A stretch of DNA of 64,000 nucleotides, taken from NCBI GenBank assembly GCA_037443945.1, contig JBBINH010000005.1:36538-100537 (forward strand). Reading direction: 5' to 3'. Shown one piece after another: positions 1 to 64,000 of the stretch (positions within the stretch are counted from its first letter, which is position 1; each line of letters starts with the position of its first letter). Source of the stretch: Caldilineales bacterium. Its GTDB lineage: Bacteria; Chloroflexota; Anaerolineae; J102. The notes under the pieces are model-generated. The model worked only from the letters and a program-made list of their open reading frames with translations, searched no databases and was not told the DNA's origin. The translations under genes were made by a program, and so were the position numbers.

Positions 1-171
1 GACGATGAGGTACACATCGGTGGCGCCGAAGGCGAAGTAGAAGCTCTCCAGGGTGCCCCCTACCGATGCGACCGCTTCGGCGGCGGCCGCCCGTCGGCTT
101 GTGCCTCCTTCTTTGCGAAGGCCTTTGATGCCCTCACCGGTGTAATTTGCCTGTAACAGATACTTGGGCAT
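1..171 (-). CDS. GYD domain-containing protein, partial; start codon in window, C-terminus beyond the left edge
   Basis: The reverse strand reads MPKYLLQANYTGEGIKGLRKEGG...SFYFAFGATDVYLIV, a typical GYD-family N-terminus, from the ATG at 171-169. An RBS-like ggagc lies just upstream (rc of 174-183). Confidence 0.6.
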   Translation of the reverse strand, partial: MPKYLLQANYTGEGIKGLRKEGGTSRRAAAAEAVASVGGTLESFYFAFGATDVYLIV

Positions 172-336
172 GGGTTAGCTCCTGGGTGGTGAAAGCAGGT
201 TACGGACGTTGCCGATCCCGTTCGCAACGAGCACCTCCGCTTGTCGGGGGAGGAGGAGTTGCCTTCAGGCGAATCAGGGCGTTACTCCCGGCCGCACAAA
301 CAAAAATGCGCTCCTCCTCGGAGCGCTCGTTTGTAA

Positions 337-412
337 GGGGTGACCACCGGGGCTTGAACCCGAAACCTCCTGGGCCACAACCAGGTGCTCTGCCAATTGA
401 GCTATGGTCACC
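337..412 (-). tRNA. tRNA-His (anticodon GTG)
   Basis: The reverse complement folds as a cloverleaf with anticodon loop TTGTGGC. The extra 5' G-1 pairing with discriminator C is the tRNA-His hallmark. The T-loop is GGTTCAAGCCC. Confidence 0.85.
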
Positions 413-476
413 ATAACCGCTGCGAATGGAAGAGAGACCGGAGCGGAAGGGCCGGCCACTTACGCTCCGGTGGCTT

Positions 477-551
477 TGGCTGGGGGACCAGGACTCGAAC
501 CTGAACTAGAGGATCCAAAGTCCCCTGTCCTGCCAATTAGACGATCCCCCA
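477..551 (-). tRNA. tRNA-Gln (anticodon TTG)
   Basis: Reverse complement is TGGGGGATCGTCTAATTGGC...CTTTGGA...GGTTCGAGTCCTGGTCCCCCAGCCA, with acceptor TGGGGGA/TCCCCCA and an encoded CCA. Confidence 0.85.
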
Positions 552-592
552 CCGATTCCCAGTTTAGGCATGGTAACGACCGGGGAGAGAAA

Positions 593-667
593 GGTGCCGA
601 GGGCCAGACTTGAACTGGCGACACCGCAATTTTCAGTCGCGTGCTCTACCACCTGAGCTACCTCGGC
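593..667 (-). tRNA. tRNA-Phe (anticodon GAA)
   Basis: Reverse complement is GCCGAGGTAGCTCAGGTGGTAGAGCACGCGACTGAAAATTGCGGTGTCGCCAGTTCAAGTCTGGCCCTCGGCACC, with anticodon loop CTGAAAA. Confidence 0.85.
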
Positions 668-691
668 GGGTCAGAACCGGCCTGCCGGTGA

Positions 692-767
<76 letters not shown>

Positions 768-809
768 ATGAAAAGCGATTCAAGGGTGAAGGCCACCGGC
801 CTGCCCGGA

Positions 810-893
<84 letters not shown>

Positions 894-905
894 CCAACCT
901 CAGGA

Positions 906-988
906 TGCCGACGAGAGGACTCGAACCTCCACGACCTGGGGTCAACAGATCCTAAGTCTGTCGCGTCTGCCTGTTCCGCCACGTCGGC
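906..988 (-). tRNA. tRNA-Leu (anticodon TAG), long variable arm
   Basis: Reverse complement is GCCGACGTGGCGGAACAGGCAGACGCGACAGACTTAGGATCTGTTGACCCCAGGTCGTGGAGGTTCGAGTCCTCTCGTCGGC. It has anticodon loop CTTAGGA and a class II extra arm. Confidence 0.85.
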
Positions 989-1012
989 CTGGCGTTGGCG
1001 ACCGCAGGGTTG

Positions 1013-1455
1013 CAAGGAGCTGCGAGCAGGAGTACTCCCGATTCTGTTCTAACCGTCATCTGTCTCACATGGTGTGGTGAAACCTGGCCTGCCGGGTGTG
1101 ACCCGACTTCACCGGTTTCACTGCGACGAGACCGAATCACGGGGTTGACCATGACCCGGCCCACTCGCCTTGCTCCCGTTGCACGCTCGCCTAGCCGGCC
1201 GCATTGCTGCGCACCGCTGGTAGGCTCTTACCCTACCGTTTCAACCCTTACCCGCACCGATTCCTGGGGAGGAAATCGGCCGCTGGCGGGATTGCTTTCT
1301 GTTGCGGTTGTAGTCAACCGGCCGTTACCGGCCGGCTGCCCTCACTTGCTGTTTCGTGAGGCAACTTGGCCACGCTTGAGGGGTGGCCGGGAGTCGGGAA
1401 GTTCCTCTGCCGGCCTCAAGGCCGACAGCGACGGTTCTCTGCTCGCAGGGCCGTT
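1013..1455 (-). ncRNA. rnpB: RNase P RNA (bacterial type A-like), about 440 nt
   Basis: The reverse complement aligns block by block with E. coli M1 RNA. AGGGCAGCCGGCCGGTAACGGCCGG matches AGGGCAGGATGCCAGGTAACGCCTGG. GCAACAGAAAGCAA matches GCAACAGAGAGCAAACC. GGTAAGGGTTGAAACGGTAGGGTAAGAGCCTACC matches GGTAAGGGTGAAAGGGTGCGGTAAGAGCGCACC. The 3' motif ACAGAATCGGGAG matches ACAGAACCCGGCT. The P1 helix CTGCGAGCAG (5') pairs with CTGCTCGCAG (3'), and the P4 strands are mutually complementary. Confidence 0.75.
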
Positions 1456-1737
1456 GTCATCTCGTTTTGTTAATGTCCGATGACGATGAGGATTATAGCA
1501 TTGGCTCCGGGGAGTGTCAAGACAGGTCGGGCCTGAAAATTCAGCGCGCCCTGGGGAAAACGGGACGACGAGCTGCGTCGTGTGCGCAACGGCTGCTCGT
1601 CGTGTCGGGTTGGACAGAGCCGGCCCTGGATGGGACCGGGCCTCCGGCCGGGGATGACTTCGCCGCCAAAAGGGTGGACAAATGGGGGCGACGTCCAATT
1701 GGGCGGTGTCGGGGGCTTTGCTATAATCCCAGCCGTT

Positions 1738-2691
1738 ATGCGCGCGCTCGTCACCGGTGCTGCCGGTTTTGCGGCTACGCATCTGATCCAACATCTGCTG
1801 GCCGTTACCGACCTGCACATCATCGGCACCATCTATCGCCGTCAGCCTGAACGTGCCTACCCTGCCATGCGGGTGCACCTGGAACGGCTCGATCTGCGTG
1901 AGGAGGCGGCGGTGGCCGAAGTTCTCACTCGCTGGCGCCCCGATTTTATCTTCCATCTCGCCGCCCAGTCCTTTGTCCCCCTTTCCTGGCAGCATCCCTG
2001 GTCGACGTTCGAGCAAAATGTCCTCACCCAGATCAACCTGATCAAGGGCATGCTGGCCGCCCACCTGGACGCGCGACTGCTCGTGGTCAGTTCCGGTGAG
2101 GTCTACGGCGCCTTTGATCCCGCCGAGCTGCCGCTTGATGAAGACACCCCTTTGCGTCCTCTCTCGCCTTACGGCGTCAGTAAGGCCGCTCAGGATCTGC
2201 TGGGCTGGCAATATCACCGCAGCCATGGCTTATTCATCGTGCGGGTACGACCGTTCAATCACATCGGTCCCGGCCAAAATGAGCTGTTCGTGACGGCCAG
2301 TTTTGCCAAACAAATCGCCCTGATCGAAGCCGGTCGGCAAAAAGGTCCGCTGCTCCATGGCGCCTTGGAGCCCGAACGGGATTTTACCGATGTGCGCGAT
2401 GTGGTACGCGCCTATTGGCTCGTTCTGAACCACGGCCGGCCCGGCGAGGTCTATAACATCGGCACCGGTCGCCGTATAAGCATCGGCACCGTGCTGGAAA
2501 TGCTCAGGAACATGGCCCGTGTGCCCATCGCCACGGCTTATGACCCGGCCCTCACCCGACCTGCCGATATCCCCTGCATCGTCAGCGATCCCACCCGCCT
2601 TCGACAGGCCACCGGTTGGGAACCGCTTATCCCGCTGGAACAGTCGTTACGGGATATCCTCGACGACTGGCGTCATCGTATCCTTGTCTGA
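1738..2691 (+). CDS. NAD-dependent epimerase/dehydratase, GDP-4-keto-6-deoxy-D-mannose reductase (Rmd)-like
   Basis: The protein has a Rossmann N-terminus MRALVTGAAGF and an active-site YGVSK motif. It shows Gmd-like blocks HLAAQSFVP and RPFNHIGPGQ. It sits directly upstream of gmd. The 1582 start in the ORF track is upstream read-through. Confidence 0.8.
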   Translation: MRALVTGAAGFAATHLIQHLLAVTDLHIIGTIYRRQPERAYPAMRVHLERLDLREEAAVAEVLTRWRPDFIFHLAAQSFVPLSWQHPWSTFEQNVLTQINLIKGMLAAHLDARLLVVSSGEVYGAFDPAELPLDEDTPLRPLSPYGVSKAAQDLLGWQYHRSHGLFIVRVRPFNHIGPGQNELFVTASFAKQIALIEAGRQKGPLLHGALEPERDFTDVRDVVRAYWLVLNHGRPGEVYNIGTGRRISIGTVLEMLRNMARVPIATAYDPALTRPADIPCIVSDPTRLRQATGWEPLIPLEQSLRDILDDWRHRILV

Positions 2692-2703
2692 CCGCTTTTT
2701 TAG

Positions 2704-3714
<1,011 letters not shown>

Positions 3715-3724
3715 GCTCGCAACG

Positions 3725-5161
3725 ATGACAGCAAAAATCACCTTTGGTACCGACGGCTGGCGCGGCAAAATTGCCGAGGATTACACCTTTGACAACGTGC
3801 GGCGTTGCACGCAAGGTTTTGCCGACTATCTGAAGCGCCTCTATAGCCCGGCGGAGGTGGCGCAGGGCGTCGTGGTCGGCGGCGATCGCCGTTTTGCTTC
3901 CGAGGACTTCTGTGCGGCCGTGGCCGAGGTGCTTGCGGCCAACGCCATTCCCGTCCACTTTGCCGGCGCCGGCACACCCACGCCGGTTATCGCCTATAGC
4001 GTGGTGGCACGCCAGGCCATCGGCGCCATCAACATCACGGCCAGCCACAATCCGCCTTCGGATAACGGCTTCAAGGTGCGCGATCGGCATGGCGGGGCCA
4101 TCGATCCCGCCGGGCTCAAACAAATCGAGGCGGCCATTCCGCCTATCGAGGGCGTGCGCCGGATGCGGTTTGAGAAGGGGGTCGAACAGGGGCTGATCCG
4201 GCCTTTTGACCCGAATCCGGCCTACATCGCCCAGATCGAACGCCTGGTCGAGCTGGAGCCTATTCGCCGGGCCGGTCTGACCATCGTCGTGGACAGCATG
4301 TGGGGGAACGGCGCCGGCTGGTTGAGCCGCCTTTTGGATGGCGGCACGACGCGTGTGATCGAGATCCACGCCGAGCGCAATCCCATCTTCCCGGAGATGA
4401 CGCGGCCGGAGCCGATCCCGCCCAATGTGAATGCCGGTCTGGCTGCCGGCGTGCGTTACGGAGCCGATTGTGTGTGCATCACCGACGGCGACGCCGATCG
4501 CTGCGGTCTGGGCGATGAAAACGGTCACTTCGTCGATCAGTTGCGGGTTTATGGCCTTCTGGCGATGTATCTACTCGATGTGCGTGGCCTGCGCGGGCCT
4601 ATCGTCAAAACCCTGAGCACGACCTCGATGTTGGAAAAACTCGGGGCGCGTTTTGGTGTACCCGTCTACCAGACCGGGGTCGGCTTCAAGTACGTGGCCC
4701 CCAAGATGCTGGAAGTGGATGCCCTTATCGGCGGTGAGGAAAGCGGCGGTTATGCCTTTCGCGGCCATGTGCCCGAACGCGACGGCATCCTGGCCAATCT
4801 CTACCTGCTCGATCTGATGGTACGGACCGGGCTCAAGCCGACCCAATTGCTGGAGCGGCTGTTTGCCCTGGTCGGCGGGCCCCACTATTACGATCGTGTG
4901 GACACCCGGTTGGAGGACGAGGAAACCAAACGACGCGCCCAGGCCCTGCTCGACGCGGCGCAACCGGAGACCATCGGCGGCCTGCGGTGCACCGGCAAAT
5001 TGACCGTGGACGGCTACAAGTTCGAGCTGGAGGACGGTGGCTGGCTGTTGATCCGCTTCAGCGGCACCGAACCGCTCATTCGGGTCTATTGTGAGACGCT
5101 TCACGCCGACCGGGTCCAGGCCATCCTGGCCGATGGCCGCCGCCTGGCCGGTCTTGCCTGA
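3725..5161 (+). CDS. phosphomannomutase/phosphoglucomutase (alpha-D-phosphohexomutase)
   Basis: The protein begins [14 protein letters not shown] and contains the phosphoserine loop [14 protein letters not shown] and the metal loop TDGDADR. The true start is at 3725, within the longer 3647 ORF. Confidence 0.85.
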
Positions 5162-5164
5162 ACG

Positions 5165-6082
5165 ATGCTGGTTGATACCCATTGTCATCTGACGGCTGCC
5201 CAGTTCGATGCCGACCGCGAGGCGGTGATGGCAAGGGCGCAAGCGGCCGGGGTGATGGCCATGGTCACCATCGCCACCGATCTGAACGATGCCATGGCCG
5301 TGGTGACCCTGGCCGCTGCACAACCGGCCGTCTACGCCGCCGTGGGCATTCATCCCAACGAAGCGGCCCGGTTACCGCCGGATTGGCCGGAATCGCTGCG
5401 CGCCCTGGCCGGCCGGCCCAGGGTAGTGGCCATCGGCGAAATCGGGCTGGACTACTACTGGCGCCGGACTCCGGAGGACATCCAGAAGGGGGTCCTGCGC
5501 CGGCAGCTCGATCTGGCCGCCGAGCTGGGGCTGCCCGTTATTATTCACGATCGCGAAGCCCATGACGACCTGCGCCGCGAGCTGCAGGACTGGGTATGGC
5601 GACGGGTGCCGGGCACGCCTCTTGCTGCCCGGCCCTTTGTGGGCGTATTGCACAGCTTCTCCGGCGATCGGGCCATGGCCGAGGAGGCCCTGGCCTGGGG
5701 TTTTGTGTTGGGGGTGGCCGGCCTTGTGACCTTTCACAATGCCCGCGGCCTGCAGGCCCTTGTCCGCCATCTGCCGCCCGAGCGGGTGGTCGTGGAGACC
5801 GATTCGCCTTATCTGGCGCCTCATCCCTATCGCGGACGGCGCAACGAACCGGCCCATGTGGCTTTGGTGGCCGCCAAGCTGGCCAAACTTTGGGAACTGC
5901 CGGCCGCGCAGGTGGCGACCATGACGACGGCTACGGCCGACCGTCTCTTTGGGCTGGCGGCGACTCCCGACGAAGCCCTCCCGGACCATCACAAAACGGG
6001 CGACGGCGCCGAAGTCGAAAGCAACGCCGGGGCGCCGGGAACCCTGCCCGGGATGTCGTTCTCTCCTGTTCCTCCGCCGTGA
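5165..6082 (+). CDS. TatD family metal-dependent hydrolase with about 35 aa C-terminal extension
   Basis: MLVDTHCHL, GEIGLDYY and GLPVIIHDREAH are TatD family motifs. The gene is separated from the upstream stop by 3 nt. Confidence 0.85.
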   Translation: MLVDTHCHLTAAQFDADREAVMARAQAAGVMAMVTIATDLNDAMAVVTLAAAQPAVYAAVGIHPNEAARLPPDWPESLRALAGRPRVVAIGEIGLDYYWRRTPEDIQKGVLRRQLDLAAELGLPVIIHDREAHDDLRRELQDWVWRRVPGTPLAARPFVGVLHSFSGDRAMAEEALAWGFVLGVAGLVTFHNARGLQALVRHLPPERVVVETDSPYLAPHPYRGRRNEPAHVALVAAKLAKLWELPAAQVATMTTATADRLFGLAATPDEALPDHHKTGDGAEVESNAGAPGTLPGMSFSPVPPP

Positions 6083-6093
6083 GGCCTACCGCC

Positions 6094-6294
6094 ATGACGT
6101 CTGCCGACCGTGCTGCCTTGATCGCCCGCAAGCAAGAGGTCATTGCCGCCCAAGAGCGCTTACGACGTGAGCTGGCCCGTCTTGAGGAACAACCCGGCCG
6201 ACACGAGCGCCGTTGCCGGCAACTGCGGCGTCAGCTCGAGGCCCTCATGGCCGAAGAGTACCGCTTGCGGTTGGCCATTGACCGCGCGCGCTGA
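6094..6294 (+). CDS. small hypothetical coiled-coil protein (66 aa)
   Basis: ORF MTSADRAALIARKQEVIAAQERLRRELARLEEQ...LAIDRAR is a charged heptad-like sequence. It has no family assignment. Confidence 0.3.
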   Translation: MTSADRAALIARKQEVIAAQERLRRELARLEEQPGRHERRCRQLRRQLEALMAEEYRLRLAIDRAR

Positions 6295-6362
6295 AACAGG
6301 CACCGGCCGCGCCAGGACCGTTGGTTACCCGTGCCGGATGGACTCGTCAACCCGCCGAGTGT

Positions 6363-6566
6363 TTAGCGCTCGACGCGGAAGGAAACCTCGGCGCGTACCC
6401 GATAGACATCCACCGCGTCGTCCTTCATGCGGATGTCGAACTCGGTGATGCCGATGCGGGTGATGCCGCGCAAGGTTTTCTGGGCTTCGAGGATGACGTT
6501 TCGAGCCGCTTCTTCCCAGCTGTTGGGCGATTCCCCAACCAGCGTGATAATTTTGACGACAGACAT
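6363..6566 (-). CDS. dodecin family flavin-binding protein (67 aa)
   Basis: MSVVKIITLVGESPNSWEEAARNVILEAQKTLRGITRIGITEFDIRMKDDAVDVYRVRAEVSFRVER matches the dodecin fold signature. A GGAGG RBS lies upstream. The 219-aa ORF in the track is upstream read-through. Confidence 0.75.
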   Translation of the reverse strand: MSVVKIITLVGESPNSWEEAARNVILEAQKTLRGITRIGITEFDIRMKDDAVDVYRVRAEVSFRVER

Positions 6567-6764
6567 GTTGCACCTCCTTGTGCAACCGTTGCGAGCGCCG
6601 TTGCCGACGACATCTGCAGGCTTCGGAACGGACCGAGAGATAGGCCCGGTTCCTGGCGGCAGGATAACGCATACCCGGGGTGTTGTCAACGATATGCCCG
6701 TTGCTGTGGGGCCTCTCGGCTCCATGTGATCGCCATTCCTGGCCCATGTGTCTCGTATCAGGCT

Positions 6765-8087
6765 ATGACCGCTGACGTTTTCTCCCTCAATCCGCTTTTG
6801 ACCGCTTTTGCCGCCTCGCCTACCCTGGCCATCAACGAGAAGGTACAGGCGCTCTGGGCGCAAGGTCACGAGGTATATCATCTGGGCTTCGGGGAGTCGC
6901 GTTTTCCCCTGCATCCCCTCCTGGCCGAGGCGCTGGCCGCCCATGCCTGTCGCACGAGCTATTTGCCGGCGCAGGGGCTGCCCGAGCTGCGCGCGGCCGT
7001 AGCCGCGTTTTACCGTCGTCATTTCGACCTGGATGTCACACCCGAGCGGGTGATCGTGGGACCGGGGAGCAAACCGTTGCTTTTCGCCCTGATGCAGACC
7101 CTGGTCGGCGATGTGCTCTTACCCATCCCTTCCTGGGTGAGCTACGCGCCTCATGCCCGGATGAGCGGCAAGCGTGTCTTCCCGATTGCCACCGATCCGG
7201 CCGACGGTTATGCCCTGCAGGTTGAACAGGTGGCCGATACCCTGGTCAAGGCCCGCCGCGCCGGCGGCAACCCTCGGCTGCTTGTGCTCAACAGCCCTTG
7301 TAACCCCACCGGTCGCATGCTGACGCCGGAGCAGGTTGCGGCCCTGGCCGGCTTTTGCCGTCAGGAACGTCTGTTCATCCTCAGCGATGAGATCTATGCC
7401 CTCACCGCTCACGGCCATGTGCGCCATATCTCGCCGGCCTGTTTTTATCCCGAAGGAACGGCCGTGGTGGGTGGCCTGAGCAAGCATCTGTCTTTGGGGG
7501 GCTGGCGTCTGGGCGTGGCCGTGTTGCCACCCGGCGCAACCGGTCGCGGCCTCATGGAGGCCGTGCGCGCCGTGGCAGCCGAGGTCTGGTCGAGTCCGAC
7601 GGCCCCCGTGCAATATGCCGCCGTCATTGCCTACGGCGAGGAGCCGACGATCTGGCAGTACATCCAGACGTGTACCCATCTGCATGCCCTGCGCACCCAA
7701 TTGCTCTGGCGAGAGCTGACGGCTCTCGGTGTGGCTGCGGCCCGTCCCGATGGGGCTTTTTATGTGTTCGCCCAGTGCGATCGCTGGCGCCAGGCCCTGG
7801 CCCGCCGGGGGGTCACCACTTCGGTCGCACTGGCGGACTATCTGCTCGAGCACTATCGCCTGGCCGCTCTGCCCGGTTCTGCGTTTGGCGTCGCCGCCGA
7901 CCATCTGGCGCTGCGTCTTTCCTCAAGCTATCTCGACATGGAAACGGACGAACGGGCGCAGAGGCTTCTGCAGGCCTATGCGAGTGTGGGCGAGGAGGCA
8001 TGGCTGACGGCCGCCTATCATCCGGTCATGCACGCAGCGCTGGCCCGCTGGCGGTGCTTTGTAGCCGATCTTAACGACGAAGGCTGA
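6765..8087 (+). CDS. class I/II PLP-dependent aminotransferase
   Basis: The protein has N-terminal HLGFGESRFPL and SDEIYA motifs and the PLP-lysine region GGLSKHLSLGGWRLG. It is 441 aa from MTADVFSLNPLL. Confidence 0.8.
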   Translation: MTADVFSLNPLLTAFAASPTLAINEKVQALWAQGHEVYHLGFGESRFPLHPLLAEALAAHACRTSYLPAQGLPELRAAVAAFYRRHFDLDVTPERVIVGPGSKPLLFALMQTLVGDVLLPIPSWVSYAPHARMSGKRVFPIATDPADGYALQVEQVADTLVKARRAGGNPRLLVLNSPCNPTGRMLTPEQVAALAGFCRQERLFILSDEIYALTAHGHVRHISPACFYPEGTAVVGGLSKHLSLGGWRLGVAVLPPGATGRGLMEAVRAVAAEVWSSPTAPVQYAAVIAYGEEPTIWQYIQTCTHLHALRTQLLWRELTALGVAAARPDGAFYVFAQCDRWRQALARRGVTTSVALADYLLEHYRLAALPGSAFGVAADHLALRLSSSYLDMETDERAQRLLQAYASVGEEAWLTAAYHPVMHAALARWRCFVADLNDEG

Positions 8088-8135
8088 GAGCGGCGGTCGT
8101 CTGTAGGGGCTTCGTCCTACGGCGGTGGCGCTGAA

Positions 8136-8162
8136 GTGGTTGCGGGCGCTATCGGTGTATAA
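8136..8162 (+). promoter_or_regulatory. putative sigma-70-like promoter (TTGCGG ... TGTATAAT) upstream of DUF362 gene
   Basis: A TATAAT hexamer at 8157-8162 is preceded by TG, with TTGCGG upstream. The spacing is suboptimal and the call is unverified. Confidence 0.3.
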
Positions 8163-8238
8163 TGATAGCTTGCTATCCTCGCGTCCCCTTGCGAACGGAC
8201 CCTGCAATATCCTGTTGTCTTTGCGGAGCAAAAACACC

Positions 8239-9630
8239 ATGGCCAAAAGCAAAGTTGCCATTTTGCGCACCTCACCTCGCACGGTGTTGGCCGATTACCA
8301 CCGGCTTATGAATCTGGCCGGCTATCAGGATGTTATCGCCAAAGATGCCGATACGGCCCTGAAGGTGAATATTTCCTGGCACTTCTTCTACCCCGGTAGC
8401 TCGACGACGCCCTGGCAGTTGGAGGGTGTCATCCGGGCCATGAAGCGGGATGGGTATGACCCCAACCTGATTCACGCCTGCCACAACCGCACCGTGGTCA
8501 TCGATGCCCATTTGGGCGAACGGGAAAATAAACAGATCAACGTCATCCAGGCCCATGGGCTGCGCAACATCCATCTTTACGAAGGTGAAGAGTGGATTCC
8601 CATTCGTGATGCCGTGGGCAATCTGGCCGATAAGTTTCTCGTGCTCAACGATGTGTATCCCGGTGGTTTTTACATCCCCAAGCGTTTTATCGGCGAGAAC
8701 ATCATCCATCTGCCCACCGTGAAGACCCATATCTTCACGACAACCACCGGCGCGATGAAGAATGCGTTCGGCGGATTGCTCAACGAGCGACGGCACTGGA
8801 CCCATCCCGTCATCCACGAGACGCTGGTGGATCTGCTCATGATTCAGCAGCACATCCACCGGGGCATTTTCGCCGTGATGGACGGTACCTTTGCCGGCGA
8901 CGGCCCCGGTCCGCGGTGTATGATCCCTCATGTGAAAAACGTCATTCTGGCCTCGGCCGACCAGGTGGCCATTGATGCTATCGCTGCCAAACTGATGGGT
9001 CTGGACCCGCTTTCCATCAAATACATCCGCATCGCCCACGAAATGGGGTTGGGCTGCGGCGATCCCGATCAGATCGAAATCGTCGGCGATGAAGAGGTGG
9101 CCCACGAGAACTGGCATTTCGTGGGACCTTTCCGACAGATGACCTTTGCCAGCCGCATGCAGCACAAAATCTATTGGGGCCCGCTCAAGAAACCCATCGA
9201 GTGGTCGCTGAAAACCGTGTTGGCGCCCTGGAGCTACCTGGCCTCGGTGCTTTATCACGATACCTTCTGGTATCCCTTTATCGGCAAGCAGAAGATGCAG
9301 GCGGCGCTGGAGAGCGAATGGGGCCGACTTTTCCGCAATTGGGAGCGCCTACAGCCCGATGAGCTGGGTTTTCCCACCGTGGGCGAGGAGGCGCCGCAAC
9401 TGCAACGGGTCGGTATGGCCGCCTTCTGGCGGTCATGGGGCATTTTGTGGACGGCGTTGGTCGAGGCGCCGGAACTGGCAGCGGCCCGACGGCGTCATCA
9501 AGACACGGCCGGCACGGCACCGGCGGGCAAGACGGCCGGTGCCGCCGCGCGTGCGCCGCTATGGCGCCTTTGGCCTTTTCTCCTGGCGTTGCCGGTCCTG
9601 CTGCTCCTGGCACGACGGCGCCGGCGCTGA
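8239..9630 (+). CDS. DUF362 domain-containing protein with C-terminal Ala/Arg-rich tail and hydrophobic anchor
   Basis: The body MAKSKVAILRTSPRTVLADYHRLMNLAGY...VMDGTFAGDGPGP is typical of DUF362. The C-terminus is ...LWRLWPFLLALPVLLLLARRRRR. Confidence 0.7.
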   Translation: MAKSKVAILRTSPRTVLADYHRLMNLAGYQDVIAKDADTALKVNISWHFFYPGSSTTPWQLEGVIRAMKRDGYDPNLIHACHNRTVVIDAHLGERENKQINVIQAHGLRNIHLYEGEEWIPIRDAVGNLADKFLVLNDVYPGGFYIPKRFIGENIIHLPTVKTHIFTTTTGAMKNAFGGLLNERRHWTHPVIHETLVDLLMIQQHIHRGIFAVMDGTFAGDGPGPRCMIPHVKNVILASADQVAIDAIAAKLMGLDPLSIKYIRIAHEMGLGCGDPDQIEIVGDEEVAHENWHFVGPFRQMTFASRMQHKIYWGPLKKPIEWSLKTVLAPWSYLASVLYHDTFWYPFIGKQKMQAALESEWGRLFRNWERLQPDELGFPTVGEEAPQLQRVGMAAFWRSWGILWTALVEAPELAAARRRHQDTAGTAPAGKTAGAAARAPLWRLWPFLLALPVLLLLARRRRR

Positions 9631-9711
9631 GCGGAGAAGGATCGCCACACCCCGCCGACCCAAGTGTGGTATACTCTGATCAACCGTGTTTTTTGCTCAA
9701 CCTTGGCTACC

Positions 9712-12768
<3,057 letters not shown>

Positions 12769-12774
12769 ACGCCC

Positions 12775-12990
12775 ATGATTCTGCGCCACATCATCCGCCG
12801 TTTTCATCTGGAGATGCCTATCGCCATCCTGGCCGATGGGTACGCCCCCCTGTCCTTTCTCGCTGCCGAGCTGATCTTGGCGCTGGCGCCGTTCCTCCCC
12901 TGGGACGAGGAGCGGAGCAAGGCTCTAGCCCAACGCTGGCAGCTTGCGGGACCGGGGGACGGTCATCGGGAGGACGGTTTGTCAGCATAA
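12775..12990 (+). CDS. hypothetical small protein (71 aa)
   Basis: The ORF starts 7 nt after the secA stop. It has no recognisable family. Confidence 0.3.
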   Translation: MILRHIIRRFHLEMPIAILADGYAPLSFLAAELILALAPFLPWDEERSKALAQRWQLAGPGDGHREDGLSA

Positions 12991-13479
12991 ATGCCTATGG
13001 CCCATCATCGTCCTTTTCTCGGCACGCAATTGGCACCTCGGCAGGGGCTGCCGGCCGGGTTGCTGGCCGGCCTGGGTATGTTAGGGGTTTGGGCCGGATT
13101 GGCCCAACTGGTCGGTCCCGGTGCCGACAGGCTCCTCGGCCTTATTGCCTCGACCCTGCCCGGTTTGGCCGTCGGAGAGGGGCCAGGAGCATGGTTCGCA
13201 GGTGTGTTGCTGCATCTGCTGGTCGCCGTCATCCTGGGCCTGCTCTTCGCAGCTTCTCTCGATCGCCTGAGCCGTCGGGAGACCCTGATCGTCTCTACCT
13301 TTTATGGTCTGACGATCTGGATAGTGGCTTCCTTTGTCGTCGGTCATTGGTTCAACGACCGGATTTTGGTTTTGCTACGCACTTGGTGGAGCTTGCTCGC
13401 CTGCCTGAGTTTTGGCTTTTTCCTGGGCCTGTATGCCGTGGCACGCGGGCAGCCTCTGCCCCAACTTTCACCGGATTAG
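12991..13479 (+). CDS. hypothetical membrane protein (about 4 TM, 162 aa)
   Basis: The ORF abuts the previous stop (taa then atg). It has several hydrophobic helices and GC-rich third codon positions. Confidence 0.4.
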   Translation: MPMAHHRPFLGTQLAPRQGLPAGLLAGLGMLGVWAGLAQLVGPGADRLLGLIASTLPGLAVGEGPGAWFAGVLLHLLVAVILGLLFAASLDRLSRRETLIVSTFYGLTIWIVASFVVGHWFNDRILVLLRTWWSLLACLSFGFFLGLYAVARGQPLPQLSPD

Positions 13480-13487
13480 TAGGGTGT

Positions 13488-13892
13488 ATGAGCGAGCCTG
13501 CGAAATCGAAACGGATACCGCGTCGGCGACGTCGTGCCGAACGCCAGACGGCCAAGCCGACGGTCGAACCGGCAGCCCCGGCGTCGGCCCTGGCGGCCGT
13601 CGATGCGGCCGCTCCGGCGATAGCCAACACCGAGAAGGAGGAGACATCCTCTTCCCGCCGTCGGCGCAGTGAGCACCATCGGCAAGCCCGCTCGGTGCAG
13701 GCTGTCGAACCGGTTGCCGGTCCGGCGGCGTCGACGCCGCCGTCTCCCCCAGCCATGCCCGCAATCGGTCCCCTTAATCCCGACATCTTTATTTACACCT
13801 ACGTCCTGCGGCCGCGCGCCCTGCTCGAGAACTATCAAAGCGGACCCGCTGTGAGTGAACGGATGCGCTTCGAGCAACAGGGGGACACCTGA
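13488..13892 (+). CDS. hypothetical protein with Arg-rich disordered N-terminus (134 aa)
   Basis: MSEPAKSKRIPRRRRRAERQ...SSSRRRRSEHHRQ is followed by an Ala/Pro-rich region and the C-terminal block DIFIYTYVLRPRALLENYQ. It shares the frame of ORF 13089. Confidence 0.35.
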   Translation: MSEPAKSKRIPRRRRRAERQTAKPTVEPAAPASALAAVDAAAPAIANTEKEETSSSRRRRSEHHRQARSVQAVEPVAGPAASTPPSPPAMPAIGPLNPDIFIYTYVLRPRALLENYQSGPAVSERMRFEQQGDT

Positions 13893-13926
13893 GCGCGTTC
13901 GCGGCGGCCGGGTCGGAAAGGCAGCT

Positions 13927-14136
13927 ATGGATTACCGTCGTTACCGCCGTCAGACCGAGAAGCAGCTGCTGGTGGCGGTGATAGGCGCCCTGCTCATCGT
14001 CGGCGGTGGCCTGATTTATCTTATCTACGGCCGGTGGGCGCTGCTCACCGGCCTGGCGTGTCTGGTGCCCGGCGCCGGTTTGCTTTTGTTCTTGTGGGGT
14101 CTGCTGACCTGGATCGAGCGCTGGATCGGGGAATAA
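13927..14136 (+). CDS. hypothetical small 2-TM membrane protein (69 aa)
   Basis: MDYRRYRRQTEKQLLVAVIGALLIVGGGLIYLIYGRWALLTGLACLVPGAGLLLFLWGLLTWIERWIGE has two clear hydrophobic helices. Confidence 0.4.
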   Translation: MDYRRYRRQTEKQLLVAVIGALLIVGGGLIYLIYGRWALLTGLACLVPGAGLLLFLWGLLTWIERWIGE

Positions 14137-14341
14137 GTGCCGTTCGTGCTTTTGCGTCGTACGGCGCGGGGATACGTAGCTTGAAGGTGCGCCGCCGGCA
14201 ACTTTGGAACGGCTGTCGGTTTTGTGGTATCTTTGTTCATGATTGGAGTGCCTCCGGTTATTGTGTACTGTGATATTCTCTCTCACTTTACCGGTCTGGC
14301 ACTCCAATTCAATGCTCACCCCAAAAAGGGCCAAAGTCCAG

Positions 14342-14373
14342 GGGGTGCCAAATTCATGGCGAGTTGGCACCCC
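14342..14373 (-). terminator. stem-loop downstream of doxX (GGGGGTGCCAA / TTGGCACCCCC), putative terminator
   Basis: An 11-bp perfect inverted repeat with a 10-nt loop lies 83 nt after the doxX stop. A U-run (CCCUUUUU) follows about 14 nt downstream on the minus strand. Confidence 0.35.
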
Positions 14374-14455
14374 TCACCGGGGAACGCAGTGGTCGGCCGT
14401 TCTAACCGGGGCCGGCAGCGTTGGGAAACAGGGCCGTAGCGAAAACGGCGCCGGT

Positions 14456-14845
<390 letters not shown>

Positions 14846-14935
14846 GTTGATACCTCCTGAAAGCGAAAGGGGATGATAACAAAGCAATCGATAGCAAAAG
14901 CAGCCGACCACTGCAGCGGCTGCCGGCCCGGCAAG

Positions 14936-16018
<1,083 letters not shown>

Positions 16019-16072
16019 GTGCGGGTCTCCTTCACGGTGTCGAAGAGCAGCTCAAATTGCAGGGGTAGCGGT

Positions 16073-16555
16073 TCAACCGCCGTAGAACCAACCGGTGTCC
16101 CACATGACCAGGGGCCTGACGTCGGGATGGCGCAGGCCGGCGTTGACCACCTCGGCCACGAAGACGGTGTGATCCCCACGGCGCACGGCATCCGTGACCC
16201 GCGCCTCAAACCAGGCCGGCAGGTCGAGCAACAGCGGCGCCGCCGTCTCCGGCCCGCGCTCGAAACGGTAGCCGTTGATGCGATCCCCTTCCACCTGAGA
16301 AGGGCGGAAAAAGGCCGAGGCGATCGCTTTCTGGTCGGCGCCCAGCACATTCACGGCAAAGGCGCCGCCACGTTGGATCAGCTCATGCAAGCGGCTGTCT
16401 GCCTTGACGCCGACCATAACCAGCGGCGGCGCAAAGGAGGCCTGCGACAGCCAGTTCACCGTGCCGGCGGCCAGCTCATCGCCGTCGGCTGCGGTAAGGA
16501 TGTACAACCCGTAGGTGATCAACCGTAATGTCTTTTTCTTGATCTCGGGATCCAT
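16073..16555 (-). CDS. flavin reductase family protein (FMN-binding split barrel)
   Basis: MDPEIKKKTLRLITYGLYILTA...PLVMVGV...HTVFVAEVV is the flavin reductase-like domain. It is adjacent to the LLM oxidoreductase. Confidence 0.8.
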   Translation of the reverse strand: MDPEIKKKTLRLITYGLYILTAADGDELAAGTVNWLSQASFAPPLVMVGVKADSRLHELIQRGGAFAVNVLGADQKAIASAFFRPSQVEGDRINGYRFERGPETAAPLLLDLPAWFEARVTDAVRRGDHTVFVAEVVNAGLRHPDVRPLVMWDTGWFYGG

Positions 16556-16647
16556 GCCGGTTCTCCTTGGTGCGTGCAAAAAGGGATGGCGTTCTAATTG
16601 CGGAGCAGCAAGATGGCCTCATCCTGTGCAGGCATCTTCTTCTACCC

Positions 16648-17910
16648 TTATGCCATAAGCTCGGCCCGCAGGCGCGCTTCCTCTTGCGCTGCCAGCGCCA
16701 CCACCTCCGGCTGCACGGTCAGCACCACGCGATGGTGGGCCGGATCGCGCACCTGCCAGCCCAGTTCGTGGGGTTCCGGGCTCACGCCGTGACGGCGCAG
16801 ATTGGCCAGCACCGCTTCCCGTGCGGCCTCGTCGGGCAGCGCCAGCGCGAACCAGCGCAAACCGGCTGCATCGGCCGGCGCCGGCGCCGCACCTTCGCCC
16901 TGCCAGGTGTTGAGGCCGATGTGATGATGATAGCCGTCCACCGAGACCATGCCCATGCGGAACAGCCGCATCAGCCCTTTGTTATCAAAGCCGAGGACAT
17001 CGACGTAGAAACGCATGGCCGCCTCCAGGTTTCCCACATGCAGATGGACATGGCCCATGCGGGTCTGCGGCGGCATAGGCGCGGCCAGATCGTCGCCCGG
17101 ATGCAAATGGCGGAAAAGCGCGGCCAGGTCCAGCGGCTCGCGGCCGTCGCTCCAGGTGCCGTCACGACGGCGGGCGTAGAAGCGGGCGCCGTCGACCACG
17201 AACTCGCCGTCTTCCGGCGACTCGCAGTACAACTCGATGCCGTTGCCTTCCGGGTCGTCCAGGTAGGTCGTCTTGGTCATGATGTGATCGGTGGGCGCGT
17301 TAGGATAACCGGCCTGGACCAACCGGCCGATGACGCGCGCCAGCTCGCGGCGGTCGGGCAACAGCAGGGCAAAGTGGTAGAGACCGCTCACCCCGCGATA
17401 GCGCCGCGCCGTGCGCTCCTCGTAGAGATAGAGCAGGTCGGGGCCGCCGGCGCCGAGGACGGCCAGGCCTTCGGTCTGACGATGCAGGCGCAGGCCCAGC
17501 AGCTTCTGGTAGAAATCCAGCAAGCGCGACAGGTCCCTGACGGTCAGCGCCACGGCGGCGGGGCGGGTTTGCGGATGCAGGTGAAACTTGGACATGGGGT
17601 ATTCCTCTCGATGCAACAGCCACTTCTGCGCCCAGGCGGCCAGCGCATCCAGAATCGGCAAGAGCTCGCGACCCTTGGGCGTCAGCGCGTACTCGACATG
17701 ACGGGCATTCTCGGGGTCCTCGCGACGCACGATCAGACCTTGCTGCTCTAAAAAGCGCAGCCGCTGCGTGAACGTCGTCGGGTTCACCTCGCCCACCAGG
17801 TCTTGCAGCTCGCAGTAACGCCGCGGCTCACGCAAATGGTGGATGATCTGCATGGTCCAGCGCGAGCCGAGCAGACGGGTTACGGCCGCAACAGGGCACG
17901 TGTGGGTCAT
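16648..17910 (-). CDS. HxlR-type HTH regulator fused in frame to two-domain VOC (glyoxalase/extradiol dioxygenase-like) protein
   Basis: The N-terminal 105 aa (CPVAAVTRLLGSRWTMQIIHHL...EYALTPKG) form an HxlR/DUF24 wHTH. The remainder has two VOC modules (ALTVRDLSRLLDFYQKLLG... and HVHLHVGNLEAAMRFYVDVLGF...). One 420-aa ORF spans all of it with no stop codon. Confidence 0.75.
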   Translation of the reverse strand: MTHTCPVAAVTRLLGSRWTMQIIHHLREPRRYCELQDLVGEVNPTTFTQRLRFLEQQGLIVRREDPENARHVEYALTPKGRELLPILDALAAWAQKWLLHREEYPMSKFHLHPQTRPAAVALTVRDLSRLLDFYQKLLGLRLHRQTEGLAVLGAGGPDLLYLYEERTARRYRGVSGLYHFALLLPDRRELARVIGRLVQAGYPNAPTDHIMTKTTYLDDPEGNGIELYCESPEDGEFVVDGARFYARRRDGTWSDGREPLDLAALFRHLHPGDDLAAPMPPQTRMGHVHLHVGNLEAAMRFYVDVLGFDNKGLMRLFRMGMVSVDGYHHHIGLNTWQGEGAAPAPADAAGLRWFALALPDEAAREAVLANLRRHGVSPEPHELGWQVRDPAHHRVVLTVQPEVVALAAQEEARLRAELMA

Positions 17911-18126
17911 GGCACTCCGGACTTTACTATGAAAAACGTAGCAATTGTCTGCTAAAAAGCGCTACGGCCAGGGGAGCGTCCGTAAAAACAGCACCAATAC
18001 TATATAAAGCATAGTAAATAAGCTCTGTAAAAACGCTTACAATGGTCGCCCGCAGACCGATCATTGCCCACGCGGCGGAGTCCTCACCCCGGCCTTTCGG
18101 TTGCGTGCCGGATGCAGGCCGGGCCG

Positions 18127-19860
18127 TCAGCTCAGGGCGGCGGCCAGGGCCCGGATCCCTGCCGGGGTATCGCCCCGGAAATGGAACCGCAACAGACGAC
18201 GCCCCTCATGACGCAGCGCCTCGCCGTCGCCCAGGGCCTGGGCCATGATGAGCGTGCCGAAGCTGAGGGTCGAGGCCGCCGAACCGGCCTCATCGGGGAT
18301 GGGGACATCGTTCTGGGGGGTATCGGTCAACTGCAGAAAGAGCCCATGACCGGCATCGCCTTTGTGCAACTGACCGGTCGAATGGAGGAAACGCGGGCCG
18401 TAGCCCACCGTCGTGGCCAGACGGGTATACGCCTGCAGGCGACGCCGCAGCAAGGCCAGGGCGGCGTCGGCGGCCGGGTTGGGGGCGATGTAGGCCTGCA
18501 CGGCGATGTAATCGCCGGGTTGGGCCTGTTGCAAAAACGCCTTGAGCAGCGCGGCGGCCCGACGAAAGCGACGACCATTGGCCGGAGCCTGGCCGAAAAC
18601 CGTAATGTCGGAGTCGTGCAACAGCGGCTGCTCTGCCGGCAGTTGGCCGCTCTCCCGATAGGCGGCGACCATCTGGCGGGCGAGACGTTTGGCGCTCTCA
18701 ACGTTGGGCTGGTCGAAGGGCTGAATGCCGAGCAGATGACCGGCAACGGCCGTGGCCATTTCCCACAGGAAGAACTGCCCGCCGAGGTCGTAGGGATCGC
18801 GCAGTTCCAGCCGGACCACCGGATGACCGGCCCGCCTCAGGCGGGCCAGGGCGGCGTCGTGTTCGGTTTCGCCGCGGAGCCGGATCTGGACGAAGACGCG
18901 GTCGGCGCCGTAATGGCGGGGGCTGCTGAGTTCCTCGCCGACCACCGGCAGAATGCCTTTCCCATCCTTGCCCGTGCTCTCGGCGATGAGCTGTTCGATC
19001 CAATCGTCGAAACCGGGCAAGGACGGGGAGAGCACCAGGGTCAGCTTGTCGCGGCCCTGTTTGGCCAGCTCGGCCATGATGGCGCCCAACAAGGCTGCCG
19101 GGTTGTGGTCGGTGCGGGTGCAGGCCGTTGCCGCTTCCCGGGCCCGGGCGAGCAGAAGACCGTTATCCACCCCCACAAGCGCCGCCGGCACGAGTCCGAA
19201 ATAGGAGAGGGCCGAATAGCGGCCGCCGATGGTGGGGTCGTTTAGGAAGGTGTGGCGGAAGCCATAGCGTCGGGCCGTCTCGGCCAGGCCACTGTCCGGA
19301 TCGGTGATGGCGACGAAATGGCGGCCGACGGCCTTGGCGCCGACCCGGTCTGCCGTCAGGTTGTAGAAATAGCGGAAGAAGGCAAAGGTCTCGACCGTGC
19401 CGCCCGATTTGGTCGCGACCACGTACAGGGTGTGGGCCGGGTCGAAGCGGGTCGCTTTGGCCAGAACGGCATCGGGATGGGTGCTATCCAGCACCTCCAG
19501 AGGGAGACCTTGGGCGGAGGTCTCGGGGCGCGGGCCGAAGGTGCGGGCAAAAACCTCCGGCGCCAGGCTCGAGCCGCCCATGCCCAGGAGCAACACCTGC
19601 CTGAAGCCCGCGGCCTTGATGTCCTCGGCAAAGGTCCGTAACGCGTCCACGGCGGCAACCATGCCGCCCGGCAGGTGCAACCAGCCCAGGCGATCGCCGA
19701 TCTCGGTGGGGTCGGGTCGCCACACGGTGGGGTCATGGTCCCAGATGCGGCGGATGATCTGCCGGGTGTGTAGCTGCGCCAGGGCGGCGGCGACGGCGGG
19801 TTGATAGGCGCCCAAACGCGCCTGCAGGGTGAACACAGGAGTAGCCATGCGTAAGACCAT
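18127..19860 (-). CDS. pgi: glucose-6-phosphate isomerase (SIS family; possibly bifunctional transaldolase/PGI-type)
   Basis: VLLLGMGGSSLAPEV and the double SIS architecture identify PGI. An alternative start is MATPVF at 19848. Confidence 0.85.
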   Translation of the reverse strand: MVLRMATPVFTLQARLGAYQPAVAAALAQLHTRQIIRRIWDHDPTVWRPDPTEIGDRLGWLHLPGGMVAAVDALRTFAEDIKAAGFRQVLLLGMGGSSLAPEVFARTFGPRPETSAQGLPLEVLDSTHPDAVLAKATRFDPAHTLYVVATKSGGTVETFAFFRYFYNLTADRVGAKAVGRHFVAITDPDSGLAETARRYGFRHTFLNDPTIGGRYSALSYFGLVPAALVGVDNGLLLARAREAATACTRTDHNPAALLGAIMAELAKQGRDKLTLVLSPSLPGFDDWIEQLIAESTGKDGKGILPVVGEELSSPRHYGADRVFVQIRLRGETEHDAALARLRRAGHPVVRLELRDPYDLGGQFFLWEMATAVAGHLLGIQPFDQPNVESAKRLARQMVAAYRESGQLPAEQPLLHDSDITVFGQAPANGRRFRRAAALLKAFLQQAQPGDYIAVQAYIAPNPAADAALALLRRRLQAYTRLATTVGYGPRFLHSTGQLHKGDAGHGLFLQLTDTPQNDVPIPDEAGSAASTLSFGTLIMAQALGDGEALRHEGRRLLRFHFRGDTPAGIRALAAALS

Positions 19861-19903
19861 AGGGAGCGATGGGGAGAGGGGGAGGCGAAAGGCGGCGTTG
19901 GGA

Positions 19904-20638
19904 TCAGCTCAATCCGTAGACCGGGATGGCGGCGCCGTGAACGGCCCTGGCGCCGTCCGAAGCCAGGAAGAGGATAACATCGGCGATGGCGGCAGGCGCA
20001 ACCCAGCGGCTGTGATCGGCCCCGGGCATGGCCTCCCGGTTCGACGGCGTGTCGATGGTGCCGGGCAACACGCAGTTGACGCGGATCCCGCGCGCTTTCA
20101 ACTCGGCGGCCATGCTCTCGGTCAGGCGCACGACGGCGGCTTTGGAGGCGGCATAGGCGGCGTGATGGGCCGTACCGACCAGGGCAGCGCGAGCGGCCAC
20201 GTTGACGATAACCCCGCGGCCGCGGGCAAGCATGGCCGGGATGACAGCCCGGCAGGGGATATAGACGGAACGGGCATTGAGGTTGATGAGAAAATCGAAG
20301 GTGTCCACCGGCGTTTCGTGCAAGGGCCGGCCCGCCCGGTAACCGCCGACCGTGTTGACGAGCACATCGATGCGCCCGAAATGGGCCAGCACCCGCTCGA
20401 CCATCCCCTGCACTGCGGCCGGATCGGTCACATCCACGCCTGTTACCGGCAGATGGCCGGCCGCCGGGTTCAGCTCCGGCGCCAGGTTGGCCAGCCGCTC
20501 GACCGCACGGTCCACCGGAACCACATGGGCGCGCGCGGCGGCAAAGGCCAGCGCCGTGGTCAGACCCAAATTGCCGCCGGCACCGGTGACAATAACGACA
20601 TGCTCACCGAAATCGTAGGTCGGAGATGCGGTCATCAT
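19904..20638 (-). CDS. SDR family oxidoreductase
   Basis: VVIVTGAGGNLG is the Rossmann motif and YAASKAA the catalytic YxxxK. The start overlaps the glk stop. Confidence 0.85.
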   Translation of the reverse strand: MMTASPTYDFGEHVVIVTGAGGNLGLTTALAFAAARAHVVPVDRAVERLANLAPELNPAAGHLPVTGVDVTDPAAVQGMVERVLAHFGRIDVLVNTVGGYRAGRPLHETPVDTFDFLINLNARSVYIPCRAVIPAMLARGRGVIVNVAARAALVGTAHHAAYAASKAAVVRLTESMAAELKARGIRVNCVLPGTIDTPSNREAMPGADHSRWVAPAAIADVILFLASDGARAVHGAAIPVYGLS

Positions 20639-20641
20639 GGT

Positions 20642-21649
20642 TCAAAGATGCTCCAGGCCGTAATAGGTCACCCCGAGGAGGGCGGCGCGAGGAGTGAGAA
20701 TGACATGGACGGGCATGCGAATGAGCAAGCTGCTCATCCGGCCTTTGTGCAGGAAGGATTGCAGAAAGCGCTGGTGGGTGAGCGCCGGCAGGATCCGAGG
20801 CGGAATGCCGCCGCCCAGATACACCCCACCCAAGGCCCCCAGCTTCAGAGCCAGGTTGCCGGCCTCGGCGCCGAGGATGGAGACGAACATGTCCAGGGTC
20901 ATGGCGCAGATTTCGGGCGGGGGCTGGCGTTGCAGCGCCGCCTGGATGATGACCGGCGTCGGATCCTCGGCCTGCCGCAGTTCGGCCGCCAGCCAGGCCG
21001 GCTCCTCGGCATAGCCGGTGTTGCGCAGAAAGGCGTAGATGTTCGGCAGCCCCGACCCCGAACAAAACCGCTCGTAGCTGACATGGTCCATCCGCTCCAG
21101 ATAGTAACGGAGCAGCTCGATTTCAAGGGCATTGGTCGGTCCGAAATCGGCATGGCCGCCTTCGCTGGCATAGGCGTGGTAGCGCCGACCATCCCAGGTG
21201 AGATAGGCCTCGCCCAGGCCCGTGCCCGGGGCGATGACGGCAATGGTCCCGCCGGGCGTCGGTTCGCCGGCGTGTAGGGTGTGCAGGTCTTCGGCCTGCA
21301 GATGCGGAACCGCACAGGCCATGGCCTGCAGGTCGTTGAGCAGAGCCACGCTTTCGATGCCCAGGGTCTCCTGCAACCGTCCCACGCCGATCACCCAGGG
21401 TAGATTGGTAATGCGCGCCTGGCCGGCAATGACCGGTCCGGCCACCCCAAAACAGGCCCGATCGATGGGGTAGGTCAGGTCGGCCAGGAATTCGGTGATG
21501 ATTTTTTCCAGACTGCTGTACTGAGTGCTGGCAAAGGTCCTTTCGACCAGGGGCCGGCGGGCCTCCTGGGCATCGGCAATGACGGCCAGGACCGTTTTCG
21601 TGCCGCCGATGTCGCCGACAAGAAGCATAAACCCTCCTGCAAAGGTCAT
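20642..21649 (-). CDS. glk: glucokinase
   Basis: LLVGDIGGTKTVLA is the N-terminal ATP-binding motif of the glucokinase family (PF02685-like). The start may be the internal M at 21628. Confidence 0.8.
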   Translation of the reverse strand: MTFAGGFMLLVGDIGGTKTVLAVIADAQEARRPLVERTFASTQYSSLEKIITEFLADLTYPIDRACFGVAGPVIAGQARITNLPWVIGVGRLQETLGIESVALLNDLQAMACAVPHLQAEDLHTLHAGEPTPGGTIAVIAPGTGLGEAYLTWDGRRYHAYASEGGHADFGPTNALEIELLRYYLERMDHVSYERFCSGSGLPNIYAFLRNTGYAEEPAWLAAELRQAEDPTPVIIQAALQRQPPPEICAMTLDMFVSILGAEAGNLALKLGALGGVYLGGGIPPRILPALTHQRFLQSFLHKGRMSSLLIRMPVHVILTPRAALLGVTYYGLEHL

Positions 21650-21802
21650 GTCCGACGGCCCGCAATGGCCGTTGCCAACCGAAAATGAACTCGAAAGTCA
21701 CTGCCCACGTGCCGACCGCAATCCGCTCCTGGGCCTACAGCGCGACGGGCCCGGGGAGGCCGATGGGCAACCGGCGCCCGGAGGCGGAGGGTCGAGCAGG
21801 TC

Positions 21803-22633
21803 ATGACGGCTAGGGAAGAAACGGCTATCCAGGGTATGATAGCGGCAAGATCGGCCGATCCCATCCTCGCTCGGCGCCGTTTGCTGTCCATGACCACATC
21901 GACGTCGTTTCCACTTACCTGGCTGGACGAGCTGGACGTCCTGGCGGCAGCCTGGGCAGGTGGCGATAATGTCACGGCTCCGGCAGCCGAGGCCGCCCTT
22001 GCCCTGTGGCGGGCCCGCCTGCAGCGGCCGGCCGTTCCCGAAGAAGAATGGCTGGATGTGGTCACGCCGAGCGGTGAACCGTACGGCTGGTCGGCCCCGC
22101 GTTGGTTTTGCCATCTGGTCGGCCTGCGCCATCGCGTGGTGTACGTCTATCTGACCACGCCGCAGGGGCTGCTGGCCTTGCAGATGCGGGCCCACACCAA
22201 GCCGGAATGGCCTTCGCGGTTCGACACGACGGTCGCCGGGCATGTCAAGGCCGGTCGGACCTGGGAAGAGGGGGTGATGGCCGAAATCGAGGAGGAACTG
22301 GGCCTGGCGGCCATAACCCGCAAGCGCTGGCTGGCGAACGGTCGCTTGCAGCCGGTGGCGGGCTATGAACGCTACAGCGTGGACGAAGGTCTACCGCCTT
22401 ATCGCAATCGCCAGGTCAACCGCATCTTTGCCGGCACGCTCACGGCCTGGGGGCTGGCCCATGTGGGTTTCGCCGACGGCGAAGTGGGGGGACTCTATCT
22501 GTGTCGGCCGGAAGAGGCGCAGCGCCTGGTAACGACGGGCTTCCTGGTGGCGCCGGGGTTGCAGCGGTCCTTTCCCTATTGGTGGGCCTGGTGGCTGGCG
22601 CAATCGGGTCAGACCGTACCGGCGGCGCCGTGA
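21803..22633 (+). CDS. NUDIX hydrolase domain protein
   Basis: GHVKAGRTWEEGVMAEIEEELGL is a Nudix box. The start codon is uncertain and could be an internal M. Confidence 0.65.
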   Translation: MTAREETAIQGMIAARSADPILARRRLLSMTTSTSFPLTWLDELDVLAAAWAGGDNVTAPAAEAALALWRARLQRPAVPEEEWLDVVTPSGEPYGWSAPRWFCHLVGLRHRVVYVYLTTPQGLLALQMRAHTKPEWPSRFDTTVAGHVKAGRTWEEGVMAEIEEELGLAAITRKRWLANGRLQPVAGYERYSVDEGLPPYRNRQVNRIFAGTLTAWGLAHVGFADGEVGGLYLCRPEEAQRLVTTGFLVAPGLQRSFPYWWAWWLAQSGQTVPAAP

Positions 22634-23277
22634 AGGGTGGGTCGGCGCCCGATATCCCGCCATGGGTTCAGGGCCATCTGTTGCGAACGGCGGTAGACGG
22701 CCACCAGATAGATGCTATCGGCAAGCAAGATGGCCATGTACAGAAAATCAAAGAGCCAGGCTGTGGGACGAATAACAAAGAAAGTCAGGGAAACTGCTAA
22801 AGTTCCTAATAATTTACATAAAGCGATGTAAAAGGATTGTCCTTCTAATCCTTGGCGTCGTAAAAACATATTGATAAAAAGAATGGACATAAGCAGATTT
22901 TGCCCATAAGCTGCGTATCTTCCCATCATGTCATTGAATTCGCGCGATATAAGCACTATCAGTAAGAAACTTGCCGTTAATGTTAGCAATATCGTAGGAA
23001 TAAAAAATCGCTCCGGTAAATTCTGTATTGGTGGATCGCTACGCCAATACTTGAGAAATTGCCAAAATATGATACAATCCAAGATAAACCAGATATAATT
23101 GACGTATAATTGCGGTTTGGGATGAGGAAAGACAAAAGAGAATATGAACTCCCAACTGATATTGGCGCATAAAGCGACAAACGGCATGCCGTAAGTTTTA
23201 TCCTGAAAACCGCGAATGATGATCAGGATGTAGGTCAATGACCAGAAAAAACCCGAAATAAGCAGGCCGATGACCAT
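22609..23277 (-). CDS. hypothetical polytopic membrane protein encoded by AT-rich island
   Basis: The first ~165 aa (MVIGLLISGFFWSLTYILIIIRGF...) come from DNA of about 40% GC at 22741-23290. The last ~55 aa are read through into flanking GC-rich DNA, overlapping the NUDIX 3' end. Confidence 0.5.
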   Translation of the reverse strand: MVIGLLISGFFWSLTYILIIIRGFQDKTYGMPFVALCANISWEFIFSFVFPHPKPQLYVNYIWFILDCIIFWQFLKYWRSDPPIQNLPERFFIPTILLTLTASFLLIVLISREFNDMMGRYAAYGQNLLMSILFINMFLRRQGLEGQSFYIALCKLLGTLAVSLTFFVIRPTAWLFDFLYMAILLADSIYLVAVYRRSQQMALNPWRDIGRRPTLHGAAGTV

Positions 23278-23317
23278 AGCGCTTACGAAAGGGCCGCACG
23301 CACGATAGGACCTGGGC

Positions 23318-24034
23318 TTAGATCGGCGGCCAGGGGTGGTTGCGACGCCGGGGATCGGGATGGGGAAAGTGACCGGCCGCGATCAGGGCATCCAGGCGTT
23401 GGTGGAAGGCGCGGATTTCGGCCGGGCTGAGGAGCGCAACCAGCCGAGCCTGGAGTTCGGTATCGTGACACAGGCGGACCGCCAGCTTCTGCAGATCGGC
23501 CAGCAAAGGGGCCGGGATCGGTTCACCGGCAAAATCCCAGATGACCGTGCGCAGCTTGGGCTCCACATGAAAACACAGGCCGTGATCGATAGACCACATC
23601 CGTCCCTGGGCATCGAGCAGGCAGTGGCCGGCTTTGCGGTCGGCGTTGTTGGTGATGACATCGAACAAAGCGATCCGGCGGAAGTCGTCGGCATGGCGGG
23701 GGAAGATGTTGAAGTAGTGCTGTTCGGGATCGCTTTCGATGTAGACCTGAACCGTCCCCGGTCCATAGGCTCCCTCGCGCAGGACCGTCGGTGGGATGAG
23801 CTCCCAGCCCAGGGCTTCGGCGACGAGATAGGCGGCGTACTCGCGCAGATAGAGGGTGCCGTTGGGAAAATCCCACAGCGGCCGTTCCCCGCGCCGGGGT
23901 TTGTACACGGCCGGCAGTTCCCGTCCCTCATAACAGGCGCGCACAAGCAGGGCGTAGTTTGAACTCCAGGGGATAACTCCCAACGGTTCCAGCTCGCCCT
24001 GGCCGAGGATTCGCAAAGCTGTGGCCGTATCCAT
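23318..24034 (-). CDS. SCO1664 family protein (PI3/PI4-kinase-like atypical kinase fold)
   Basis: Family-like sequence with catalytic-loop-like NADRKAGHCLL and IDHGLCF (DFG-like). It is encoded next to a DUF3090 gene, as is typical for this family. Confidence 0.75.
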   Translation of the reverse strand: MDTATALRILGQGELEPLGVIPWSSNYALLVRACYEGRELPAVYKPRRGERPLWDFPNGTLYLREYAAYLVAEALGWELIPPTVLREGAYGPGTVQVYIESDPEQHYFNIFPRHADDFRRIALFDVITNNADRKAGHCLLDAQGRMWSIDHGLCFHVEPKLRTVIWDFAGEPIPAPLLADLQKLAVRLCHDTELQARLVALLSPAEIRAFHQRLDALIAAGHFPHPDPRRRNHPWPPI

Positions 24035-24067
24035 AGAGCCGTACCCTCTCGTTATCGGTGATCCGAC

Positions 24068-24592
24068 TCATTGGACGTAGAGCTTGCCGTGTCCGTTCGA
24101 GGGGGGACAGAAGTGCCCGCCGGGGTCCAGGGGCTGTCCACAAAGGGGGCAGCTCGGCCGACCGGCGGCCACCACTTGCAGGACATGATGCGCCAAGGCG
24201 CGAGCATGTTCCCGGGTGATGATGAATCGAGCCAATTCCGGTTGTTCCCCACGCTCGACCAATTCCTGAACGACGATGACGATGACATCCTCGTCTTCAT
24301 CATAGCCGACGCCCAGTTGGGCAACCCGCCAGGCCGGGACAATGGGATGGATCAGGTCAAAATCCACCGGTTCATCGGGATCCGCCGTGGGGCGTTGGAA
24401 GACCTCGGCGATCTGATCGAGCAGCGAGAGCAAGCCCTCGCCCAGCGCGCGCATCTGCTCTTTCTCGCAGATCATGGTCACGAGTTCCAGGCCGCGACCG
24501 GCCTGGAGGAAAAAGGTCCGGCGACCCGGTTCACCGATGGTACCCACCGTGAGATGGTCGGCGGGGTTGAAGTCGAACGCAAAATCAGGCAT
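24068..24592 (-). CDS. DUF3090 family protein
   Basis: The N-terminus MPDFAFDFNPADHLTVGTIGEPGRRTFFLQAG and the C-terminal Cys motif CPLCGQPLDPGGHFCPPSNGH match DUF3090. The real start is at 24592 with the RBS region GGAGG upstream. Confidence 0.75.
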   Translation of the reverse strand: MPDFAFDFNPADHLTVGTIGEPGRRTFFLQAGRGLELVTMICEKEQMRALGEGLLSLLDQIAEVFQRPTADPDEPVDFDLIHPIVPAWRVAQLGVGYDEDEDVIVIVVQELVERGEQPELARFIITREHARALAHHVLQVVAAGRPSCPLCGQPLDPGGHFCPPSNGHGKLYVQ

Positions 24593-25241
24593 GCGGATCG
24601 GGAGGGGCAGAGGGTTCGGAAGGCGGTTCGGACGGTGGTTCCAGCCGGCCGGTATCGTTGATGCAGAGGACACGCGGGCCCCAGGGACCAAAGCGGACCA
24701 TGCTGACCGAGCCCGGCGCAATGTGCAGGCGTTGGAACAGGTCGAGGGGAGCACCCAGGAAACAGCTCAGGGCTGCCCGAATCGGGTCGGCATGGCTACA
24801 GACCACGACCGGCTGCCGGGGATGGGCAGCCGCGATCTCGTGCAGGGCTTCCACGGCCCGCTGCTGCATGGCGCGTAAGCTCTCACCGCCGGGAAAGCGG
24901 ACAAAGCTGGGGGTGATTTGAACCAGCTTCCACAGCTCGGTTTGGGTCAGCTCGTCGATGGCCTGACCCTGCCATTCGCCGTAGTCGCTTTCGAGCAGAC
25001 CGTCATGGGTGCGGACGGGCAGGCCATGGGGCGTGGCGATGATCGCGGCCGTTTCGTAGCATCGTTCGAGGGGCGAGCTGTAGACGGCGGCAAGGGGCCA
25101 TGAAGCCAGACGGAGGGCCAGACGGCGGGCCTGCTCGCGGCCGACTTCGTTGAGATGAATGCCCGGCAGACGACCGGCCAGGCGGCGGGCCTTGATGAGG
25201 TCGTTTTCGCCGTGGCGAACGAGGAGCAGCGTGGCCGACAC
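24585..25241 (-). CDS. histidine phosphatase family protein (PGAM-like; MSMEG_4193-type)
   Basis: LLLVRHGE is the RHG catalytic motif of the histidine phosphatase superfamily. The gene overlaps the DUF3090 start by 8 nt and the upstream aminotransferase stop. Confidence 0.8.
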   Translation of the reverse strand: MSATLLLVRHGENDLIKARRLAGRLPGIHLNEVGREQARRLALRLASWPLAAVYSSPLERCYETAAIIATPHGLPVRTHDGLLESDYGEWQGQAIDELTQTELWKLVQITPSFVRFPGGESLRAMQQRAVEALHEIAAAHPRQPVVVCSHADPIRAALSCFLGAPLDLFQRLHIAPGSVSMVRFGPWGPRVLCINDTGRLEPPSEPPSEPSAPPDPHA

Positions 25242-25244
25242 CCT

Positions 25245-26414
25245 TCAGAGACTCGTCATCAACCGGCGAATACGTTCCACGGCCCGTTCGAGGTCGCTCA
25301 TGGCCGTAGCAATGGAGAAACGCACATGGCCCTCGCCGGCTTGTCCGAATTCGATGCCGGGGGTGCAGGCGATATCGGCGCGTTCGAGGAGGATATCGGC
25401 GATGGTCATGGCGCTGGGGCTGAGGCCGGGGAAGCGGACAAACAGGTAAAAAGCGCCTTGAGGCCGGTCACATTCGACGCCGGGAATGGCATTCAGGGCC
25501 GCGACCATAAAATCGCGGCGGGCCTTATAGGCCAGGCGCATGGCCTCGACCTCCTCTTGCAGGCCGTTGAGGGCCGCTGCCCCGGCCACCATGGTAAACG
25601 AAGCGGCGGAGGTGACGGTCTGGCTCTGGTAATTGGCGGCCAGATCGATGATCGCCGCCGGGCCGGCTGCCCAACCCAAGCGCCAGCCTGTCATGGCGTA
25701 GGCTTTGGAGTGGCCGTTGATCACCACCGTGCGCGCGGCCATGTCGGGAAGGGCGGCCAGGCAGATGTGCTCGCCCTCGAAGATGAGCTTCTCGTAGATT
25801 TCGTCGGAGATGACGTACAGGTCATGGGCCAGGGCCACTTCGCGAATGGCCTCGGCCTCGGCCCGGGTGAGGACACGACCGGTGGGGTTGTTGGGCGAGT
25901 TGACCAGGATGGCTTTGGTGGCCGGCGTGATGGCCTGGGCAATGCGTTCGGCCGTAATGGTAAAACCATCGGCCGCATCGAGGGGCACGGTGACAGGACG
26001 GGCGCCCACGAGCAGGGTCATGGGCACGTAGGAAACCCAGTAGGGTTCGAAGATGATCACCTCATCGCCGGGGTTGCAGAGGGCAGCCAGAACGGCATAG
26101 ATGAGGAATTTGGCGCCAGGCCCCACCAGCACCTGGGTGTTCGGGTCGACCTGGACGCCGTTTTCGCGCGCAAGCTTGGCAGCAATGGCCTTGCGCAGGG
26201 CCGGCGTCCCCCGTGAGGGAGGATAATGGGTATCGCCGCTACGGATGGCCTGAAAGGCGGCTTCCTGGACGGCCAGAGGGGTATCGAAATCGGGATCGCC
26301 CCCGGCCAACGAAATGATATCCCGGCCCGCGGCTTTGAGGGCTTTGGCTTTATCGTTGATGGCGATGGTCGCCGAAGGGGGAATGCTGCTGAGCAGGGTG
26401 GAGAGCGGTTTCAT
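25245..26414 (-). CDS. aspartate/aromatic-type class I aminotransferase
   Basis: NPTGRVLTRAE...SDEIYEKLIF...GHSKAYAMTGWRLGW carries the PLP-lysine motif. The gene is translationally coupled to the downstream phosphatase gene. Confidence 0.85.
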   Translation of the reverse strand: MKPLSTLLSSIPPSATIAINDKAKALKAAGRDIISLAGGDPDFDTPLAVQEAAFQAIRSGDTHYPPSRGTPALRKAIAAKLARENGVQVDPNTQVLVGPGAKFLIYAVLAALCNPGDEVIIFEPYWVSYVPMTLLVGARPVTVPLDAADGFTITAERIAQAITPATKAILVNSPNNPTGRVLTRAEAEAIREVALAHDLYVISDEIYEKLIFEGEHICLAALPDMAARTVVINGHSKAYAMTGWRLGWAAGPAAIIDLAANYQSQTVTSAASFTMVAGAAALNGLQEEVEAMRLAYKARRDFMVAALNAIPGVECDRPQGAFYLFVRFPGLSPSAMTIADILLERADIACTPGIEFGQAGEGHVRFSIATAMSDLERAVERIRRLMTSL

Positions 26415-26517
26415 GGTGAGCAGAAACGGGGATGGGGCACAGGTTATGGCCGACGATTAGCCTCGTATTGTAACCGGGAACGGCGAATGGAGAAAAGCGG
26501 GCCGGACGGAGTGGGGT

Positions 26518-27828
26518 CTAAGGACACGGGCCGGGATCGCGGCAGGTTTCGGCCAGGGCTTTCTGCAACATGCCGGCATCGCGGTTGCGGACAAACTCGG
26601 CCACGGCGGTCGTCAGGGCCGCCCGCCAGAGCGAATCCGCCGTGACACCGTGGGTCAGGCTGCCTACAAGGGTGTGCGTTTGCCAATCGCGCAGGGCCGC
26701 ACGGCTATAGGCATCGTACGGCGTGGGGTCGGCATCTCGTCGCGGCGAAAGCGAGTGACGTCGTGGGTTCAAGGCATCCTGTCCGGCCTGCGAGCCCACC
26801 GTCGTCAACCAGGCGATGGCCTCACGGCGATGGGGACCCACACTCGCCAGGACAAATCCTTCCACCGCAAACAAAAAGACCCCCTCGGTGCCCGGCATCG
26901 GCATCCAGCCGATGGGACCGTGCGGTTGCAGGCTTGATTCCGCCAGGGCACTCCGCACCTCGTCGCCGGCGACCAGAAAGGCGGTCTGGCCTGCCAGGAG
27001 CGAGGCGGCCGTTTCCGACCAGGAGCGTTCGGCGATATCGGCGTAGTTCAGCAACTGGTTGAAGCGATCGATGGCGGCGCCGACGCCGGGATCGGCCCAA
27101 TCGCCCCGGCCCGTTACCAGGTTGCGATACCCCTCAGGACCGATTTGGGCCAACAAGAGGGTCTCCAACAGGTGCAGGGCCGTTTCGGGAGCGCCCAGGG
27201 CCAGGGGCTTGTCCAGCCCGGCGGCCTTGAGGGCTTCGAGATCGGCAAGCCAGGTGTCGAAGTCGGTGGGTACGACGCCGCTCACCGTAGCCAGCAGGTC
27301 GGCGCGATACCACAGCAGGTTAAGACGCCGGACGGCTACCGGTACGACATACAGGTTCTCGTCCACACCGAGGTAGGTCAGCAGATCCGCCGGCAGAGCC
27401 TGGGTCCATCCCTGGCGGACGAAAAGGAAATTGAGCGGTTCGATGAGACCGGCTTCGGCATAGCCGGCGATCAGGTCACGGCTACTGGGACCCTGCCAGC
27501 TATCCGGACTATCGCCGGCCTGGAGGCGGAAGCGCACGGCGGCCGCCACCTCTTCGGCACTGCTGCCGGGTCGGGACGAATGGATGAAGGTGATATCGGG
27601 GTGCATGGCGCTAAAAACCGCCACCAGCGCGGCAAGCGCTTCGGCATCGGCCCCACTCGTCCAGGTCGTAAACACATCGACCTGAGAGGGACCGGCAGGG
27701 GTCGGGGTCGGGGAGGGCGGTGAGGGGGTGGGTTCCAGGACGAAACCGGTACAAGCGCTCAGCCCGATGGCGAAGACGGCCCCTATTCGCACGATGCGCA
27801 CCGATAACGACCGCAACAAGCCTGGCAT
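26518..27828 (-). CDS. ABC transporter substrate-binding lipoprotein (family 1 solute-binding, sugar-type), orphan
   Basis: The protein has a signal peptide with lipobox LSAC and a Pro/Ser linker, and is SBP-like overall. No permease or ATPase genes are adjacent. Confidence 0.7.
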   Translation of the reverse strand: MPGLLRSLSVRIVRIGAVFAIGLSACTGFVLEPTPSPPSPTPTPAGPSQVDVFTTWTSGADAEALAALVAVFSAMHPDITFIHSSRPGSSAEEVAAAVRFRLQAGDSPDSWQGPSSRDLIAGYAEAGLIEPLNFLFVRQGWTQALPADLLTYLGVDENLYVVPVAVRRLNLLWYRADLLATVSGVVPTDFDTWLADLEALKAAGLDKPLALGAPETALHLLETLLLAQIGPEGYRNLVTGRGDWADPGVGAAIDRFNQLLNYADIAERSWSETAASLLAGQTAFLVAGDEVRSALAESSLQPHGPIGWMPMPGTEGVFLFAVEGFVLASVGPHRREAIAWLTTVGSQAGQDALNPRRHSLSPRRDADPTPYDAYSRAALRDWQTHTLVGSLTHGVTADSLWRAALTTAVAEFVRNRDAGMLQKALAETCRDPGPCP

Positions 27829-28072
27829 GATGGCGATAGCCTAGCGCAAGGCGACGCTTCTGTCAAACGATGTTGAGTGCCGATCGGCGCCGGGCCTGGA
27901 GTGTTGCGCGATTGGAAATCGGCCTTGTTGGGCGCTATGCGCCGGGCGTCGGCCTGCGCCGACGCACCCGGTCGGCGCCGGGCCTGGGGAGCTTCGAGTC
28001 ATCGACCGTTGTACCGATGGGCATGGTATACTTTTGTTCCCCGATCGTGTTCTGTAGCATCTGCACCATTGT

Positions 28073-30934
28073 ATGGTCCGTCTGTGCGCCTATTTCGGTT
28101 ATGGCCTCCTCGCCCTCCTCGTGCTCGCCGGCCTCGGCGGCTGCACCCTACCCCCACCGCCTGTAGCGCCTGTCGCAACCCCCGCCCTCGGCCTGGACAT
28201 GGCATTGCGGCAGACGCTCGCCCAGGCCGACATCGGACCGTTAGACTCCGGTCCGGTACCCGATCCGGCGCAAGTTGAGCTGGGCCGGATGCTGTTCTTC
28301 GACAAAGAACTCAGCGGCAACCGAGATATCGCCTGCGCCACTTGTCATCATCCCACTTTGGCCACCGGTGACGGTCTGTCCCTCTCCATCGGCACGGGGG
28401 GCTTCGGTCTGGGGCCGCAGCGACGGCGAGGCGCCATGCGCATGCTCATCCCTCGCAACGCGCCCGACCTGTTCAATCGGGGTTCACCGGAATGGCACAC
28501 CTTGTTTTGGGATGGCCGCGTGATGGGCACACCCCACGAGGGCTTTACCCATCCCATCGAGTTTACCCAAACCCTCCCCGGCGGTCTTGAGCATCTTCTG
28601 GCGGCTCAGGCCATGTTTCCGGTAACCTCGCGGGCCGAGATGCGCGGGGAACCTCGCGATCTCGATGTCTACGGGCAGGAAAACGAAGTGGCGGCTACCG
28701 GCGAGAAGGACCTTCAAAGCGTCTGGCAGGCGCTGATGAAGCGACTGCTGGCCATCCCCGCATACCGTCGGCTCTTCGCCACGGCCTATCCCGATGTGCC
28801 GATGGAGGCCCTGGGCTTCCAACACGCCGCCAATGCTCTGGCCGCCTTTCAGATTGCCGCCTTTACCCTGCTCAATAGCCCCTGGGACCGCTACTTGGCC
28901 GGCGATGACGAGGCCCTGGCGCCGGCGGCCAAGCGGGGCGCGTTGTTGTTCTACGGCAAGGCCCGCTGTAGCCTTTGCCACAGCGGCAATCTGTTGACCG
29001 ATCAGCGGTTCCACAACATCGGCGTACCCCAATTCGGACCGGGCAAAGGTCGCCAAAACGCCTTTGTTGACTACGGCCGTGCCCGCGAGACGGGAAAACC
29101 CGAAGATCGCTTCGCTTTTCGCACGCCGCCCCTGCGCAACGTCGCCCTGACCGGCCCCTGGATGCACAACGGCGCCTATTTCACCCTGGAAGCTGCCGTG
29201 CGCCATCATCTCGACCCGCGACGCGCCCTGGCCGAATACGACTATTCGCAACTGGCTCCCGAAATCCGCAGCGAACTCCATCTGCGTCCGCGCAGGCTGA
29301 TGGACGAGGTGGCCGCCGGGATCGATCCCCTCTTGGCCGAACCTATCGAGCTCGACGAGGCCGAACTGGCCGACCTGCTGGCCTTTTTGGAGGCCCTCAC
29401 CGACCCGGCGGCCACCCAACTTGAGCACCTGATCCCGGAAGCCGTACCCAGTGGCCTTCCCGTGCACGACGGCCCCGACGGTCCTACCCTTTTCCGCGAT
29501 GTGAGTCAGGCCGCCGGCATAACGGCCAAGCACACCCAAAACTTCCAGATGACCGGTCAGGCCTGGGGCGATTACGACAACGACGGGTGGCTTGACCTGT
29601 ATGTCACCGACAACGTCGGCCCCAACACCCTCTATCACAACGAGGGCGATGGCACGTTCAGCGTGGCGCCTATCAGCGCCCAGGTCGCCCTGCCCGAGCA
29701 TAAAAGCGGTGGCGCCACCTTTGCCGATTACGACAACGACGGCTGGCCCGATCTGCTGGTCCTCGGCCGCGAGGAGGACGTGCTCTTCCGCAATGACCGG
29801 GGTCGCGGGTTTGTGGATGTGACGGCTCAGGCCGGCATCAGCGACCCCTACCACAGCAAGAGCGCTTCCTGGGCCGATTACGATGGGGACGGCTGGTTGG
29901 ACCTTTACGTGGCCAACTGGTCGTGTCTGCCTCGTTGCGCCCGTTCCTCCGGCTTCACCGGCGATCCCGACCGGCTGTATCACAACAACGGCGACGGCAC
30001 CTTCAGCGATGTCAGCCATCTCCTCGGCTCCCACACCTACGGTGGCGGCTTTATTGCCCGCTGGCTGGATTACGACAACGACGGCGATCAGGACATCTAC
30101 CTGGTCAACGATGAATTCATCCAACCGGCCGGCAACAAGCTCTTCCGCAACGACGGGCCCGGCTGCGGCGGGTGGTGTTTCACCGAGATCGCGGCGGCGG
30201 TCGGGGCCGATACCAGCGTGATGGGTATGGGCGTGGCCGCCGACGACTGGGATGGCGACGGCGATTTCGATCTGTACTTCACGAATGCCGGCAAGATGGT
30301 GCTGTTGGAGAATCGGGATGGCCGTTTTGGCGATGTGGCCGAGGCTGCCGGCGTGGCCCTTTCCGACCGTGCCGTGGGCTGGGGTGTGGTTAGTTTCGAT
30401 TACGATAACGACGGCGATCGCGACCTCTACGTGGCCCTGATGAAAGGGACCGGCATCAGCGCCTTCAACCCGCTGTTCCGCAACGACGGTCGCGGTCGCT
30501 TTAGCGATGTCGGCCACCGTAGCGGCGCCGACGACCCCGGTGCCGGCATGGGCGTCGCTGCCGCCGATTACGATGCCGATGGCCGGGTGGATCTGGTCCT
30601 GGGCAACTACAATCAGGACTACCGCCTGCTCCGCAACGAGACCCCGATACCGGAGGGCTTTCATTGGCTGGGCCTCAAGCTGATCGGCGGGGGTCCGGTC
30701 AATCGCGATGCCGTGGGCACGCGCGTCGTGGTGACGACCGACGATGGCCGCCGCCAGGTCCAGGAGGTTCACAACGGCACCGGCCTGGGCGGCGGCGATA
30801 TGTTGACCCTGCACTTCGGACTGGGCCGAGCCGTGGTGCGCCGCCTCGACATCCGTTGGCCCAACGGGGTCACTCAGGTCCTCACCGCGGCACCGGTGGA
30901 TCGGTATCTGACCCTCGTGTACGAACATCCGTAG
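28073..30934 (+). CDS. secreted lipoprotein: di-heme cytochrome c peroxidase (CCP/MauG family) fused to FG-GAP/VCBS repeats and UnbV/ASPIC domain
   Basis: The N-terminus has lipobox LAGLGGC and two heme motifs, CATCHH and CSLCHS, in a CCP-like context. At least seven DYDNDGWxDLYV-type FG-GAP repeats follow. The C-terminal block is ASPIC-like (HWLGLKLIGGG...GTRVVVTTDDG...GLGGGDMLTLHFGLG). Confidence 0.8.
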   Translation: MVRLCAYFGYGLLALLVLAGLGGCTLPPPPVAPVATPALGLDMALRQTLAQADIGPLDSGPVPDPAQVELGRMLFFDKELSGNRDIACATCHHPTLATGDGLSLSIGTGGFGLGPQRRRGAMRMLIPRNAPDLFNRGSPEWHTLFWDGRVMGTPHEGFTHPIEFTQTLPGGLEHLLAAQAMFPVTSRAEMRGEPRDLDVYGQENEVAATGEKDLQSVWQALMKRLLAIPAYRRLFATAYPDVPMEALGFQHAANALAAFQIAAFTLLNSPWDRYLAGDDEALAPAAKRGALLFYGKARCSLCHSGNLLTDQRFHNIGVPQFGPGKGRQNAFVDYGRARETGKPEDRFAFRTPPLRNVALTGPWMHNGAYFTLEAAVRHHLDPRRALAEYDYSQLAPEIRSELHLRPRRLMDEVAAGIDPLLAEPIELDEAELADLLAFLEALTDPAATQLEHLIPEAVPSGLPVHDGPDGPTLFRDVSQAAGITAKHTQNFQMTGQAWGDYDNDGWLDLYVTDNVGPNTLYHNEGDGTFSVAPISAQVALPEHKSGGATFADYDNDGWPDLLVLGREEDVLFRNDRGRGFVDVTAQAGISDPYHSKSASWADYDGDGWLDLYVANWSCLPRCARSSGFTGDPDRLYHNNGDGTFSDVSHLLGSHTYGGGFIARWLDYDNDGDQDIYLVNDEFIQPAGNKLFRNDGPGCGGWCFTEIAAAVGADTSVMGMGVAADDWDGDGDFDLYFTNAGKMVLLENRDGRFGDVAEAAGVALSDRAVGWGVVSFDYDNDGDRDLYVALMKGTGISAFNPLFRNDGRGRFSDVGHRSGADDPGAGMGVAAADYDADGRVDLVLGNYNQDYRLLRNETPIPEGFHWLGLKLIGGGPVNRDAVGTRVVVTTDDGRRQVQEVHNGTGLGGGDMLTLHFGLGRAVVRRLDIRWPNGVTQVLTAAPVDRYLTLVYEHP

Positions 30935-30991
30935 CGACTCGCCCGGCCCAGGCGCCGGGAAACGGCGCCGTGGGGCGCAGCGATCGAACCG

Positions 30992-32383
30992 TCAAGTTCC
31001 AAGACGACGCCAACGGGCGGGCAGATGGTTTTTGACCACGCCCTGCACCCGTTTTCCCCAACCCAGGCCGAAGCCATCGCCGCAGACGAGCACCCAACCG
31101 TCAGGGCCGGGAGCGGGAAACGCTTCCCCGCGCCGAAACGCCCGCAGTTCCGGCGAATCTAAAGGCAGATCCAGACGACCTGCGTTGCGTGGGGGCAAGG
31201 CTGCCAAGGCCAGGGCATGATCGGGGACGAAGGAATCCCGGTGCTGGCGTCCGGCCCGCAGTCCGATCCGTCGGGGCTGTAGGGGCCGCCAGAACTCCGG
31301 CGCCACGGGCGCCAGATGCCAGGTGTCCTCCTCGCGCAGCCAGCCTGCGGTCGGGAAGGGAACGGCGAAATTCGCCTCCCACAAGGAGCGCAGCAACGGT
31401 GGTAGCCCCCGTGACATCGGTACAGGCCGTAAGGAGCGGTTGGGCGCCGAGGGGCCTTCCCGTTGCAACAGGGCAAAGCAATGCCCTTCGCCCACCGTAC
31501 GATGCGGCCAGATCCGCACGCAGCGTTCCAGGGGCAGACCGGCGGCCAGTTCCGGCTCGATCCAATCGGGCCGGCCGGGATCGAAACCGGGCAACGCCGG
31601 CGGCGCCACGAGGATGAACTCGCGATGGTCGCGCAGAAAGTGGGCGATGACGGCCTCGTTTTCCTCCGGGGCAAAGGTGCAGGTGGCATAAAGCAGCCGA
31701 CCGCCGGGGCGGACAAGGGCTGCGGCATCGGCGAGAAGGCGGCGCTGGCGCCGGGCACAGCCGGCTACCGTCGCCGGACTCCATTCCCGCCGGGCCGCCG
31801 GTGTTTTGCGGAACATGCCCTCGCCCGAACAAGGCGCATCCACAAGCACCCGGTCGAACAGGCCCGGCCAACGTGCGGCTAGATCGGCCGCTGTGGCGGT
31901 GGTGACCAGAAAACGGGTGATGCCGGCGCGTTCCAGGTTGTCAACCAGGGCTGCCGCACGGCCCGGCACCGCCTCATTGGCCACGAGCAGGCCCTGATCG
32001 GCCATGCGGGCGGCCAAATGAGTGGTCTTACCGCCCGGAGCGGCGCACAAATCGAGGACCAGCTCACCGGGTTGCGGGTCCAGCAGGATGGCGGCGGCCA
32101 TGGCGCTGGGATCCTGAAGATAGTACAGACCGGCGGCATGATAGGGGTGATGGCCCGGCAGTGGTTCGGCAGCGGCCACGACGATAAAGCCCTCGTCACA
32201 CCAAGGGACCGGCTGCAGAAGCCAGGGCACGCGGCTGCATAGCGCTTCCGGCGTTATCTTCAGCCTGTTGACGCGCAGGCCCAGACGCGGAGGTTCCTCC
32301 AGGCTGGCCCGAAAGGCAGGCGCTTCCGGGCCCAGCCAGGCTTCCATCCGGGCCAGGAAGCGCGTCGGTAAGGGGACGGTCAT
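30992..32383 (-). CDS. 16S rRNA m5C methyltransferase, RsmB/RsmF (NOL1/NOP2/Sun) family
   Basis: LDLCAAPGGKTTHLA is the SAM motif. DAPCSGEGMFRK and YATCT are the catalytic Cys motifs. Confidence 0.8.
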   Translation of the reverse strand: MTVPLPTRFLARMEAWLGPEAPAFRASLEEPPRLGLRVNRLKITPEALCSRVPWLLQPVPWCDEGFIVVAAAEPLPGHHPYHAAGLYYLQDPSAMAAAILLDPQPGELVLDLCAAPGGKTTHLAARMADQGLLVANEAVPGRAAALVDNLERAGITRFLVTTATAADLAARWPGLFDRVLVDAPCSGEGMFRKTPAARREWSPATVAGCARRQRRLLADAAALVRPGGRLLYATCTFAPEENEAVIAHFLRDHREFILVAPPALPGFDPGRPDWIEPELAAGLPLERCVRIWPHRTVGEGHCFALLQREGPSAPNRSLRPVPMSRGLPPLLRSLWEANFAVPFPTAGWLREEDTWHLAPVAPEFWRPLQPRRIGLRAGRQHRDSFVPDHALALAALPPRNAGRLDLPLDSPELRAFRRGEAFPAPGPDGWVLVCGDGFGLGWGKRVQGVVKNHLPARWRRLGT

Positions 32384-32460
32384 GGCAGGATTGTAGCATC
32401 CATCGTCCCAACTGGCATGACGGCGCCATCACAGGGTAGAATAACGGCAGATTCATTGCG

Positions 32461-33363
32461 ATGGCATCCATTTCCATGCTACCGACAACCATCACTTCCG
32501 TGGACACGCTGCAAGCGGCGTTGCAGGACCGGTGCTATATCGCCGACCGTAGTCTGGCCGTGGCCATCTATCTTGCCCTCAAATTGCGCAAGCCCCTTTT
32601 CCTGGAAGGTGAGGCCGGGGTTGGCAAGACGGAGGTGGCCAAGGTCCTGGCGGCCGTGCTCGAGCGGCCTCTCATCCGCCTGCAATGCTACGAGGGTCTC
32701 GATGTCAACACGGCCGTATACGAATGGAACTACGCCCGTCAGATCCTCTACATTCGCCTGCTCGAGGCCGGCCGTCAAGCGCAAGGCGATCTGCACCTGG
32801 CCGATCTGTTCGGGCCGGAGTTTTTGCTCAAACGGCCCATCCTGCAAGCCCTCGACGGCAGCGGCGGGCAGGCGCCGGTCCTGCTCATCGACGAAATCGA
32901 TCGCGCCGACGAGGAATTCGAGGCCTTTTTGTTGGAGGTCCTCTCCGATTTCCAGGTGACCATCCCCGAAATCGGTACCCTGCGGGCGGCCGAACCGCCC
33001 ATTGTCGTCATCACCTCGAACCGCACCCGCGAGGTCCACGACGCCCTCAAACGGCGCTGTCTCTACCACTGGCTTGACTACCCGACCTTTGCCCGCGAAT
33101 GCGCCATCGTGCGCGCTCGCGTGCCGCAAGCCCCTGCCCATCTGACCGAAGCGGTTGTCCGTTTTGTGCAGCGGTTACGGCAAGAGGACCTGTATAAAAA
33201 GCCAGGTGTGGCCGAAACCCTGGATTGGATGGAGGCTCTCATGGCCCTTGACCAAGAAGCGCTGGACGAAGCGGTCGTGTTGGAGACGCTAGGGGTCCTG
33301 CTCAAGTACCAAGACGATATCGCTTACGTAGCGGCAGGCCGGCTGAAGGCACTGTTGAGCTGA
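32461..33363 (+). CDS. MoxR/CbbQ-type AAA+ ATPase (AAA_5)
   Basis: LFLEGEAGVGKTEVAKVLA is the Walker A motif and LLIDEIDRADEE the Walker B motif. The RLQCYEGLDVNTAVYEWNYARQ block is typical of MoxR. Confidence 0.85.
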   Translation: MASISMLPTTITSVDTLQAALQDRCYIADRSLAVAIYLALKLRKPLFLEGEAGVGKTEVAKVLAAVLERPLIRLQCYEGLDVNTAVYEWNYARQILYIRLLEAGRQAQGDLHLADLFGPEFLLKRPILQALDGSGGQAPVLLIDEIDRADEEFEAFLLEVLSDFQVTIPEIGTLRAAEPPIVVITSNRTREVHDALKRRCLYHWLDYPTFARECAIVRARVPQAPAHLTEAVVRFVQRLRQEDLYKKPGVAETLDWMEALMALDQEALDEAVVLETLGVLLKYQDDIAYVAAGRLKALLS

Positions 33364-33365
33364 CC

Positions 33366-34373
33366 ATGTCCCTCGCAACCGGGATTGCCTTTGTGACCGG
33401 AGCCAACGGTTTTCTCGGTGCCACCTTGGTGCGACATCTGGTAGTGGCCGGTTGGCAGGTGCGCTGTTTGCTCCGTCCGGGCGCCGACGTTATGACGTTA
33501 CAGGACCTGCCCTTTGCGCGCATCGAGGGCGATCTGTGCCATCCGGAAAGCTATCGCCACGCCTTGGCCGGATGCGCCGCGTTGTTTCACCTGGCGGCGC
33601 TTTACACCCATGACCCTCGGCATGAAGCCGAGATGATGCGAGTCAACGGCGAAGGAACCCGGATGGTGCTGGAGGCCGGTCTCGATGCCGGCGTTGCCCG
33701 CATGGTCTACGTCGGCACCATCGGCGTGATCGGACAGCCGACGGATGGGAGCCTGGCGACGGAAGACACGCCTTTCAACCTCCCGCAGCCCAGCGCCTAT
33801 GTGCGCAGTAAGCTGGCCGGAGAACGGCAGGCGCTGGCCCTGGCGGCAGCCGGCGCGCCGGTGGTTGTCGTTCATCCGGTGGCCATGCTCGGGGCCGGCG
33901 ACTGGCGACCGACGGCGAGCGGTCGCCGTGTCTTGGCCGTTTTGTGCGGCCGTGTGCCGCCCTATCCCCCCGGCGGCATCAACTGGGCCCCGGTTGACGA
34001 TGTGGCGCACGGGCTCATCCTGGCGGCAGAGCGAGGCGTGCCCGGCCGCCGTTACATCCTGGGCCATGCCCAGGGGAACCTGGACCGCCAGGCCTTTATC
34101 GACCTCATCGGCGCGGCCGCACGGCGTCGGGGTCTTTCGTTTCCCGGACTCGGTGTGCGCCGAACCCTGCGCAACCGACTGGCGAGCCTGCGCCGACACC
34201 GAGTGGCCGAACGCACGGCTGCCGAAGGGGGGCCGGAACGCCTGACCTGCAATCCGGCCCGGGCGATCGCCGAGTTGGGGATGCCTCAATCGAGTCTGGC
34301 GGCGGCAGCCGCAGCCGCCGTGGATTGGTATTACCATCATCCTACCATCCTTGCCCGTTTTTGCGCCTCCTAG
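33366..34373 (+). CDS. NAD-dependent epimerase/dehydratase family protein
   Basis: IAFVTGANGFLGATLVRHL is the Rossmann motif and YVRSK the YxxxK motif. Confidence 0.75.
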   Translation: MSLATGIAFVTGANGFLGATLVRHLVVAGWQVRCLLRPGADVMTLQDLPFARIEGDLCHPESYRHALAGCAALFHLAALYTHDPRHEAEMMRVNGEGTRMVLEAGLDAGVARMVYVGTIGVIGQPTDGSLATEDTPFNLPQPSAYVRSKLAGERQALALAAAGAPVVVVHPVAMLGAGDWRPTASGRRVLAVLCGRVPPYPPGGINWAPVDDVAHGLILAAERGVPGRRYILGHAQGNLDRQAFIDLIGAAARRRGLSFPGLGVRRTLRNRLASLRRHRVAERTAAEGGPERLTCNPARAIAELGMPQSSLAAAAAAAVDWYYHHPTILARFCAS

Positions 34374-34406
34374 GGCCGCAGCGGCCGGGGGCATTGCCGA
34401 TTCTCG

Positions 34407-35540
34407 GTGTTTAGGATTATGATGAACGGCGTGGCCATCCTGCAACTCATCGTCGGTCTGATCCTGCTCATCCTCGGTGCGGAGCTGTTGGTGCGCGGGG
34501 CTTCACGGTTGGCCGCGGCCATCGGCATCTCACCGCTTGTCATCGGTCTGACCGTGGTCGCCTTCGGCACGAGTTCCCCGGAGCTGGCCGTCAGCCTGGT
34601 TTCGGCCTGGACCGGTCAGGCGGATATCGCCGTCGGCAATGTCGTCGGCAGCAATATCTTCAACATCCTGGTCATCATCGGTCTTTCGGCCCTTATCGTG
34701 CCGCTGACCGTGGCGCAGCAGTTGGTCCGGCTGGATGTCCCGCTCCTGATCGGGGTTTCTCTGCTGACCTTTCTGCTCAGTCGCGATGGCCTTATCGGCC
34801 GCGGAGAGGGGCTTATCCTGTTCGGTCTTTTGATCGCCTACCTGGTGTTTTTGGCCCGCTTCAGCCCGCGCGAATCGGTCGAGGTCCAGGCCGAATATGC
34901 TCAGGAGTTCGGCGATAGTCGTTTCAAGGGGCCCCTGCAATACGTCTCCTACTTTGTCCTGGTCGGGCTCGGTCTGATCCTGCTCGTGGTTGGCTCACGC
35001 TGGCTGGTGGCCGGTGCGGTTGCCGTGGCGCGTCTTTTGGGCGTGAGTGAGCTGGTTATCGGCCTCACCATCATTGCCGGCGGCACATCGTTGCCCGAAG
35101 TCGCCACCTCGGTGGTGGCGGCTCTGCGCAAGGAGCGGGATATCGCCGTGGGGAATGCGGTGGGGAGCAATCTGTTCAACCTGCTGGCCGTCCTCGGCCT
35201 TGCGGCCCTGGTGGCGCCGCGGGGTGTTGCCGTTGCGCAGGCGGCTCTTGTTTTCGATCTGCCGGTGATGATCGCCGTCGCCGTGGCGACCTTACCCGTT
35301 TTCTTTACGGGCTATCGCATTGCCCGTTGGGAAGGGGCTTTGTTCCTGGCCTATTATGCGGCGTATCTGCTCTACATAGGACTTGACGCTCTCCAGCACG
35401 AGACGTTGGGTCCCTATCGTGCGGTTATGCTGGGGTTTGTGCTGCCGTTGACGGCCATCACGCTGGGGATCTTGGTCCTCCGCGAATGGCAGATGATACG
35501 GCGCCGTGTCCTGCCGGGCGCTACCGAGACCCCTGACTGA
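34407..35540 (+). CDS. Ca2+/Na+ antiporter (CaCA family, YrbG-like)
   Basis: The protein has two alpha-repeat motifs, GTSSPELAVS and GTSLPEVATS. Confidence 0.85.
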   Translation: MFRIMMNGVAILQLIVGLILLILGAELLVRGASRLAAAIGISPLVIGLTVVAFGTSSPELAVSLVSAWTGQADIAVGNVVGSNIFNILVIIGLSALIVPLTVAQQLVRLDVPLLIGVSLLTFLLSRDGLIGRGEGLILFGLLIAYLVFLARFSPRESVEVQAEYAQEFGDSRFKGPLQYVSYFVLVGLGLILLVVGSRWLVAGAVAVARLLGVSELVIGLTIIAGGTSLPEVATSVVAALRKERDIAVGNAVGSNLFNLLAVLGLAALVAPRGVAVAQAALVFDLPVMIAVAVATLPVFFTGYRIARWEGALFLAYYAAYLLYIGLDALQHETLGPYRAVMLGFVLPLTAITLGILVLREWQMIRRRVLPGATETPD

Positions 35541-35699
35541 TCCTCGACGATGGCGTGTTTGTGGTTTGGTTCATCTTGTTCGCTCTCTTGCAGGCCGATC
35601 GATGGCCGGATAAGCAAGGATCAAGGCGTGGAGGATGACTTCGATCCTCCAGGTTCTAGGTATCCGCCGTTTTGAGCAACGCGAAAAGGAGTTTCCACG

Positions 35700-36815
35700 A
35701 TGCATGCCGACATCAAACTCGGCCGGATATGGGGTATTCCTATCGGTCTGCACGTCAGTTGGTTTCTCATTTTTGTCCTGGTGACGTGGTCGCTTGCCCT
35801 GGGCTATTTCCCCAACGAATACCCTTCGCTACCTCGAGGCGCCTACTGGCTGCTGGGGGTAGTGACGAGTATTCTTTTCTTCGCTTCGGTTTTGCTGCAT
35901 GAACTGGGCCATTCGGTGCTGGCGCTGCGGAATGGGGTGCCCGTTCGTGGCATTTCCTTGTTTATCTTCGGGGGTGTGGCCCAAATCGGGCGGGAGCCAC
36001 CCACGCCAGGGGCCGAGTTTCGTATAGCTATTGCGGGACCGTTAGCCAGCGCGGCTTTGGCCGCCGCTTTCGCCGTGCTGTGGTGGTTGGACCGGGCCAT
36101 TCCCTATCTAGCCGCGCCCAGCATCTGGTTGGCGCGCATCAATCTGCTCCTGGCCGTGTTCAACCTGATCCCCGGTTTTCCCCTGGATGGAGGCCGCGTT
36201 CTGCGCGCCCTGGTCTGGCAGTGGACGGGAAGCTATCATCGGGCGACCTACATCGCTTCCCTGAGCGGGCAAATCGTCGCCTTCGGCTTCATCGGCATCG
36301 GGGTGATCACCATCCTCGGCGGCAATCTCTTCAACGGGCTTTGGCTCATCTTCATCGGCTGGTTCTTGCAAAACGCGGCGGCCGCCGCCTATGCCCAGAT
36401 CAACCTGGAGACCCAACTGCGTGGGGTTAGGGTGGGTCAGCTCATGCGCAGCAGCTATCCGCGCGTAACGGCGCAAACGTCTCTTCAGGAGCTGATCGAG
36501 GATCAAATCTTGCGCAGCGGCGAGCGCTGTTTCATGGTGGCCGATGACGGCAACCTTTTGGGTATGCTGGGCCTGCGCGATATCACGGCCGTGCCCAAGA
36601 TGGCCTGGCCGCATACCACGGTAGCGCAGGTCATGGTCCCGCTGGAACGGCTGGTCTGGGTCGAACCGGAAACGGAGCTGATCGAGGCGCTTCATCTCAT
36701 GGACGAGAAGCAGGTGGCCCAATTGCCGGTCGTGCTGGCCAACCGCGTGCTCGGTCTCCTCTCGCGCGAGCAGATTTTGCACTATATCCGTACCCGCAGC
36801 GAGTTGAAGATCTAA
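35700..36815 (+). CDS. site-2 protease (M50) family protein with C-terminal CBS pair
   Basis: HELGHS is the zinc motif and [13 protein letters not shown] the LDG motif. The C-terminal ~120 aa resemble CBS domains. Confidence 0.85.
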
Positions 36816-36900
36816 GGCGTTGGCCAACGGCATATAGTTCGCTAATATCGCGCTAAGCTTCGGCTAACGGCGCGGGCTTATTCTCAGGGTAAATTCGGGT

Positions 36901-36922
36901 GCAGACGCCGGCAAGCGTCTGC
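36901..36922. promoter_or_regulatory. perfect 8-bp inverted repeat GCAGACGC-N6-GCGTCTGC immediately upstream of clpB RBS; three GCTAA direct repeats further upstream
   Basis: The repeat is seen directly in the sequence. It sits 10 nt 5' of the AAGGAGGA RBS of clpB. It is not a CIRCE, HAIR or CtsR consensus. Confidence 0.3.
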
Positions 36923-36952
36923 CATCCCCTGCAAGGAGGAAAGCGATTTACC

Positions 36953-39565
<2,613 letters not shown>

Positions 39566-39582
39566 TGGCTGCATCGCCCCCG

Positions 39583-39620
39583 GAAAAGGATGCCAACGCC
39601 TTGTTGGCATCCTTTTTTTA
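39583..39620. terminator. bidirectional rho-independent terminator between convergent clpB and livF
   Basis: The hairpin AAGGATGCCAAC-GCCTT-GTTGGCATCCTT is followed by TTTTTTT. Confidence 0.7.
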
Positions 39621-40409
39621 TGATAACCAGCGTTTACGACGCTTATAATGCTTTACTTGGCGATACGATTTTCGTTCGCCTAAGGCACTAAGACCCAAAT
39701 AAAACTCGCGAACATCGGCGTTTTCGCGCAAATCGGCGGGATACCCTTCTAAGACAATACGTCCGTTTTCCATGATATAGGCGTAATTGGCCACCTTTAA
39801 TGCCATATTAGCGTTCTGTTCGACCAGAAGGATGGTCGTTTGTTGCTCTTGATTGATGCGTTTGATAATGTTGAAAATCTCAAGAACAAGCAAAGGGGCC
39901 AAACCCAGCGAGGGCTCATCCAACATCATCAGCTTCGGTTCGGCCATCAGGGCGCGGCCGATGGCCAGCATTTGCTGCTCACCTCCCGAGAGATAGCCTG
40001 CCTTCTGCCGTCGTCGCTCCTGCAGCCGCGGGAAGTAGTGATAGACCATCTCCATGCGCGTCGCCAGGCGAGAGGCGGGAGCGGTGTAGGCTCCGGCGAT
40101 CAGGTTTTCCTCGACGGTCAGGTGCTCGAAGACGCGTCGCCCTTCCATGACCTGAAAAATGCCCATGCGCACGATTTCATCGGCATCCTTGCGCTGAATG
40201 GCCTGCCCCATGAACTCGATGCTGCCGTCGGTCACCTCGCCGTTCTCGGGTTTGAGGAGGCCGGAAATGGCCTTGAGGGTGGTGGATTTTCCGGCCCCGT
40301 TGGCGCCCAACAGGGCGACGATCTGGCCCTGGGGCACCTGGAGCGACATCCCCTTCAGGACCAGGATGACCTTGTTGTAGATGACCTCGATATTGTTCAG
40401 CGTCAACAT
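39618..40409 (-). CDS. branched-chain amino acid ABC transporter ATP-binding protein LivF-like
   Basis: GANGAGKST is the Walker A motif, LSGGEQQML the ABC signature and MLDEPSLGLAP the Walker B motif. The 3' third of the gene is AT-rich. Confidence 0.85.
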   Translation of the reverse strand: MLTLNNIEVIYNKVILVLKGMSLQVPQGQIVALLGANGAGKSTTLKAISGLLKPENGEVTDGSIEFMGQAIQRKDADEIVRMGIFQVMEGRRVFEHLTVEENLIAGAYTAPASRLATRMEMVYHYFPRLQERRRQKAGYLSGGEQQMLAIGRALMAEPKLMMLDEPSLGLAPLLVLEIFNIIKRINQEQQTTILLVEQNANMALKVANYAYIMENGRIVLEGYPADLRENADVREFYLGLSALGERKSYRQVKHYKRRKRWLS

Positions 40410-40463
40410 AGCCGCCTTCTCTGGGCGTGGGGGAGGGCGACGTCATCCCTCCCCCACAGATGG

Positions 40464-41687
40464 TTACGGTGTAGCCGAGATGTAGTCGCTCACCTGGACC
40501 CATTTGCCGTTCTCCACCTTGAACATGCGCAGAGCGTTGTTGCCCTTGTGGCTGGTGGGTGAGAAGGAAATGGGTGCGGTGACACCGCCGGTGTCGAAGT
40601 TCTGGATGGATTCGAGGCCGCCGCGGATGTTCTCGCCGGTCACGGGCTTGCCCTGCTGGATGGTGCGCCGGATGCCCTCGGTCATGACGGCCATGGTCCA
40701 CCAGCCCTGGCTATAGTGGAGCCCTTTGGCCTCCAGACTGGAGCCCTTGCTCTTCAACCACTCGTCGGGGTCCTTATGACCCGGCACGGGCGATGTGGGC
40801 GGGGTGAAGGGAAGGGCGCCGAACACACCCTCGGCTGCCGCTCCGGCCAGATTGATCAGGATCTCATCCGCACACCAGTTGAGCAGGATGAATTGCATGC
40901 TGTTCTTGTAGCCCTGATCGGCCGCGTTCTTCAGCAAAACGGCAGCCGGACTCGAAACCGTGTGGACGATGACGTAATTGGCGCCGAATTGCTGAATCTG
41001 GGCCAATTCGGCTACGTAGTCGGTCGCTCCGCGCGGCATGGGCAGGCTGGTGAAGCCGATGCCGTTGGCGTCGGCAAAGGCCTTGGCATCCTCCAGCGGC
41101 GATTGCCCGAAGGGACTATCGTGATGAATGACGGCCACCTTTGGCTTCCCGCTGTTGCCCTTCGCCGCCCAGTCATCCGCCGCCCAGCGGAGGGCAATGA
41201 TGGCCTGGTCGGAATAGGTGGTGCCGATCAGGAAGTTGTAGGGCGCCTCGTCCATCTTGGTCAGGGCTGCCGAATAGGAGGCCGACATGAAGGGGATTTT
41301 GTCCTCGGCGATTCTGGGCCGCAGGGCTTCGGTATCGCCGGTACCCCAACCCATAAAGGCCACCACTCCCTCGCCGACAAACTGGCTGTAGAGGGCTTCG
41401 GCCTGGTCCACCTTGTAGGCATAGTCGGCCGAGACCAGGTCAATGGGATGGCCCTCCACACCGCCTTTGCTGTTGAGCCATTCGACAAAACCTTTGACGC
41501 CTTCGCTATAGGGCGTGCCGACATCGGCCGTGGCCCCGGTCAAGTCGAAGATGGCGCCGACCTTGACCGGCTCTTGCGGCCGGACGGCTTCGGTCGCCGC
41601 CGGGGCTTGCGGCGCAGGACCGGCGCAGGCACTTAGTATCAGCACCGCGAACAACACGAATGGGATGATCAGTTGGCGACGCGACAT
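40464..41687 (-). CDS. ABC transporter substrate-binding lipoprotein (LivK/amide-type, family 4)
   Basis: MSRRQLIIPFVLFAVLILSAC is a lipoprotein signal on a periplasmic binding-protein fold. An RBS GGAGGA lies upstream of the 41687 start. Confidence 0.8.
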   Translation of the reverse strand: MSRRQLIIPFVLFAVLILSACAGPAPQAPAATEAVRPQEPVKVGAIFDLTGATADVGTPYSEGVKGFVEWLNSKGGVEGHPIDLVSADYAYKVDQAEALYSQFVGEGVVAFMGWGTGDTEALRPRIAEDKIPFMSASYSAALTKMDEAPYNFLIGTTYSDQAIIALRWAADDWAAKGNSGKPKVAVIHHDSPFGQSPLEDAKAFADANGIGFTSLPMPRGATDYVAELAQIQQFGANYVIVHTVSSPAAVLLKNAADQGYKNSMQFILLNWCADEILINLAGAAAEGVFGALPFTPPTSPVPGHKDPDEWLKSKGSSLEAKGLHYSQGWWTMAVMTEGIRRTIQQGKPVTGENIRGGLESIQNFDTGGVTAPISFSPTSHKGNNALRMFKVENGKWVQVSDYISATP

Positions 41688-41769
41688 GGGATATCCTCCT
41701 AACCAAAAAGCAAATAGAAGAAAAAAATCGGAAATCAATCTAAAATTTTAAGAAATCTTATCACCTCCC

Positions 41770-42813
41770 TTAATAGCTAAAAGGCCACAAACGGAAGTAA
41801 TTTTTGATGTCTCTCCAGATCTTATTCAGCCCTTCTGGTTCAAAAATCAGAAATAAGATGATTACCAAGCCGAATGCTGCTAACTGGAAAAAGGGGATTA
41901 ACCCTTCGACGATAGGAAATGTACCTTTGAGCGCCCGTCCCAGATTGGTCAACAAAGCCGGCAGAAGGGTCATAAAAGCCGCGCCGAAATACGAACCGGT
42001 GACCGAACCCAGCCCGCCGATGATGATCATGGCCAGGTAGGTGACCGAGACATCCATGGTAAAACGTTCCCAGGTCACGATGGTGCGGTAATGGGCCGTC
42101 AGGGCGCCGGCCAGACCGACGAAAAAGGAGGAAATGGCAAAGGCCAGGAGCTTGTACTTGAACAGGTCGACGCCCATGACCGAGGCGGCAATGTCCTGGT
42201 CGCGAATGGCAATGAAGGCACGGCCAAAACGGCTGCGGAAGAGGTTGACGGTAAGGAGGGTGACCAAAGCGGCACAGCCCCAGATGACCCAGTAGAAGTT
42301 GAAATCGGTGTTGACCCGTCGGCCGAACAGGGTCGGCGCCGGAACGACCAGGGCCTCGACCCCACCGGTCACGGCTTTCCAATGGGTGACCACCCACAAG
42401 ATGATGACCTGGGCGGCCAGCGTGGCAATGGCCAGGTACAGACCTTTCAGGCGCAGCGAAGGGATTCCGAAGACCATCCCCACCAAGGCCGTCATCAGGC
42501 AGGCGATAGGCGTCGATAGCCACCAGGGCACACCGTAGCGGGCGGTCAGGATGCCGGCGGTATACGCTCCCACGGCTAGAAAGCCCCCCTGGCCCAGGCT
42601 GATCTGGCCGGTGTAACCGACCAGGATATTGAGACCGATGGCCCCGATGACGGCAATCCCGACCTGATTGGCCAGATTGAGGTAGTAACGGCTGGCCAGG
42701 AAGGGGAAGATCAAGGCCAGGACGATGACCAGGACCAGGCGGATTTTCTGCGCCGGAGTGCGGCGCAACGCCATATCCTGCTCGTAGGTTGTGTGGTAAA
42801 TGCCCGAGACCAT
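41770..42813 (-). CDS. branched-chain amino acid ABC transporter permease LivM-like
   Basis: Polytopic permease of the LivM family. Confidence 0.8.
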   Translation of the reverse strand: MVSGIYHTTYEQDMALRRTPAQKIRLVLVIVLALIFPFLASRYYLNLANQVGIAVIGAIGLNILVGYTGQISLGQGGFLAVGAYTAGILTARYGVPWWLSTPIACLMTALVGMVFGIPSLRLKGLYLAIATLAAQVIILWVVTHWKAVTGGVEALVVPAPTLFGRRVNTDFNFYWVIWGCAALVTLLTVNLFRSRFGRAFIAIRDQDIAASVMGVDLFKYKLLAFAISSFFVGLAGALTAHYRTIVTWERFTMDVSVTYLAMIIIGGLGSVTGSYFGAAFMTLLPALLTNLGRALKGTFPIVEGLIPFFQLAAFGLVIILFLIFEPEGLNKIWRDIKNYFRLWPFSY

Positions 42814-42825
42814 GTCCGCCTCCTC

Positions 42826-43698
42826 CTAGACCCGTTCGATGATCTCCTGGCCGAAAAGGCCATAGGGCCGTACCATCAAAATGGCAACCAAGATGATGAA
42901 CGGCAAGACCTGATTCAATCCCTGACCGATATAGCCTCCGGTGTAGGTTTCCAAAAGGCCGATGATCAGGCCCCCCAGGATGGCGCCGGGGATGGAATCA
43001 AGACCGCCGAGGATGACCACAGGGAAGACGCGCAGGCCGAAATTGGCCAGTTCAGGCCCGACACCGACGATGTTGGCCACCAAAGCCCCGGCGATGGCGG
43101 CGCTGATGGCGGCAATCGACCAGGCCCAGGCAAAGATGCGCTTGACGCTGATGCCCATACTCAGAGCGGCCGGCTGGTCATCGGCCGCCGCCCGCATGGC
43201 AATGCCGGCACGCGAGCGCTGGAAAAAGAGGGTGAGGAGGGCTAACATCGCAAAGGCAATGCCCAGCGCCCACAGCCGGTCGACACCGACAACGGCACCG
43301 AAGAGGTTGACCGGATAGCTGGGGATGAAAGGCGGAAAGCTGCGGGGAAGATTCCCCCAAATCATGCTGACCACGGCCCGCAACAAACTGCTGAGCCCGA
43401 TGGTGACCATGATGATGGAGATAATCGGTTCCCCGATGAGGGGGCGTAACACGAAACGCTCGACCAGCACACCCAACGCGATGGCCATCAGCGCCGTCAT
43501 GGCCATGCCCAGGGTCCAATGCAACCCGAATTGCACCACCATGGCATAGGTGATGTAGGCGCCGACGAGGAGAAACTCACCCTGGGCAAAGTTGATCACA
43601 TCACTGGCCTTGTAGATGAGCACAAAGCCCAAGGCCGCCAGGGCCAGAATGGCGCCGTTGGTCAAGCCGGTCACCGTCAGTTGCACAAAAAGGTCCAT
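42826..43698 (-). CDS. branched-chain amino acid ABC transporter permease LivH-like
   Basis: Polytopic permease of the LivH family. Confidence 0.85.
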   Translation of the reverse strand: MDLFVQLTVTGLTNGAILALAALGFVLIYKASDVINFAQGEFLLVGAYITYAMVVQFGLHWTLGMAMTALMAIALGVLVERFVLRPLIGEPIISIIMVTIGLSSLLRAVVSMIWGNLPRSFPPFIPSYPVNLFGAVVGVDRLWALGIAFAMLALLTLFFQRSRAGIAMRAAADDQPAALSMGISVKRIFAWAWSIAAISAAIAGALVANIVGVGPELANFGLRVFPVVILGGLDSIPGAILGGLIIGLLETYTGGYIGQGLNQVLPFIILVAILMVRPYGLFGQEIIERV

Positions 43699-43701
43699 AC
43701 C

Positions 43702-45600
43702 TTACTCCTTGCCGTCAAGGGATTCGATGGCCAGGCGGGTCTGAATCCGGGCCGTGCGGCCGTCCTGATAGGTGATGGTCGTCTCCACATCAATATGCGA
43801 GGCGTAACTGTACAGAGCCGAGATGATATCGGCATATCGTTGGGCAATAAGCCGGCGCCGCACCTTGCGGGTGCGCGTCAACTCGGCATCGTCGGCATCC
43901 AGCTCCTTATGGAGCAAAAGGAAACGGCGCAAGCGGGCCGCCGGGGGCAGATCGGCATTCGCCTGTTCAACGTACCTGCGGATCAGAGCATAGACTTGCG
44001 GTTTTTGGGCTAAATCGGTATAGGTCGTATAGGCGATTTGGTGTTTTTCCGCCCATTTGCCAACATTGGCAAAATCAATATTGATTATGGCCGTAACAAA
44101 AGGCCAATCTCCACCGAAGACAACGGCTTCCTTGATATAAGGACTGAATTTCAGTTTATTCTCGATGAATTGGGGGCTGAATTTGGTGCCATCATGGAGG
44201 GTCATGACGTCTTTGACCCGGTCAATCACGACGAGATGGCCGTCTTCATCGAAATAACCGGCGTCTCCGGAATGGAGCCAACCGTCCCGTAGGGCTTCGG
44301 CCGTGGCCTCGGGATTGCGGTAGTAACCGAGCATCACCGCCGGCGAACGCATGAGGATCTCACCGCTTTCGTCAATACGGACTTCGGTTTCGGGGATGGG
44401 AGTCCCCACCGTCTGGAATTTGATGTCGCCGTCGCGATGGACGACAGCAATGCCGTTGATCTCGGTCTGACCGTAAATCTGCTTGAGGTTGACGCCCAGG
44501 GCGTGGAAGAAGCGGAACACATCCGGCCCCAAAGCCGCACCGCCCGTATAGGCCCGTTTGAGGTGACGTAGGCCCAACTGGTCTTTGATGGGCTGAAAGA
44601 CAAGCCAGTCGGCCAGAACGTAGAGCAACCGCAACCCGAACCCGGCTTTCTCCTTCCGAAAGCGCACATCGGCCATCCGATAGCCGATGTCGATGGCCCA
44701 CCGGTAGGCCTGCTGCTTGAGCCAGGTGGCATCTTCGATTTTGACCTGGACCTGGCTGACCAGGTTTTCCCAGATGCGCGGCGGACTGAACATGACCCGG
44801 GGCCCGATCTCACGCAGGTCGTGCTGAACGGTCTCCGGCTCTTCGGGGAAATTGACGGTAAAGCCCACCTGCATGCCGCAGGACATGACCATCATCTGCT
44901 CGCCGATCCAGGCCAGCGGCAAAAAGGAGACAAACTCGTCTTGGGGGGTCAGGGGATCGACTTTCATCAGATTGCGGCCCATGCTCAGCATGGAACGATG
45001 GGTGAGCATGGCCAGCTTGGGATTGGCGGTCGTGCCGGAGGTGGTGGAGAGGATGGCGATATCGTCGCCTTTGCCCTGCGCCAGGCGTTCTTCAAACCAA
45101 CCGGGATGCTCCTGTTCGTAGCGGCGTCCTTTCTCCTCGACTACCGGAAAGTAGAGCAGAAAATCCTCGCTGTAATGGCGCAAGCCTTTCGGGTCATAAT
45201 AGATGACTTTTTGCACTCCGTGGAGCTGGGGCCACATTTCCAGGATTTTGTCCACCTGCTCTTGATCCTCCACGACGATAAAGGTCACATCGGCGTGGTT
45301 GAGGATGTACACGATTTCGTGGACCACCGAATCCTGGTAGATGCCTACCGATTTGGCGCCAACAGCCTGCGCCGCCAGTTCGGCGATGAGCCATTCCGGG
45401 CGATTATCCCCGATGATGGCGACGGTGTGTTCGGGTTGCAGCCCCAGACTCACCAATCCTAAAGCGAAGTACTTGACATGCTCGTAATACTCGCGCCAGG
45501 TTAGGGTCTGCCAGATGCCGTATAAGCGCTCGCGCAGGGCGGCTTTCGTCGGTGTGTTTTGGGCGTGGGCGTAGAGGAGTTGAGGGAATGTTTCGGCCAT
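43702..45600 (-). CDS. AMP-dependent synthetase/ligase (long-chain acyl-CoA synthetase-like) embedded in ABC operon
   Basis: LSTTSGTTANPK is the AMP-binding motif. YGQTE and the downstream GWLHSGD are further family motifs. The start is chosen at MAETFPQ (45600) to avoid a 44-nt overlap with livG. Confidence 0.8.
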   Translation of the reverse strand: MAETFPQLLYAHAQNTPTKAALRERLYGIWQTLTWREYYEHVKYFALGLVSLGLQPEHTVAIIGDNRPEWLIAELAAQAVGAKSVGIYQDSVVHEIVYILNHADVTFIVVEDQEQVDKILEMWPQLHGVQKVIYYDPKGLRHYSEDFLLYFPVVEEKGRRYEQEHPGWFEERLAQGKGDDIAILSTTSGTTANPKLAMLTHRSMLSMGRNLMKVDPLTPQDEFVSFLPLAWIGEQMMVMSCGMQVGFTVNFPEEPETVQHDLREIGPRVMFSPPRIWENLVSQVQVKIEDATWLKQQAYRWAIDIGYRMADVRFRKEKAGFGLRLLYVLADWLVFQPIKDQLGLRHLKRAYTGGAALGPDVFRFFHALGVNLKQIYGQTEINGIAVVHRDGDIKFQTVGTPIPETEVRIDESGEILMRSPAVMLGYYRNPEATAEALRDGWLHSGDAGYFDEDGHLVVIDRVKDVMTLHDGTKFSPQFIENKLKFSPYIKEAVVFGGDWPFVTAIINIDFANVGKWAEKHQIAYTTYTDLAQKPQVYALIRRYVEQANADLPPAARLRRFLLLHKELDADDAELTRTRKVRRRLIAQRYADIISALYSYASHIDVETTITYQDGRTARIQTRLAIESLDGKE

Positions 45601-45643
45601 AGGCAAACCGTAACGGAAACGGCCCGCAGCCGGGGCCTTGTCC

Positions 45644-46519
45644 TTAGTGGAAGGGCGAGGCCGAATGTTCCTCGCCCAGGTAAGCATCGATCACATCGGG
45701 ATTGCTCCGTATTTCGTCCGGACTGCCTTCGGCAATCTTCTGGCCGAAGTTGAGCACGGCCACCCGGTCGCTGATATCCATGACGACACCCATATCATGC
45801 TCGATCAAGACCAGGGTCACCCCATGCTCTTCGTTGATATCGAGGATGAAGCGGGCGATATCTTCTTTTTCTTCGGTGTTCATCCCGGCCATGGGTTCAT
45901 CCAACAGGAGAATGGACGGCCGTAGGGCCAAAGCCCGTCCCAATTCCACCCGCTTTTGCAGGCCGTAGGGGAGTTCGGCCACCGTTTTATGACGAATCGC
46001 TTGGATCTCCAACAACTCGATGATGTCTTCCACAAAGCGCCGAAAACGCATTTGTTCGCGCTGCGCCGGTCCCCAATAGACCATGCTGGCCAATAAATGG
46101 CTGCGCATGTGGATATGCGCGCCGGCCAGCAGGTTGTCGAGCACCGTCATATGCCGGAACAATTCGATATTCTGAAAGGAGCGGGCCACCCCTAAGCGGG
46201 CGATTTCGTGCGGCTTAAGGCGGGTTAGATCGTGTTCGGCCCCGTTCTGATAGAGCAGGATGCGGCCCCGTTGCGGGCGGTATAAGCCGCTGATGCAGTT
46301 GAGCAAACTGGTTTTACCGGCGCCGTTGGGCCCGATAACGGCAAAAATCTCCCCCTGGTTTATCTGGAGGCTGACTCCGACCAGAGCCGTTACCCCGCCA
46401 AAGGTCAGCCGGATGTTTTCGATGCGCAGTTGCACATCGCCTGGGGCTAAGGTCGCCCTGTTGAGAGGACTCTGAAAGCCACGCTGCATAGCCCTTTCTC
46501 CATATGATGGTTCCGACAC
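45644..46519 (-). CDS. branched-chain amino acid ABC transporter ATP-binding protein LivG-like
   Basis: GPNGAGKTS is the Walker A motif and LLDEPMAGMN the Walker B motif. The LivG-type C-terminal extension is present. Confidence 0.85.
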   Translation of the reverse strand: MSEPSYGERAMQRGFQSPLNRATLAPGDVQLRIENIRLTFGGVTALVGVSLQINQGEIFAVIGPNGAGKTSLLNCISGLYRPQRGRILLYQNGAEHDLTRLKPHEIARLGVARSFQNIELFRHMTVLDNLLAGAHIHMRSHLLASMVYWGPAQREQMRFRRFVEDIIELLEIQAIRHKTVAELPYGLQKRVELGRALALRPSILLLDEPMAGMNTEEKEDIARFILDINEEHGVTLVLIEHDMGVVMDISDRVAVLNFGQKIAEGSPDEIRSNPDVIDAYLGEEHSASPFH

Positions 46520-46793
46520 TATAACGCAGTCGGCGCTAACAAAGCGTTAACGGCGGCGTTAAGGGGATGTCGTTTTGTCGGCAATCCCCAACGAAACGCA
46601 GGAAGACTCGAACGGTTGAACGTTTGCCGACTCCGGGAACCGCCCTGGAAAGCCTACGACACATCCGTTTTTCGTTTCCTGTCTCCTCAAGGTACGGAAT
46701 GTAGCGTATCGGCAATCTCCGGCAGAAAAACAGACCCTCCCGAAGGCGTAGATAAGGAGTGGAAGCCTCCTGTCCCTTGTCACGGCTGCCGGA

Positions 46794-48803
46794 GTGATTT
46801 ATACTCCCATAAGATGCTTTGCCTACCGGCCGCCCCTTGCCAGGGCATGCTTTATGGAAATCCTTCGAATCATCGCCTCCCTTCGCCCTTTTGTGCAGAG
46901 ACCAGGGACGCGCAGGTCTACCTCGGGTTTTGCCCGCCTTTCGGCGCAGCAATTGGCCGAGCGACTTTGCCTGTTGCGGTGGTTGACGGCGCCGCTGGTC
47001 TTTATCCTGGCGGCCCTTCATGAATGGGCGGGTCGGAGTCTGGCTTTTTATGTACCCTTGCCCTGGCGCGCGTTTACCGAGTTGGCCGTCTTTGGGCTAA
47101 CCGGGAGCATCGTGACCTGGTTGGGGTTGAGCTGGTTGGCCGCCGCCATCGGGCGCTATGCCACTGCCGAAGCGCAACTGCGTAAGGTCTATACCGAATT
47201 GGAGACCAGTCACCAGCAGTTGCTTCGCCTTCAGGATTGGGGCCAACGCATTGCGACCGCCGAAAACGAAGAGGCCATTCTGGAATTGGCCGCACAGGCG
47301 CCTTTGCAACTGACCGAGGCACGCGCAACGTCCATTGTGACCTTCGATCCGGAAAAGAACCGGCTCAAGTTGGACATGGCCTGGGGTCTGAGTGAACGCT
47401 ATTTGCACCGTCTTCGCGCCCAACTGGAGCAAGGCATTGACGCCGATCGTTGCCGTAATTGCACGGCGCTGAAAACCCAGGTCAAGGCCGATTGCCCCCT
47501 TTTCGTAGGCGTTCGTGAACTTGCCCAAGCCGAGGGGATCGGCTCGATGGCTTGTCTTCCTTTGAGCCATAACCGGGAACGTGTGGGCATTCTTTCGGCC
47601 TACTTTTCTTCGAGCGAGGGACCCCCGTCGGACCAGGTGCAGCTGCTCAACATCCTGGGAGGCGCTATCGTGGCGATGCTGGAGAGCGCTCGCCTCCGTA
47701 CCCGCCAGATCCGGACCCTTTATGCCCTGGATCAGGCGACCACGATAAGCCATACCTTGGGACAATTTACCGGCCAGGTTCTGGACATTCTGCTGAGCGG
47801 ATGGGAGGCCACGGTAGGCGGAGTGTTCTTCTATCAACCCGAAACCCAAACCTGGACATGTCAGGCGACCCGTGGGTTGGACTCGGATTGGAATCACCCC
47901 TTTTATCAACTGGCGCTGGATTTGGTCCACCAGGCTCAGGTTCGGGGTGTACCGGTCTTTATGGAGGAAACGGCCATAGCACAACAACACGGCTTGCTCT
48001 CGGCGGTGGCTATTCCTCTCGTGATCGAAAGCCGTGTGATGGGGGCGATCTTCCTGGGTGCGCATCGCCATCATGCTTTCCACGAAGGCCAACTCGATCT
48101 GTTGCGCACCGTTGCCCATCAGACTGCCCTGGCCATCCACCAGGCCCAGCTTTACGAACGTCTGGAACAAATGGGGATTCTGGAGGAACGGTATCGCCTG
48201 GCCCGGGAGATCCATGATGGCCTGGCCCAGACCCTCTCCTATGTGAGTTTGCAGACCGAGCGCTTGCAGACCTTGCTGGCCGGCGGGCGCCTTGAAGCCG
48301 CTCAAGACGAGCTGAGCGAGTTGCGCCGGACCGTGCGCGCGGCTTACATCGATGCCCGCGAAGCCATCGATGGACTGCGGCTCAACGTGGAAAAAACGGA
48401 AGATTTCGTCGAACGTCTATGCACCTATGTGGGGGAATTCGGTCGCCAAAGCGGCCTCACCGTCCTCTGCACCGTCGAATCGCCCACACCTTACGCTCCC
48501 GACCCCGTCACCAGCCTGCATCTATTGCGCATCGTCCAGGAAGCGCTGACCAATGTCCGCAAACACGCGGGGGCAACACAGGTTTGGGTCAATCTGCGCT
48601 CCGCCGAGCAGGAATGGGAATTGAGTATCACCGATAACGGCCGTGGGTTTCCCGTCCCCTCGGTGCCTGCGCATCGGCGTAGCCATGGTCTGGCCATTAT
48701 GCGTGAGCGTGCGCAGGCCATCGGTGGAAGTCTGACCATTGCCACCGGCCCAGGACAGGGAACACGGGTCATTGTCCGCATCCCGTACGAGCGTAAAGGA
48801 TGA
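46794..48803 (+). CDS. sensor histidine kinase with N-terminal TM segments, GAF domains and NarL-type HisKA_3/HATPase_c
   Basis: REIHDGLAQTLSY is the H-box of HisKA_3. RIVQEALTNVRKHAGA...DNGRGF belongs to the ATPase domain. GAF-like blocks lie upstream. The start may be the internal MEILRII at 46854. Confidence 0.8.
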   Translation: MIYTPIRCFAYRPPLARACFMEILRIIASLRPFVQRPGTRRSTSGFARLSAQQLAERLCLLRWLTAPLVFILAALHEWAGRSLAFYVPLPWRAFTELAVFGLTGSIVTWLGLSWLAAAIGRYATAEAQLRKVYTELETSHQQLLRLQDWGQRIATAENEEAILELAAQAPLQLTEARATSIVTFDPEKNRLKLDMAWGLSERYLHRLRAQLEQGIDADRCRNCTALKTQVKADCPLFVGVRELAQAEGIGSMACLPLSHNRERVGILSAYFSSSEGPPSDQVQLLNILGGAIVAMLESARLRTRQIRTLYALDQATTISHTLGQFTGQVLDILLSGWEATVGGVFFYQPETQTWTCQATRGLDSDWNHPFYQLALDLVHQAQVRGVPVFMEETAIAQQHGLLSAVAIPLVIESRVMGAIFLGAHRHHAFHEGQLDLLRTVAHQTALAIHQAQLYERLEQMGILEERYRLAREIHDGLAQTLSYVSLQTERLQTLLAGGRLEAAQDELSELRRTVRAAYIDAREAIDGLRLNVEKTEDFVERLCTYVGEFGRQSGLTVLCTVESPTPYAPDPVTSLHLLRIVQEALTNVRKHAGATQVWVNLRSAEQEWELSITDNGRGFPVPSVPAHRRSHGLAIMRERAQAIGGSLTIATGPGQGTRVIVRIPYERKG

Positions 48804-49465
48804 TCCGGGTTGTCCTGGTTGACGATCACCATTTGTTCCGCGAGGCATTGAGCCGCTTGTTGGCCGATGCGCCGGATATGCATGTCCTGGCCGGTTACAG
48901 CCGCGGGGAGGACCTTCTGCCCCAGGTTCAGGCCCTGCGGCCCGATGTGGTGTTGATGGATGTGAGTATGCCCGGCCTGGGCGGAGTCGAGACAACCCGA
49001 CGCCTGCGCCAGCTTTATCCGGCAGCCCGGATTGTGATGTTGACCGTTTCCGAGCAGGAAGAGGATCTTCTCGCCGCCCTTCAGGCCGGAGCCCGTGGGT
49101 ATATCCTGAAAAACAGTACCGGCGGCGAGTTGATCGAGACGATCCGTCGTGTCTATGCCGGCGAAGCCGTCCTGAGCCCGCCGATGATGGTCAAATTCGT
49201 CGAGGCTGTTGCCGGTTCGGCCATGGCCCAGACCCCCTCTCGGTCTCGCGAGGAACCGCTCACCGCCCGCGAGATGGAGATCCTGCGCTGGGTAGCCCGC
49301 GGGTTGAGCAATAAGGAAATCGGCGCGCGGTTAGGGCTCTCGCCCCACACGGTCAAGGCCCATCTGCGCAGCATTCTCGACAAACTGCATTTGCGCAGTC
49401 GCGCCGAAGCGGCGGCCTGGGCGGTCAGCCACGATCTCCTGAACGATCGCCATCCTCGGTCCTGA
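48800..49465 (+). CDS. NarL/LuxR family response regulator
   Basis: RVVLVDDHHLFREAL...PDVVLMDVSMP is a receiver domain with the conserved Asp residues. The C-terminus has a LuxR HTH (LTAREMEILRWVARGLSNKEIG). An ATGA overlap links it to the kinase gene. Confidence 0.9.
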   Translation: MIRVVLVDDHHLFREALSRLLADAPDMHVLAGYSRGEDLLPQVQALRPDVVLMDVSMPGLGGVETTRRLRQLYPAARIVMLTVSEQEEDLLAALQAGARGYILKNSTGGELIETIRRVYAGEAVLSPPMMVKFVEAVAGSAMAQTPSRSREEPLTAREMEILRWVARGLSNKEIGARLGLSPHTVKAHLRSILDKLHLRSRAEAAAWAVSHDLLNDRHPRS

Positions 49466-49707
49466 GTCGAACGGAGGGGCGTTGCGGGGTAGGCGTGTTA
49501 TGCCGGGGTGGGGCACCGCAAACGGGGGTGTCCCGGCGAGAGAGCGCCGGGCAATGATATGACCCAAAGCAGGGGGTGCCAAACCGGGAAAGCGCCCTAC
49601 CGGATTAATCCTTATGGGGAAGGAGGGCGAAGACTTTTGTTAGCCTTTTGGGGTATCGAATTGTGCCTATAAGAACGAAGACAAATTCGGGTATATAGCT
49701 TACACTG

Positions 49708-50073
49708 ATGAGCGATATGCCTACCCGCGTTCTCCTCGTCGGCCACGGTTTGTTACTCGAAGGGTTGTGCCGACTCCTTGCCGAAACGGACAGCCTCAGC
49801 ATCGTGGCGACGGTGGACAACTGGTCCAAAGCGCAGAAGTGGTTGGCCTGCCAGACGGTCGATGTGGTCCTTGTCGTTACCGAGATCCCTTTGTTCGCCA
49901 TGAGTCTACCGTCGGTCCCGGACGGGGCCGACAGAGTAACCCGAGTCGTTTGCCTGACGATGAGCGCCAATGACCTGACCATCTACACTCCCCAGGTCAT
50001 TCGCAATGTCCGTCGCGAGGAGCTGGTACGGGTGTTGACCGAAGAAGGCTCCTTTGCCGGGAACAAGGCCTGA
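49708..50073 (+). CDS. degenerate receiver-domain protein (pseudo-receiver, no HTH), paralogous to adjacent response regulator
   Basis: RVLLVGHGLLLEGLCRLL...VDVVLVVTEIP parallels the response regulator's VVLVDDHHLFREALSRLL...PDVVLMDVSMP. The acidic pocket (DD to GH) and the phospho-Asp (MD to VT) are replaced. Confidence 0.55.
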   Translation: MSDMPTRVLLVGHGLLLEGLCRLLAETDSLSIVATVDNWSKAQKWLACQTVDVVLVVTEIPLFAMSLPSVPDGADRVTRVVCLTMSANDLTIYTPQVIRNVRREELVRVLTEEGSFAGNKA

Positions 50074-50747
50074 TGAAACGGTACCTGGTCTATGCTCTGA
50101 GCGGTATCGTCTTCCTTTTTGTGTTGGCCGTTTTTGCGTTTGTCCTTTGGCAACCCATTCAGGTGTTACCCCGCATTCGTCTGGCGCCCGCTTTCGCTTT
50201 GCTTGACCAGGATGGACATTGGCTCAGCAACGAAGACCTGCGTGGCCGGATTGTCCTCTACACCTTCACCCATTCCCGCTGTTTGCCTCCCTGTCCCCAA
50301 ACGGCCATGACCTTGAAGGCCGTCCAGGAGCGGCTTCGGCAACAAGACCTGGGAGGGGTTCCCATCACCCTGGTGACCCTTTCCTTCGACCCGGTCCACG
50401 ATACCCCGGCGGTGCTCAAAGCCTATGCCCGGCAGCTTGAAGTCGATGAACGTCAGTGGCGTTTTGTCACCGGCTCCGATCCCAACCGCCTCAAAACCAT
50501 TATCGGCGAGGGTTTTGCGGTGTATTATCAGGCGCGGCCGGATGGCAGTTTTGCCTTCGATCCGGTTTACATCCTCGTGGATGGGTGGGGCATCGTGCGC
50601 GGGGAATATCGATATCGCACGCTAACCCCCGATGTGGATCGGATCGTACGCCATATCGGCGTGTTGGCCCAGGAGATCCGCCGCAGCCGCGGCGCTGCCC
50701 GTCTGGCCTACGAGGCCGCCCATCTTTTCCTCTGCTACGCTCCCTAG
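50073..50747 (+). CDS. SCO1/SenC family copper chaperone (thioredoxin-like)
   Basis: The N-terminus is a TM anchor. CLPPCP is the CxxxC copper-binding motif, and a conserved His is present later in the protein. Confidence 0.8.
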   Translation: MKRYLVYALSGIVFLFVLAVFAFVLWQPIQVLPRIRLAPAFALLDQDGHWLSNEDLRGRIVLYTFTHSRCLPPCPQTAMTLKAVQERLRQQDLGGVPITLVTLSFDPVHDTPAVLKAYARQLEVDERQWRFVTGSDPNRLKTIIGEGFAVYYQARPDGSFAFDPVYILVDGWGIVRGEYRYRTLTPDVDRIVRHIGVLAQEIRRSRGAARLAYEAAHLFLCYAP

Positions 50748-50770
50748 GGAATACCGGGAACGTTCCGCCT

Positions 50771-51349
50771 ATGGTTCGGACCGCCGTCTTGCTCGTTCTA
50801 ACCTTGTTCGTGATCGGTGTGGCCGGTTGTTGGCGTCCCTATACCTTTCACGGCATGGTTATGCAATCACCCCAGCCGGCGCCCGATTTCACGTTGATGA
50901 CCCACCAGGGGCAACCACTACGCCTGAGCGATCTGCGCGGTCGTGTGGTGGTGTTGTATTTCGGCTACACCTTTTGTCCGGATGTCTGTCCGGCTACGCT
51001 TAGCGAATGGGCTAAAGTGATGCGACTCCTGGGCGATAAAGCCGATCAGGTGCAGTTGCTGATGATCACGGTCGATCCGGAACGGGATACGCCTGCCAAA
51101 ATGGCGGATTATGTGCGTCATTTCGATCCGCGCTTTATCGGACTGAGCGGTTCAGTCGATGAGATCGCCCGTATTGCTACGCTATACGGTATTTATTATC
51201 GCAAAAACGAACAAGAAGGTAAGGATTATCTAGTTGATCATACTGCCACACAAACAGTAATAGATAAAGACGGATATATCAAGTTAATCTTTCCGTTTGG
51301 TGCTACTTTTGATGAGATTTTTGCGGATTTGCGATACATGCTACGATAG
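50771..51349 (+). CDS. SCO1/SenC family copper chaperone, second paralog
   Basis: YFGYTFCPDVCP is the CxxxC motif and DHT a conserved block. The gene's 3' end is AT-rich. Confidence 0.8.
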   Translation: MVRTAVLLVLTLFVIGVAGCWRPYTFHGMVMQSPQPAPDFTLMTHQGQPLRLSDLRGRVVVLYFGYTFCPDVCPATLSEWAKVMRLLGDKADQVQLLMITVDPERDTPAKMADYVRHFDPRFIGLSGSVDEIARIATLYGIYYRKNEQEGKDYLVDHTATQTVIDKDGYIKLIFPFGATFDEIFADLRYMLR

Positions 51350-51372
51350 ATTTTTATCAAGGAGGTAAAAGC

Positions 51373-51816
51373 ATGCGACATCTCTCGTTTCTGTTTATTA
51401 TCGCTGTATTTATCTTGTCGGGACTAAGCGCCTGCCAACGAGCCGGTGCTAAAACCATCGTTCTGGAGGAGGTTTGGGGTCGTCCTTCCCCAAAAGCCGC
51501 CGAAAACGGTGCCATTTACATGCGTATCCGTAACACGGGCAAGCAGCCCGACCGCCTGGTCGGCGCCGAATCGCCTGCCTGTGGTATGACCGAGCTGCAT
51601 GAAACCGTTATGGATGCCCAAGGGGTTATGACGATGCAGCCCGTCGGGAGCATCCCCGTCCCGGCCGGCGGGGAGGTGGAACTCAAGGTGGGTGGCTTGC
51701 ATGTGATGTGTATGCACAAACGCGAGGCTTTTCAACCGGGAGCGCGCATCCCGTTAACACTTCATTTCGAGAAGGCGGGCGCTATCACCCTCGAGGTGGA
51801 AATCCGCCAACAGTAG
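51373..51816 (+). CDS. copper chaperone PCu(A)C (DUF461)
   Basis: The protein has a lipoprotein signal LSAC. MTELHE and HVMCMH are Met/His copper-binding motifs typical of PCuAC. Confidence 0.8.
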   Translation: MRHLSFLFIIAVFILSGLSACQRAGAKTIVLEEVWGRPSPKAAENGAIYMRIRNTGKQPDRLVGAESPACGMTELHETVMDAQGVMTMQPVGSIPVPAGGEVELKVGGLHVMCMHKREAFQPGARIPLTLHFEKAGAITLEVEIRQQ

Positions 51817-51831
51817 CACAGGAGGTCCGTT

Positions 51832-51972
51832 ATGAGTCGAGAATCCAAGCAACCATCCGAGTATCCTAAGCCGGTCGGCACCATAGCCTTGATGGTGCTC
51901 TTCTTTCTCCTCATCCTCATTTTGTGGGGGACCGTCTATCTGACGTTGCTTGAGCGAGGTGTAACCCGATGA
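51832..51972 (+). CDS. cbaD: ba3-type cytochrome c oxidase subunit IIa (single-TM, 46 aa); not in supplied ORF track
   Basis: MSRESKQPSEYPKPVGTIALMVLFFLLILILWGTVYLTLLERGVTR has the same pattern as Thermus CbaD (a short charged N-terminus, one TM helix and ...RG at the C-terminus). An RBS CAGGAGG lies 7 nt upstream. The stop overlaps the cbaB start (ATGA). Confidence 0.6.
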   Translation: MSRESKQPSEYPKPVGTIALMVLFFLLILILWGTVYLTLLERGVTR

Positions 51973-52463
51973 GTAGCCATGTCAGACCCCAACTCCACGT
52001 GGATGTCTACGAAAAGCGTTGGCTCTTGATGAGCGTGGGCCTGCTCGTTTTGTTTGTCATCGCCATTAGCCTTAGCAGCTTTGCGTATGGCATCCAGGTT
52101 CCTTCTCCCGAAATGCGGGTGGACCCGAATACGGTGGCTCAGGAAGGCCCATGGGCCCAACCGGGTCTGCGCGAGCTGGCCCCCGGCAAGTACGAAGCCT
52201 ATATGCTGGCCCAAACATGGGCCTTTTTGCCCAACACGATCACCGTTAAGGCCGGTTCCAGCATCACCCTCTACATCACCAGCAAGGATGTTCAGCACGG
52301 TTTCCAACTGGAAGGAACCAATGTCAATCTGATGGTCTTACCCGGCCAAGTATCGAAACTGACGGCGACGTTCAGGCAACCGGGGGAGTATCGTTTTATC
52401 TGTCATGAGTACTGCGGTGTGGGCCATCACATCATGTTCGGTAAAGTCGTAGTCGAACCGTAG
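51969..52463 (+). CDS. cbaB: ba3-type cytochrome c oxidase subunit II (CuA)
   Basis: The sequence aligns with Thermus CbaB along its length, for example VDPNTVAQEGPWA, SKDVQHGFQLEGTNVNLMVLPGQVS and the CuA motif FICHEYCGVGHHIMFG. Confidence 0.9.
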   Translation: MSSHVRPQLHVDVYEKRWLLMSVGLLVLFVIAISLSSFAYGIQVPSPEMRVDPNTVAQEGPWAQPGLRELAPGKYEAYMLAQTWAFLPNTITVKAGSSITLYITSKDVQHGFQLEGTNVNLMVLPGQVSKLTATFRQPGEYRFICHEYCGVGHHIMFGKVVVEP

Positions 52464-52481
52464 AGACGAAGGAGGAAAACC

Positions 52482-54128
52482 ATGAACGAGAAAGCCTATG
52501 CTTCCGACGATAAGATAGCCGCCTGGCATATCGGCATTGCCCTCGTGGCCCTGGCTTTGGGTTCCTGGTTTGGTCCCTTGCAGGCTTGGGAACATGCCAA
52601 GGTCAACTTGTATTCCTATCTGGCCCCCGGGATCCAGAGCTATTACCAGGGGCTGACCCTCCATGCCGTGCTAAATGCCCTGGTATGGACGACCTTTTTC
52701 ATCACAGGCTTTTTCACCTACATCGTTCCCCGTAGCCTGCAGCGCCCCCTGCGCTATCCATGGTTGAACAAGCTGGCGCTGATCGTCATGGTCGTAGGGT
52801 TGGTCATGGCGGCCATTCCCCTGTTGCTCAATCTGGCTACGGTCCTCTACACCTTCTATCCGCCCCTGAAGGCCAATCCGTTCTTCTACATTGGCCTGAC
52901 CCTGGTGGTGGTAGGGTCGTGGATCGTGGGCTATAACCTCTACTTCACCTATGGGGCCTGGCGCCGCGACAACCCCGGTGTGCGCACGCCGTTCCTGGCC
53001 TTTGGCGCCCTGATCACGATGGTCATGTGGCAGATCGCCACGCTTGGGGTAGCGGCCGAAATGTTGGGTATGCTCATCCCCTGGTCGTTGGGCCTGATCC
53101 AGGGCACCGATCCCCAATTGGCACGGACCTTCTTCTGGTTCACAGGCCATCCCCTTGTGTACTTCTGGCTGTTGCCGGCCTATCTCTCCTGGTATGGAAT
53201 GCTGCCCAAACAGGCCGGGGGCAAGATGTTCAGCGATGCCCTGGCCCGGCTGGGGTTCTGGCTGTTCTTGCTGCTCTCGGTGCCATTGGGCTTCCACCAT
53301 CAGTATGTAGACCCCGGTGTGCCGGCGGGCTGGAAGTTCATCCATGCCGTTCTCACCTATTCGGTGGCTTTTCCCAGCCTGATGACGGCGTTTACCGTCG
53401 TGGCTTCGCTGGAGATAGGGGGTCGGGCCCGGGGTGGTAAAGGGCTGTTCGGCTGGATCTTCAAGCTGCCCTGGAAGGATCCCTCCTATGCCGCCCAGAA
53501 TCTGGCCATGATCATCTTTGCTTTTGGCGGCATCGGCGGTCTGACCAATGCCTCGTACAGCGTCAATCTGGTGGTGCACAACACGAGTTGGGTGGCCGGC
53601 CATTTCCATCTCACCGTAGGGACGGCCGTCACCCTGACCTTCATGGGCATCACCTACTGGCTGTTGCCCAAGATGACGGGCAAAGAGCTGTGGAACCGCA
53701 AGCTGGCCCTGGTGCAAAGCTGGCTGTGGTTTTTCGGTATGATCCTCCTGGGGAACGGTCTGCACATTCTCGGTCTGCGCTTCGGCGTGCCGCGACGTAC
53801 CATGTTGGGCGCGGCGCCCTATGCTTCGCCGGAATGGACGCCCTTCCTGATCGAGGTAGCCATTGGCGGTACGCTCCTCTTCCTAAGCCTCCTCGCCTAC
53901 TTTATCAACGTGCTCGGTACCGTCTTCGCCTCACGGCCGTTGAGCAAGCCGGTGGAAATGCCGGTTGCCGAGGCGGTGAGCGAGCCACAACTGACTCCGA
54001 TCTGGCTGGATCGGTGGGTGCCTTGGCTGGCAGGGACAGCCGTTTTGATCGCGCTGGCCTATGGTCCCATGTTGGTTCAGTTGATCGGCCAGGCGCAACT
54101 CACGTCACCCGGTTTTAAGGTGTGGTGA
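52482..54128 (+). CDS. cbaA: ba3-type cytochrome c oxidase subunit I
   Basis: Heme-copper oxidase subunit I, 548 aa and polytopic. It has the conserved His ligands (HPLVYFW and HHQY). Confidence 0.9.
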   Translation: MNEKAYASDDKIAAWHIGIALVALALGSWFGPLQAWEHAKVNLYSYLAPGIQSYYQGLTLHAVLNALVWTTFFITGFFTYIVPRSLQRPLRYPWLNKLALIVMVVGLVMAAIPLLLNLATVLYTFYPPLKANPFFYIGLTLVVVGSWIVGYNLYFTYGAWRRDNPGVRTPFLAFGALITMVMWQIATLGVAAEMLGMLIPWSLGLIQGTDPQLARTFFWFTGHPLVYFWLLPAYLSWYGMLPKQAGGKMFSDALARLGFWLFLLLSVPLGFHHQYVDPGVPAGWKFIHAVLTYSVAFPSLMTAFTVVASLEIGGRARGGKGLFGWIFKLPWKDPSYAAQNLAMIIFAFGGIGGLTNASYSVNLVVHNTSWVAGHFHLTVGTAVTLTFMGITYWLLPKMTGKELWNRKLALVQSWLWFFGMILLGNGLHILGLRFGVPRRTMLGAAPYASPEWTPFLIEVAIGGTLLFLSLLAYFINVLGTVFASRPLSKPVEMPVAEAVSEPQLTPIWLDRWVPWLAGTAVLIALAYGPMLVQLIGQAQLTSPGFKVW

Positions 54129-54219
54129 ACGGACATGCGAAGTCGGGCATCTCCTGCCGAGGTGCCCGCTTCGCGGCTTTCTCGAACTCCCCTCTTCTCT
54201 CAAAAACAGGTAAACTACG

Positions 54220-54621
54220 ATGAAGCCACGCGCTTTTCTCCTCGTTGTTATTCTTTTGGTATTCGCTCTGGCTGCCTGCGGCGGTGGTCAACAAGCCGGT
54301 GGTGGTTCGTCGGCCGAACAAGGTAAGGCGCTCTTCAATCAGGCCACGCTTGGGTCTAACTCGGCTCCGGGGTGCGGCACCTGTCATTCCCTGGAGCCGG
54401 ATAAGGTGATCGTCGGCCCTTCTCTGGCGCATATCGCCACGAGGGCAGCGACGGCCGTACCGGGCATGTCGGCCGAAGCGTTTTTGCGCGACTCCATTGT
54501 GAATCCGAATGCCCACGTGGCTGCAGGATTCACGGCAGGGGTTATGTATCAGTATTATGGCCGGGATCTGAGCGAACAACAAATTAACGATCTGGTGGCC
54601 TTCCTGCTCACATTGCAATAA
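54220..54621 (+). CDS. class I c-type cytochrome (c552-like lipoprotein)
   Basis: LAAC is the lipobox and CGTCH the single heme motif. The axial Met lies in the GMSAEA region. Confidence 0.8.
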   Translation: MKPRAFLLVVILLVFALAACGGGQQAGGGSSAEQGKALFNQATLGSNSAPGCGTCHSLEPDKVIVGPSLAHIATRAATAVPGMSAEAFLRDSIVNPNAHVAAGFTAGVMYQYYGRDLSEQQINDLVAFLLTLQ

Positions 54622-54702
54622 GCCATCACGACCTTATTGCGCTCTGCCCTGGCTCTCGAACCGGGCCTGAGAGCCGGGGCTTTCTTATGGCAAGGAGGAG
54701 GA

Positions 54703-56748
54703 ATGCCTGCTCGCTATACGGTCAAAGTCCCCCAGGTTGACGATTGGCGCGCCCAGATCAAATGCCAACAGGCCTGCCCGGTGCATACCGATGCCCGCGG
54801 TTACGTCACGGCCATTGCCCGGGGGGAGTGGGAATTGGGCTATGAGATGGCCCACGACCCCAACCCACTTTCGACCATCTGTGGACGCATCTGTGGGGCC
54901 CCCTGTGAGAAAGCTTGCCGGCGGGGTGTCATCGGTCCGGATTACGAACCCGTCGCCATTCGACCGCTTAAGCGCTTATTGAGCGAGCGTTACGGCCCGG
55001 AAGCACAACAGCATCTGCCGGGTGTTTCTGCGCAGCCTCCTGGGTTTATTCCGCTGGAGGACGTTGCGTTCGGGCCTTATCCGACCCCACCGCCCGAACG
55101 ACGAACCCTGCCCGGCGAGGGTCCTGAAATGACCTATGCTCGGGTCCGCTGGTCCCGGACGAATCTGATGGCCCTGGCCGCGACTCCCGGTCGTAAACAG
55201 GGCCGCGTCGCCGTCATCGGCGCCGGACCGTCGAGTCTGACTGTGGCCCACGATCTGGCTTTGTTGGGGCATAAGGTCGTCATCTACGAGGCCGGCCCCA
55301 AGGCCGGAGGGATGATCCGCTACGGAGTGCCCATCTATCGGATCGACCAACAGGCCTTGGAAGCCGAGATCGAGAGCATTCTCGCTCTGGGCGTGGAAAT
55401 TCATTACAATACCCCTATCGGCCGTGAGCTCACCCTGGCCGACCTACGACGGCAATATGATGCCGTGTATCTGGGCTTGGGGTTGATGGAAGGACGACGC
55501 CTGAACATCGAGGGGGCCGATCTCGATGGGGTGATAACGGCCGTCGATCTGCTGCTCAATTACAACCTGGGTTACCGGGTGCAGTTAGGAAGGCGGGTCA
55601 TCGTGGTGGGTGGCGGGGATGTGGCTATGGATGCCGCCCGCACGGCCTTGCGCCTGGGGCAGCTCACCGCCGCCCAGGCCGGGGCCCTGGCCGAAAGCGA
55701 AGCCCGTGCCGAAGAGGAAGCCGATGCCGTGCACGCCGCCCTGGATGTGGCCCGAACGGCTTTACGTCTGGGGGTGGCCGATGTGCTCCTCATCGCGCTG
55801 GAATCGTGGGAAGAACTGCCCGCTTCCCGTTTTGAGATCGAAGAGGCTCTGGAGGAAGGCATTCAAATCTTCCCACGGTTGGGGCCGAACCGCATTCTGG
55901 GCGAACAAGGCCGGGTGCGCGGCCTGGAGGTTATCGAGGTGGCTTCGGTTTTCGATGAGCAGGGGCGCTTCAACCCCAAGTTCAAACCCGGTACCGAGCA
56001 CGTTTTAGAATGCGATACCGTTATCCTGGCCATCGGCCAAAAAGCCAATCTGGAGGCCCTCGGCGGCGCCGCCGACATCGCCATCACCCCGCGAGGGCTG
56101 GTCCAGGTCGATCCCGAAACGCTGCAGACGACCGCCCCCGACGTCTTCGCCGGCGGTGATGTCGCCTTTGGGCCTCGCCTGATCATCCACGCCGTACGCG
56201 ACGGGCATCTTGCGGCCCTGGGCATCGATCGCTATCTGCAAGGGAAACCTTATCGGGTGGAGACCACCGTCCACTGGACACCGCTGCCGGGGCATACCAT
56301 GTTCCCCGATTGGACCAAAAAGCCGCGCACCCGGGTCCCCTCCCTGCCCGTGGAACGGCGCACGGGTATCTCCGTCATCGAATTGGGGTATTCACCGGAA
56401 GAAGGTCAGGAGCAAGGTTCCCGCTGTCTGGAATGCAGTGTCAATACCATCTTCGACGGCAGCAAATGCATCCTCTGTAACGGTTGTGTCGATGTGTGCC
56501 CCTGGAACTGCCTCAAAATCGTGCGTATTGACCAGATGAGCGGGGATGCTTTGCTGGACCAGGTGGTCGCCGCCCATCTGGGGGCACCCATCCATGCCTG
56601 GGCCGACGAGGTGGTCCCGACGGTGGCCGCCATGCTCAAAGACGACGAAGCCTGTACCCGTTGTGCGCTGTGTGCCAAACGGTGCCCTACCGGTGCCATC
56701 ACCATGGAGGCCTTTCGGTTCGAAGAACGTATCCTCGTTTCTGCTTGA
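54703..56748 (+). CDS. GltD-like Fe-S flavoprotein (NAD(P)-binding, glutamate synthase small-subunit family) with C-terminal 2x[4Fe-4S] ferredoxin domain
   Basis: N-terminal Cys clusters are CQQACPVHTD and CGRICGAPCEKAC. VAVIGAGPSSLTVAHDLALLGHKVVIYEAGPKAGG is the FAD motif. CILCNGCVDVCP and CTRCALCAKRCP are ferredoxin motifs. The start is taken at MPARYTVKV. Confidence 0.75.
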   Translation: MPARYTVKVPQVDDWRAQIKCQQACPVHTDARGYVTAIARGEWELGYEMAHDPNPLSTICGRICGAPCEKACRRGVIGPDYEPVAIRPLKRLLSERYGPEAQQHLPGVSAQPPGFIPLEDVAFGPYPTPPPERRTLPGEGPEMTYARVRWSRTNLMALAATPGRKQGRVAVIGAGPSSLTVAHDLALLGHKVVIYEAGPKAGGMIRYGVPIYRIDQQALEAEIESILALGVEIHYNTPIGRELTLADLRRQYDAVYLGLGLMEGRRLNIEGADLDGVITAVDLLLNYNLGYRVQLGRRVIVVGGGDVAMDAARTALRLGQLTAAQAGALAESEARAEEEADAVHAALDVARTALRLGVADVLLIALESWEELPASRFEIEEALEEGIQIFPRLGPNRILGEQGRVRGLEVIEVASVFDEQGRFNPKFKPGTEHVLECDTVILAIGQKANLEALGGAADIAITPRGLVQVDPETLQTTAPDVFAGGDVAFGPRLIIHAVRDGHLAALGIDRYLQGKPYRVETTVHWTPLPGHTMFPDWTKKPRTRVPSLPVERRTGISVIELGYSPEEGQEQGSRCLECSVNTIFDGSKCILCNGCVDVCPWNCLKIVRIDQMSGDALLDQVVAAHLGAPIHAWADEVVPTVAAMLKDDEACTRCALCAKRCPTGAITMEAFRFEERILVSA

Positions 56749-56758
56749 GGGCTAGCGT

Positions 56759-57490
56759 ATGTTGGCATGGATCACCCGTTCTCGTGTATGGCGTTCGTTC
56801 TTTCGCCATGGCTGGCCGGATAATCCCCTCGACCGGTCGTTGGTGATGACGACGAACCTCTTCTTTCACCTTCATCCGGTCAAGGTAAGTCGCCGGAGCT
56901 TGAACTGGCGCTATTCCTTGGGTCTGGGTTTGCTCGCCGCCATCCTCTTCATCGAACTGACCTTCACCGGGGTGCTGCTGATGTTTTACTATGTGCCCAG
57001 TGTGGAGCGGGCTTACACGTACATCCTCACTTTGCAGACGGTGGTTCCCTTTGGCCAGCTGTTGCGGAACATGCACCGTTGGGGTGCTCATCTGATGGTT
57101 CTGGTCGTGGTTTTGCACATGGCTCGCGTGTTCTATACGGGCGCCTACAAACCCCCGCGCGAGTTCAACTGGGTGGTCGGGGTTTTTCTCTTGCTGTTGA
57201 CCCTGGGCGCCAGCTTCACGGGCTATCTGCTGCCCTGGGATCAACTGGCCTATTGGGCCATCACCGTAGGGACCAGCGTGGCCGGTTACGCGCCCGTCTT
57301 GGGTCCTACCCTCAAAACCTTTTTGCTCGGCGGCCCCGAAGTCGGTCAGGAATCCCTGACCCGTTTCTATGCACTGCACATTATGCTCATCCCGACGGCC
57401 ATTCTCCTCCTCACGTCCTTGCATATCTGGCGGGTGCGTAAGGATGGAGGACTGGCAGCCAATGAGGCGAAAGAGGACGACAAGCGATGA
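56759..57490 (+). CDS. cytochrome b6 (N-terminal cytochrome b, 4 TM, heme b ligating His)
   Basis: The cytochrome b N-domain is present, with blocks [27 protein letters not shown] and [13 protein letters not shown]. Confidence 0.85.
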
Positions 57491-58272
57491 CCGCGACACC
57501 CTCACGTCCAACCCAACGCCCCATTGCGTCCTTTGCCCGTTCCTCGGGCAAAACCTACACGTTGGTGGAGCTCGTCCACGGCGCTCCTCCCCACATGATC
57601 GATCACGGCCCGGAAGATACCGTTTTTGCCTTTCCGGTGGTGGCCCTGATCGAGTTGCTGCTTAGCCTGGGGGTCACCGTTGTCTTGTTGCTGATGTCGT
57701 TGGCCCTGGATGCCCCCTTGGAGGCCATTGCCAACCCTAACCAGACCACCGACCCGGCCAAGGCCCCCTGGTACTTTATGGGCCTCCAGGAGATGCTGGA
57801 ACACGGGCATCCGACCTTGATGGCCGTTATTATCCCGAGCGTGCTTGTCCTTTTTGTCCTCGCCATTCCGTATCTCGATAACGATCGGGAAGGGGCCGGG
57901 CGTTGGTTTACCTCGGCGCGCGGGAAACGGATAACGGCTCTGGCCGCGCTTTATACCCTGATCGTGATGCCGGCTTTCATCCTCCTGGACAACCGCTTTC
58001 CCCCGCGCGAGCTCTTACGGGATGTGGTTCCGGCGCTGGTAGCCCAGGCCCTTATCCCCGCCGTGGTGCTGGCGCTGATTGTTCTGCTTCCGGTGGTCAT
58101 CCTGAGACGATTTCATCCGGATGTCCGGGAAGTCCTGCTGCTGTTGTTTACCATCCTCTTGGTGTCGGCCGTCATTTTCACCGTCACCGGCTTCCTCTTT
58201 CGCGGCCCGGGGTTCAAACTCTATTGGCCCTGGAACATGCCGGGAGGCTATAACCCCTTCCAACATCTCTGA
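57487..58272 (+). CDS. cytochrome b C-terminal domain / subunit IV-like protein
   Basis: [11 protein letters not shown] is a PEWY-like motif within the cytochrome b C-terminal TM helices. The gene overlaps the b6 stop by 4 nt. Confidence 0.8.
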
Positions 58273-58286
58273 AGCCTGAGAAAGCT

Positions 58287-58784
58287 ATGACAACGCCTAC
58301 CTCTCGTGGATCGCGTCCCCGCCTCCTAAGCCGTCGGCAATTTTGGGGTCTTTCCTGGGCAGGTGCCTTGACCGTTTTGCTGGGCCAGGCCGTGGTTACC
58401 CTGCTCAACTTTTTGCGTCCGGTCACAACCGGTGGCTTCGGCGGTCTGGTCTATGCCGGCAGGGTCGAAGAATTTGCCATCAACAGCGTCAATCGCGTTC
58501 TCCAGGGGCGTTTTTACATCGTCCGCACCGAGGATGGCTTCTTGGCTTTATGGCAGAAGTGTACCCATTTGGGTTGCGCCGTCCCCTGGGTTGAGGAGGA
58601 GCAACGCTTTCATTGCCCCTGCCATGGGTCCCTGTTCAACCGGGTAGGGGAAGTCATCGGCGGACCGGCCCCGCGGCCGTTGGATACCTTCCCGATCACC
58701 ATCCGCAAAGGCGAGGTTTGGGTGGATACGGGCAAACCTACGACGCGCGGTCGTTTCGACCCTTCCCAAGTGACAGGGGCCTGA
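58287..58784 (+). CDS. Rieske [2Fe-2S] protein with Tat signal
   Basis: SRRQFWGLS is a twin-arginine signal. CTHLGC and CPCHGS are the Rieske boxes. Confidence 0.85.
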   Translation: MTTPTSRGSRPRLLSRRQFWGLSWAGALTVLLGQAVVTLLNFLRPVTTGGFGGLVYAGRVEEFAINSVNRVLQGRFYIVRTEDGFLALWQKCTHLGCAVPWVEEEQRFHCPCHGSLFNRVGEVIGGPAPRPLDTFPITIRKGEVWVDTGKPTTRGRFDPSQVTGA

Positions 58785-58795
58785 AGGAGGCCAAC

Positions 58796-59941
58796 ATGTC
58801 CGACCGCGAGCGTTACACCACCCATGTCCTCGTCGGGCTCGTCCTCACCGTGCTGCTGATTATCGGCCTGGCTTATGCTACCTGGGGTGAAGCCGCCCGC
58901 CTGGAGCGGGCGGCCGCCGCGTTTACGGCCGAACGGGTCCAGCGCGGTCGGCTGATCTACGAACAGCAATGCGCCAATTGTCATGGCGCCCAGGGCGAAG
59001 GGGGTATGGGACCGGCCTTGAATAACCGGACACTACTCAAAAATACCCTGGACAGCGTGTTCTTCTCCATCATTCGCTCGGGGGTGCCGAACACGCAGAT
59101 GCCGGCCTGGAGTGTGGATTACGGAGGACCGCTCACCGATGAAGAGGTGCGCGACCTGGTCGCCTTTATCCGGGCCTGGGAACCGACGGCGCCGGAAGTG
59201 ACACCGGTAACGTTTCAACCCGACCCGGTGCGCGGGGCCCTCTTGTTCGCCAACACCTGTGCCATCTGTCACGGTGAGAACGGGAGCGGCGGCACGGCTC
59301 CCGCCCTGAACAATCCCGAACGGTTACAGGCGCTGGACAACGATTGGTATCGCAATGTCATCCGGTATGGCCGACCGGCCAAAGGGATGCCTACCTGGGG
59401 GACCATTCTCGCTCCCGGCCAGATCGAAGACGTGATCGCGCTGATTGATACTTGGCGCGCCGGGGGCACCGTTCAGCCCATCTTCAACGTGACCGAGCTG
59501 CTCGATAGCGCGCTGTTTGCCTTGGCTCAGGAGGATCGCGACAGTGCCTTGCTTCACATCGAGCGGGCGCTCGGCGTGGTTCAGGGCCCCGGGGTGGATG
59601 TGTTGCGCAATGTGGCCGTTTTGCTCGAACAGGACGACCGTGCCGGCGCCCAAGCGGCCTTGCAGGCTTTGCGCCAACAATGGCCACTGGGCGATCCTAC
59701 GGCCGGCGCCGCCGTATACAGCACCTATTGCGCTCCCTGTCATGGCGTGCAAGGTGAAGGCGGTATTGGCAAAGCGTTGCGTGACAACGCCTTTATCCAG
59801 GGGCAGACGAACGCCGACCTGGTCGATTTTCTGCTCGTCGGACGACCGGGCACGGCCATGGCCGGTTTCAAGGACCGCCTCAACGAAACCCAACTGGCCG
59901 ACGTGATCGCTTTCTTGCGCCTGTGGCAGTCCGCCCAATAA
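58796..59941 (+). CDS. tri-heme c-type cytochrome with N-terminal TM anchor
   Basis: Three CxxCH motifs are present (CANCHG, CAICHG, CAPCHG). An RBS GAAGGAGG lies upstream. Confidence 0.8.
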   Translation: MSDRERYTTHVLVGLVLTVLLIIGLAYATWGEAARLERAAAAFTAERVQRGRLIYEQQCANCHGAQGEGGMGPALNNRTLLKNTLDSVFFSIIRSGVPNTQMPAWSVDYGGPLTDEEVRDLVAFIRAWEPTAPEVTPVTFQPDPVRGALLFANTCAICHGENGSGGTAPALNNPERLQALDNDWYRNVIRYGRPAKGMPTWGTILAPGQIEDVIALIDTWRAGGTVQPIFNVTELLDSALFALAQEDRDSALLHIERALGVVQGPGVDVLRNVAVLLEQDDRAGAQAALQALRQQWPLGDPTAGAAVYSTYCAPCHGVQGEGGIGKALRDNAFIQGQTNADLVDFLLVGRPGTAMAGFKDRLNETQLADVIAFLRLWQSAQ

Positions 59942-59964
59942 GCTCGGGTGTGGGCGCGCCGGCC

Positions 59965-62900
59965 TTATCCTTCCTCCGAGGCCGGTGTGTTGGGCCCGCG
60001 CAAGGGTAAACCGGGAATGACCACGGCTCCGCTCCGCTCGTAGGCGGCCTGTCCCTGCGCCTGGCGCAGCTCGTCGATCATGCCCAGTTCCTCGAAAATC
60101 GTCGTGGCCCGGAAATGGCAATCCACCGCCCAGGCCAGTTGACCGGCGCGGTCGTAGAGCCGTCGCAAGGCCAGGTACACGCGGGCCAGGTCCGGCCGGG
60201 CCCGGATGGCGCGCAAAAGGTGCATGGCGCCGAGCAGATCGCGCTCGATCTGAGACCAGACCGGCTGGGGCTGGAGGACGCCGATCTCGGCCAGAAGGCG
60301 TAAGGCCATGGCCATGGCCCAGCGATTGTTGGCCTCGGTGGCCTCCCGGTGCGCCCGCCGCGCTTCGTGTTGCGCCCGCTCGAGCTGTCGGGCCAGAAGA
60401 GAGGCTTCGGCCAGGAACAACCGCGGCACATAGTGCAGCACGCGATGGTCGTGTTCTTCGGCCCATCTTGTGGTCATCGTCAATAAGCGCAGGCCTTCGG
60501 CGCCGGCCCCGCGGTGGGCCAGCGCCAACCCACGCAGACTGAGGGCCATGTAGGTCGGCGGACTCAATTCCTCAGGTGACAGCTCGGGTATAGGTGCCAG
60601 TGCCTCCAGAGCGGCCTCCCAATCATGGCGGGCAGCCTGGATCATCCCCCATTGCATGTGGGCGAAAAAGGTCGTGGGATGGGTTTCTCCGTGTTGAGTC
60701 CGGGCCAGCTCGACCCCGCGCTGTGCCGTGCTCAAGGCGCGCTCCCACGCGCCCACCCGGGCGTAGGCCACGCCCAAATAGCCCAAGACAATGGGCAAAT
60801 CCGGCGGTAGAGGCATTTGCAGGATATCATGCCGCTCTTCATGGCGATGGACATAGCGCAGCAAATAGGCAATGGCATCATCAAAGGCGGCCAGGGCGAT
60901 GCTCACCCGACCGAGCATGCGCAGAGCGGCCGAAAGTAAATCCAAATCCTCTTGTTCTTCGGCCACGCGCAGGGCGCGGCGGGCATAGTCACCGGCCATG
61001 GCCGGTTGTCCGCGCAGCCAGAAGCATTGCGCCGCCCGCCGAAAGATGGCTCCCAAACGGCTTTCTTCCCCCAGCGTGTGGGCGAGATGCTCGGTCTCGC
61101 TCAAGATGGCAATGGCCCGGCCCAGGTTCCCGCTGAAGGCGTAGGCCTGGGCCAATTGCAGATTGAGCTCAATCCGCTGCGCCTGCGGCATCGGACTGCC
61201 CATCTGGCCCAGCAGGTTGACGGCCTGCAGACCGAATTGCCGCGCCTCATGATAGGAGCGCATCTGCAAGGCCTGTTCCCCGGCGCGGGTGAGATAGGGA
61301 AGCGCCTGCCACGGCCGATCGCTGCGGGTATAGTGATAGGCCAGAGTGGCCGGCTCCACCGGGAAAAGACTGCGCTCGAGGACCTCGGCGATACGGCCAT
61401 GGATATACTCGCGCCGGGCACGACTGAGGCTGTTGTAGGCCACCTGGCGTATCTTATCATGGCGGAAATCGTAACCCTGACGCACTTCATGAATAAGGCC
61501 CCGCTGCTCCCAGCTTTCCAGTTCGGCGATCAGCTCCTCGCGCGGACGGTCCAGGATGCTGTGCAGCAAAGCGAGCGAAAACGGCCGTCCGATCGCGGCC
61601 GCCACAGCCAATGCCTCACGACCGGCCGGGGATAAACGTTCGATCCGCGCCTGCAGCACCTCCTGGATCGATGTGGTCAGCAACGGCAGACGACCCTCAG
61701 GCCGACTCTCTTGCAAGGCTTTGACCGTCTCGATGATGAAGAACGGGTTGCCCTCCGTCTCCCGGTAGAGCCGCTGACGAAAGATGGCATCCGTCGGCAT
61801 GGCCGGCACCACATGCACGGCCAGACGGACCGTGTCCTCGGGGCTTAAGGGAGGGAGAGTAAAGCTCAGGGCCAGATGACTGCGTTCGATTAACCGCAGC
61901 AAGGGTTGCCGATCGGAAGGCAAATCTTCGCGCCGATAAAGCCCCAAGACGAGCAAGGGCACCGTGGTCAATTGGCGTGTCAGGCCGACCAGCCACTCCC
62001 AGGTCAGGGTGTCGGCCCAATGGAGGTCATCGAGAACGAGATGAAGGGGTGGTTCGACCCGATTACTGAGGGCCAGGAAAAACTGGATCAAGGCCTCGCG
62101 CAGCGTCTGTGCATCCGGTGTGGTGGGAAACGCCAGATAAGGAAAGAGGGATTGGAAACGCGGCAAAAAGGCCAGTAGGGGGGCCAACCAGGGCGGTGCC
62201 TGCGGCCGCAGCGCCAGCAGGAACTCGGAGACCAGGGGGCTCTCCTCCAACGCCTGGCGCAACGGCGCCAGGACGTGCATGCTCTCCAATTCATAGCAGA
62301 CGCTTTGCAGAACCGGGACCTGCGGATGACGGGCCAGGTACTCATGCACCAGGCGGGTCTTGCCGATCCCGGCCTCGCCTGCCAGAAGAATCAGCTGTCC
62401 TTGGCCTTGTCGGGCTTCCTCATAGCGTTGCTCGAGCAACGCCAACTCCTGTTGACGGTCGACCAGCGGCACCGCTACCGGTAACCGCGGTGGCGGAGCA
62501 GAACGGCGGATGACCACAGCCGGTAGCGTTTCGACCGTAGGATAGACCTCCCCACGTTGGAGGGATTGGAAGAGTGCCTGGGTCTCCGGCAGGGGTTCGG
62601 CTCCGATTTCCTCGGCCAAAACCCGCACCAATTGCTGATATTCGGCCAAAGCCCGTGCGCGCTCACCTTGTAAAGCATAGAGGGTCATCAGGCGACGGCG
62701 GGCCTGTTCATCCAACGGTTCCAGAGCAACCCACTTCTGCGCCAGAGGGATGGCTTCCCCTATCCGACCGGTATGGACCAGGGCCTGGGTCAGACGGTCC
62801 AGGGTATGCAGATAAAGGCGTCGCAGACGGTCGCGTTCAGGTTGGCACCAGTCCTCATACAGGTCCTCGAGGAGATCGCCCCGATAGAGCTGGACGGCCT

Positions 62901-63267
62901 GCAAGGCTTCATCGATGCCGGCCTCAGGACGTACGCCGTGGGCAAAGGCTTCGATATCCAGCCACAGCCGCACCCGGGGATGAAAGGCAAGGGTCGAACC
63001 GATGCTGACGATCCATTCCTCCTGGCTTTCCAGGGGCATAAGGACCTGGCGCAGATGATGCAGATACTGGCGCAGGTTGCGCCGTGCCGCGCTTTCGGTG
63101 GTCCGGGGCCACAACACAAACGCCAGACGTCGCCGATCGACCGCCTCGTGATGGTGCAAAAGGAGATAGGCCAGGAGGGCCCGCGTTGTCGGTGAACCCA
63201 GATCGAGGGGGCGTCCCTGGGGGTCGAAGACGGTCAGCGTACCGAATAACCAGGCCCGCAACTCCAT
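59965..63267 (-). CDS. AfsR/SARP-family large transcriptional regulator (wHTH + BTAD + AAA/NB-ARC-like ATPase + TPR repeats)
   Basis: The N-terminus is a SARP DNA-binding/BTAD region (LLAYLLLHHHEAV...LQAVQLYRGDLLEDL). LILLAGEAGIGKTRL is the P-loop. The C-terminal ~500 aa are TPR-like repeats. Confidence 0.8.
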   Translation of the reverse strand: MELRAWLFGTLTVFDPQGRPLDLGSPTTRALLAYLLLHHHEAVDRRRLAFVLWPRTTESAARRNLRQYLHHLRQVLMPLESQEEWIVSIGSTLAFHPRVRLWLDIEAFAHGVRPEAGIDEALQAVQLYRGDLLEDLYEDWCQPERDRLRRLYLHTLDRLTQALVHTGRIGEAIPLAQKWVALEPLDEQARRRLMTLYALQGERARALAEYQQLVRVLAEEIGAEPLPETQALFQSLQRGEVYPTVETLPAVVIRRSAPPPRLPVAVPLVDRQQELALLEQRYEEARQGQGQLILLAGEAGIGKTRLVHEYLARHPQVPVLQSVCYELESMHVLAPLRQALEESPLVSEFLLALRPQAPPWLAPLLAFLPRFQSLFPYLAFPTTPDAQTLREALIQFFLALSNRVEPPLHLVLDDLHWADTLTWEWLVGLTRQLTTVPLLVLGLYRREDLPSDRQPLLRLIERSHLALSFTLPPLSPEDTVRLAVHVVPAMPTDAIFRQRLYRETEGNPFFIIETVKALQESRPEGRLPLLTTSIQEVLQARIERLSPAGREALAVAAAIGRPFSLALLHSILDRPREELIAELESWEQRGLIHEVRQGYDFRHDKIRQVAYNSLSRARREYIHGRIAEVLERSLFPVEPATLAYHYTRSDRPWQALPYLTRAGEQALQMRSYHEARQFGLQAVNLLGQMGSPMPQAQRIELNLQLAQAYAFSGNLGRAIAILSETEHLAHTLGEESRLGAIFRRAAQCFWLRGQPAMAGDYARRALRVAEEQEDLDLLSAALRMLGRVSIALAAFDDAIAYLLRYVHRHEERHDILQMPLPPDLPIVLGYLGVAYARVGAWERALSTAQRGVELARTQHGETHPTTFFAHMQWGMIQAARHDWEAALEALAPIPELSPEELSPPTYMALSLRGLALAHRGAGAEGLRLLTMTTRWAEEHDHRVLHYVPRLFLAEASLLARQLERAQHEARRAHREATEANNRWAMAMALRLLAEIGVLQPQPVWSQIERDLLGAMHLLRAIRARPDLARVYLALRRLYDRAGQLAWAVDCHFRATTIFEELGMIDELRQAQGQAAYERSGAVVIPGLPLRGPNTPASEEG

Positions 63268-63268
63268 G

Positions 63269-63616
63269 TCAGCCCATAGGATAACGCATCCGTTGGCCGC
63301 CGATCAGGTGCAGGTGCAAATGGAACACGACCTGACCCGCATGAGGTCCGGTGTTGATGATCAGGCGATAGCCTGTGGTGGCGATGCCCTCCTGGGCGGC
63401 CAGCCGTTTGGCCGTCAACAGCAGATGACCAAGAACCGCTTCATCGGCTTCTTCGACGTCGTTGACCGAAGCGATGTGTTTGTTGGGAACGATGAGGATG
63501 TGCACCGGGGCTACCGGGCGGATGTCCCGAAAGGCACTCACCCGCTCATCCTGATAGAGCATTTCCGACTGGACGGTGCCGGCGATGATCTGACAGAAGA
63601 TGCAATCGGATGACAT
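63269..63616 (-). CDS. HIT family protein (histidine triad nucleotide hydrolase)
   Basis: CIFCQII and the HIT motif HLHLHLIGG are present. Confidence 0.85.
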   Translation of the reverse strand: MSSDCIFCQIIAGTVQSEMLYQDERVSAFRDIRPVAPVHILIVPNKHIASVNDVEEADEAVLGHLLLTAKRLAAQEGIATTGYRLIINTGPHAGQVVFHLHLHLIGGQRMRYPMG

Positions 63617-63730
63617 ACGGTTAGCTCCTTCTGAGGGAATACGGAGACATCGGAGATGAAGGGTTTGCCCATGATTATCCCATTGGCATCGAGGAAGGGC
63701 AACCTCGGACGAAACGAGAACGGGCTATGG

Positions 63731-63803
63731 CCCTCACCCCTCCCCTGCCCTCCCCTCTCCCACTCGCCTGCGGCGACGGGAGAGGGGACAGAGGGGTGAG
63801 GGG
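63731..63803. repeat. GC-rich imperfect palindrome (CCCTCACCCCTCCCCTGCCCTCCCCTCTCCC ... GGGAGAGGGGACAGAGGGGTGAGGG)
   Basis: A long inverted repeat of polypyrimidine and polypurine arms lies in the intergenic region upstream of the HIT gene. The ORF-track peptide ...PLSPLPSPQASGRGEGRGGVR is its translation. Confidence 0.4.
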
Positions 63804-64000
63804 AGAGCAAGGGGCAACTCGTTGGCACAAAGTCCGAACATGAGCCTTGCCGGTTTTGAGACGGGGATCGACAATAAAGATCGCATCGGGGATCAGGGCT
63901 ATCTTGACATTGCAACCGGTTGCGGTTAGAATCGGCTCATCTGCAAGCGGTTGCAAGGACAGGGCCATGGCCTCGCCTATGCTGTCGAGGTAGCCTCGTC

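Follow-up and report, generated by a model that had tools for sequence, protein, structure and literature searches.

An AT-rich patch in a GC-rich Caldilineales genome lies within an intact Pyr4-like transmembrane terpene cyclase gene, whose low-GC middle was probably acquired long ago

Horizontally acquired genes that start out with atypical GC content and codon usage drift toward the composition of their host, a process described by Lawrence and Ochman as amelioration. Mosaic genes, such as the pbp genes of pneumococci, arise by homeologous recombination. The locus described here, part of a 64-kb stretch of DNA (hereafter, the window), resembles each of these in some respects. It shares with classical islands and ameliorating genes its atypical codons, a third-position drift from AT to GC and a patchy distribution, but it is a single gene of less than 0.7 kb that has no integrase, tRNA or repeats beside it and carries both of its compositional boundaries inside the coding sequence. 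As in the pneumococcal mosaics, a block of divergent composition sits inside a host-like gene and a breakpoint falls in a conserved motif; here, however, the event is ancient, and the parental alleles (resident and donor) were not found in the outgroups searched.

The protein family concerned is that of Pyr4, with the fungal members Pyr4, PaxB, AndB and AscF and the characterised bacterial members XiaH (xiamycin), TylF (tolypodiol), GroF (gromomycin) and ZigF (zigralone) (PMC13307353). The active-site residues of Pyr4 are E63 and D218 (PMC6486709). Characterised Pyr4-type members are found in clusters with a prenyltransferase, a polyprenyl synthase and an epoxidase or P450, and a 2026 survey of bacterial Pyr4-like cyclases kept 264 of 1107 homologues for their nearby terpenoid genes, setting aside roughly three quarters for lack of such neighbours (PMC13307353). 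The window gene has the HMM match in common with these enzymes. It is likewise compact (about 220 aa, seven transmembrane helices), with a Glu in TM2 and an Asp in TM7, as E63 and D218 would predict. Unlike them, it stands alone among housekeeping genes, and the tightly conserved clade to which it belongs has no characterised member. It is one of the uncharacterised stand-alone majority of bacterial Pyr4-like homologues.

In a 200-bp sliding profile, GC content fell from about 0.67 to 0.36–0.39 across positions 22700–23199 and then returned to 0.59–0.67, with flanks at about 0.65. The interval 22741–23290 has a GC content of 0.391, whereas the window averages 0.619 (sd 0.042; z = -5.4), and no other 550-bp stretch of the 64 kb is lower in GC. 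The sharp discontinuity of about 550 bp that had been reported from the sequence alone is thus well founded. The island is contained within a single minus-strand ORF (22609..23277; 222 aa plus stop), and ORF coordinates and family matches place it, as that reading had it, between an SCO1664-family gene (23318..24034, minus strand; TIGR03843, E = 8.5e-86) and a NUDIX gene (21803..22633, plus strand; Pfam NUDIX, E = 3.6e-8) with a host-like GC3 of 0.76. A 40-nt spacer of host-like composition (23278..23317; GC 0.65) separates the SCO1664 stop codon from the start codon of the ORF. At its other end the ORF converges on the NUDIX gene, and the overlap of the two 3' ends that had been noticed measures 25 nt (22609..22633) and is the same in L001–L005. 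The codon usage of the ORF is also as unlike that of its neighbours as had been claimed (GC3 0.50 versus 0.73–0.78). Its low GC content comes partly from amino-acid composition (GC1 0.44, GC2 0.37) and partly from codon choice. The AT-rich patch makes up the greater part of an intact gene, namely its central 145 codons or so.

The only Pfam match of the 222-aa ORF was PF25129, the Pyr4-like transmembrane terpene cyclases (TMTC), with E = 4.3e-28 and 99 bits (gathering cut-off 27). ORF residues 5–185 aligned to positions 21–202 of the 227 in the profile; YhhN, which the sequence-only reading had proposed as a family, was not returned. An NCBIfam scan of the ORF assigned no family. A large protein database held 973 homologues, the best 120 of which were all PF25129. 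Several of the homologues (from Pontibacter, Rufibacter and Botryobacter) are named 'transmembrane-type terpene cyclase' by NCBI, and further homologues belong to Chloroflexota, Anaerolineae and Nitrosopumilaceae. When 43 members were aligned, identity averaged 58% per column; E43 (in the motif SWEF), I183, D187 and Y190 are among the invariant residues.

From this alignment, AlphaFold2 predicted a structure with seven transmembrane helices (residues 2–26, 33–49, 56–77, 89–113, 120–141, 149–169 and 174–200) and a short C-terminal helix, with a pLDDT of 92 and a pTM of 0.87. Hydropathy peaks were concordant. The earlier description of a polytopic membrane protein was therefore right as to type, while its count of about six helices becomes seven in the model. 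We found no solved relative of the protein, since a PDB search by sequence gave no match at E ≤ 1 and a search by fold gave only weak seven-helix look-alikes (SWEET, cystinosin/PQ-loop and KDEL receptor; E ≥ 0.009, TM-score about 0.5–0.6). The gene encodes an intact, full-length PF25129 member with seven transmembrane helices and invariant Glu43 and Asp187. The Glu43 codon (GAG; 23149..23151, minus strand) lies in TM2 and the Asp187 codon (GAT; 22717..22719, minus strand) in TM7, and both residues are invariant in the 43 sequences. We infer that they are the counterparts of Pyr4 E63 and D218, for which their spacing and helix positions are plausible. The gene is probably functional and, within the window, a single copy.

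The GC-rich 3' part of the ORF had been taken for a read-through of about 55 codons into flanking DNA. It is indeed GC-rich, but it is not read-through, because it encodes TM7 (residues 174–200; 22678–22758, minus strand) and the C-terminal motif conserved in the family. We call codons 176–222 (22612..22752, minus strand; GC3 0.72) the tail; it comprises most of TM7, the NPW motif and the variable C-terminal end. Asp187, which is invariant and is shared with homologues from several bacterial phyla and from archaea, lies in it, as does a conserved Y-R-x(5-6)-NPW motif that recurs in homologues from several phyla; only the last 14 or so residues are variable and poorly modelled. The sequence-only reading had gone on to suggest a recent insertion of a truncated foreign gene, with the ORF continuing in frame into host DNA. 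The jump in GC content inside the ORF, about 45 codons before its stop, and the overlap with the 3' end of the NUDIX gene would fit such an event. However, the tail aligns with the family C-terminus, contains the invariant I183, D187 and Y190 and forms TM7, and four lineages share the gene at a dS of at least 1, so we consider a truncated insertion very improbable. That reading had named full-length homologues, tail included, in relatives of normal GC content as a finding that would speak against it, and these do occur (P0003–P0007; L006 and L008; L097, at a GC3 of 0.96–0.98).

A separate question, raised earlier for this locus, is whether assembly spliced a low-GC fragment from another organism into a GC-rich contig. 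The abrupt switch in composition and a metagenome-assembled source would agree with this. However, two NCBI metagenome-assembled genomes (GCA_034433475.1 and GCA_037441015.1) contain the identical protein with the same neighbours, as do two Logan assemblies made from separate sequencing runs. Across both junctions (1619 bp), one of these four same-species assemblies is identical to the window and the others differ by 11–15 SNPs. The arrangement also recurs in three other species. Counted together, the independent assemblies that have it, always with an in-frame ORF, number seven (L001–L005, L010 and L093) and represent different projects, strains and species. The TMTC sequence has co-diverged with its flanks. 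We give a chimeric assembly practically no credence. For annotation, what looked like a suspect AT-rich ORF running into its flank becomes a complete gene for a Pyr4-family membrane terpene cyclase, of old foreign origin and free of MAG error.

The three other lineages that carry TMTC in the same slot (SCO1664 > TMTC > < NUDIX) are two JGI metagenomes (L005 and L093) and Caldilineales bacterium SKW222 (L010). Their TMTC are 80–89% identical, and GC content is 0.31–0.46 within the gene versus 0.60–0.70 outside it. Nei-Gojobori dS between lineages was 0.97–1.36 for TMTC, versus 0.49–1.06 for the His_Phos_1, DUF3090, SCO1664, NUDIX and glucokinase genes, and the branching order of TMTC is that of the neighbouring genes. 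The shared slot in four lineages, the dS values and the common branching order together place TMTC in the common ancestor, with vertical inheritance since. An insertion that is recent, as had been proposed, does not agree with a slot shared by four Caldilineales lineages at a dS of about 1.0–1.4, which is at least that of the flanking core genes.

The foreign composition is concentrated in codons 31–175, which cover TM2–TM6 (22753..23187, minus strand) and which we call the body. Its GC3 is 0.40 in the window and 0.35–0.40 in the four lineages, compared to 0.73–0.78 for host genes. TTA and CTG codons stand at 11:3 in the body versus 1:80 in four neighbouring genes, and the amino acids of the body are of the low-GC type (FYMINK 0.37). 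We ruled out a codon effect common to membrane proteins, as GC3 is 0.67–0.82 in eight further hydrophobic membrane ORFs of the window. A low GC content intrinsic to the family was ruled out as well: at L097, a locus with a GC content of 0.71, two tandem paralogues that are 55% identical to the window TMTC have a GC3 of 0.96–0.98, and in two other Chloroflexota (L006 and L008) the TMTC has a host-like GC3 of 0.60–0.63.

We polarised third-position changes by parsimony on the four-lineage tree. The ratio of W>S to S>W changes was 73:38 in the body, 9:15 in the tail and 60:109 in two neighbouring genes (Fisher p = 8e-7). Since parsimony is biased by base composition, we also ran a simulation. A simulated stationary gene with a GC3 of 0.42 gave a W>S fraction of 0.55 ± 0.05, compared to 0.66 observed in the body (P = 0.013), whereas the neighbours matched their stationary expectation (0.36 versus 0.37). 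This excess indicates that the body is out of equilibrium and drifting toward host GC. The body thus appears to be ameliorating slowly toward host composition. The support for this is real but modest, and the W>S excess observed is larger than simple amelioration models predict.

These results also bear on whether the gene is native and was never transferred, its low GC3 being kept by selection, for example in favour of rare codons, which would retard translation during membrane insertion or hold expression down. The persistence of low GC3 in four lineages despite a dS of at least 1 would agree with selection, as would an S>W rate per site somewhat above that of the neighbours (0.25 versus 0.16–0.19), and the nearest relatives of the protein are Chloroflexota. 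However, the net flux from AT to GC shows a tract out of equilibrium, the other polytopic membrane proteins of the window have normal GC3, and homologues reach a GC3 of 0.96–0.98 in GC-rich genomes and 0.60–0.63 in L006 and L008. The amino-acid composition of the body is AT-shifted too, and TM7 of the same protein is unaffected. We regard a native origin as improbable.

We think it quite likely that the body came in from a low-GC donor, ahead of the split of at least four Caldilineales lineages, and that it has been inherited vertically since as part of an intact TMTC gene. The horizontal origin proposed by the sequence-only reading thus holds for most of the gene, on the strength of body GC3, the TTA:CTG ratio and the flux from AT to GC. 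The nearest protein relatives (59–65% identical) are Chloroflexota of moderate to high GC, with no low-GC donor lineage among them. A neighbour-joining tree joins the Caldilineales clade to other Chloroflexota (P0003–P0005) as its sister group and keeps it apart from the branches of Bacteroidota and archaea. The probable donor is an organism of lower GC content that carried a Chloroflexota-type allele. In kind, this is an ordinary old horizontal acquisition and a new member of a known family.

The edges of the foreign tract lie inside the gene. A maximum-likelihood change-point in GC3 fell after codon 171–178 in the window sequence, L005 and L010, the three lineages tested (2dLL 20–27), and this position corresponds to the TM6–TM7 loop. 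GC3 differed between tail and body in each of the four lineages (Fisher p = 2–4e-4). At the 5' end the change-point was fuzzy (codon 9–46). The first 30 codons, which encode TM1 (23188..23277, minus strand), have an intermediate to host-like GC3 of 0.63 in the window and of 0.50–0.70 across lineages; this is above the body, with Fisher p values of 0.004–0.03 in three lineages and 0.16 in L005. Upstream spacers in the other lineages are 42–211 nt long and host-like (GC 0.55–0.62), and no lineage of the four has a non-coding flank of foreign composition. The tail has a host-like substitution flux (9:15) and a pS similar to that of host genes, and its amino acids are GC-shifted relative to the family (FYMINK 0.27–0.30 versus 0.43 ± 0.08). 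As its pS is like that of host genes, a hidden constrained DNA element in the tail was ruled out. With a host-like spacer and a host-like tail, both already at compositional equilibrium, and, less clearly, host-like first 30 codons, the foreign tract appears to be strictly intragenic. The ancestral gene was probably already a mosaic with a low-GC middle and a host-like 3' end, and its 5' end was probably host-like also. A strictly intragenic mosaic with its 3' boundary at a helix boundary makes a small but neat case for work on how genes ameliorate and recombine homeologously.

The most economical reading is allelic replacement, in which homeologous recombination exchanged the middle of a copy already resident and adapted to the host for the corresponding part of a low-GC allele. 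We put this forward tentatively, as something a little short of an even bet. The 3' crossover would have been placed in the conserved TM6–TM7 loop (RPxAWLFDFLY). Among 80 SCO1664 loci from GTDB species representatives and in a metagenome scan with the NUDIX protein, we found neither an empty site nor a GC-normal resident copy in the slot; that search yielded the three further carriers L005, L010 and L093. None of the relatives searched has SCO1664 adjoining the NUDIX gene without TMTC, and L011–L013 are not syntenic downstream of SCO1664. Body and tail showed no phylogenetic discordance and have the same nearest relatives, in a comparison for which the tail offers only about 33 informative residues. 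Compositional breakpoints are the whole of the support for such a replacement; the resident and donor parental sequences and discordant phylogenies by which a mosaic gene is defined did not come to light.

An alternative is that a whole low-GC TMTC gene was inserted between SCO1664 and NUDIX by illegitimate recombination. Its ends would have become host-like afterwards, either because a GC-rich paralogue at another place in the genome converted them or because the edges changed faster. This alternative competes with allelic replacement only, not with the foreign origin of the body. L011–L013 have no resident copy in the slot, body and tail share their nearest relatives, the quite different contexts in other Chloroflexota show that the gene relocates, and the tandem paralogues at L097 show that conversion donors can exist. 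However, there is no foreign non-coding flank in four lineages, where spacers have a GC content of 0.55–0.65. The 3' boundary is sharp, common to the three lineages tested and already at equilibrium, and the 64-kb window contains no second TMTC. We also know of no mechanism for position-dependent amelioration, which we count against insertion of the whole gene. We judge such an insertion possible but somewhat unlikely.

Whatever the route of entry, the surroundings lack signs of mobility, as the sequence-only reading had observed in finding no integrase, flanking repeats or tRNA target. Pfam searches found no integrase or transposase domains within 10 kb on either side. There are no tRNA genes within 21 kb of the island, the only ones in the window being at 337–988, and flanking repeats amounted to short chance-level matches. 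An imperfect 12-nt pair near both island edges (22736–22747 and 23238–23249; 83%) was judged to be such a match. The classical marks of a genomic island (integrase or transposase, tRNA or att site, direct repeats) are therefore absent. Rfam had no match in the island. Viral contigs scanned with the family alignment contained no relative, which leaves a phage vector without support.

Across Chloroflexota, Bacteroidota, Nostoc plasmids and ammonia-oxidising archaea, members of the TMTC clade share about 50% identity, which makes this an orphan cyclase clade that spans bacteria and archaea and is plasmid-borne in Nostoc. The gene has a different genomic context in every lineage examined; the archaeal TMTC, for example, sits among MCM, RFC and eIF-6 genes. 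The plasmid copies and the varied contexts point to a mobile family, in keeping with a foreign origin of the body. A Pfam listing of the 10 kb on either side of the window TMTC included no prenyltransferase, polyprenyl synthase, P450 or epoxidase gene, and the Pontibacter, archaeal and other Chloroflexota loci had no terpenoid genes near TMTC either. On two of the Nostoc plasmids, an isopentenyl phosphate kinase gene lies next to TMTC. These two cases count as roughly one observation because the plasmid backbone is common to both, and a third plasmid has no such neighbour in its gene table, which is incomplete.

By analogy with characterised Pyr4-family enzymes, TMTC would act as a class-II-type cyclase. 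An acidic residue in a membrane-embedded cavity would protonate a prenyl chain at its terminal olefin or epoxide, and this protonation would trigger cationic ring closure. Since TMTC is a stand-alone gene, the enzyme presumably acts on a membrane isoprenoid supplied by genes elsewhere in the genome. A broader proposal, which is speculative and in our view rather unlikely, is that an unusually conserved stand-alone clade spreads as a single-gene trait and acts not on a meroterpenoid specific to one cluster but on some ubiquitous isoprenoid of the membrane (a carotenoid, a quinone or a polyprenyl lipid), with the Caldilineales copy being an intragenic homeologous replacement whose crossover fell exactly at the TM6/TM7 boundary. 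If the clade does modify a common membrane isoprenoid, it would represent a simple, transferable lipid-remodelling function.

The TMTC of Pontibacter, Rufibacter and Botryobacter are 50–55% identical to the window protein over 90% of its length, of the same size, and likewise single genes without a cluster. They differ from it in composition, as does the archaeal copy. The Pontibacter gene has a GC content of 0.50 in a locus of 0.43, and the archaeal one (L091) matches its genome at 0.39, so neither is a low-GC outlier, whereas the window copy is both an outlier and a mosaic.

The NUDIX gene has sub-threshold NCBIfam similarity to YfcD (1.9e-10) and to IDI, an IPP isomerase (4.4e-10), both far below the cut-offs. 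This weak similarity, together with the isopentenyl phosphate kinase neighbour on Nostoc plasmids, brought up the idea of a functional link between TMTC and NUDIX. We did not adopt it: the NUDIX gene has host composition, the pairing is confined to the Caldilineales clade, and the Nostoc cases amount to little more than a single observation.

On its other side, TMTC follows a same-strand string of His_Phos_1, DUF3090 and SCO1664 genes, and most of the 80 scanned loci have these three genes side by side. Simple scans for sigma-70 promoters and intrinsic terminators found no site on the coding strand of the 40-nt spacer, although the sigma-70 consensus may not fit Chloroflexota. The lack of promoter-like or terminator-like sites in the spacer suggests co-transcription, and TMTC is probably transcribed as the last gene of this string.

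We compared the AlphaFold2 model of the window's transmembrane terpene cyclase (TMTC) protein (model mfb17547e6d6c; gene at 22609–23277) with solved structures using Foldseek. The closest folds were those of the 7-TM SWEET, cystinosin (PQ-loop) and KDEL-receptor proteins, with E-values of 0.009–0.4 and TM-scores of 0.45–0.62. The apparent likeness of the predicted cyclase to these folds is weak.

The convergent NUDIX gene (window 21803–22633, forward strand) encodes a 276-aa protein whose top NCBIfam similarities, YfcD and type-1 isopentenyl-diphosphate isomerase, are both far sub-threshold. These similarities could reflect an isoprenoid link with the adjoining cyclase, or else they could be coincidence. 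On Nostoc plasmids p057_N and pNPUN02 (n = 2), an isopentenyl phosphate kinase gene directly follows the TMTC homologue. At plasmid locus L094, the homologue spans 7986–8633 and the annotated kinase gene 9006–9806 on the same strand; at L095, the positions are 6986–7633 and 8008–8760, again on the same strand. These two kinase neighbours are not independent because the regions share a plasmid backbone, with ASCH and DnaB-like genes common to both. The gene table for a third Nostoc plasmid (L096), which is incomplete, lists no isopentenyl phosphate kinase beside the TMTC homologue.

Two tandem TMTC paralogues were present in a relative (locus L097), at 576–1280 and 1277–1927, overlapping by 4 nt. 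They are 68% identical to each other, and their GC3 values are 0.96–0.98 on a contig of 71% GC. This tandem pair hints that some TMTC members may work in pairs.

A 12-nt imperfect direct repeat (83%) was found near both edges of the low-GC tract within the TMTC gene, at window 22736–22747 (ATGTACAGAAAA) and 23238–23249 (ATGACCAGAAAA). We judged it to be a chance match. The spacer between SCO1664 and TMTC is 40 nt in the window versus 211 nt in Caldilineales bacterium SKW222 (L010, 6718–6928). The longer spacer holds about three tandem copies of a GC-rich unit of about 38 nt (…CCTCCGGATGGCATCCGGAGCTACAGCTCCCCCAAACC…).

Elsewhere in the window, the second-lowest GC dip (0.35–0.41 in 200-bp windows) lies at 51101–51400. 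Two thioredoxin-fold ORFs, classed as SCO1/SenC-like by eye only, lie side by side here; the dip spans the 3' end of the second one, takes in the spacer ahead of a small ORF (51373–51816), and may be a further patch of atypical composition. A short AT-rich stretch at 41651–41900 (GC 0.34–0.42), where genes for an ABC substrate-binding protein (40464–41738) and a permease (41770–42813) meet, both on the reverse strand, seems to be nothing more unusual than an intergenic or gene-end feature.

Six tRNA genes are clustered at window 337–988. ARAGORN also called a tmRNA at 810–1162 on the reverse strand, overlapping the tRNA-Ala and tRNA-Leu genes of this cluster. The call is probably a false positive, since Rfam reported only the six tRNAs there and no tmRNA.

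On the TMTC-carrying archaeal contig (L091), the MCM helicase gene (1852–6144, 1430 aa) has Intein_splicing and LAGLIDADG domains between its MCM segments and appears to contain two inteins.

Follow-up and report, generated by a model that had tools for sequence, protein, structure and literature searches.

A widespread Chloroflexota family joins a di-haem peroxidase-type module to an FG-GAP/ASPIC propeller and often lies beside starch/maltodextrin genes

What use does a cell have for a di-haem enzyme that is joined, in one polypeptide, to an FG-GAP propeller? The question is raised by a gene encoding a 953-residue protein in a 64,000-nucleotide stretch of DNA from a Caldilineales bacterium (the window, whose numbering is used throughout). 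Two roles are known for bacterial di-haem peroxidases: scavenging of peroxide in the periplasm and MauG-type maturation of proteins. Bacterial CRTAC1-like propellers are very common, and we know of no function, biochemical or other, for the bacterial CRTAC1-like proteins. The gene and its predicted export signal are as follows.

28073..30934 (+): complete fusion ORF, ATG start, 953 aa plus stop, class A domain order
28073..28144 (+): Sec-type signal peptide, aa 1-23, with lipobox-like L21-G22-G23-C24 (motif inspection)

The reading frame contains no internal stop, and a protein from a Caldilineales MAG (P0001) aligns to it over its full length with 86-89% identity, so that a frameshift is not indicated and the single gene originally described is intact. 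A sequencing error that joined two genes has a negligible probability, given that 30 class A proteins, drawn from independent assemblies (NCBI, ENA, JGI, Logan), share the uninterrupted architecture, among them the 86-89% identical relative, which sits in a syntenic context; an assembly or annotation artefact is in effect refuted. The gene is monocistronic, as had been claimed, with both flanking genes on the minus strand: the upstream gene (26518-27828) is divergent across a gap of 244 bp and the downstream gene (30992-32383) is convergent across 57 bp. These neighbors encode a solute-binding protein and RsmF; no preMADH/MbnP-type substrate gene adjoins the window's gene, no mau, mbn, Hxs or radical-SAM genes were found among its neighbors, and PADLOC returned no match. 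No electron-donor gene is encoded near the fusion genes.

The N-terminus, MVRLCAYFGYGLLALLVLAGLGGC, runs through LAGLGG to Cys24, placing a lipobox-like LGGC at that residue. A lipobox Cys is present at the equivalent position in 18 of the 30 class A homologues, the others having an N-terminal truncation or a signal anchor instead. The protein is thus probably a membrane-tethered, extracytoplasmic lipoprotein, in line with the secreted lipoprotein of the original prediction.

The N-terminal half is occupied by the di-haem module, with the following features.

28184..29470 (+): di-haem module of the bCCP/MauG superfamily, aa ~38-466 (PF03150, TIGR03981, PDB alignments, Foldseek)
28334..28348 (+): haem motif 1, C88-A-T-C-H92, peroxidatic haem, proximal His92 (alignment)
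28394..28396 (+): Thr108, at the position of the canonical bCCP distal His, MacA His93 (alignment to 4aal and 4aao H93G)
28508..28510 (+): Trp146 in FWDGR, equivalent of the bCCP/MauG inter-haem Trp (alignment)
28607..28639 (+): distal-pocket triad Gln179/Pro183/Glu189 (AQAMFPVTSRAEM), invariant in all fused proteins
28967..28981 (+): haem motif 2, C299-S-L-C-H303, invariant in the clade alignment
29204..29209 (+): His378-His379, His379 being the predicted sixth ligand of the second haem (alignments to 3o5c, 6e1c and 3orv Y294H)
29432..29470 (+): conserved tail IPEAVPSGLPVHD, C-terminal signature of the di-haem clade, here the inter-module linker (alignment)

Pfam placed CCP_MauG (PF03150) at aa 66-279 (E 1.3e-36, 126.9 bits against a gathering cut-off of 25.6), and the protein contains exactly two CxxCH motifs. 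The best NCBIfam match, the His-Xaa-Ser-system MauG-like family TIGR03981, covered model positions 15-411 of 411 with 302 bits, below its cut-off of 340, while the MauG (TIGR03791) and MbnH (TIGR04039) models scored 137 and 141 against cut-offs of 444 and 363, respectively. In the PDB, the module aligned to MacA (4aal/4aao, E ~1e-31), MbnH (6e1c) and MauG (3l4m), and the MauG and MbnH alignments, unlike those to bCCPs, reach through the C-terminal helices to aa ~446. Foldseek matched the N-terminal half of the AF2 model, which lacks haem and is of poor quality over aa 84-152, to bCCP, MauG and MbnH structures.

With canonical bCCPs (EC 1.11.1.5; MacA 4aal, Shewanella CcpA 3o5c, Pseudomonas CCP 1eb7, Paracoccus 2c1u) the module shares its fold, its Pfam family, the pair of CxxCH haems, the FWDGR inter-haem Trp, the Gln/Glu distal pocket, the calcium-site Asn, the Thr-x-Pro and the PxxHxG motif, with the calcium-site residues N129, T360 and P362 conserved in the module alignment. 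The first haem motif is invariant in 232 clade members, bar a few gapped or truncated sequences, and 121 of the 122 fused proteins have Trp at position 146, where 13 of the 14 partner-associated stand-alone relatives have His. The spacing of the triad, Q, +4 P and +10 E, is that of MauG Gln103/Pro107/Glu113 (established MauG numbering, also used in PDB mutant titles).

The two axial positions depart from this pattern. The distal His, which in canonical bCCPs ligates the resting, oxidised peroxidatic haem and goes with reductive activation, is replaced by Thr (120/122 fused proteins), and the Met ligand of the electron-transfer haem is replaced by His379, which lies 14 residues past His365 of PWMHNG, the same spacing as for the ligand Met of Shewanella CcpA and the ligand Tyr of MauG and MbnH. 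Position 379 is His in 116 of the 122 fused proteins, Met in only 5, Gln in 1 and Tyr in none, whereas His378 is invariant; from the alignments, we predict that His379 supplies the sixth ligand to the second haem. The lack of a distal His ligand and the homology through the C-terminal helices are shared with MauG, MbnH and BthA (6nx0), but the His/Tyr six-coordinate haem ligation of those enzymes is found in no fused member. Further differences from canonical bCCPs are several insertions, a ~90-aa C-terminal extension ending in VPSGLPVxD, the predicted lipid anchor and the joining to a 480-aa propeller/ASPIC unit; a IPEAVPSGLPVHD-type tail also ends stand-alone and class B proteins.

Judged by its sequence, the module is a distinct clade of the bCCP/MauG superfamily, neither a canonical bCCP nor MauG-like at the key Tyr ligand. 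The earlier label 'CCP/MauG-like' therefore holds for the superfamily, through PF03150, and does not extend to the ligands, as the distal His, the Met and the MauG Tyr are all absent. With Thr in place of the distal His, and with the Gln/Pro/Glu pocket, the inter-haem Trp and the calcium-site residues retained, the first haem would be constitutively five-coordinate and peroxide-reactive. The second haem would have His/His ligation (His/Met in a few members), making it an electron-relay haem and not the Tyr-ligated, bis-Fe(IV)-stabilising type of MauG.

The C-terminal half consists of the propeller and ASPIC unit.

29492..30652 (+): seven-bladed FG-GAP/integrin-type beta-propeller, aa 474-860 (Pfam, DSSP, Foldseek)
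29570..29596 (+): calcium-loop motif 1, aa 500-508 (motif search, as for motifs 2-7)
29726..29752 (+): calcium-loop motif 2, aa 552-560
29876..29902 (+): calcium-loop motif 3, aa 602-610
30068..30094 (+): calcium-loop motif 4, aa 666-674
30245..30271 (+): calcium-loop motif 5, aa 725-733
30398..30424 (+): calcium-loop motif 6, aa 776-784
30566..30592 (+): calcium-loop motif 7, aa 832-840
29924..29938 (+): invariant Cys618-x3-Cys622, NWSCxPxC (homologue alignment)
30164..30178 (+): invariant Cys698-x3-Cys702, GPGCxGWC (homologue alignment)
30662..30919 (+): ASPIC/UnbV beta-sandwich, aa 864-949 (Pfam, PDB search, AF2 model, Foldseek)

Matches well above the gathering cut-offs were obtained for FG-GAP_3 (PF13517, six stretches, E 5e-45), FG-GAP (PF01839, E 4e-10) and UnbV_ASPIC (PF07593, aa 880-947, E 2.9e-16), and D-x-[DN]-x-[DN]-G-x-x-[DE] motifs, putative calcium loops, occur exactly seven times. 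The full-length AF2 model (pLDDT 80.8, pTM 0.79) contains seven four-stranded blades and a C-terminal beta-sandwich, with strand 474-476 closing the ring in the DSSP assignment; the pTM suggests that the two modules have a defined mutual arrangement. The anatomy originally read from the letters, a di-haem CCP/MauG module with at least seven FG-GAP calcium repeats and ASPIC, was confirmed by Pfam and the motif counts, and the structure prediction that had been proposed as a check agreed with it.

The best PDB fold match to the model was murine CRTAC1 (9etn; E 6.6e-30, target-normalised TM 0.74, 529 columns), which is also the only PDB sequence match to the C-terminal half (E 7e-22, 22% identity) and likewise has an FG-GAP calcium propeller followed by an ASPIC beta-sandwich. 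The fusion differs from CRTAC1 in having no EGF-like tail, in its covalent haem enzyme and in its two extra CxxxC pairs, which are probably loop disulfides. Both pairs also occur in propeller-only Chloroflexia paralogues, so that the Cys618/Cys622 pair is not specific to the fusion. Glycan-binding propellers of FG-GAP type were among the Foldseek matches (fungal GlcNAc lectins 4tqm, 5mb4 and 2bwm; heparin sensor BT4663, 4a2m); no glycan-binding residues were identified in the propeller/ASPIC unit.

The original prediction called the fusion unusual unless the architecture proved common, and common it is: the best 120 clusters at 90% identity all combine PF03150, PF13517 and PF07593, the bit score at rank 120 is still >1040, and every named hit among them belongs to Chloroflexota (Caldilineales, Anaerolineae and others), under the public names 'FG-GAP-like repeat-containing protein' or 'cytochrome c peroxidase'. 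Fusions of these modules form a widespread family, conserved across hundreds of Chloroflexota proteins and found with two domain orders. In class A (30/120 clusters, and the window's protein) the haem module precedes the propeller, while in class B (90/120) the propeller is followed by a membrane hairpin and then the haem module, the two hydrophobic segments that usually separate the modules implying that both face outward. One protein, P0158, has the class A order yet is nested within the class B clade, indicating that domain order has switched more than once. A literature search found no paper reporting an experimental study of any fused-family member.

The statement that the modules usually occur separately was upheld, as the best 150 representatives at 50% identity comprise ~100 propeller-only and ~40 di-haem-only proteins. 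In two Verrucomicrobiota loci (L027, L032) and one of Phycisphaeraceae (L022), a di-haem relative and a distant FG-GAP/ASPIC protein are encoded by adjoining genes, in both orders. Close di-haem relatives are stand-alone or joined to carbohydrate-binding or adhesin modules, and modules 50-60% identical to the window's are fused to PA14 and CBM4_9 (P0225, P0221), beta-helix/NosD (P0175), SdrD_B/Cna_B (P0194) or Amidase_2, cohesin and dockerin (P0154). A further 14 stand-alone relatives adjoin a conserved ~240-aa secreted protein of no recognised family.

The starch/maltodextrin operon context of the fused family is new here. A cluster of MalE-X25, MalF, MalG and a lipoprotein GH13 amylase lies at or beside the fusion in 10 of 16 distinct fused loci, compared to GH13 or MalF nearby in 0 of 156 control loci (Fisher p = 1.7e-12), an association that could in part be inherited synteny within Anaerolineae and not function; the controls were 65 stand-alone di-haem loci, 5 with a di-haem gene and a distant propeller gene, and 86 propeller-only loci. 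Seven of the 8 distinct class B loci read SBP(X25)-MalF-MalG-[fusion]-GH13, with 1-3 nt between fusion and permease in three of them (L088, L171, L172), and 3 of the 8 class A loci are convergent with an SBP-MalF-MalG-GH13 operon. The adjoining GH13 carries a lipoprotein signal in five loci. Neither GH13 nor MalFG lies near the window's gene, near its 89% identical relative (L001) or near three further class A loci (L002, L086, L170), and the solute-binding protein beside the window's gene is not homologous to the mal binding proteins. The operon placement suggests a surface role of the fused family in sugar-polymer use; the window's copy is a stand-alone class A gene without starch genes, and such a role would extend to it by orthology.

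We propose, with the chances standing about even, that the fused protein is a cell-surface enzyme that uses H2O2, is positioned through its ligand-binding propeller and is linked to the processing of alpha-glucans. From its modularity and context, the propeller/ASPIC unit would be a ligand-binding or positioning module, most likely for a glycan or the cell surface, keeping the peroxidase at the membrane's outer face beside the machinery for alpha-glucan capture and hydrolysis (lipoprotein GH13 amylase, MalE-X25, MalFG), where the di-haem module would consume H2O2. Electrons could come from a respiratory donor, giving local peroxide removal, or from a bound substrate, giving oxidative attack. 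The earlier idea of a redox enzyme tethered to a propeller of the adhesion or carbohydrate-binding kind is compatible with this, and the alpha-glucan operons and the CBM4_9, PA14, beta-helix and SdrD-type modules of sister proteins make it more specific. A bolder version, which we consider improbable, casts the fused family as haem-based auxiliaries that use H2O2 to assist alpha-glucan breakdown: the propeller/ASPIC unit would grip starch or glycogen chains at the cell surface, and peroxide-activated oxidation of the polysaccharide or an intermediate at the open di-haem center would loosen the polymer for the neighboring lipoprotein amylase. The placement between malG and GH13, the sister proteins with CBM or PA14 modules and the lack of a donor gene are compatible with such oxidation and do not demonstrate it. 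Known redox auxiliaries of polysaccharide breakdown include H2O2-using LPMOs, cytochrome-plus-CBM proteins and a PQQ pyranose dehydrogenase with a cytochrome domain; in these, too, a secreted redox module joined to a binding module is co-encoded with glycoside hydrolases and sugar importers. The likeness would be one of design only, as the fusion has no sequence or fold kinship with LPMO-type auxiliaries, and we know of no precedent for c-type di-haem chemistry on a polysaccharide.

One alternative is an ordinary cytochrome c peroxidase that detoxifies H2O2 by reducing it to water, drawing electrons from a general c-type cytochrome or cupredoxin. The propeller would then be no more than a rigid spacer or anchor, unlinked to any substrate, that makes up for the lack of periplasmic confinement in Chloroflexota. 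The conserved peroxidatic, inter-haem Trp and calcium-site residues agree with this, as do the relay-type His/His or His/Met ligation, the anchoring observed via lipobox or TM hairpin, and the monocistronic setting with no donor gene nearby, which is typical of bCCP genes and seen in the window. We nevertheless regard detoxification as rather unlikely, since it leaves unexplained why the fused form alone, compared with 65 stand-alone relatives, is placed directly behind malG in starch operons, why sister proteins carry carbohydrate-binding modules, and why the modules are joined in two orders here and encoded by adjoining genes in other phyla.

A MauG/MbnH-type maturase, in which H2O2-activated long-range oxidation of the attached propeller would yield a protein-derived cofactor or cross-link, could draw on TIGR03981 as the best NCBIfam match, on the alignments that run through the C-terminal helices with MauG and MbnH and not with bCCPs, and on the missing distal His ligand. 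The 14 relatives with an adjoining secreted protein recall the enzyme-plus-partner layout of MauG, MbnH and BthA, and if enzyme and substrate were fused, the conservation of the pair in either order would be accounted for. However, none of the 122 fused proteins has the axial Tyr that is the hallmark of the chemistry of those enzymes, and MauG Y294H is inactive in cofactor synthesis, according to a reference cited in PMC6405878. This clade is also fused to many unrelated modules and often stand-alone, TIGR03791 and TIGR04039 scored far below their cut-offs, and no fusion-specific conserved Trp, Tyr or Cys was found, the Cys pairs being shared with propeller-only genes, making maturation a decidedly unlikely function. 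Very unlikely is a quinohaemoprotein-like dehydrogenase, in which the propeller would do the catalysis (e.g., as a sugar dehydrogenase or lyase) and pass electrons to the di-haem module as a built-in acceptor, much as in cytochrome cd1 or in the PQQ alcohol or pyranose dehydrogenases that carry cytochrome domains. Propeller-plus-cytochrome fusions are a recurrent redox-enzyme design, and sugar oxidation would suit a starch operon, but the Pfam search showed only FG-GAP and ASPIC in the propeller part, without a PQQ or GSDH signature, all seven calcium loops belong to the structural integrin type, no cofactor is known for CRTAC1, the nearest structure, and the complete peroxidatic pocket would be needless for a mere relay.

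A di-haem module working with propellers has a parallel in hydrazine synthase (HZS) beta-gamma, in which beta-propeller subunits act together with a di-haem subunit of CCP/MauG-like type, one of them being fused to it in Scalindua; CRTAC1-family FG-GAP genes are also reported from HZS-like clusters of other, non-anammox bacteria (PMC12758564). Unlike the fusion's, the HZS propellers do not belong to the FG-GAP/ASPIC type, the inter-haem Trp that the fused family keeps is His in HZS gamma, and the HZS alpha-subunit and multihaem partners are absent from the fusion family's setting.

The joining of both modules, in two orders, inside Anaerolineae starch/maltodextrin operons points to a third, cell-surface use of the di-haem scaffold and provides, for the first time, a way to test what bacterial CRTAC1-like proteins do. 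Because wastewater sludge, sediments and soils are rich in Anaerolineae and Caldilineae, an extra component of their alpha-glucan uptake would bear on carbon turnover there. Oxidation of the polysaccharide, if true, would represent a new enzyme class for polysaccharide degradation and a bacterial c-type-haem counterpart to starch-active, peroxide-using LPMOs.

Overlapping the fusion gene on the opposite strand is an ORF of 814 aa (28484..30928, -), the usual shadow ORF of high-GC DNA; similar antisense ORFs recur opposite homologous genes at other loci.

The gene at window positions 28073-30934 (+) was found to be a single unbroken open reading frame of 953 aa, as the original prediction of a one-gene fusion had proposed. 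The upstream solute-binding protein gene (26518-27828) is divergent to it and the downstream RsmF gene (30992-32383) is convergent with it, so that, judged by orientation, the fusion gene is monocistronic, again as predicted. The surrounding window genes are housekeeping genes unrelated to the fusion. A Caldilineales MAG encodes an 86-89% identical protein with the gene order kept (aminotransferase, binding protein, fusion, RsmF), indicating that the reading frame is not an assembly artefact; an artefactual fusion is thus exceedingly improbable. A sigma-70 promoter scan, which is uninformative for Chloroflexota, returned no sites. An 814-aa antisense ORF at window 28484-30928 (-) lies opposite almost the entire gene; it is a shadow ORF of the kind usual in high-GC DNA, and comparable antisense ORFs recur opposite homologous genes at other loci.

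A Pfam search of the protein recovered all three of the domain types expected from the sequence (CCP/MauG, FG-GAP and ASPIC):
aa 66-279: CCP_MauG di-haem domain (Pfam E 1.3e-36)
six stretches: FG-GAP_3 (Pfam E 5e-45)
FG-GAP repeat (Pfam match)
aa 880-947, C-terminal: UnbV_ASPIC (Pfam E 2.9e-16)

Exactly two CxxCH motifs (C88ATCH and C299SLCH) and exactly seven D-x-[DN]-x-[DN]-G-x-x-[DE] loops, starting at aa 500, 552, 602, 666, 725, 776 and 832, were counted, in agreement with the two haem motifs and at least seven calcium repeats anticipated earlier. A Sec-type signal that ends in a lipobox-like stretch forms the N-terminus, MVRLCAYFGYGLLALLVLAGLGG-C24, and a cysteine occupies the C24-equivalent position in 18/30 homologues of the same domain order. 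An AlphaFold2 model of the fusion (pLDDT 80.8, pTM 0.79), built on an alignment of 120 homologues and poor for haem-module residues 84-152, contains seven four-stranded blades, with strand 474-476 closing the ring, followed by a seven-stranded sandwich. The top PDB match in Foldseek was murine CRTAC1 (9etn, E 6.6e-30, TM 0.74), with bCCP, MauG and MbnH structures next; glycan-binding FG-GAP propellers (fungal GlcNAc lectins and the BT4663 heparin sensor) were also among the matches. When PDB sequences were searched, CRTAC1 was the only match to the C-terminal half, and the N-terminal half matched MacA, CcpA, MbnH, MauG and BthA. By curated thresholds and fold, the protein belongs to both the bCCP/MauG superfamily and the CRTAC1/ASPIC family.

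The best curated family for the di-haem module was TIGR03981 (MauG-like, His-Xaa-Ser systems), a full-model match at 302 bits, below the cut-off of 340, while the MbnH and MauG models gave ~140 bits against cut-offs of 363 and 444. Neither a PADLOC hit nor Hxs genes were found for the HXS defence link of TIGR03981. When the module is aligned with proteins of solved structure, Thr108 falls at the distal ligand His93 of MacA. Trp146 lies within FWDGR, the inter-haem Trp motif, Gln179, Pro183 and Glu189 are spaced as in the MauG/bCCP distal pocket, and Asn129, Thr360 and Pro362 fall at the calcium-site positions. His379 lies exactly 14 residues past the His of PWMHNG, a spacing that matches the Met ligand of Shewanella CcpA, the Tyr of MbnH and residue 294 of MauG. 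Almost no variation was seen among 232 clade members in either CxxCH motif or in the Gln/Pro/Glu triad. Of the 122 fused proteins, 120 have Thr at position 108 and 121 have Trp at position 146, and His378 is invariant. Position 379 holds His (116 proteins), Met (5) or Gln (1) and in no case Tyr, which is seen there only in some stand-alone relatives, that is, proteins carrying the di-haem module and no propeller. The window protein has neither the distal His nor the Met ligand of canonical bCCPs, and it differs from MauG and MbnH in Tyr ligand, model cut-offs and partner gene alike. Judged by these residues, the module appears to fall outside both the canonical bCCPs and the MauG-type bis-Fe(IV) enzymes; the first haem would be five-coordinate at rest and accessible to peroxide, and the second His/His ligated.

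A full-length protein search, in which 8000 candidates were scored, gave 885 proteins at E <= 1e-10. PF03150, PF13517 and PF07593 occur together in 120/120 of the best of these 885 matches (bit scores 1944 to 1044), so the original prediction, correct on anatomy, fails on rarity: within the phylum the fusion is not unusual. The 120 come from Caldilineales, Caldilineae, Anaerolineae, Promineifilaceae, Leptofilum and unclassified Chloroflexota, and no close fusion was found outside Chloroflexota. Their domains are arranged in two orders. Class A (30/120, ~950 aa, including the window gene) consists of a signal, the di-haem module and the propeller/ASPIC region, and class B (90/120, ~1030-1050 aa) of a signal/anchor, the propeller/ASPIC region, usually two hydrophobic segments, and the di-haem module. 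The two-helix membrane hairpin predicted for class B would put both modules outside the cell. Of the 150 best representatives at 50% identity, about a dozen are fused, ~100 propeller-only and ~40 di-haem-only, which upholds the earlier statement that the two modules are usually separate proteins in nature. In a neighbour-joining tree built on the di-haem module, classes A and B each formed pure clades, with internal branches too short to order these against stand-alone or otherwise-fused relatives. One protein, P0158, has the class A order yet groups with class B in this tree, indicating that domain order changed more than once. Another, P0211 (1607 aa), combines the di-haem module with two propeller/ASPIC units.

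Since the fused sequences are already public under generic names ('FG-GAP-like repeat-containing protein', 'VCBS repeat-containing protein' and 'cytochrome c peroxidase' among the best 120), the finding is not a new object; new here are the permuted architecture and the genomic context, both unreported, of an uncharacterised variant. Full-text literature searches found no paper on the fusion, its clade, or a peroxidase in Anaerolineae starch operons. One paper close in theme describes CRTAC1-family genes within hydrazine-synthase-like clusters in which CCP-like subunits are encoded as well (PMC12758564).

The fused loci differ from those of either module alone in what surrounds them. A repeated layout emerged from exact-protein look-ups of diverse fused homologues; the distinct fused loci number 16, eight of each class. 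In 7/8 class B loci (L003, L083, L084, L088 = L004, L171, L172, L173), a single strand carries, in this order, genes for a MalE-like binding protein that includes an X25 domain of pullulanase type, a MalF-like and a MalG-like permease, the fusion, and one to three GH13 alpha-amylases. ROK or MalK genes often lie upstream of these arrays, a GH31 gene and a pullulanase gene each occur once, and in L088, L171 and L172 the fusion gene begins only 1-3 nt after the permease stop codon. In 3/8 class A loci (L081, L085, L169) the fusion faces, in convergent orientation, an SBP-MalF-MalG-(esterase)-GH13 operon on the minus strand. In five loci the GH13 adjoining the fusion carries a lipoprotein signal, indicating that it is extracellular, and the other operon GH13s have no signals. 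Overall, GH13 or MalF homologues adjoin the fusion in 10/16 distinct loci, compared with 0/65 stand-alone di-haem loci, 0/5 di-haem loci next to a distantly related propeller gene and 0/86 propeller-only loci (Fisher p = 1.7e-12); metagenome propeller-only loci (L089-L168) were among these controls. This result indicates that the starch association belongs to the fusion and to neither module alone. The fusion is common, but for a di-haem peroxidase it is unexpected that the family should be linked to starch utilisation, and the link is directly testable. The mal/GH13 context is absent at the window, at L001, which holds its 86-89% identical relative, and at L002, L086, L170 and L087. The window solute-binding protein was considered as a mal transporter remnant and rejected, having 22-24% identity to mal binding proteins (E 0.04-0.8).

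The three class A loci also share a conserved divergent block upstream, with genes for a 124-138-aa predicted membrane protein (no Pfam family), then DHDPS, a phosphoribosyltransferase, a PfkB kinase and a nitroreductase:
L081:2382-5803: upstream block
L085:3051-6584: upstream block
L169:3273-6677: upstream block

Relatives of the di-haem module occur well beyond the fused family. Stand-alone relatives (~430-460 aa, 44-59% identical) are found in many phyla, including Binatia, Gemmatimonadota, Deinococcota, Planctomycetota, Verrucomicrobiota and Alpha- and Gammaproteobacteria, and in most cases no propeller gene lies within 8 kb. All relatives share a C-terminal VPSGLPVxD signature, which becomes the linker in class A; the IPxxVPSGLPV tail was therefore rejected as a fusion-specific docking element, being the signature of the entire clade, stand-alone members included. 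Other proteins join a di-haem module 50-60% identical to that of the window gene to different extracellular domains:
P0225, P0221: PA14 and CBM4_9
P0175: right-handed beta-helix / NosD-like domain
P0194: SdrD_B/Cna_B adhesin domains
P0154: Amidase_2, cohesin and dockerin

Such variety is the pattern expected of a catalytic module that is joined to exchangeable modules for binding surfaces or carbohydrates.

Given the observed anatomy, conservation, two domain orders, modular relatives and specific operon association, we give about even odds to a surface di-haem module that reacts with H2O2, set on a ligand-binding propeller and, in most family members, placed beside alpha-glucan machinery. The protein would be anchored at the outer face of the cytoplasmic membrane, through lipid in class A or helices in class B, and the CRTAC1-type propeller with its ASPIC sandwich would form a calcium-stabilised platform that binds a ligand. 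H2O2 would react at the open first haem, with electrons exchanged through Trp146 and the His/His haem, and in most members this would take place next to the capture, hydrolysis and import of alpha-glucans. The enzyme might either remove peroxide locally or use it to oxidise bound substrate. We infer that the window copy, too, may be linked to alpha-glucan use. The specific proposal that the fused family serves as an auxiliary enzyme in alpha-glucan breakdown, based on haem and driven by peroxide, is an outside chance.

A plain detoxifying peroxidase, with the propeller as an inert anchor, is unlikely, though the least so of the other readings. A MauG-like maturase that modifies its own fused propeller is decidedly unlikely, given the missing Tyr ligand and the promiscuous fusions of the di-haem module. 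It is very improbable that the propeller is itself a dehydrogenase with the cytochrome as relay, since the propeller lacks a cofactor signature and the peroxidatic pocket is intact.

A secreted ~240-aa protein is conserved beside 14 stand-alone di-haem loci (L007, L035, L037, L040, L041, L042, L045, L048, L054, L058, L065, L069, L076, L078) from Proteobacteria, Acidobacteriota, Saprospiraceae and others, and has no family match in Pfam or NCBIfam. Two examples are:
L042:7158-7940 (+): ~240-aa partner
L037:9422-10159 (+): ~240-aa partner

In 13/14 of the associated di-haem proteins, His replaces the inter-haem Trp, a change that hydrazine synthase gamma reportedly shares. The two proteins may be an undescribed pair of MauG-type enzyme and partner.

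Outside Chloroflexota, neighbouring same-strand genes were found for a distant FG-GAP/ASPIC protein and a di-haem relative with 43-54% identity:
L027:5895-11276 and L032:5604-11001, Verrucomicrobiota: ~1270-aa double FG-GAP/ASPIC propeller, di-haem gene 18-82 bp downstream
L022:7932-11427, Phycisphaeraceae MAG: order reversed

The propellers at these loci are only 26-30% identical to that of the window, so this two-gene association looks independent. Two invariant CxxxC pairs of the propeller, probably structural disulfides, also occur in the propeller-only Chloroflexia genes of L010 and L023, which leaves unsupported the idea that these four cysteines form a haem-linked metal or redox site. 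A metagenome scan with the 120-sequence alignment listed generic propeller-only CRTAC1-like genes, 31-44% identical to the propeller of the window gene, and no fused locus among the matches listed. Such genes are very common in JGI metagenome contigs (L089-L168), and 0/80 of these sampled loci had GH13 or MalF nearby. Propeller-only CRTAC1-like genes stand in tandem pairs at three loci:
L079:8001-11783: Candidatus Kuenenia MAG
L066:8262-11683: Gaiellales
L010:8001-11285: Chloroflexia

The Kuenenia pair may be related to the CRTAC1-family genes near hydrazine-synthase-like clusters (PMC12758564).

Two further features of the window were recorded:
23318-25241 (-): compact cluster of PI3/PI4-kinase-like, DUF3090 and histidine-phosphatase-family proteins, upstream of the aminotransferase
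34407-35540 (+): gene of the Na+/Ca2+ exchanger family (two PF01699 repeats), located 3.5 kb downstream of the protein with seven calcium loops, a proximity that is probably coincidental
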